A stretch of 32,467 bases of DNA from an uncultured Enterobacterales bacterium (GTDB lineage Bacteria; Myxococcota_A; UBA796; UBA2385). A model generated the notes under the pieces. That model was not told where the DNA came from, ran no database searches, and saw only the letters and a list, made by a program, of their open reading frames with translations. Shown here in pieces: positions 1-32,467 of the stretch. How positions within the stretch are numbered: the stretch's first letter is position 1; each line of letters opens with the position of its first letter. The stretch is taken from positions 1-32,467 of the forward strand of contig CAZCUX010000029.1 in NCBI GenBank assembly GCA_964502005.1. Direction: 5' to 3'. The position numbers and the translations under genes are program-made.

Positions 1-369
1 GTCGAGCGACGCCCGCCAGCCAAGGGCGCTCCGCTCGACGCGCACGCCATCCGGCCCCATTGCGGGCTGGCCGGTGGTCCCGCCGGTGCGCGCCCACGCC
101 AACATATGCGCGGGGGTTCCATCGGATTCTGCGACCACGCGAAGGGTGAAAGGCGAGGCGGGAGCCATGGTCGCGTGTGTTGCACTTCTGCCGGGAAGCA
201 AGACGGTCAGTCGCACAACGCCGTGGGAAGCCGGGAACCGAAACTGCGCACGCCGCCCATCTTCCCGCGCATCGACAGCCAGCAGGGCGCCGCCCAGCAA
301 CACCACTGCGCGCACGACCTGTCCCAAGACGACCATTTCATCGGCATAGTTGATGTCTGCAGCAGACAT
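1..369 (-). CDS. Hypothetical protein, 5' part only (gene continues beyond window start). Absent from the ORF track because no stop lies in the window
   Basis: ATG at 369 (minus) preceded by AGGAGA (376-381) with a 6-nt spacer. Open frame to position 1: MSAADINYADEMVVLGQVVRAVVLLGG... Lies 15 nt downstream of the stop of the 385..1515 gene, so operon-like. Confidence 0.35.
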   Translation of the reverse strand, partial: MSAADINYADEMVVLGQVVRAVVLLGGALLAVDAREDGRRAQFRFPASHGVVRLTVLLPGRSATHATMAPASPFTLRVVAESDGTPAHMLAWARTGGTTGQPAMGPDGVRVERSALGWRASLD

Positions 370-384
370 AGCGCGTCTCCTGGG

Positions 385-1515
385 TCAGCCAAAGCGGGTG
401 CGTACCGTGCGTTGAAGCGCATCGATACAGGCATCGAGGTGCTCCAGAAGGCGCTGGGGGTCGGAAGACCAATCGGGGCGCACATATTCATCGAGGTGCC
501 ACAGCAGCTTTACCTGGGCCACGACCCGTTGTGTCGCCATATCGCCGTCGAAGCGAATCACGCCGGCGCGGTCGTCCGCGAAGATGTCGTCGCTGCGCTC
601 GTCTTGGAGAACGCGCCAAACATCCCCAAACGAACGCACCCGCAGCGCAACCCCCACAACCACGCTTGCCAGAGGGCCTTCTTGCCCCGTAAGGTGGGTA
701 ATGCGAACAAACACGCGCACGTCGGCGGGATTGCGAAAGCGCAAAAAGTGGTGGACACCGTCGCTCGAAAGGTCCGTCAGCTCGTAGGAATCGTTGAGGA
801 GAGCGGCCACAACGGTGCCCACAAACACATCGTCGATTTTGGCAGAAAACGCGAAGTCGTCGCGCATTGCCCATGTTTCCCGCAGCAACCCACAAAACAC
901 CTCGTCACGGCGCTGCGCTCCTTCGGATGGAGGCGCTTCGGTGTGGGCGACAACGGGCTCAGGCTCGTCCACAAAGCCCACTTCGGTATCCGAGGGCACG
1001 AGCGCGTCGGCGTTGGGAGCGTCTGCCACCCAGCCGCTCGGCGTCTCGTCGGGAACCCAGGTGCCCGACGGTTCGGCCGACTCCACCAAAATCCCCATGT
1101 CCAGATGATTCTTCGGGAGGTCGTCATCCAACAGGAGGTCGATGGAGTCGTCCACCATCGAGGACCGCGCCGCGTCCGGCGCCATGGTTCGCCCTGTGGG
1201 GCCCGTCCACGGTTCCGGTCCGGCGCCGGGCAATGTCACGAGCACATCCGACAAGCCAACCGGAGGCGGGCCTTCGTCCAACAGCCCCTCGATGAGCTCG
1301 GGATGATGCCGAAGCTCTCGCCACTCCGGCATTCCCGAGTACCAAAAGAGGTCGTCGGGCAGGACTTCGTCCCGGTCCATTCGCCGCGCGATGTCCAACC
1401 GCGAAATGGCGCCCATCGACCCCACCAACCGCGTGTGAACGTGGACGACGGCGCTATCGGGAGGGGGAAGAGGAGGTAAGGAAGACGACATCGGAACCGC
1501 TGGGTAGAGGCGCAA
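385..1515 (-). CDS. Hypothetical acidic (D/E-rich) protein, function unknown. Last gene of the SQR operon
   Basis: 376-aa ORF with protein-like composition, whereas the antisense ORF 106..1479(+) is H/R/C-rich junk. Alternative start at ATG 1491 (MSSSLPP...). No family recognised by eye. Confidence 0.55.
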   Translation of the reverse strand: MRLYPAVPMSSSLPPLPPPDSAVVHVHTRLVGSMGAISRLDIARRMDRDEVLPDDLFWYSGMPEWRELRHHPELIEGLLDEGPPPVGLSDVLVTLPGAGPEPWTGPTGRTMAPDAARSSMVDDSIDLLLDDDLPKNHLDMGILVESAEPSGTWVPDETPSGWVADAPNADALVPSDTEVGFVDEPEPVVAHTEAPPSEGAQRRDEVFCGLLRETWAMRDDFAFSAKIDDVFVGTVVAALLNDSYELTDLSSDGVHHFLRFRNPADVRVFVRITHLTGQEGPLASVVVGVALRVRSFGDVWRVLQDERSDDIFADDRAGVIRFDGDMATQRVVAQVKLLWHLDEYVRPDWSSDPQRLLEHLDACIDALQRTVRTRFG

Positions 1516-1610
1516 GTGTAGTCGCCGGCTTGGGAAATGGCGACTCCTTGGCGCGCCAATTGCTCCATTTTGGGCCGACCACCTGCGCCGATACCCCGCC
1601 TGCTTGGGTG

Positions 1611-2804
1611 CTACATCCGCCCGCGGAGCATCCCGTTCCAGTACATTTCCGGCAGACCGTAAGCCTTGAGCGCATACATCGAATACCGCTCCTGACTTTG
1701 GTCAAACGGAAACGACTCCGCTGGAACATTGTTGTAGTCGAACTCTGCGAGGATGAGCTTGCCAAATCCAGTGACCAAAGGACAGCTCGTATAGCCGTCG
1801 TAGATTTCCACCAACGGCTGTCCTGCGCGGAAAGACAATAGGTTTGCGGCGGTTACGGGCGCCTGCTTGCGAATCGCGGCGCCTGTCTTCGACGTAGGCA
1901 ACGACGAGCTATCCCCAAGACCAAACACGTTTGCATACCGCACATGCTGTGTGGTGCCCTTGTCGACGTCCACCCAACCACCTGCATTGCCAAGCGGGGA
2001 GCCCTTGAGCACATCGGGGGCAGACATGCGGGGAGTGACGTGAATGACGTCATACTTCATCGTCTGCTGTTCGCCGGTTTGGATGTGGGCAAACACGGCT
2101 TCTTTCCGGTCCGCCTTGATTTCCACCAAGTCGAGATTCCAGACGCGGTCGATGTTCTTGCGGTCTGCAACGCGGGTGAGAGCGTCGGCATACTTCTTGA
2201 CGGAGAAGATACCCGCCCCGCCCTTCACAAAAGAAATTCGGCTTCCGTCGCGGGTGCCATTACGCCGAAAGATTTCGTCGGCGAGAAACATAATCTTCAT
2301 GGGCGCGCCGCCGCACTTGATAGGAGTGTTGGGGTGCGTGAAGATAGCGTGGCCGCCTTTCGGGAACCGCTCAAGCTCCTTGACGGTTTGGTTGACGGTG
2401 TCGTAGCTATAGTTGCTGACAACGCCCGTTCCGGGCTTGCCAACGGACTCCTTGAGGCCGGGAGTGGCGGCCCAGTCCACCTGAATGCCGAGGGCGACGA
2501 CCAACTGGTCATAGGTCACTTCGCTGCCATCGGTGAGGGTGACGCGGTTGTTGTCCGGGTCGAAGCCCGCCACACCTTGTTGAATCCAGGTGCAGCCTTC
2601 GGGGATGAAGTCGGCTTGGTCGCGCTCGGAAATCGAACGGTCGAAGACACCGCCGCCCACCAAGGTCCAGATGGGCTGGTAGTAGTGCTTGGACGAGGGG
2701 TCGATGATGGCGATGTCCAAGGAGGGGTCAGCGTTGCGAAGACGTGCTGCAACCGTGATACCTGCAGTGCCGCCGCCTGCGATGACTACCGAATGATGGG
2801 CCAT
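1611..2804 (-). CDS. sqr: Sulfide:quinone oxidoreductase (type II SQR; FAD-dependent pyridine nucleotide-disulfide oxidoreductase)
   Basis: Rossmann motif VVIAGGGTAGI directly after MAHH. SQR-typical motifs HYYQP, CGGAPMK and GDSSSLPTSKTGAA. The track start at 2849 adds 15 non-conserved residues. ATG at 2804 has a GAGG Shine-Dalgarno 8-10 nt upstream and is the likelier start. Confidence 0.85.
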   Translation of the reverse strand: MAHHSVVIAGGGTAGITVAARLRNADPSLDIAIIDPSSKHYYQPIWTLVGGGVFDRSISERDQADFIPEGCTWIQQGVAGFDPDNNRVTLTDGSEVTYDQLVVALGIQVDWAATPGLKESVGKPGTGVVSNYSYDTVNQTVKELERFPKGGHAIFTHPNTPIKCGGAPMKIMFLADEIFRRNGTRDGSRISFVKGGAGIFSVKKYADALTRVADRKNIDRVWNLDLVEIKADRKEAVFAHIQTGEQQTMKYDVIHVTPRMSAPDVLKGSPLGNAGGWVDVDKGTTQHVRYANVFGLGDSSSLPTSKTGAAIRKQAPVTAANLLSFRAGQPLVEIYDGYTSCPLVTGFGKLILAEFDYNNVPAESFPFDQSQERYSMYALKAYGLPEMYWNGMLRGRM

Positions 2805-2874
2805 AAGAAACCTCGAGGGAAAAAGGAACACGAAAAGGGGAAGTCGCAAAAACGGAATGGTGATTCAGTGAAAC

Positions 2875-4236
2875 TCAGGTTCGTTCGAGTCGACGGCCAA
2901 ATGTTCGCGCAAACTCGACCGCGAAGCCCAGTGCACGCTGGACATCGGGATCGAAGACTGCCGTGAGGGCGCCAAACGCTCCGACCGGGGCCGGGTTTTG
3001 GATCCGCGTTTGCACGACCGCTTTGCTGGTTGAGCCCACGACATCCACCGCTTCCGCATCAAAGATGCCGGAGACGAGGAGGGTGTCGACGAGGCGGGTG
3101 AGGTCGGGACCACGGGCCGCGACCGTCTTGAGAAGCTTGATGATGACCGGGTCGGTGAGGGCCTCGGCGGCTTCTGCCAACAGGTGCGCCCGCTCGTCGA
3201 GGTCGATTCCGCGGGCGGTGATGCGGGCAGCAAGGCTGTCCAAGGTGTCGACGGCACCTGCGACCATTCCTGGCCCAACCTCGGCAATATCCGCCAGAGC
3301 GTTGAGTTGATGGCTGTTGTCCAATAGACGAGACAACGCAGCCAAGGTCTCTGGGCGTGTGGCACGGTCGAGCACGGGGAGCGCGGCAACAAGCCGTTGG
3401 TCCACATCGACTCCCGCTTGGTGAAGGCGCGCCATGACGCCGTCCAACGTGTCGACCGCACCAGCGAGCACACCGGGGGCTTGCTCTGCGAGGTCGGCGA
3501 GCTGGTGGAGCGCCTCGGGACGAGAAAGCAAGCGTTGCAGGCCCGCCAATGCTTCGGGACGAGTGGCCACTTCGGAAAGCGAGGCCAGCGCGGTGAGGCG
3601 GGTGTCGGGGTCGATGCCTGCGGACAACAGCCGCGCGGCCCAACCGTCGAGGGTGTCGACCGCACCTGCCACAGCACCGGGGATGTGGTCGAGTTGGTCG
3701 ACGAGCAAAGACACGTCCGCGGAGCGGTCCGCCAGGCGGACGAGCGTATCGAGCACGCCGGGACGCGAAACGGCCTCCGCGGCGGCCACCAAGGCCCCCA
3801 AACGCGCGTCTACATCGATGCCCGCAGCCTGCAACCGCGCGACCGCCCCATCGACCGTATCGACGACGCCTGCTGCCATTCCCGGCAGCGACGCGAGCAT
3901 TTCTAGCGACTGCTCGACATGGTCGACGCGCGCGACAAGGCGCTGCAGCCCTTGTGCGGTCGAAGGCGCCGTGAGGGTGCCGACAAGCGAGACTCCAGAG
4001 CGGACGTGCTCATCTACATCGACGCCATGTTCCGCGGCACGGGCTACCGCAGAGTCGACGGTGTCAGTGACGCCCGCCAACAGACCGGGCACTGCGGACG
4101 ATGCCGTCTGCAATGCGGAAACCTGGCCTTCCAAGCGGGCGAGGCGGCCGTCCATCGACTCCAACAACCTGAGGATGTGCAGCATGACAGGGTCCTTTGA
4201 TGGACCTGTCGCTACTTCCGATTCTTGACTTGCCAT
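2875..4236 (-). CDS. DUF1641-like protein made of five tandem ~68-aa repeats, typically encoded next to SQR or NADH-dehydrogenase-like genes
   Basis: Repeat consensus PGxxAGxVDTxDxxxARxxxxGxDxDxRLxxLxxxxExxxRPExLxxLxRLL occurs five times. A DUF1641-type gene next to an SQR is a common arrangement. Likely start is ATG 4236 (MASQESEV...) with GGGAGA upstream. The track start at 4308 is probably too long. Confidence 0.7.
   Translation of the reverse strand: MASQESEVATGPSKDPVMLHILRLLESMDGRLARLEGQVSALQTASSAVPGLLAGVTDTVDSAVARAAEHGVDVDEHVRSGVSLVGTLTAPSTAQGLQRLVARVDHVEQSLEMLASLPGMAAGVVDTVDGAVARLQAAGIDVDARLGALVAAAEAVSRPGVLDTLVRLADRSADVSLLVDQLDHIPGAVAGAVDTLDGWAARLLSAGIDPDTRLTALASLSEVATRPEALAGLQRLLSRPEALHQLADLAEQAPGVLAGAVDTLDGVMARLHQAGVDVDQRLVAALPVLDRATRPETLAALSRLLDNSHQLNALADIAEVGPGMVAGAVDTLDSLAARITARGIDLDERAHLLAEAAEALTDPVIIKLLKTVAARGPDLTRLVDTLLVSGIFDAEAVDVVGSTSKAVVQTRIQNPAPVGAFGALTAVFDPDVQRALGFAVEFARTFGRRLERT
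3070..4089 (-). repeat. Five in-frame tandem repeats of 204 nt (68 codons) inside the DUF1641-like CDS
   Basis: Translation shows five consecutive 68-aa units, each starting with PG[LMAV][LAV]AG[VA][TV]DT[VL]D. Confidence 0.7.
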
Positions 4237-4522
4237 ACGGTCTCCCAAAACGCGGTCCCGTTCTACAACGTGGTTGCATGCAAAAAGCGCGCCACATAAT
4301 CGTAACAAAATGAAATTGTGAGAACATCCAATATACCTATGTTTTCGACCACTTGTACACTCGCCGCTTTGTTGCGTTTGTCCACAGATGATTCACAAGC
4401 TGAACCACTGACACACAATGAATCATGGTTCACAATATAGTTTCAATGAAACATGTAGTATTATTCGACCGAGAACGTCCACAATAACTTAGTATTGACC
4501 CCAAACTTTTTTCCCAAGAAGC

Positions 4523-4551
4523 AAAAAACCCCACAAAAAGTGGGGTTGTTT
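4523..4551 (-). terminator. Rho-independent terminator downstream of the TPR gene
   Basis: Minus-strand reading: stem CCCCAC / GTGGGG with a TTTTT loop, followed by TTTTTT. Lies about 40 nt after the stop at 4585. Confidence 0.6.
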
Positions 4552-4584
4552 CAAGACTTCCTTGCACAACACAAACGGAGCCGG

Positions 4585-5886
4585 TCAACCACCGGGCGAT
4601 GTCGGGGGCGGTGCGGGCGGTGCAGGCGGTGCCTCGGCCTGTTTCTCGGCCATCTTGTCGAGACGAGACTTCGCGCGGTCGAGCTTGGCCACTTTCCAAG
4701 CCTCGCGAAATGCCGCTTCGGCGCCCGCGGTGTCTTTTTTGCGAATCAGCGCAAGCCCTTTGTAATACAACGCGATTCCACGGTCTTGTTTGTCGAGGTC
4801 GGTGTAGGCGAGGTAGCTGTCGAAAGAAGCGATGGCTTCGTCGACCTTGTCCCAACGAAGGTACAATCGCGCGAGATAATAGTGGGCGCGTCTGTTCTTT
4901 GGGTCCGTCTTGAGGACGTGCAAAAGAGTCTTTTCCGACTCCGCGTACATGTTGTTGTACATTTGTACGCGCGCCAACACCTGATTGTTGATGATGTTGT
5001 TGGGGTACCGTTTTTGGTTGCGAAGCGCGCTCTTCAGTGCTTCCTTTTTGGCGCCCTCTTCAATCCAGGTAAACGTGAGCGCGAGCGTAGCGGCGGGCGC
5101 CAAAAAGATGCCCTGGGACTCCACACGACGCATGTCGGCGATTCCATCCACGCGCTTGTCACCCATGTCCGGCAGCGCTTTCGTGGACTTGGACACCACC
5201 GTGACCCAGTAGTTGAACAAGCCATCGCCCATTCGAATGTCGGCGAAGTCGGGCGCAAGCTCCTTCACCCGCTCGACCATCTTCATGGCTTCGTAGCCGC
5301 GAGAGAGCGCCTTCATCCACTCTTCACGGCGCATGGTGTGGATGCTGTCGATACCCAGCACACCAGCCATCAAAAAGTACTCCCAGGCTTCGTTTCCGGG
5401 AAGCTCCATCGCTGCTTGCAACTCTGCCTGGGACTTCCGCAGGGCGGTGAGGTACTGCACTTCGAAGCGAAAGTCGAAGTTTTCGAGCATCAGCGCCTGC
5501 CAGACCAGCACTTCGCCCACAGGGCCGATGCCCCAGCCGGGATACGACTCCCCCAAGGCCGCGAACTGCGCCCGCGCACCCTTATAGTCCCGCAGATAAA
5601 TCAAGTGCAGGCCGTGACGGGCATCGTGGGTAAACTTGGGGTCGAGGTTGAGCACCTTTTGGGCGACATACGCCTCGGGCTCATATTGCTGCCCGGCATA
5701 AGAGCGGACCAACACATCCCACTCCGCCTGCCCTGGCGGTTCACCCGCCGCTTCGAGCAGGGGCTCCAAACGCCGAACTTTGTTCGCCACTACTTGGTCG
5801 GCGTTGGCGTCGTCATCTGCGGCGGCAGGTGACACAACCGAAAAAAGGCCAAGCAAGGCGACAATAGCGAAAGTCCAGCGTTTCAT
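4585..5886 (-). CDS. Secreted TPR-repeat protein
   Basis: N-terminal signal peptide MKRWTFAIVALLGLFSVVSPAAA. Multiple TPR-like helical repeats (AHYYLARLYLRWDKVDEAIASFD..., YYKGLALIRKKDTAGAEAAF). Starts 8 nt after the gshB stop. Confidence 0.7.
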   Translation of the reverse strand: MKRWTFAIVALLGLFSVVSPAAADDDANADQVVANKVRRLEPLLEAAGEPPGQAEWDVLVRSYAGQQYEPEAYVAQKVLNLDPKFTHDARHGLHLIYLRDYKGARAQFAALGESYPGWGIGPVGEVLVWQALMLENFDFRFEVQYLTALRKSQAELQAAMELPGNEAWEYFLMAGVLGIDSIHTMRREEWMKALSRGYEAMKMVERVKELAPDFADIRMGDGLFNYWVTVVSKSTKALPDMGDKRVDGIADMRRVESQGIFLAPAATLALTFTWIEEGAKKEALKSALRNQKRYPNNIINNQVLARVQMYNNMYAESEKTLLHVLKTDPKNRRAHYYLARLYLRWDKVDEAIASFDSYLAYTDLDKQDRGIALYYKGLALIRKKDTAGAEAAFREAWKVAKLDRAKSRLDKMAEKQAEAPPAPPAPPPTSPGG

Positions 5887-5894
5887 GACGCACC

Positions 5895-6905
5895 CTATTG
5901 GGGTTGGATGGCGTTGAGGCGCCGAACGACGGCATCGGTGACGGTACGTTCGAGCGTAGTGCCCATCAATGCGTTGATTTCTTGAATGCCGGTGGGGCTC
6001 GTGACGTTGATTTCGGTGAGGTAGTCGCCAATCATGTCAATTCCCACAAACAACAGACCCATTTCTCGTAGCCGGGGACCGAGCGCCGCGCATACTGCTT
6101 GGTCGCGTTCGGTCAACGCGCACGCTTCTACCGTGGCGCCCACATGCATATTGCCACGGTGGTCGCCCGGTTGGGGAACCCGAAGCATCCAGCCGAGTGG
6201 TTCACCATCCACCAGGATGATTCGCTTGTCGCCTTTGGAAATCTCGGGAATGTAGTGCTGGGCGATGACATAGGCGCGCTCCTCCTGGGTGAGAATCTCC
6301 GCCATCGACCGGAGGTTGGGGTCACCGGCACGGCTGACCAAAACCCCGCGACCGCCATTTCCGTCCCACGGCTTCAACACGATACGCTCGGGTGCATCCT
6401 GGGCAAACCGCAGTACCCGTGCGACTTCTCGCGTAATAAGCGTAGGCGTGATGAACTCCGAAAATTGCAACGTAAAGAGCTTTTCGCTCGCGTTTCGGAT
6501 GCTGGCGGGATGGTTCAGCACAAGCGTGGTGGGGGGCACCGCGTCGAGCAGGTAGGTCGAAAAGACGTAGTGCATGTCGAAGGGTGGGTCTTTTCGCATC
6601 CAGATGACAGAAAAGGCGTCTAGTCCTTTGTCGACGGGACCAGAGACCACGAAGTTGGGCGCATCCCGCGACACTTGGACTTGGTATACGCGGCCGTGGG
6701 CCAAGCCGCCGACGGTGTAGAGGTCTCCGGGGGTACACATCCAGACGTCAAAGCCCCGGCGCTGGGCTTCGAGCATCAGCATAAAGGTCGAGTCGCCGTT
6801 GACGTTGATGCGATCGAGGGGGTCCATCACAAACAACGTAGGACAACGCGGCGGAACCGAAGGGGCAAGCTCGACAACAGACGACACGGTAACTCCCAAG
6901 GACAT
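5895..6905 (-). CDS. gshB: Glutathione synthetase (ATP-grasp)
   Basis: Strong full-length similarity to prokaryotic GshB: VMDPLDRIN, MLEAQRRG, WMRKDPPFD, EKLFTLQFSE, LKPWDGNGG, GDPNL, VDGEPLG, RGN, FVGIDMIGDYLTEINVTSPTGIQEI. Confidence 0.85.
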   Translation of the reverse strand: MSLGVTVSSVVELAPSVPPRCPTLFVMDPLDRINVNGDSTFMLMLEAQRRGFDVWMCTPGDLYTVGGLAHGRVYQVQVSRDAPNFVVSGPVDKGLDAFSVIWMRKDPPFDMHYVFSTYLLDAVPPTTLVLNHPASIRNASEKLFTLQFSEFITPTLITREVARVLRFAQDAPERIVLKPWDGNGGRGVLVSRAGDPNLRSMAEILTQEERAYVIAQHYIPEISKGDKRIILVDGEPLGWMLRVPQPGDHRGNMHVGATVEACALTERDQAVCAALGPRLREMGLLFVGIDMIGDYLTEINVTSPTGIQEINALMGTTLERTVTDAVVRRLNAIQPQ

Positions 6906-6980
6906 CAGCGGAGACGCTTCGCCAACCCCACTATCCCAGCACCCATCGCCAATGGAACAAACGTGCGCGCGATTGCCGCC

Positions 6981-8339
6981 TCATTTGCCGATACAAAACC
7001 GTGAAAACAGGCGGTCGAGGATGTCTTCGCGGACATCGTCTCCCCGCAATGCACCGAGACGTTCGAGGGCCGCGGTTACTTCTTCGGCGGCCACGACGGG
7101 GCCAACGAAGCCATCGAGCGCATCGGCAGCTTCGCTGACATGTGCCGCCACACGCACCAATAGGTCGTGCTGCCTTCGACTTCCGAGGACGGCTTCGCCA
7201 GCGGGGTCGACGCCCACCACCCATGCGCGGAGGGCGCTGCGCAATGCCTCGATTCCAGCGCCGGTGGTGCTGCTCACCCAATGGTCCGCGGCAGGCGGTG
7301 ATTCCGATGGTGCGCAGAGGTCGCGGTGCGTCGCGACCGCCCAGCCATCGCCAGGCGGAGCGTCACCGAGACCGGGATGAAACACACGAAGCTGGAGGTC
7401 GGCGGAGGCGGCGAGGCGCGCGCCGAGGGCGATTCCCGCCGCTTCAATCTGGTCGTCGGCCTGGCGCAGTCCCGCAGTGTCGACAAAGGTGACGGACACG
7501 CCGTCCCACTCTACCGTTCGCTCGACCGCATCGCGCGTGGTGCCAGGACGGGAGCTGACGAGGGCCCGCTCGCTGCCCACCAGTTGATTGAACAAGCTCG
7601 ACTTGCCGGCGTTGACGTCACCTACAAGGGCCACGACCGCGCCCTCAATACGACGACGAGCGGAGGTCCAGGTTCCGGCGAGGCGATGGAGGTCTTGGGC
7701 CAATGCGCGCAAAGCAGCCGATACATCGGCATCATCGGCCTCCCCCAAGCCTTCACCGGGATGGTCGAGGCGCGCTTCGAGCTCCGCGCCGAGGTCGAGC
7801 AAGCGATGGCGTAGATTGTCGACGACCAACGACAGCTCGCCATCCAAACCAGTGCGCGCCGCACGCACACCCCCCAGCGTGCGCGCACGAATCAGGGCAT
7901 CTACGCCTTCGGCTTGAAGAAGGTCGATACGTCCGCGGACCAAAGCACGTCGCGTAAACTCACCTGGGTCTGCCGGACGCGCGCCCAATGCAACGCAACG
8001 GTCGATGATTGCATCGACCACCACGGGATTCCCGTGACAGGCAATCTCAACGACCGTCTCCCCGGTGTAGCTGCGCGGGCCCGGCATCCAGACGACCAAT
8101 GCTTCGTCGAGTACGCCGTCTTCGCCGCGACAAACGCGAACCGAAGCCCGGCGTGCGACCCACGGTGGACCGCCCGGACACAGCCGCGCCACAACGGCTT
8201 GGGCCGCTGGGCCACTGAGCCGAATCAGCGAGACAGCGCCGCGCCCAGCCGGTGAGGCGGACGCGACGATGGTGTCTTGGTCGCGGGCAGACACGTAGAC
8301 GGGCCTATGCCTATTCTTCGCCGCGACCGCCACCGCCAC
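6981..8339 (-). CDS. mnmE: tRNA modification GTPase MnmE (TrmE)
   Basis: DTIVA...SPAGRGAVSLIRLSG N-domain. GEFTRRA...GRIDLLQAEGV. G1 motif GDVNAGKSSLFN. DTAG. Diagnostic C-terminal FCIGK. The start is uncertain: ATG 8339 overlaps jag by 29 nt, and GTG 8294 would remove the overlap. Confidence 0.9.
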   Translation of the reverse strand: MAVAVAAKNRHRPVYVSARDQDTIVASASPAGRGAVSLIRLSGPAAQAVVARLCPGGPPWVARRASVRVCRGEDGVLDEALVVWMPGPRSYTGETVVEIACHGNPVVVDAIIDRCVALGARPADPGEFTRRALVRGRIDLLQAEGVDALIRARTLGGVRAARTGLDGELSLVVDNLRHRLLDLGAELEARLDHPGEGLGEADDADVSAALRALAQDLHRLAGTWTSARRRIEGAVVALVGDVNAGKSSLFNQLVGSERALVSSRPGTTRDAVERTVEWDGVSVTFVDTAGLRQADDQIEAAGIALGARLAASADLQLRVFHPGLGDAPPGDGWAVATHRDLCAPSESPPAADHWVSSTTGAGIEALRSALRAWVVGVDPAGEAVLGSRRQHDLLVRVAAHVSEAADALDGFVGPVVAAEEVTAALERLGALRGDDVREDILDRLFSRFCIGK

Positions 8340-9279
8340 CGGCGGGAACGATGATGATGCGCTTCATGGACCCGTCGCCAGAGCTCTCGGTGGCCACACC
8401 GGAGAAGTCGGCCAGCTCCAGGTGCACCACGCGGCGCTCGTAGGAGTTCATCTCCTTCCGCATCGTGACGGCTTCGCCAGTCTTCGCGACCTTTGCAGCC
8501 AAGCGGCGCGCCAAGGACTTGAGGCGGTCAATGTCGCGGTCGGAAGCGCGACCGCTGTCGCGGGGACCACGGTCATCGCGGGGACCACGGTCATCGCGAG
8601 GGCCACGGTCATCGCGAGGGCCACGGTCATCGCGGGGACCACGGTCATCGCGGGGACCACGACGGTCATCGCGGGGGCCACGGTCGTCGCGGGGGCCCCG
8701 ACGGTCATCGCGGGGGCCACGGTCGTCGCGGGGGCCGCGGCGGTCGTCACGGGGGCCGCGACGGTCATCGCGGGGGCCGCGGTCGTCGCGCGGGCCCCGA
8801 CGGTCATCACGCGGGCCGCGGTCGTCGTCGTCCCGACGCCGTCCACCTTCGATGTTCAGCTCAATCTGCCAACCGCCTTGGTCTGCAGCGAGTGCCGCGT
8901 CCATCAGGCGACGAATCGAGCGCAGAGTCGCACCCCGACGACCGACAAGGTGCCGTGCGGCGGGGCTGTCGATGCTGACTTCGGCCTGGTTTTCGCCCAC
9001 CACGCGCGCCGACACGGTGCCTTCGAGGCCCATGAGGGTCAACAGCTTCTTCACCCATGCCACCGCTGCATCGGCGCCGCTCGCATCGGGGACATCCCGC
9101 GCTTCGGCGATGATTTTGACGGTATCCATAGGACGGCTGCGGCCATCGGTGGTTCGGAAATGGCTGGTGTCGAGCTTCCACGCGACGGCATCGCGGGGCA
9201 CACCAAGCTGCTCGGCCGCGGCGGTCACGGCTTCGGCGACGGTGCGGCCCTCAACGATGATGGACGAAGATTGGGTCAT
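8311..9279 (-). CDS. khpB: Jag/KhpB RNA-binding protein (Jag_N + KH + R3H) with a long RGPRDD repeat linker
   Basis: Conserved position between yidC and mnmE. N-terminal MTQSSSIIVEGRTVAEAV (Jag_N-like) and C-terminal R3H-like region (MNSYERRVVHLELADF). ATG 9279 has AGGGAG 7 nt upstream. The track start at 9360 adds 27 atypical residues. Confidence 0.8.
   Translation of the reverse strand: MTQSSSIIVEGRTVAEAVTAAAEQLGVPRDAVAWKLDTSHFRTTDGRSRPMDTVKIIAEARDVPDASGADAAVAWVKKLLTLMGLEGTVSARVVGENQAEVSIDSPAARHLVGRRGATLRSIRRLMDAALAADQGGWQIELNIEGGRRRDDDDRGPRDDRRGPRDDRGPRDDRRGPRDDRRGPRDDRGPRDDRRGPRDDRGPRDDRRGPRDDRGPRDDRGPRDDRGPRDDRGPRDDRGPRDSGRASDRDIDRLKSLARRLAAKVAKTGEAVTMRKEMNSYERRVVHLELADFSGVATESSGDGSMKRIIIVPAGGGGGRGEE
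8561..8835 (-). repeat. Tandem 18/21-nt repeats (about 15 units) encoding (R)RGPRDD in the Jag linker
   Basis: Plus strand shows cggggaccacggtcatcg / cgggggccacggtcgtcg units in direct succession. They translate on the minus strand to RGPRDD(R) x ~15. Confidence 0.85.
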
Positions 9280-9381
9280 GAGACACTCCCTGTAGAACAG
9301 TGAGGGTGGATACGCCGTAGGGGCAACCGCGCCCCCCATCCACGGTCGCCCACCCGCCATCGGGAGGCGCCGCGCTGGATG

Positions 9382-11100
9382 TCAGACGGCGACAGGTGCG
9401 GCAGCCAAGCGCCGCCGGATGAGCCACTGCTGAAGAATCGTCAGCAGCATATTCACGCAGAAGTAGAGCACCAGCCCCGAGGGGAAGCTGAACATCAGGA
9501 ACGCGAAAAAGATGGGCATCATCTTCATCATCCGCGCCTGGGCGGGGTCCATGTTCGCCATGGGCATCATCGCCTGCTGGATGACAATAAGAATGCCATA
9601 GAGCGTAGGCACGACCCCATACGGGTCGGCGGCGGTGAGGTCCTGCAGGTACAAAAACTGTGCGTCATACAGCTCTACGCTGTAGTACATTACACTATAC
9701 AATGCGAAGAAAACGGGCATCTGTACCAGCATGGGCAAACAACCACCAAGTGGGCTGACACCATGCTTTTGCCACAGCTTCATCATCTCTTGACTTTGTA
9801 GCTGTTGGTCGTCTTTGTACTTCTCACGCAGCGCTTCGATTTCAGGCTGAATCTTCTTCATCTGCTCCGAGCTGGCCAGGGCCTTTTCGTTGAGACGGAA
9901 GAACAACAGCTTGATGGTCAGCGTCAGCAGAATAATCGCGACGCCCCAGTTGCCGACACCTGCGTGGAAGAACTCGAGGAACAGCAGCAAAATCTTGGAG
10001 AAGAAGCCGAACCAACCGTATTCCACGGCTTCATCGAGGTCGGGCCCTACATCGCGCAAGATGTCGAGGGTCTTTGGACCCACGTACGCGGTGAAGCGGA
10101 GGGTACGGGTAGCGCCGGCATCGAGGGGGGCGTCGAGGTAGAACGAGCCCAAGCGACCGCCGGGGAGCTGGTCCATCACCACGGTGGCTTCGGGCAGCGC
10201 CTCGGCGGTGGCGTCCGCGGGCAAGATAGCGGCGAGGAAGTAGCGGTCGCCGACGCCGAGCCAGCTCACGGGGCCAGCAAAGCGCTCCTCGTCCGCACCT
10301 TCGACATCGCCGGTCGACATCACGCTCTCGAGACCGTCGACATAGGCTTGGGGGTGGGTGACGTTCGCCGAACGGTCGAACATACCGCCACCTTCGCCTT
10401 CCATGCGCTCCGCGACACCCACCCAAACCGGACCAACGGTGGTGCCGGAATTGTTGGTGAAGGCGACCTCTACCTGCGTAGTGTAGGGCTTTTCGCCCGG
10501 CCGGTAGGTCTTTGTGATGACAAGGCCGTCGGCGCGGCTTCGACGTGCGACCACCGCGTCGCCGCTTCGTGCGACTTGGTAGGCGCTATTTCCACCTGCG
10601 GTTCCCGCGCCATCGTCATCGAGGGGACCTGCGCCCGCCAAGACCAACACCGCATCGCGGGTGAGGACCTGGCGTGGGGTGTCGCCCCCCGCATACGGCG
10701 CCCACGAATCGCTGGTGCGACCGAGCACGGCATCCACCGCCCAGGTCCAAATGGGCTTGACCTGCACCATCGCATCGAAGGACTCCAGCTCCACGGCGCG
10801 CAGGCCGCCGTTTTCGCTGGACACCACACCTGCACCGCCATCGAGCTTCAGCGACTCTTCGTGCGCCGAAATGCTCGCAGCAGCAGGGAGTGGCGCCGCG
10901 ACCGGCGCGCTGCCCACCACTGCAGGAGTGGCGGCGGTTTCCGCGGGCACCTCCGCAGGCGGAGGTAGCTCTGGCGGCGGAAACATCCACTGCCAGGACA
11001 CGAGAATCAGCATGCTAAGCGCAACGGCGAGAATTACGCGCCGCTCCTGATCACTTTTCACCAGAGCCTCCAGCGCTTGGGGCGCGAGAGCTGCCTCCAT
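9382..11100 (-). CDS. yidC: Membrane protein insertase YidC
   Basis: N-terminal TM segment plus a large periplasmic domain. Conserved C-terminal core KLWQKHGVSPLGGCLPMLVQMPVFFALY...MMKMMPIFFAFLMFSFPSGLVLYF. Confidence 0.9.
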   Translation of the reverse strand: MEAALAPQALEALVKSDQERRVILAVALSMLILVSWQWMFPPPELPPPAEVPAETAATPAVVGSAPVAAPLPAAASISAHEESLKLDGGAGVVSSENGGLRAVELESFDAMVQVKPIWTWAVDAVLGRTSDSWAPYAGGDTPRQVLTRDAVLVLAGAGPLDDDGAGTAGGNSAYQVARSGDAVVARRSRADGLVITKTYRPGEKPYTTQVEVAFTNNSGTTVGPVWVGVAERMEGEGGGMFDRSANVTHPQAYVDGLESVMSTGDVEGADEERFAGPVSWLGVGDRYFLAAILPADATAEALPEATVVMDQLPGGRLGSFYLDAPLDAGATRTLRFTAYVGPKTLDILRDVGPDLDEAVEYGWFGFFSKILLLFLEFFHAGVGNWGVAIILLTLTIKLLFFRLNEKALASSEQMKKIQPEIEALREKYKDDQQLQSQEMMKLWQKHGVSPLGGCLPMLVQMPVFFALYSVMYYSVELYDAQFLYLQDLTAADPYGVVPTLYGILIVIQQAMMPMANMDPAQARMMKMMPIFFAFLMFSFPSGLVLYFCVNMLLTILQQWLIRRRLAAAPVAV

Positions 11101-11341
11101 TCGTCATCTGGGCGTCTTCTTTGCGGGGTGGCACGGGGTCGGGGCCGCCCGGAAAGAAGGGATTGCAGCGCGCAATGCGCGTGCCCGCCAACCAAGAACC
11201 GCGCACGATGCCGTGTACGGCCAACGCTTCGACAGCGTAATGACTACAAGAGGGTTGGAATCTGCACACCGGAGGGGTGTACCGTGAAATGAGCTTCTGG
11301 TAGCCGCGAATGGTCCAGATCAATGGGTCCGAAGCGTACAT
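11051..11341 (-). CDS. yidD: Membrane protein insertion efficiency factor YidD
   Basis: LIWTIRGYQKLISRYTPPVCRFQPSCSHYAVEAL...RCNPFFPGGPDPVP matches the YidD signature. Start ATG 11341 chosen (alternative is 11398). The track ORF extends to 11509 through non-conserved sequence. The 3' end overlaps the yidC start by about 50 nt. Confidence 0.7.
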   Translation of the reverse strand: MYASDPLIWTIRGYQKLISRYTPPVCRFQPSCSHYAVEALAVHGIVRGSWLAGTRIARCNPFFPGGPDPVPPRKEDAQMTNGGSSRAPSAGGSGEK

Positions 11342-11354
11342 TCGCACTCCTTGC

Positions 11355-11795
11355 TCACGCGCGCTTCCGCCATCGCCCCCCCCCTTGCTTCCCGCCATTC
11401 GACGAGCCGGAGCGGGAGGGCGATGGGCCACCGCAGATGTCGCGGAAACAACCGCGTACTTCTTGTCGCAGCGCCTCGGCACCTGCTTCCGCAGCGCGAG
11501 GGTGCGCAATCAGAACCACGTCAACCGAACGGGTCAACAGAGACAGTTCGTGGCGAACCGCTTCTCGGAGCCATCGCTTGACGCGGTTGCGCGCGACTGC
11601 ATTTCCTACTTTTCGGCTGACAGTCAGACCGATCCGCGAGGAATCCGACGCACGCAGGGGCATCCAGAGCACAAGAAGGGACGGTCGGCGCACTTTGTGC
11701 CCACGTCCCTGCACTCTTCGGAAATCGGACGACTTTCGAAGACGCCAAGAACGCGGAAAGGTAAACCCCTTCCGCGTTACTTCTGATGACTGCAT
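11355..11795 (-). CDS. rnpA: RNase P protein component RnpA
   Basis: FPRSWRLRKSSDFRRV...GLTVSRKVGNAVARNRVKRWLREA...DVVLIAHP matches the RnpA consensus. Start ATG 11795 (MQSSEV...) chosen over the longer track ORF. Confidence 0.8.
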   Translation of the reverse strand: MQSSEVTRKGFTFPRSWRLRKSSDFRRVQGRGHKVRRPSLLVLWMPLRASDSSRIGLTVSRKVGNAVARNRVKRWLREAVRHELSLLTRSVDVVLIAHPRAAEAGAEALRQEVRGCFRDICGGPSPSRSGSSNGGKQGGGRWRKRA

Positions 11796-11859
11796 CGCTT
11801 CAACCGACACGCCCCCTCCAACTTCACGACAAAACAGGAAGATGGAGCGGAGACGAGGC

Positions 11860-12015
11860 TCAGGTGGCCTTCGTCCGAACGGTCGGGACAAGACGCTTAC
11901 GGCCCTTCGCGCGGCGGCGCTTCAGGACGTTGCGGCCCCCGGTGGTGGCCATACGGGCACGGAAGCCGTGCGAGCGCTTCCGCTTGATGTTGCTTGGCTG
12001 GTACGTCCGCTTCAC
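11860..12015 (-). CDS. rpmH: 50S ribosomal protein L34
   Basis: [45 protein letters not shown] start at 12015 with a GGGAGG Shine-Dalgarno 5 nt upstream. Embedded in a longer spurious track ORF (11860..12393). Confidence 0.85.
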
Positions 12016-12379
12016 AGGGACCTCCCGAAAGGGCTGCCGCCCCCAACCTGCTGGGAGGCCGCGGACTTCCGCGGCTCCCGATGGCCCGATGGGGGATGGG
12101 CGTGGGGCCCGAATAACCGGGCCGATTCTGGGTAAAAACGCGGCGAAGACAGACTTTTCCGCGTGGGGTTCGGAACGGAAACCGCGATGGTTTCCGAGAT
12201 CGAGGGTTCGTGGTGCAAGCCTACCCTGCGGGCGAGACACGCATCCTTGAAACCGGCTGTCGCCCGTATGCCATCGCGGGGCCAGTGGCAAGCCCCAGAC
12301 CGTCAACACAGCCGCGGCGCGCGCACTGCTCTGCCGAGGATGGGCGCTGGAGCGGCACGGTGATTCTCCGAGGTCACTG

Positions 12380-12590
12380 GGTTGACGTTCCAAGAGTTGT
12401 CCCCAACCCCAAGCGATCCCCTGAAGCGATCAATCCGCTGAATTGCGATCAAGAACCCTTTGATTCATGCGGACTTACGAAGCCTGTGGAAAAACTGTCC
12501 CCAAACCTATCCCGAAGTCCGAGCACGTTTTCCCCCGAATCCCCTACGTTCTCCCCAGGGGGGGGGATCTATTGGGGACTACTTTGCGTT
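12380..12590. promoter_or_regulatory. dnaA upstream region carrying DnaA-box-like sites and the TGTCCCCA repeat motif
   Basis: TGTGGAAAA at 12485-12493 matches the TGTGGATAA consensus at 8 of 9 positions. GTTGTCCCCAAC at 12396-12407. CTGTCCCCAAAC at 12495-12506. Inverted TTGGGGACT at 12572-12580. Confidence 0.4.
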
Positions 12591-12921
12591 GTGCCCAGCA
12601 CTGGCGCATTCTCAACGCCATGGCGCGGCTTGGACCTGGGGATGGCTTGTCGGCAGGGGGGTGGGCTGCTACCCTCCGGGGGTCTTTCCGTTGGACCTAT
12701 TTGAAGATCAGAAACCGCATAAATGCGCTGTTTTCCGCATCTTCTCCCATGACTGCGAGATCGACGGCCCCATGGTCGTGCGACCCCGCGTTCGCGGCAT
12801 CGAAACGGGCGTGCAGGCGAGGATTCTCGTCGCGCGACCCGTAGGACCACCCTTTTTTCTGGCTACGAGACTCGTCATCGGCGGCACAACGCTCCGTTTT
12901 CGAGCCATTGGAGACTCCACC

Positions 12922-14475
12922 ATGGTGACCGCCTGGGACGAAACCCGTAAAGCGCTGCGGCAAGAACTTGGCGCGTTGTACGACATCTGGATTTCGCCGC
13001 TCAAGTTCCACACCATCACCCACAATGGTGCGATTCCTACCGTCCATTTGATTGCGCCGAACGATGTGTTTCGAAACTATGTGCGCACCGGCTACCTCGC
13101 GCCGCTCGTGAACGAGCTTCGCCGTCATATGGCGCCCTCGACGGTCGTAGAACTTTGGCTGGCAGGCGAAAACCTCCCCAGTCACGAGCCACAGGTGTTG
13201 TTTCCGTCTCTTCCGGCACTTCCCGAGCTCGCGTCCCCGGCAACCCCGAGCGAGCAACAAGCCGCGCGCTCCGCTCGCGTGTGGAGCCAAGAGCCCCAGC
13301 TGCTCAAGGTGGAAGCAACGCCACAACCTCGGCTTTTTCCGGACCCGCAGCCACCCCAAGCGCACGTTCCCGAGGAGCCGCCCACTTATCCGCTGGTCGA
13401 GACAACTCCTGCCGATGAGCCAGAGTCGCCCACCGCTCTCTCGGGCCCGTTGCCGCCCGACAAGACCTTCGACCGTTTTGTCGTCGGTGGCTGCAACCAG
13501 TTTGCGCACGCAGCGGCGATGTCGGTCGCCGAGGACCCGTCGGGCGGCCGGTACAATCCCCTGTTCATTTACGGGGGCACCGGGCTCGGAAAGACGCACC
13601 TCATGGTCGCGGTGGGCCATCGCCGCTTGGCCCGTTCGCCTGGCGCGCGGGTGCTCTACGTCACGGCCGAGCAGTTCACCAATGAGCTCATCGAAGCGCT
13701 GCGTTTCAAGCGCATGTCCGAGTTCCGCGACCGCTACCGCAACAACGTCGACCTCTTGCTCATGGACGACATCCAATTCGTCACCGGCAAAGAGCGGACC
13801 CAAGAGGAGTTGTTCCACACATTTGAATGGCTGCGAGAGCGCGGACGTCAAATCATCTTCACGGCGGACGTTTTGCCGCGCGACATTCGGGGCTTCGAAC
13901 CCCGCCTGCGAACCCGCTGTGAGAGCGGCATGCTGGCCGACATGCAGCCTCCAGATTTGGAGACCCTCGTAGCGATTCTTCACGACAAGAGCGCCGCATC
14001 GAACATCGAGTTGACCTCCGATGTTGCCTCGTACATTGCCAGCCGCGTTCGGGGCTCCATCCGCGAAATTGAAGGCGTCGTGCATCGTTTGGGCGCTCTC
14101 TGTCGCCTCTACCGCGAGACACCATCCATCGGATTTGTGCGCGCCCACCTCGGCAACGTTCTGCCGGATGGTCCCCCCGTGGTCAATGCCGATGATGTTG
14201 TACAAGAGGTCGCCACCGCCTTTGCGGTGCCGGTTGCCCAAATCATGGGCCGCCAGCGTTTGCGGCAGCTCGTGCAGCCGCGCCATGTCGCGATGTACCT
14301 CGTAAGAAAGCACACCGGTGCGTCGTTTCCGGAGATGGGACGCTACTTCAAGCGCGACCACACCACAATTCACCACGCCTACGCAAAGATTGATGGCGAG
14401 CTGATGACCGACAGCGAGCTCCGCCAAATTGTGCACATCATCGAGCGGGCCTTGGTACACGGCATTCGAAGCTGA
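12922..14475 (+). CDS. dnaA: Chromosomal replication initiator DnaA
   Basis: N-terminal MVTAWDETRKALRQELGALYDIWISPL. Pro-rich linker. AAA+ domain with GGTGLGKTHL and LLMDDIQF. C-terminal DNA-binding domain. GGAG lies 8 nt upstream of ATG 12922. The track start at 12460 adds a 154-aa W/C/R/G-rich non-protein-like extension. Confidence 0.9.
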   Translation: MVTAWDETRKALRQELGALYDIWISPLKFHTITHNGAIPTVHLIAPNDVFRNYVRTGYLAPLVNELRRHMAPSTVVELWLAGENLPSHEPQVLFPSLPALPELASPATPSEQQAARSARVWSQEPQLLKVEATPQPRLFPDPQPPQAHVPEEPPTYPLVETTPADEPESPTALSGPLPPDKTFDRFVVGGCNQFAHAAAMSVAEDPSGGRYNPLFIYGGTGLGKTHLMVAVGHRRLARSPGARVLYVTAEQFTNELIEALRFKRMSEFRDRYRNNVDLLLMDDIQFVTGKERTQEELFHTFEWLRERGRQIIFTADVLPRDIRGFEPRLRTRCESGMLADMQPPDLETLVAILHDKSAASNIELTSDVASYIASRVRGSIREIEGVVHRLGALCRLYRETPSIGFVRAHLGNVLPDGPPVVNADDVVQEVATAFAVPVAQIMGRQRLRQLVQPRHVAMYLVRKHTGASFPEMGRYFKRDHTTIHHAYAKIDGELMTDSELRQIVHIIERALVHGIRS

Positions 14476-14501
14476 CCGTTTCTTTTGGCCCCGCACCTCC
14501 A

Positions 14502-14529
14502 CCGACCCTCTGGGGTCGGTTTTTTTTTT
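14502..14529 (+). terminator. Rho-independent terminator immediately after dnaA
   Basis: Perfect 7-bp stem CCGACCC / GGGTCGG with loop TCTG, followed by a run of about 10 T. Lies 27 nt after the dnaA stop. Confidence 0.75.
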
Positions 14530-15106
14530 GCGCATGCGGGACCCCCGCGTCCTTGTTTTTCCGGTCGGGGGAGAAGTTCGCTACCGGCTTCTCTCGCGGG
14601 GCGGAAAATCTCCGAAGCCTGGGGAAAACTCTCCGATTTGTCCCCACAATTTCCCCAACGGGTGTCCACAGGTGGGGATGACTTGCGTGGAAAAATGACG
14701 CGGAACTGTTTCACGCAAAGAAGTATTCCCTGACTGCCAATGTTTTCGACGATATGGCAAAAACTGTTCCACCTGGGGATGACGCTGGGGATAAGCAGGG
14801 GAAAGTCCCGGAGTGCCTGTGGACAGTTGGGGACAACGGTTGGTTTTCCCCAGGCGTCCAACGGGCATCCCCAGGTTCCACAAGGCCCGGTCCACAAACC
14901 GGCATTGTCAAAAATGCTGATGTAGACTTGGTTTTGAAAGTCATCCCCTCTGTCCCCAGCCCTCGATCGATCGATGACGACGATCTAAATACAAAAAAAT
15001 CTTCGAACCGATCGATCGTAGGACGCTCGTGGCAGGGGTGTGGCCAGCCCCCCCTCTGACGGGGTAGTCCCCGCGCCACATCTGTGCTCCCGCGACTGGA
15101 GAAGGC
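14530..15106. promoter_or_regulatory. Candidate oriC in the dnaA-dnaN spacer: DnaA-box-like cluster plus an AT-rich unwinding element
   Basis: TGTCCACAG 14664-14672. TGGGGATGAC twice (14673-14682, 14774-14783). TGGGGATAA 14786-14794 matches TGTGGATAA at 8 of 9. TGTGGACAG 14818-14826. GTGGAAAAA 14687-14695. TGTCCCCA at 14639-14646 and 14951-14958, and inverted within GTTGGGGACAAC 14826-14837. TCCACAA twice (14878-14884, 14891-14897). AT-rich GATCTAAATACAAAAAAATCTTCGAA 14982-15007, flanked by palindromes TCGATCGATCGA (14964-14975) and CGATCGATCG (15009-15018). Confidence 0.5.
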
Positions 15107-16225
15107 ATGGACTTGTACATCGAGCGTGACCAGCTCATCCGCGGATTGTCCCGCGTTCAGGGCGTGGTCGAGCGACGCACCACAAACCCGATTCTCGCCA
15201 ACGTGCTGCTGAGCGCCCAAGGCAACAAGCTGCAAATGACGGCCACGGACGGCGCGCTCACGCTCGTCGCGTCCTACCCGGCCAGCGTTGAAGGCGAAGG
15301 CGAACTCCCAGTCGATGCACAGCGGCTCTTCAGCATCGCGCGCACTCTGACGGAGCCGGTCGTCCACCTCACGTTCAGCAAAGGCAACCGCCTGCGCTTG
15401 CGCTGCGGAAAGGTCGACTTCAACATCGTCGGCGCCAACCCCGAAGAGTACCCGCCGCTCCCCGTTCGCGACGAGCGCTCGGCTCTGAAGGTCACCGGCG
15501 GGCACCTCCGGCGCATCATCGAAGAGACGCTCTCGAGCATCTCCACCGATGAGAGTCGCTATGGCCTGAATGGCGGTCACATCGAGCAAAGCATCACTGT
15601 TTCTGGTGAAAAGCGAATTCGGCTCGTCACCACCGATGGCAGCCGCTTGTCGTGGTCTGAAGCCCCATTCAGTGGCGAGTTCTCGATTTCCAACCAGGTG
15701 CTCGTGCCGCGGAAGGCGCTCAATGAAGCCAAAAAGCTGATTGAGCAAGACGAACACGAATGGAGTGTGTCCTTTGGCGACCGCTCCGCCGTGTTCTCCA
15801 ACGAAGACACCACGTTCATGCTGCGCCTCATCGACGGCGAGTTCCCCGACTACCGGCAGGTGCTCCCCGCAGCCGCCCGTCGCCGGGTGAAGGTCGAGCG
15901 CGAGTCCTTCGCGTCCGCGCTGCGCCGCGTCGGCATCATGGCCTCCGACCGCAACCACTCGGTGCACTTCGCGTTTGAAGAGAGCCGCGTGGTGCTCAAG
16001 GCTCACAACGTCGACACCGGCGATGTCCGCGAAGAAGTACCCGCCGACCTTGAAGGGAGCCCCGTCTTCACGGGCTTCAACGTCAAGTACTTCCAGGACA
16101 TCCTCGCGGCGACCCGCAGCCAGGACCTCATCCTTGAGCTCGGTGAGCCGCTCGACCCATGCCTCATCCGGCTGCCCGACCGTGACGATTGTATGTTCGT
16201 CGTGATGCCCATGCGCCTTGATTGA
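15107..16225 (+). CDS. dnaN: DNA polymerase III beta sliding clamp
   Basis: MDLYIERDQLIRGLSRVQGVVERRTTNPILANVLL...three-domain clamp pattern. GGAGAAGG Shine-Dalgarno before the ATG. Confidence 0.9.
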   Translation: MDLYIERDQLIRGLSRVQGVVERRTTNPILANVLLSAQGNKLQMTATDGALTLVASYPASVEGEGELPVDAQRLFSIARTLTEPVVHLTFSKGNRLRLRCGKVDFNIVGANPEEYPPLPVRDERSALKVTGGHLRRIIEETLSSISTDESRYGLNGGHIEQSITVSGEKRIRLVTTDGSRLSWSEAPFSGEFSISNQVLVPRKALNEAKKLIEQDEHEWSVSFGDRSAVFSNEDTTFMLRLIDGEFPDYRQVLPAAARRRVKVERESFASALRRVGIMASDRNHSVHFAFEESRVVLKAHNVDTGDVREEVPADLEGSPVFTGFNVKYFQDILAATRSQDLILELGEPLDPCLIRLPDRDDCMFVVMPMRLD

Positions 16226-16268
16226 GGCGGGGTTGGTCGTGTCTCCACCGCTCTTGCGGACCTGAACC

Positions 16269-20199
<3,931 letters not shown>

Positions 20200-20274
20200 C
20201 CGCGCGCGCGCGCCGCACGGGATAGCCTTCGTTTGCCCCGGGCGCCGAAGCGCATGCGGGGTCGAGGAGGTCGT

Positions 20275-21270
20275 ATGCGGGGCAGCCGCATCGCGGGACT
20301 GGGTCACTTCGTACCCGAACGCGTTGTCACCAATGCCGACTTGGCCGAGCAAATGGAAACCAGCGACGACTGGATTCGACAGCGCACGGGCATCGAAGAA
20401 CGGCGCTGGGTCGAAGGCAACGTCGGCGCCTCGGATCTTGCTCTGCCCGCGGCCCAACAAGCCTTGGCCGAAGCAGGCGTCGCGGCGTCCGACCTCGACA
20501 TGATTGTCTTCGCGACTCTGTCTCCAGACATCAACTTCCCCGGCTCATCATGCTTGCTGCAAGCAAAGCTGGGCGTGCCGGGCATCGCGACCCTCGACAT
20601 TCGCAACCAATGCACCGGCTTCGTCTACTCCTTGGCCGTCGCCGACCAATTCATTCGCACCGGCATGATGCAGCGCATCCTCGTGGTCGGAAGCGAGGTC
20701 CACAGCAGCGGCCTCGATATCTCCACCCGTGGCCGCGATGTCGCCGTGCTCTTCGGCGACGGAGCCGGCGCCGCCGTCGTCACCGCCACCGACGACCCCC
20801 AGCGCCGCATCCTCGGCCACAAGCTCCACGCCGATGGCTCCCAGCACGATATTCTGATGGTGCGGGCGCCGGCCAGCGCCCAAAATCCGCGCCTGACCCA
20901 CGAAATGCTCGACAACGGCGACCACTTCCCAAAAATGAATGGTCGTTCAGTGTTTCGCGCAGCGGCCACGCGCTTCCCAGAAGTCATCGTCGAAGTGTTG
21001 GCTGAACACGGCTACACCCCCGACGACATCAACCTCCTCATTCCGCATCAGGCCAACCTTCGCATCAGCGAACTGGTGGCCAGAAGCCTCAACCTCGGCC
21101 CCGACCGCGTCTTCAACAACATTCAGCGTTACGGAAACACGACCGCCGCGTCGATTCCGATTGCGTTGCATGAAGCGGCCCAGGCGGGACGAATATCAGA
21201 AGGTGACCTCGTGGTGCTTGCTGCATTTGGCGCAGGCCTCACGTGGGGTGCCACCCTCCTTCGCTGGTAG
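20275..21270 (+). CDS. fabH: 3-oxoacyl-ACP synthase III (KAS III, FabH family)
   Basis: RIAGLGHFVPERVVTNADLAE...SDDWIRQRTGI. Active-site Cys context NQCTGFVYSL. C-terminal His/Asn region (LIPHQANLRI, AFGAGLTWGA). GAGGAGG lies 4 nt before ATG 20275. Confidence 0.8.
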   Translation: MRGSRIAGLGHFVPERVVTNADLAEQMETSDDWIRQRTGIEERRWVEGNVGASDLALPAAQQALAEAGVAASDLDMIVFATLSPDINFPGSSCLLQAKLGVPGIATLDIRNQCTGFVYSLAVADQFIRTGMMQRILVVGSEVHSSGLDISTRGRDVAVLFGDGAGAAVVTATDDPQRRILGHKLHADGSQHDILMVRAPASAQNPRLTHEMLDNGDHFPKMNGRSVFRAAATRFPEVIVEVLAEHGYTPDDINLLIPHQANLRISELVARSLNLGPDRVFNNIQRYGNTTAASIPIALHEAAQAGRISEGDLVVLAAFGAGLTWGATLLRW

Positions 21271-21278
21271 GAACCGCC

Positions 21279-22232
21279 GTGGATGTCCGAAAGCTGCTCA
21301 ACAGCCGCCTGATTCTCGTGACCGGCAAAGGCGGAACCGGAAAAACCACCGTGTCGGCCGCGATTGGCCGCCTCTCCGCCGAACGGGGAGCGCGCACAAT
21401 TGTGGCCGAGGTCGACACCTTCCGGCCCGCATTGACCCCCATGTTGGGCGTCACCCCGAGCTACGAGCCCCAAACCGCCGCGCCACGGCTCGATGTCTGC
21501 AATGTCGTGTGGCGGGATGCGCTCGTTGAATGGTTGCGCTCCCACGTTCCGGGCGAGCGGGTCTTGCGGAAAATCCTCGACAACAAGCTCGTACAAACGT
21601 TCCTCGATGCCACTCCTGGCGTTCGGGAAACCGTCATCTTGAGCCGCATCGTGACGCTGCTCGACCGCTATGACCGCGTGGTCGTCGACATGCCGGCGAG
21701 CGGTCACGCCATCAGCTTGCTGGGTGTGCCCAACGTCGCCATCGGCCTCATGCGCGGCGGACCCATCCGCGAACGCGCCGAGACCGTCCTGCGGGTGCTC
21801 TCGTCGCCATCTACGGCCCTCGTCATCGTCGGCCTGCCCGAAGAAATGGTCGTCAACGAGACCGTCGAACTCTGGGAGCGCCTCCGCAAAGAAGTGCCCA
21901 GCCTGCAATCGCCGCTGGTGGTGCTCAATCGCGCCGCCCTCCCCAGTCTGAGCGAAGAAGAGCGCGCGCTCCTCGCGCGATTGGAGTCCGAACCCTCCAT
22001 GAGCGCAGCCCAGCAGGAATTGGTGCGCGCGGGCCGCTGGGAGGCCTCCCTCGAAGCCGCGACCGCATCGGCACTCGAACGCCTGGACTCGGAGCTACGC
22101 TTGCCTGTGGTGTCCGTGGCACGTCTGGGTGCGCTCGGCGGCTTCGATGGTGGACCCGCCCGCATCGTGCAACAAGTCTCCGCCACCTTGGCCCGCGCAG
22201 AGCTGGCCGCAGCGCAGGAGCAGGGTCGATGA
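21279..22232 (+). CDS. ArsA/Get3-family P-loop ATPase, paralog 1
   Basis: Deviant Walker A LVTGKGGTGKTTVSAAIG. ArsA-type switch DMPASGHA. GTG 21279 sits just after the fabH stop. An in-frame ATG at 21243 would overlap fabH. Confidence 0.7.
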   Translation: MDVRKLLNSRLILVTGKGGTGKTTVSAAIGRLSAERGARTIVAEVDTFRPALTPMLGVTPSYEPQTAAPRLDVCNVVWRDALVEWLRSHVPGERVLRKILDNKLVQTFLDATPGVRETVILSRIVTLLDRYDRVVVDMPASGHAISLLGVPNVAIGLMRGGPIRERAETVLRVLSSPSTALVIVGLPEEMVVNETVELWERLRKEVPSLQSPLVVLNRAALPSLSEEERALLARLESEPSMSAAQQELVRAGRWEASLEAATASALERLDSELRLPVVSVARLGALGGFDGGPARIVQQVSATLARAELAAAQEQGR

Positions 22233-23401
22233 GCCACCTCGAAGCCTTCACCCAAGGGCCCCCGCTCGACCGACTCATCGACGACCGCAAGCTGGTTGTC
22301 TGTGTAGGGTCGGGTGGCGTTGGAAAGACCACCACCGCAGCGTCGATTGCGCTGCAAGCCGCGATTCGCGGGCGCAAGGTGCTGGTGCTCACCATCGACC
22401 CCGCGCGTCGTTTGGCCAACTCGCTGGGCTTGTCCCGCTTTGGAAACGACGAAACCCGCATCGACCTCTCGAGCCTGCCGCACGCCAAAGGCGAGCTGTG
22501 GGCCATGATGCTCGACAACCAAAAGACCTTCGATGACCTCATCCGGCGAATTGCGCCGAGTCCCGAGCAGCGGGATGCGATCCTCAACAACCGCATCTAT
22601 CGGGCGACAGCAGACAATATTTCTGGAAGCCAAGACTATATGGCCACGGAAAAATTGTTTGATGTGGTAGAGAGCGGTCGCTACGAATTGGTCGTTCTCG
22701 ACACGCCTCCTGTCAAAAATGCCCTCGACTTCCTCGAAGCACCAGGTCGTCTCGCTCGATTCCTTGACAAACGGGTGATGAAGTGGTTTCTTTCACCCTA
22801 TGACAAAGAGCGGGTGTTTGGTCGCTTGCTCACCGGCACGAGCGCGGTGGTGTTCCGCTTGCTGTCGTATGTCTTCGGACGCGAGTTTTTGGACGACCTC
22901 GCCGAGTACTTTCAGCACTTCCGCGACTTGTACGATGGCTTCCGTGAGCGCCAAGAGTCCGTGGTGCAGATGTTCCACGACCACCGGCGCACGTCGTTCT
23001 TCATCGTCTGCGCGCCCAATGGCCCGTCACTTGAGGTCGCGCGCTTCTTTCTCGATGAGCTGCAGCTGCGGAAGATGCCCAATCCAGGCGTCATCATCAA
23101 CCAGCGTCACCTCACCTTGGGCCAAGCCCTCGACGCGCGCGAGCAGCTTGCGCCGTCGATCGACTCCCTCGGCCACGACGTCTCCGAAGGAGCGCGGGCA
23201 TCGTTGCTGGCCCGCCTTGGCGCGTCCCATAAGCGCTTGCTGCGGTTGTCGCAGATTGAAAGTGGTCTGGTGACCGAGCTTCTCAAGGCGCTGCGTCCCG
23301 ACCAAGTGAGCTGGCAGATCCCGCGGCTCGAAGACGAAGTCAACGACCTAAACGGTCTGTCCCAAGTGGGGGGGCATTTGTTTTCGACGCCGCGAGACTG
23401 A
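22229..23401 (+). CDS. ArsA/Get3-family P-loop ATPase, paralog 2 (divergent switch region)
   Basis: Walker A VCVGSGGVGKTTTAAS. Switch-II-like VVLDTPPVKNALDFL lacks the canonical GH. Start ATGA overlaps the stop of paralog 1, implying translational coupling. Confidence 0.7.
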   Translation: MSHLEAFTQGPPLDRLIDDRKLVVCVGSGGVGKTTTAASIALQAAIRGRKVLVLTIDPARRLANSLGLSRFGNDETRIDLSSLPHAKGELWAMMLDNQKTFDDLIRRIAPSPEQRDAILNNRIYRATADNISGSQDYMATEKLFDVVESGRYELVVLDTPPVKNALDFLEAPGRLARFLDKRVMKWFLSPYDKERVFGRLLTGTSAVVFRLLSYVFGREFLDDLAEYFQHFRDLYDGFRERQESVVQMFHDHRRTSFFIVCAPNGPSLEVARFFLDELQLRKMPNPGVIINQRHLTLGQALDAREQLAPSIDSLGHDVSEGARASLLARLGASHKRLLRLSQIESGLVTELLKALRPDQVSWQIPRLEDEVNDLNGLSQVGGHLFSTPRD

Positions 23402-23409
23402 ATGATGAT

Positions 23410-25014
23410 TCAGTGGGCGGCGGGGGCGTAGGCCCAACGAATGGCGCGGATGAGATTGCTGCGGGTAGGCGCCGCGAGGTCAACCTCGACGACACCCAGC
23501 GTTGCGGGGAAGTCGCGGCGGGCGGAGTCGGCTTGGGCCGCGGTTCCCACGAGGCAGATGTCCCAGCGGGGTTCGCGCGCATTCATTTGCCGTGCCGTGT
23601 CACAGCTTGTGGCAGTCGTGATGTCGGAGACCTCGGGGATGAGCTCGATGAGTCGCCGGTCGATGCGGGGGTCTTCGCTCACCACCAACAAGCGCAAGGA
23701 GCTGGGCAATGGCATGGTGTCATCGGGGGCGGGCTGCCAAATGCCGTGGAGGGTCACCCGCATGGTTGTACCGGCGCCCTCGGCGCTCTGGACATGAATC
23801 GTGCCCCCCATGTCTTCGAGGTAGCAGCGAACCAAGTACAGGCCCAGTCCATCTCCACGACCACCACGGCGGGTTGTGAAAAAGGGCTCAAATATTCGGG
23901 CTTGCACCGATTCGGACATGCCCGCGCCGTTGTCTTCTACCTCCATCCACGGGCAGCCTTGGGGGTCTGTGCCGGTCCGCAGGATGATTTTTCCACCAGT
24001 TTCGGGACATGCGCGAACCGCGTTTTGCACCAAGTTGGTCAGAACCTGCTCTAGCCGCAACGCCGCCGCATGGGCGAGGGGCACCGCCGACAGCTCCGTT
24101 TGCACTTCAACGCCGTCGGGGAGGGTGGGCTGCATGATGTGGAGCACCCGCTCTGCAACTTGGAGAACAGAAACCAACCGCACCGCCTCCCGCGATGGCC
24201 GCGCAATGGCCGAGAGGTCCTCGGAGATTCGCGCGATGCGGTGCAGCGCCATGCCGATTTCAGAGGTGATTTGCTCGATGCTTGGATTCTCGGCGAGGAC
24301 AGGCCCAAGAGTTTCGGTGAGGGTGTCGAGGCTGATGCTCGCGCACGTGAGCGGTGTGTTGACCTCGTGCGCGACACCCGCCATCAACACGCCCACTTCG
24401 GCAAGGCGAGACGTTCGGTCCACCTTCTCTTGCAGCTCTTGCTCTTGCTCGGTGTCGGCGATGATTGCCACCACCCACTCCACGGCGCCTTGCGCGTCGA
24501 AGACAGGAAGTAGACTCACGGCCGGCCACATCGTCTCTGCGGGGGCCTGGTCGTTGTTCGCCACCGAATAGCGCAAGCGGCGCGCCGGCACATGGGTGAC
24601 CTTGCCTTCTGCTGCCGCGGAGAATGCGTCCACCGCGCCCAAAGCGCGGGTCATCGGGTGGGTACGTATATCCTCGATGCCTTCGGCCACAAAGTCAATG
24701 GAACGTAGATTTCGGCGTCGGGTAAGGTTGGGAATCGACCAGATAGGGCGGCCGGCGGGAGAAAAAACATGCACCCCGAATGGGCCATGCTCGAACACCT
24801 GCGCGAGCATACGGGAGTGGGGGTGGGATGCGTGCGCCTTGCGCCAGGTTTGCACGGACCACGCCATCGTGGCGATGATGCCGAAAACTGATGCCCATGC
24901 GTGCTTTCCGAAAAACAGAAGCAGTCCGATAAGCCCGCCCAGCGCGAGGGAAACGCCGATTTCCGTCCACAAGGACCGGGTATTGACTCCAGCGGAACCG
25001 ATCGATGTAGACAT
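23410..25014 (-). CDS. Membrane-anchored PAS sensor histidine kinase with a C-terminal receiver-like domain (hybrid kinase; the receiver may be degenerate)
   Basis: Two N-terminal TM helices. PAS-like region. HisKA H-box AHEVNTPL. HATPase_c motifs EVEDNGAGM...GRGDGLGLYLV. C-terminal LRLLVVSEDP...WDICLV receiver-like tail. Confidence 0.75.
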   Translation of the reverse strand: MSTSIGSAGVNTRSLWTEIGVSLALGGLIGLLLFFGKHAWASVFGIIATMAWSVQTWRKAHASHPHSRMLAQVFEHGPFGVHVFSPAGRPIWSIPNLTRRRNLRSIDFVAEGIEDIRTHPMTRALGAVDAFSAAAEGKVTHVPARRLRYSVANNDQAPAETMWPAVSLLPVFDAQGAVEWVVAIIADTEQEQELQEKVDRTSRLAEVGVLMAGVAHEVNTPLTCASISLDTLTETLGPVLAENPSIEQITSEIGMALHRIARISEDLSAIARPSREAVRLVSVLQVAERVLHIMQPTLPDGVEVQTELSAVPLAHAAALRLEQVLTNLVQNAVRACPETGGKIILRTGTDPQGCPWMEVEDNGAGMSESVQARIFEPFFTTRRGGRGDGLGLYLVRCYLEDMGGTIHVQSAEGAGTTMRVTLHGIWQPAPDDTMPLPSSLRLLVVSEDPRIDRRLIELIPEVSDITTATSCDTARQMNAREPRWDICLVGTAAQADSARRDFPATLGVVEVDLAAPTRSNLIRAIRWAYAPAAH

Positions 25015-25225
25015 GACGCCTCGTTGGAAGTTGCCCCGAAAGGGCTAGACGACTGCTCTATGCTTTACCCATTGCATGGCACCCGCAACGAAATATTCCG
25101 GGCTCGTATCGACGAACCGCGGTTCGCTACAAACAGATACCCGCATGTGGGGTTCAGAGACGATATGCTGCACGAGAGTGCGGCGGACCCTACGCCGTTG
25201 AACCATTGTTGCGTTGGAGTGGACC

Positions 25226-25828
25226 ATGCGTGCGCTGGCTGCCGGAACGACTGCGCTTGTCATCAGCACCTCATTCCTGACCACACCCGCGCATGCGGGT
25301 CGGATGCCGTTGGATGCCCAAAACCGACTTCATGCGGGGGTGTCGCTGACCGACACCACGTTGGGCGCAGGCGGTGTGTTCGGTATGGACTCCCGCCTCA
25401 CACGCCTCGTGTTTGTCGACATTGGTGTGTTCTACACGCCCGGCAACGAGTCCTACGACCCCAACATCGACGCACGCAACGACGATCCCCGCGATTGGTA
25501 CACCCTGCGCCACGGAATTTATGCCGCGCCCGGCCTCCGTATTCCGCACCGTTATAGCGATGGCATCAACTGGGATGTCGTGGGTCGCGCGGGCTTTGCA
25601 GCCGTCTGGGTTTCGGACGTCTCGCAGTCCCTCATCCCCGCAGACAAGGCGTTTGTTTATAGCGAGCCGTCCTTGCTCGTGGGCGCGGATGCGCTCATTC
25701 GCTGGGATCACGTTGGCTTGCGGGTTTCCGGAAAGGCCTATGGTTGGACAACCGTTTCGCCAGTCGCCCGTACCGAAGTGAATGTGGTTCGTCCCCAGTT
25801 TACCGTCGAAGGCGTTTACCAGTTTTGA
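25226..25828 (+). CDS. Small outer-membrane beta-barrel protein (OmpW/OmpA-like), hypothetical
   Basis: Signal peptide MRALAAGTTALVISTSFLTTPAHA. Alternating amphipathic strands. C-terminal aromatic end ...VEGVYQF typical of an OMP beta-signal. GGAG before ATG 25226. The track starts at TTG 25214. Confidence 0.5.
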   Translation: MRALAAGTTALVISTSFLTTPAHAGRMPLDAQNRLHAGVSLTDTTLGAGGVFGMDSRLTRLVFVDIGVFYTPGNESYDPNIDARNDDPRDWYTLRHGIYAAPGLRIPHRYSDGINWDVVGRAGFAAVWVSDVSQSLIPADKAFVYSEPSLLVGADALIRWDHVGLRVSGKAYGWTTVSPVARTEVNVVRPQFTVEGVYQF

Positions 25829-25951
25829 GGGGAAGACCGGTCGGTCGCCATTTGGTTGAACGCGGATCTGCTACGAAAAAATACAAGTAATTTCCGTTCA
25901 GACCACACGAAAATGTCGTAATAATCGCATTGTTTGTCGGTTTGAGTTCTA

Positions 25952-25980
25952 CTTGTTGACTGGTCGGTTCTGTCGTATCC
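25952..25980 (+). promoter_or_regulatory. Possible sigma70-type promoter for the cNMP-binding/esterase pair
   Basis: TTGTTG(ACT), a 17-nt spacer, then TATCCT, in an unusually AT-rich 270-bp spacer (25829-26101). Confidence 0.2.
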
Positions 25981-26101
25981 TATCACCCTCTTGGGCCGTG
26001 CTTCGTGCTGCTGTATGGCAAAGAATAGGATTCTGTTGGGACAGCCTTCAGATTTTTCTCTCGTTTCCCGAACGTAGGAGAAAGGCAACTGAGAGGGCCA
26101 C

Positions 26102-26581
26102 GTGACCACCCACCCGCACTCCGCACTCTACTGTCTCGATGATGTCGTCGACGCATTGTCCGACGCCGCGCGCGACACATTGCACGCCTGTTTGTCGCGA
26201 AAGGAATACAAACGAGGGGATGTGCTCTATTGGCGAAACAGCGCGCGGGCGCGCACTTGGTTCATCGCGTCCGGCGAGGTCTCTGTCTGGCGCGAAGAGC
26301 AAGACGGCGAGCAAGAGCTGCTTCGGTTTGCGGGTCCGGGGGACGTGCTGTCTCCCGAAGGGTTCTTGGCCCATTCGCCGTATGCGCGAAGCCTATTGGC
26401 AGAAGAAGATTCTATTGTGTTTGAGCTGACAAAAGAGGGCTTTTGCCTGCTCACGGCACTCGATGCGCGCACGGCCTCTGATGTGTTGTCGATGTTGGGA
26501 CTCCTGGCCCTCGACCACCCGGATTCGGTTGCGCCCGAAGTCGAACCTTCGTGGTTAGACCGCACCGCCAACTGGCGATAA
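26102..26581 (+). CDS. Stand-alone cyclic-nucleotide-binding (CAP/Crp effector-domain) protein without an HTH
   Basis: GTG start with GAGAGGG upstream. cNMP-domain pattern KRGDVLYWRNSARARTWFIASGEVSV...GPGDVLSPEGFL...ARSLLAEEDSIVFEL. Only 159 aa, with no DNA-binding domain. Confidence 0.65.
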   Translation: MTTHPHSALYCLDDVVDALSDAARDTLHACLSRKEYKRGDVLYWRNSARARTWFIASGEVSVWREEQDGEQELLRFAGPGDVLSPEGFLAHSPYARSLLAEEDSIVFELTKEGFCLLTALDARTASDVLSMLGLLALDHPDSVAPEVEPSWLDRTANWR

Positions 26582-26604
26582 ACGTAGGTCTCCCAGGAGA
26601 CTCC

Positions 26605-27447
26605 GTGAACGCCCCGCGCCATTCCCGCTTGCTTCGCCTCAATAGCCGCCACCTTGAACGCCCGGTCCACTTGTGGTGCCACGGCTGGTGGGGGCGTCCG
26701 GTCCTCGTGATTCCTTCTGCATCGGGCATGGCCCACGAGTGGCAGCTTGGCGGGGCCATCGAAGCCCTCCAGCCATGGATTGATGCCGGAGCCATCAAGC
26801 TCTATTGCGTCGAGACCAACGTGAGCCGAAGCTGGCTCGCCGACGGCCCGGCCCATTACCGCTTCGCACGTCACCTGCGCTGGACTCGGTTTGTGCAAGA
26901 CGAGCTGCTGTCGTTTATCGACGACGACCTCGGCACACCTGGGATGCCCATCATCACCGCCGGCGCCAGCTTTGGTGCGGTGCTGGCGCTCAATCTCGCC
27001 CTCCAGCACCCGGAGCGGTTCCCCCAGGCGCTATGTCTGAGTGGTCGCTTCGAGCTGGGCGGATTTTTGGACGACTCCCCGGCCCCCGACGCCGATTGGT
27101 CGGACATCGCGGACGAAGCCAACCGACAATTTCCGAGCCGGCGGCAGTTTTTGGAAGCCGCTTGGTTCGCACAGCCGCTCGCCCATGTGCCCGGCCTCCA
27201 CGGCGCCGACTTCGAGCGGGTGCGCTCGCGCTTCTCCGCCACGCTCGTCGTGGGCCAAGGGGCCTACGAGGGCCGCTGCTTGCCCGAGACCCTCCACATG
27301 GCTTCGGTGCTGCGCCGAAAGGGCCTCGACGCGACGCTTGACGTGTGGGGGACCGACGTGAGCCACGAGTGGGTGTGGTGGCGCCGGCAGTTGGTGTGGC
27401 ACTTGCCGCGAATGGTGGCCGCGCAAGCCGCGCGCCGGGCGGGGTAG
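26605..27447 (+). CDS. Esterase-family alpha/beta hydrolase (esterase D / enterochelin-esterase-like)
   Basis: Nucleophile-elbow pentapeptide GASFG (GxSxG). Esterase-family spacing (HLWCHGWWGRP...ITAGASFGAVLALNLALQHPERF). GTG 26605 has AGGAGA 5 nt upstream. The track start at 26551 overlaps the preceding gene. Confidence 0.65.
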   Translation: MNAPRHSRLLRLNSRHLERPVHLWCHGWWGRPVLVIPSASGMAHEWQLGGAIEALQPWIDAGAIKLYCVETNVSRSWLADGPAHYRFARHLRWTRFVQDELLSFIDDDLGTPGMPIITAGASFGAVLALNLALQHPERFPQALCLSGRFELGGFLDDSPAPDADWSDIADEANRQFPSRRQFLEAAWFAQPLAHVPGLHGADFERVRSRFSATLVVGQGAYEGRCLPETLHMASVLRRKGLDATLDVWGTDVSHEWVWWRRQLVWHLPRMVAAQAARRAG

Positions 27448-27503
27448 TTCGACGGGGCGAACCGCGCCCCCGCCGAAGACTCTCCGCCGAAGTCTCTCCG
27501 CCG

Positions 27504-27533
27504 AAAAAAAAAGCCCGCTCGGGTGGAGCGGGC
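27504..27533 (-). terminator. Rho-independent terminator downstream of the TSP3/OmpA lipoprotein gene
   Basis: Minus-strand reading: GCCCGCTC / GAGCGGGC stem with loop CCACCC, then T9. Lies about 20 nt after the stop at 27555. Confidence 0.65.
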
Positions 27534-27554
27534 GATTCGACGAAGTTCCCCCGA

Positions 27555-28622
27555 CTATTTGTCGGTAATGTGGAACTCGACGCGGCGGTTGTTGGCCCGA
27601 CCTTCGGCGGTGCGGTTGGTGTCGATGGGCTTCTCTTCGCCGAAGCCTTCCGGCGCCATACGTCCGCCTTGGATGCCTTGGCCCACGAGGTAGTCGAACA
27701 CGGCCTGGGCGCGCTCTTGGCTCAGCTTCTTGTTGAGCGTGTCGCTGCCTTGGCTGTCGGTGTGGCCTTCGATGCGCACCTTGATGGACGGGTAGTCGCG
27801 GAGAACTTGCGCGACGCTGTTCAAGATGGAGTACGACTCAGGCAGGATGCGGCTCCGGCCGGTTTGGAAGAGCACGCGCTCCTGAATCTCGATTCGGTCG
27901 GCGGTGACGCGTACGTTCTCCGGCTTGACGTCGGGACAGCCGTCTTCGTCGAGGTACTCGTTCACGTTTTCTGGTTCGTCGGGGCACTTGTCGGCGTAGT
28001 CGAAGATGCCGTCGAGGTCGCGGTCGGCGTTGCCTTCGGGACAGCCGTCTTCGTCTTTGTAGCCGTTCAAGTCTTCCGGCTCGTTCGGGCACTTGTCGGC
28101 GATGTCGAGCAAGCCGTCGCCATCGTTGTCGGTGTCCGGGCAGCCGTCGTCGTCTTGCCAGTTGTCGGGGTCTTCCCGTTCGGTGGGACACTTATCGGCA
28201 TCGTCGAAGACGCCGTCGTTGTCACCATCTTTTTCGGGACAGCCATCGGTGTCTTTGTAGCCGTTGACCAACTCGGCTTCTTGGGGACAAGCATCGAGGT
28301 GGTCTTCGATTCCGTCTCCGTCGGCGTCTTTGGGACGGCATTGGTCCGCGCGTTGGAGCGCAATCACCATATTTTCGCGGGCGATGCTCAGGTGGCGCTC
28401 GGCTTCCCGAGGGTCACCTTGTTCGAACTCGAGTGTGGCGAAACCATGGTGGGTTTCGGCCATTGCAAGTTCGCGCGGCGCGCATTGCATTGCCCATTTG
28501 TCGGACTGTGCAAACGCGAGATCGCGTGCAAGCTCGCTGTCCCAATCTTGGATGGGCGCAGGCTTCGCGCAGCCCGAGAGGAGAACGGCAAGGAGAACCG
28601 TTACGCGGCAGGTCGTCGTCAC
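27555..28622 (-). CDS. OmpA-family lipoprotein with thrombospondin type-3 (Ca-binding) repeats
   Basis: GTG start with GAGGGGG upstream. Lipobox LLSGC. Several DxDxDGxxDxxDxCP TSP3 repeats. C-terminal OmpA_C domain (ILFQTGRSRILPESY..., RIEGHTDSQGS, NxxLSQERAQAV, NRRVEF). Confidence 0.8.
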   Translation of the reverse strand: MTTTCRVTVLLAVLLSGCAKPAPIQDWDSELARDLAFAQSDKWAMQCAPRELAMAETHHGFATLEFEQGDPREAERHLSIARENMVIALQRADQCRPKDADGDGIEDHLDACPQEAELVNGYKDTDGCPEKDGDNDGVFDDADKCPTEREDPDNWQDDDGCPDTDNDGDGLLDIADKCPNEPEDLNGYKDEDGCPEGNADRDLDGIFDYADKCPDEPENVNEYLDEDGCPDVKPENVRVTADRIEIQERVLFQTGRSRILPESYSILNSVAQVLRDYPSIKVRIEGHTDSQGSDTLNKKLSQERAQAVFDYLVGQGIQGGRMAPEGFGEEKPIDTNRTAEGRANNRRVEFHITDK

Positions 28623-28631
28623 GGTACCCCC

Positions 28632-29039
28632 TCACCCGCCCCAAGGGGTGGACGTGGTGTTGGACGGTGAAGCATCGGGTGGAGGAGCTTCGGTGGTGGG
28701 CTTGAGGGCCTCGGGGTCGACCGCAGTAGGCAATTCGCGCATCTGACCGGGAACAATGCCTTTGGCTTTGTTCTCTTGGGCGCGCTCTGCGGCACGCTCC
28801 GCCAGCTCTGCGGCCTCGATGGCCAACTGCTCTGCTGCGCCGAAATCGGCGTAGGACCACTCTTCCCGGCTCTTTTTCATGGTTTCGTTCGCACGGGTCC
28901 ACATGTACGGCGCCCAGGTTTCCGCATCGACGATGCGTGCCTGGTAGAGCGATTGCTCGGCCTGCGCGAAGTAGACCGTGCTCTTGGTTGCGGTACAACC
29001 CGTGGTCACGCCCATCCACAACGCCGCAACGACGAGCAT
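28632..29039 (-). CDS. Small putative lipoprotein, hypothetical
   Basis: MLVVAALWMGVTTGC lipobox-like signal from ATG 29039, followed by a charged coiled-coil-like region. Ends 9 nt before the next gene. The track ORF extends to 29156 (alternative ATG at 29105). Confidence 0.45.
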   Translation of the reverse strand: MLVVAALWMGVTTGCTATKSTVYFAQAEQSLYQARIVDAETWAPYMWTRANETMKKSREEWSYADFGAAEQLAIEAAELAERAAERAQENKAKGIVPGQMRELPTAVDPEALKPTTEAPPPDASPSNTTSTPWGG

Positions 29040-29261
29040 TTTCGGCACGTATTGCGAATTGGGGGAGCTGCGATGTGGGGCAAGGAGATCGCTGAAGGAC
29101 GTCATGGAGCATCCTGAGTCCGGGCATGGTGCCGGAACCGGCCTCGTAGCTGGCAAACGGGATTCCCGCCAACCGCAATCATCGATCCATGGTCAGGTTT
29201 CGATTGTCAATCGCTGCGGCTGCAACGGTGGTGGTGGGGAGGATTCCCATCGGTCGGCCCT

Positions 29262-31397
29262 TCAGGGGGCACGTTGCGCCGGAGCAATGGATTGGGGATT
29301 TTCGCTTGCCCCTTCTTCGGCGGGCTTCGTGGGGTCTGCGGATTGGATTCGTTGGTGGAGATCGAAGACGGACATGAAATAGCGGCGCGGCATCTCCTGC
29401 GTTGGGAGCTGTACCTCGCGGCTCGCCCAAGGAATCCAAGCGGGTCCATCGGGAAAGCGTCCGGCGCGGCCGGGCCAGTCAAAGGCCTCCAACTCAACCA
29501 TCTCGGTTGGTTGTACGCCAAGTTGTTCGGTCAGCAAACGAACGACGTGGTTGTAGAGCGCGGGTCCGGCGGGAGGGTCGAGGAGGTAGTAGCCTCGCTC
29601 ATGCACGATAAGATAGCGATAGTCGCCATTTTCGATGACAGCATCCAGCCCTTCGCGGGTGAGGGACCGCACGGCCTCGTCGGCGGCCATCGGTTCACGG
29701 GAAAGTTGGGTGAACACGGGCTCTGCGGGGTCTACACGGGGTTCTGCCTTGGCCAGCCAGCGGAGGCGCTGGCCAGACATGCCGCCGCCTTTTCTGCGGA
29801 GGTCGGGCGGAATGGCGGGCGATGTGGCCCAGGACCGGTAGACTTTCTGTTGGTGAATTCGCTGGTAGGCGCAGATGAGGTCTTGTTGTTGTTCGAGAGG
29901 TAGCTCGATGATTCCCTCTTGCGAACTTGGGTCGATTGTAGTATAAAAATCGGGAACCCGCATGGCGCTTAGCTCTGTGGGGATGCGCCACATTTCTGGA
30001 CGGACATTGTCGGAGGCGTCGTCGAGGTCAAACCGGTAGAACATTTGGAGGGTGATGGCGGCGCCTGCCAAGAATGCAACAAAACGGCGTGGCCATCGAC
30101 GCAAAGGATGGAGTGACAGTGCCAACAACGCGACCGATGCGACGACAACCATTGCCCCCATTCGGTAGGGGGCGAACATTCGGGACATTCCGGGCACAAA
30201 CTGGAACATCCAAGCATACGGCAAGCGCACCACAAACTCGCCCAGTCGAATGACTTCGCTTGTGTCTTTGAGGGCGCCAATCTTGAGGAAAGGGCCCAAG
30301 GTGCCGGCAAAAAAGACCGTCCAAACGAGCAGCCAGCCCCATGCTTCTCGGCGACGTACCGCGGGCAGCACGCCCAATAAAAATGCCATCGCTGGAAGCG
30401 CCAACACACCGTGTCTTGGGTTGATGACGTAGTCGGCGGGCCAAGCGGACTCGATGGTTCGGTGCAGCGAGCTGAGGACGTTTTCGCGGTATCGGGATGG
30501 ACGAAGGGGGGCGTTGGCAATCGTGTCGTAGTCGGGAAACGGCAAGAAAAACGTAAGTTCGGGCAAGCGTGCGACGCCGCCTCCGCCGGTATCTTCACTT
30601 CCGCTCGACAAATATGGGCTGACGAAGAGCAGCACACCCACGATGGCCGTCACTGCGGCGGGGAGGCCAAATCGGGCCACGCGGCGCAGCGTAGGGCGGT
30701 CGCGCCAAGCGAGCACGCCCAAGTGGAGAACGGTGAACATCGCGGCAAACAGGCCATAGAACCAATAAAATGCCGAGATCGCAACAAAGCACAAGCCGGC
30801 CGCCACCCCGGACATACGGCCCCCCGTTCGCCACGCGCGGGTCAAAAACACGGGGTACAGCAGCATCCACCACAACAAAATCTGGCGCAGGCCGGTTTTG
30901 TTGATGTCCTGCACGACGATAGGATTGAGAATCGCCAGAGTACCTGCGGCGATCGCAAGAAGGCGGCCGTTGGTCAAAGAACGGGCCAAGGCGTAGCCAC
31001 ACATCCCGTTGCCAACAAGGATGATGAGCACCTTCAGGTTGTGTCCGGCGATTGGACCCGCGAGGGTCTCGAGGGGGTAGCTCAACAGCAGAATGTCAAG
31101 GATGTTGCCGGTTTCCGGGTATCGGCCGAGGCTGAACAGCAGGCGCAGTTGGTCGAGCAAGCCGAGGTTGGAGGCGCCAATGGCGTCAATCTCCTCGGAG
31201 TGCCACCAAGTGCGCCACATCCAGCCGCCCAGCTCGCCGCCGCCCAAAATGACTTCGTCCAACGCGAGCACCGCCGGCCACGTCAACGCAGCGGCGAGAA
31301 CCAAGTACACGAGTGCGGCAACGGAGACTTCGGTAGCGCCACGCCGGAGGCGGTGCCAGTCGAAGCCGTAGTACCATTCGAGGATGGTCAGGAGCAT
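29262..31397 (-). CDS. Large polytopic membrane protein (about 12 TM segments plus a soluble C-terminal domain). Possibly a GT-C-type glycosyltransferase-like protein
   Basis: 711-aa ORF with many hydrophobic segments in residues 20-470 and a hydrophilic tail. No family recognised with certainty. Its N-terminal region resembles the divergent plus-strand gene at 31440. Confidence 0.65.
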   Translation of the reverse strand: MLLTILEWYYGFDWHRLRRGATEVSVAALVYLVLAAALTWPAVLALDEVILGGGELGGWMWRTWWHSEEIDAIGASNLGLLDQLRLLFSLGRYPETGNILDILLLSYPLETLAGPIAGHNLKVLIILVGNGMCGYALARSLTNGRLLAIAAGTLAILNPIVVQDINKTGLRQILLWWMLLYPVFLTRAWRTGGRMSGVAAGLCFVAISAFYWFYGLFAAMFTVLHLGVLAWRDRPTLRRVARFGLPAAVTAIVGVLLFVSPYLSSGSEDTGGGGVARLPELTFFLPFPDYDTIANAPLRPSRYRENVLSSLHRTIESAWPADYVINPRHGVLALPAMAFLLGVLPAVRRREAWGWLLVWTVFFAGTLGPFLKIGALKDTSEVIRLGEFVVRLPYAWMFQFVPGMSRMFAPYRMGAMVVVASVALLALSLHPLRRWPRRFVAFLAGAAITLQMFYRFDLDDASDNVRPEMWRIPTELSAMRVPDFYTTIDPSSQEGIIELPLEQQQDLICAYQRIHQQKVYRSWATSPAIPPDLRRKGGGMSGQRLRWLAKAEPRVDPAEPVFTQLSREPMAADEAVRSLTREGLDAVIENGDYRYLIVHERGYYLLDPPAGPALYNHVVRLLTEQLGVQPTEMVELEAFDWPGRAGRFPDGPAWIPWASREVQLPTQEMPRRYFMSVFDLHQRIQSADPTKPAEEGASENPQSIAPAQRAP

Positions 31398-31439
31398 ATT
31401 CGAACCGTAGCACTCCCGTCTCCTTCAGAGCGTATCCTG

Positions 31440-32467
31440 ATGTTTGCGAATGCCGACCGTCCGCACCTGTGGCCTATTCTCGGAAGCGTAGCGATGGGCG
31501 CGCTGGCCGTTGGGGTGGTGCTTTGGCCTGTGCTTTTCACGTCGGAGCTTATGGTTCTTGGGCATCCTGAGGGGGAGGCCCTCGCCCACTTGTGGGGGTT
31601 AGAGGTCGCGGCGGAGGGGGTCTTGCGCCATGGGCCGTTTTTGCGGGTCAGCGCCTTGGCCAACGCGCCGGAAGGCTTTTCGGCGGACCTCATCGACCCT
31701 GTGCATGTGCTCCCGTTTTGGGTATTGCGCGCCCTCACCGGGCATGGGGCGCGGGCGTGGGCGTTGCTGCCAGCGCTTTGGACCGCGCTCGGCGCGCTGG
31801 GCGCGCATCGCCTTGCACGACGAATGGCGGTTTCGCCAACTTGGCTGGTCGCGGCCTGGGTCCTTTCGCCGGCGTGGTTGGGCGCGCTCGTACCGGCGGG
31901 GCGCAGTGAATACTGGGCGTGGATGGCGTGGCCTTTGGTGCTTTCGCTGTCGATGGCGGCGGCGGACCAGCCATCGAAGGGGCGCGTGCTCCGCGCTGGC
32001 TTGGCCTGGGCGCTGGTCGCGCTGGGCGGCTGGCCTGCGTTGGTGCTCGGTGCGCCCTGGATGGTGATGTTGGGTGCGCTCACGCTGCGAGAGCGGCGAC
32101 AGGCCCTTGTGTGGTTGGCGGTGGTGGTGCTCGGCGCCCTCCTGTGTGTTCCGGCGCTGTGGGTGCAGCTATCGCACGAGCCGTGGTGGTTGGAACGCCT
32201 CGCCGCTCCATCGCCGTTTTCGATGCGACCGTTGGGCACCGACCCTTCTGGCTTGTGGACCGGGATTCCAGCCGACACACCCGGCGACCGCGGGCCTTCC
32301 GTGGTGCCGCCGTTGTTGCTGTTGGCGGTGGTCGCTGCATTTCGGCGACCGCGGGTTGTCGTATCTTGGCTCCTGGTGGGGCTTTGTATGCTGGTCGCGG
32401 CGGTGGGTCCGGCGGTGCGGATTGGCGACACGGACTATTGGGCGCCGTGGGCGGTGGTGCTGCATGG
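31440..32467 (+). CDS. Polytopic membrane protein, 5' part (gene continues beyond window end). Paralog of the 29262..31397 gene. Absent from the ORF track because no stop lies in the window
   Basis: Frame 0 (mod 3) is open from ATG 31440 to the window end (342 codons) and translates to a hydrophobic, Trp-rich protein (MFANADRPHLWPILGSVAMGALAVGVVLWPVLF...LIDPVHVLPFWVLRALTGHGARAWALLPALWTALGALGAHRLARRM...). The antisense track ORF 31388..32431 is R/S/T/A-rich junk. Alternative start at ATG 31494. Confidence 0.5.
   Translation, partial: MFANADRPHLWPILGSVAMGALAVGVVLWPVLFTSELMVLGHPEGEALAHLWGLEVAAEGVLRHGPFLRVSALANAPEGFSADLIDPVHVLPFWVLRALTGHGARAWALLPALWTALGALGAHRLARRMAVSPTWLVAAWVLSPAWLGALVPAGRSEYWAWMAWPLVLSLSMAAADQPSKGRVLRAGLAWALVALGGWPALVLGAPWMVMLGALTLRERRQALVWLAVVVLGALLCVPALWVQLSHEPWWLERLAAPSPFSMRPLGTDPSGLWTGIPADTPGDRGPSVVPPLLLLAVVAAFRRPRVVVSWLLVGLCMLVAAVGPAVRIGDTDYWAPWAVVLH

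Follow-up and report, generated by a model that had tools for sequence, protein, structure and literature searches.

The window analysed here, a stretch of 32,467 nucleotides, carries dnaA and dnaN side by side, with the dnaA stop codon ending at 14475 and the dnaN ATG at 15107, leaving between them a spacer of 631 bp (14476-15106) that had been proposed as a probable oriC. Gene orientation diverges across the window, with 10 minus-strand genes to the left and 7 plus-strand genes to the right, and the 906-bp rpmH-dnaA spacer is located precisely where the orientation switches (Table 1). The gene order around dnaA-dnaN is that of the classical origin-region cluster. Alignment of the window's DnaA to 1J1V showed that the base-contacting RDHTT motif is conserved. 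An Rfam search of 11.8-15.3 kb identified no family in the dnaA-dnaN spacer, the lone match being a sub-threshold one to AsdA within dnaA, and the GC skew of the 32 kb tracked gene strand, with no minimum at the dnaA-dnaN spacer, a pattern that weighs neither for nor against an origin there.

The original prediction had described a dense cluster of DnaA-box-like 9-mers in this spacer. The cluster was found to be present and to be larger than described, and all of the strings listed lay within 1-2 bases of the places given for them. The six 9-mers named at the time were all recovered, whereas the true count is about 15-16 and the local consensus is TnTCCCCAG, most copies having C instead of the canonical A at box position 7. 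In a relaxed-consensus scan, 10 of the 55 window sites with two or fewer mismatches from TTATCCACA fell in 14501-15000. The core TCC[A/C]CA (box positions 4-9) occurred 50 times on both strands of the 32.5-kb window and 14 of these matches were in the spacer, which represents 1.9% of the window and would be expected to hold about one (binomial p 5e-13). First-order Markov simulations of the spacer (5000 runs) gave a mean of 1.2 core matches and a maximum of 7, against the 14 observed. An unbiased analysis of 6-mer enrichment placed TCCCCA/TGGGGA at the top, with 10 observed and 0.25 expected, the palindrome words CGATCG and ATCGAT ranking next. The three densest 300-bp bins for core matches in the whole window were all within the two spacers that flank dnaA, and the cluster goes beyond the three boxes at a mean spacing below 100 bp that an origin of this type calls for. 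The first two boxes of the minus-strand array align with a conserved block of the relatives, CTGGGGAnAAC.CTGGGGAnAA, while the last box of the spacer reads 5'-CTGTCCCCA-3' toward the AT-rich stretch. A parS reading of the GTTCCAC and TGTTTCACG half-sites was dropped, the full palindrome being absent.

Table 1. Genes and sequence elements of the window, with positions counted from its first letter
Feature	Position	Strand	Remarks
Pyridine-nucleotide oxidoreductase, DUF1641 protein, TPR protein, gshB	left part of window	-	Pfam and ORF map
mnmE	6981-8339	-	Pfam and ORF map
jag	8311-9360	-	Pfam and ORF map
yidC	9382-11100	-	Pfam and ORF map
yidD, rnpA, rpmH	between yidC and dnaA (rpmH ~11860-12015)	-	Pfam and ORF map
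GATC cluster, upstream	12198-12762		seven sites
Second DnaA-box cluster, rpmH-dnaA spacer	12397-12645	both	six core matches: 12397+, 12485-, 12495+, 12549+, 12573-, 12637-
Promoter-like TTGTCG - 17 nt - TACCCT	12647-12652 and 12670-12675		just downstream of upstream box cluster; conservation
dnaA	12922-14475	+	517 aa; DnaA_N, AAA+ and helix-turn-helix domains; Pfam, translation, gene call
dnaA intrinsic terminator	14501-14530	+	stem ACCGACCC / GGGTCGGT, loop TCTG, then T10
Left group of six DnaA-box-like 9-mers	14620-14694	both	14620-, 14638+, 14649+, 14662+, 14673-, 14686-; box scans
9-mers named in the original prediction	14663, 14673, 14687, 14774, 14786, 14818		TGTCCACAG 14663; TGGGGATGAC 14673 and 14774; GTGGAAAAA 14687; TGGGGATAA 14786; TGTGGACAG 14818
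Four-box array	14774-14836	-	TCATCCCCA, TTATCCCCA, CTGTCCACA, TTGTCCCCA; box scans
Four-box array	14844-14896	+	TTTTCCCCA, GCATCCCCA, GGTTCCACA, CGGTCCACA; diverges from minus array
Moderately AT-rich linker	between plus array and abutting box pair
Abutting tandem box pair	14941-14949 and 14950-14958	+	TCATCCCCT and CTGTCCCCA; points at AT-rich stretch
Most conserved spacer block	14963-14985		palindrome TCGATCGATCGA (14963-14974) and 17-mer GATCGATGACGACGATC; three GATC; invariant alignment columns
GATC cluster, downstream	14965-15017		five sites
Period-3 array	14972-14983	-	top CGA TGA CGA CGA, bottom 3'-GCT ACT GCT GCT-5'; candidate variant trio array
Candidate DNA unwinding element	14982-15007		GATCTAAATACAAAAAAATCTTCGAA; 26 bp; AT content, stability
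Right-hand palindrome	15009-15018		CGATCGATCG; two GATC; core ATCGATC invariant in relatives
Promoter-like block TGGCCA - 18 nt - TAGTCC	15041-15070	+	conserved as GGTGGCCAG.CCCCCACCTGGCGGGGTAGTCC in relatives
GGAG ribosome-binding site	15098-15101		before dnaN ATG
dnaN, beta sliding clamp	15107-16225	+	372 aa; Pfam, gene call
recF	16269-17417	+	Pfam and ORF map
gyrB	up to 20199	+	Pfam and ORF map
fabH and two ArsA-like ATPases	ending ~23.4 kb	+	Pfam and ORF map

Near dnaN, the AT-rich stretch of 26 bp that had been pointed out was present, and no other 20-mer of the window is as rich in AT as the one it holds (85%). It is among the window's five least stable 30-mers; intergenic DNA at 4.3-4.5 kb and at 25.9 kb is as unstable or more so. 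The near-identical GATC palindromes said to bracket it are there too. The box at 14950-14958 is separated from the AT-rich stretch by 23 nt, about two helical turns, and faces it with the R1-type polarity, which at the level of sequence is the relation of an oriented box to an unwinding element.

The terminator predicted after dnaA was confirmed: its stem has 8 bp, 6 of them G-C, its loop has 4 nt (14501-14520), and T10 follows (14521-14530). The fold of 14476-14560 had an energy of -27.1 kcal/mol (z -2.0). By a strict rule, 4 of the 8 family members, the window counted, have a hairpin and T-rich tail behind dnaA, and neither of the 2 outgroups does. It is plausible that the terminator insulates the origin from dnaA transcription, as had been proposed. 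At the other end of the spacer, we infer only that the block at 15041-15070 may be the dnaN promoter; a consensus promoter scan of 11-16 kb called no promoter, and the promoter assignments made here rest on conservation.

Seven relatives with a dnaA-dnaN spacer (L037, L039, L043, L044, L045, L046 and L163) formed the comparison set. Their DnaA proteins are 53-61% identical to that of the window. Beyond the near-identical ones, the closest DnaA proteins reach 55-61% identity, and the nearest named DnaA relatives are Myxococcota MAGs. The same protein and DNA were also found in two public read sets, L035 (identical) and L036 (99.7%), the latter differing from the window in the spacer by two SNPs only (14565 and 14929), neither within a box and too few to use. 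A genome-contig search with DnaA returned distant taxa only (DnaA 33-56% and DnaN about 30% identical), which were unfit for footprinting; their dnaA-dnaN spacers (n=22) provided the positive control for the trio search described below.

The spacers of the relatives aligned with a mean column identity of 47% and share a common layout of minus boxes, plus boxes, the tandem pair, kept in all of them as TCCCCAGnATCCCCAG, the 17-mer GATCGAYGACKAYKATS, an AT-rich stretch, ATCGATC, the promoter-like block and GGAG. The predicted order of box cluster, candidate unwinding element and dnaN was borne out, the same architecture being seen in all seven. The sequence that separates the 17-mer from ATCGATC varies freely but is AT-rich in every relative. 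When the 30-mers of each locus (5.9-9.7 kb) are ranked by stability, this stretch comes lowest or second lowest in 7 of 7, and lowest in L037, L039, L043 and L046. An unwinding element would be expected to show just this pattern, a fixed position with no fixed sequence. In the outgroup L169, a Myxococcota MAG, the dnaA-dnaN spacer contains 18 of the 29 core sites, and there a canonical box pair, a spacer, CTA CTA CTA and an AT-rich module occupy the homologous place. When metagenomes were searched for GATCGAYGACNAYNAT-N20-40-ATCGATC, at least 120 stretches matched, and the only dnaA-dnaN loci among the matches listed were L153, whose spacer sequence is the same as that of L037, and L163, by which the module was ruled out as a widespread mobile or generic element. 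None of the other stretches among the matches listed had a hit to dnaA, dnaN or recF, and they presumably arose by chance.

An alternative in which the TCCCCAG repeats and ATCGATCG palindromes would be bound by non-DnaA proteins, or would form a repeat family unconnected with initiation, appears extremely unlikely. Such a reading would account for the C that replaces the canonical A at position 7 in the commonest box form, for the 17-mer GATCGATGACTACGATC, which is partly palindromic as for a dimeric double-strand binder, and for the retention of GATC at the dnaA spacers against its depletion elsewhere in the window. However, TCCACA and TCCCCA interchange at aligned positions among the relatives and in L169, the latter having canonical TTTTCCACA and CTATCCACA there, and the clustering of boxes is limited to the two spacers flanking dnaA. 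A regulator acting on the palindromes, moreover, is compatible with an origin and does not contradict it. The repeats are discussed below as putative DnaA boxes.

Outside the two dnaA-flanking spacers GATC occurs at an observed/expected ratio of 0.18, an approximately five-fold depletion, whereas inside them it is at the expected level; 12 of the 32 GATC sites of the window are within these spacers, which make up 4.7% of its length (p 1e-8). The depletion is weaker in the relatives, yet their spacers have 1.4- to 5-fold more GATC per kb, and several spacer GATC sites are conserved in the alignments. GATC clusters are found in the spacer and in the dnaA promoter region, as in the Dam/SeqA type of control, a system not known outside certain Gammaproteobacteria. 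No GATC adenine methyltransferase or hemimethylated-GATC binding domain was detected when the 30 ORFs of the window were scanned against Pfam. The GATC sites in and around the period-3 array could be functionally constrained, perhaps by methylation control.

DnaA-trios are recognised by a rule that asks for three or more consecutive NAN trinucleotides (consensus 3'-GAT-5'), no farther than 16 nt from a box and on the strand complementary to TTATCCACA; about 85% of predicted origins have canonical trios (PMC8287927). Both PMC7561715 and E. coli oriC agreed with this choice of strand. Using our own implementation of the rule, no canonical DnaA-trios were found in the window or at the homologous site in the 7 relatives; the same script was positive in 15 of the 22 unrelated dnaA-dnaN spacers and in L169. 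The period-3 array of the window is on the strand where trios would be expected and begins 13 nt past the last box, after a GC-rich sequence with GATC. Relatives read 3'-GCT RCT GAT RMT-5' at this slot, and L169 has, in the same register, 3'-GAT GAT GAT TAA-5' after its two canonical boxes and a 12-nt spacer. Among the relatives the array varies only at position 1 (G/A) and position 2 (C/A), with position 3 invariant. The pattern (YKA)x4 has three occurrences in 65 kb (window, both strands), a statistic that is only indicative for a pattern defined post hoc.

The residues with roles in trio capture were taken from PMC10721633 and located by alignment to 8BTG (B. subtilis numbering). In the window's DnaA, E183, N187, I190, R202, K222, E223 and E228 are kept, while I193 is changed to L and N196 to K. 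Features of the basal unwinding system are found both in the protein, I193 and N196 excepted, and in the DNA, where the pair at 14941-14958 flanks the candidate unwinding site and is oriented toward it. In B. subtilis a central cytosine separates strands about as well as adenine and is better than G or T in vivo, a tolerance based on N187 reading the exocyclic amino group, and the possibility of natural variants of the trio was raised by the same authors (PMC10721633). It is conceivable, if on balance doubtful, that the origin of this lineage uses such a natural variant, with the central adenine of the trio replaced by cytosine. Because the 17-mer is partly palindromic, a double-strand-binding regulator at this element would be an equally simple reading of the block.

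The rpmH-dnaA spacer was found to hold a second conserved box cluster, which the original prediction did not include. Its core matches number six against about 1.4 expected (p 0.003), a density of 6.6 per kb compared with 22 per kb in the dnaA-dnaN spacer. These boxes are at fixed distances from the dnaA ATG (-520 to -285) and are kept in the 7 relatives, and an invariant box followed by a run of nine G occupies 12549-12566. Since a conserved box cluster exists here too, boxes alone cannot tell the two spacers apart. The length of the upstream spacer, its six positionally conserved core boxes and its place at the gene-orientation switch would suit a scheme in which it is the true or only origin, and the dnaA-dnaN cluster a DnaA-regulated control region for dnaN transcription. 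We consider this highly unlikely. The upstream boxes directly precede the conserved promoter-like element of dnaA, which is the usual autoregulatory layout, and their density is the lower of the two. No positionally conserved AT-rich element was found in the rpmH-dnaA spacers of the window and the 7 relatives; the least stable 30-mers there vary in position and, for the window and 6 of the 7 relatives (all but L045), are weaker than their downstream counterpart. In the outgroup L169, the canonical trio module sits downstream of dnaA. The relative L167, in which dnaN does not adjoin dnaA, has no boxes and no AT-rich element in its rpmH-dnaA spacer, and thus this spacer need not be the origin.

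As the L167 spacer is devoid of boxes, the upstream cluster is read mainly as an autoregulated dnaA promoter, and most likely it would serve in the autoregulation of that promoter. A second cluster upstream of dnaA is, on the other hand, a feature of bipartite origins of the B. subtilis, H. pylori and C. difficile type, and with a second conserved cluster at this place the origin may therefore be bipartite. That the upstream cluster would form the second part of such an origin is a real possibility, though one we lean against.

In some bacteria oriC is unlinked to dnaA. The dnaA neighbourhoods of the relatives L041 and L167 are rearranged, dnaN not adjoining dnaA in either of them, and linkage of dnaA and oriC is thus not universal in the clade. 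Both would be in keeping with an origin elsewhere on the chromosome, the two dnaA-flanking box clusters then being transcriptional or titration sites for DnaA. However, the AT-rich element is at a fixed distance and polarity from the tandem box pair, which a titration site would not need, and an origin elsewhere appears very unlikely. The reading of the dnaA-dnaN spacer as oriC is supported by the gene context, the excess of boxes, the AT-rich element, its polarity and the conserved architecture. The spacer 14476-15106 is, on this sequence evidence, very probably the origin of chromosome replication or, at a minimum, the half of it where unwinding would occur.

The spacer can be compared with known origins. 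The oriC of Bdellovibrio bacteriovorus, which has been verified experimentally, lies in the dnaA-dnaN spacer (PMC5124646). It shares with the window this location, a distance of about two helical turns between an oriented box and the known or candidate unwinding element, and a relaxed box consensus, NN(A/T)TCCACA, which is like that of the window's boxes (PMC5124646). In contrast to its 232-bp spacer with 8 boxes, a dnaA-proximal unwinding element and canonical GAT trios (PMC5124646), the window has 631 bp, about 15 boxes that are mostly TCCCCA, its candidate unwinding element at the dnaN end, and no canonical trios. The order of dnaA, boxes, tandem pair, spacer, period-3 sequence, AT-rich stretch and dnaN matches that of B. 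subtilis incC and C. difficile oriC2 (PMC6669920, PMC8287927, PMC10721633, PMC7561715). B. subtilis and Clostridioides difficile also have a second box cluster upstream of dnaA, and most of the trio-capture residues of DnaA are shared with B. subtilis. The window differs from B. subtilis in having 3'-GCT ACT GCT GCT-5' in place of 3'-GAT-5' repeats, which fails the rule of at least three NAN, in the I193 to L and N196 to K changes, and in the terminator between dnaA and the origin.

The origins of Mycobacterium tuberculosis and Streptomyces (PMC2607554), like the window, have a long dnaA-dnaN spacer (about 0.5-1 kb) in a GC-rich genome, with many degenerate boxes and a short AT-rich unwinding site being common to the Actinobacterial origins. 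The window belongs to another phylum, has mostly C at box position 7, and carries GATC palindromes around the candidate unwinding element. The Actinobacterial box consensus is of the TTGTCCACA type. For E. coli, the oriC of MG1655 was read directly (NC_000913.3, 3925744-3925975). Its R1 box and the last box of the window have the same polarity to the unwinding element, with a 13-nt GC-rich spacer containing GATC in both. The AT-rich stretch of the window starts with GATCT, as do the E. coli 13-mers, and GATC is clustered at the origin and upstream of dnaA in both; the 13-mer repeats are, however, absent in the window, and the E. coli oriC does not adjoin dnaA.

These elements suggest a mechanism in which DnaA would bind about 15 boxes of the form TnTCCCCAG, in the leftward array (14774-14836), the rightward array (14844-14896) and the distal group (14620-14694). 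A DnaA oligomer would be anchored by the abutting pair at 14941-14958, pointing to the AT-rich stretch about two helical turns away. From there it may extend across the conserved element at 14963-14985 and melt the AT-rich stretch, where the helicase would be loaded. Transcription of dnaA would end at the terminator, and a separate promoter, downstream of the unwinding site, would serve dnaN. The cluster at 12397-12645 would act in autoregulation of the dnaA promoter, and possibly also as a second part of the origin.

As an origin, this is one of the commonest type; what is unusual is the TCCCCA variant of the box, the missing canonical trios together with a C-centred array, and the retention of GATC. 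If true, C-centred trios would provide a testable evolutionary counterpart to the base-capture model of B. subtilis, and could explain part of the approximately 15% of predicted origins where trio searches fail. The likely start of replication is fixed by this analysis for an uncultured lineage of high GC content, its closest named relatives being Myxococcota MAGs, and can be of use for genome orientation, for estimates of growth rate from read coverage and for vector design.

Upstream of dnaA, in the rpmH-dnaA spacer, a second cluster of DnaA boxes was found at conserved positions. One box of this cluster is invariant and has nine consecutive G residues after it, and downstream of the cluster lies a conserved promoter-like element, the whole spanning window 12397-12675. 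The two spacers flanking dnaA were distinguished by their GATC content, the tetranucleotide occurring there at the expected frequency (12 sites observed against 11 expected), while over the rest of the window it was depleted approximately five-fold (20 observed against 114 expected). CTAG was likewise depleted, with 5 sites against 31 expected, and the depletion of GATC from coding DNA was weaker in the relatives than in the window.

Features of the dnaA region and of the outgroup unwinding module
Feature	Sequence	Position
Invariant DnaA box and nine-G run, rpmH-dnaA spacer	TTCTCCCCA-GGGGGGGGG	window 12549-12566
Promoter-like element	TTGTCG, 17 nt, TACCCT	window 12647-12675
GATC sites in the dnaA-flanking spacers	GATC	window 12198-12759 and 14965-15014
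Inverted repeat, arms 16 nt apart, dnaA-dnaN spacer	TTGCGTGGAA / TTTCACGCAA	window 14683-14718
Unwinding module, outgroup L169	TTTTCCACA CTATCCACA, 12-nt spacer, CTA CTA CTA ATT	L169 5188-5260

A textbook unwinding module was present in L169, the Myxococcota MAG outgroup, where approximately 50 bp of the AT-rich element holds four GATC sites; these belong to a GATCTnCTAC-like unit that occurs repeatedly and recalls the 13-mers of E. coli. In the window, the dnaA-dnaN spacer also contains an inverted repeat, resembling separated parS half-sites, in a part that shows no alignment to the relatives. Comparison with the strain L036 (99.7% identical) revealed only two SNPs in this spacer, at 14565 and 14929, neither of which fell in a box; the two sequences differ mainly within jag (8686-8725), where substitutions are clustered and the sequence is shifted by 3 nt.

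DnaA itself comprises 517 aa, against about 440-460 aa in several more distant homologues among the search matches, owing to a long proline-rich linker joining domain I to the AAA+ domain (residues about 195-310, window 13500-13850). A weak Rfam match to AsdA, an antisense RNA of the dnaA mRNA, on the minus strand at 13570-13650 (24 bits, with the gathering score at 52; E 0.064), is probably due to chance.

In two relatives, L041/L042 (dnaA at 4001-5569) and L167 (3001-4341), dnaA is not followed by dnaN, and a gene for a protein kinase or for an ABC transporter on the opposite strand lies 6-18 bp beyond it. Since the rpmH-dnaA spacer of L167 contains no DnaA boxes, the origin in this relative is presumably located elsewhere, perhaps with dnaN.
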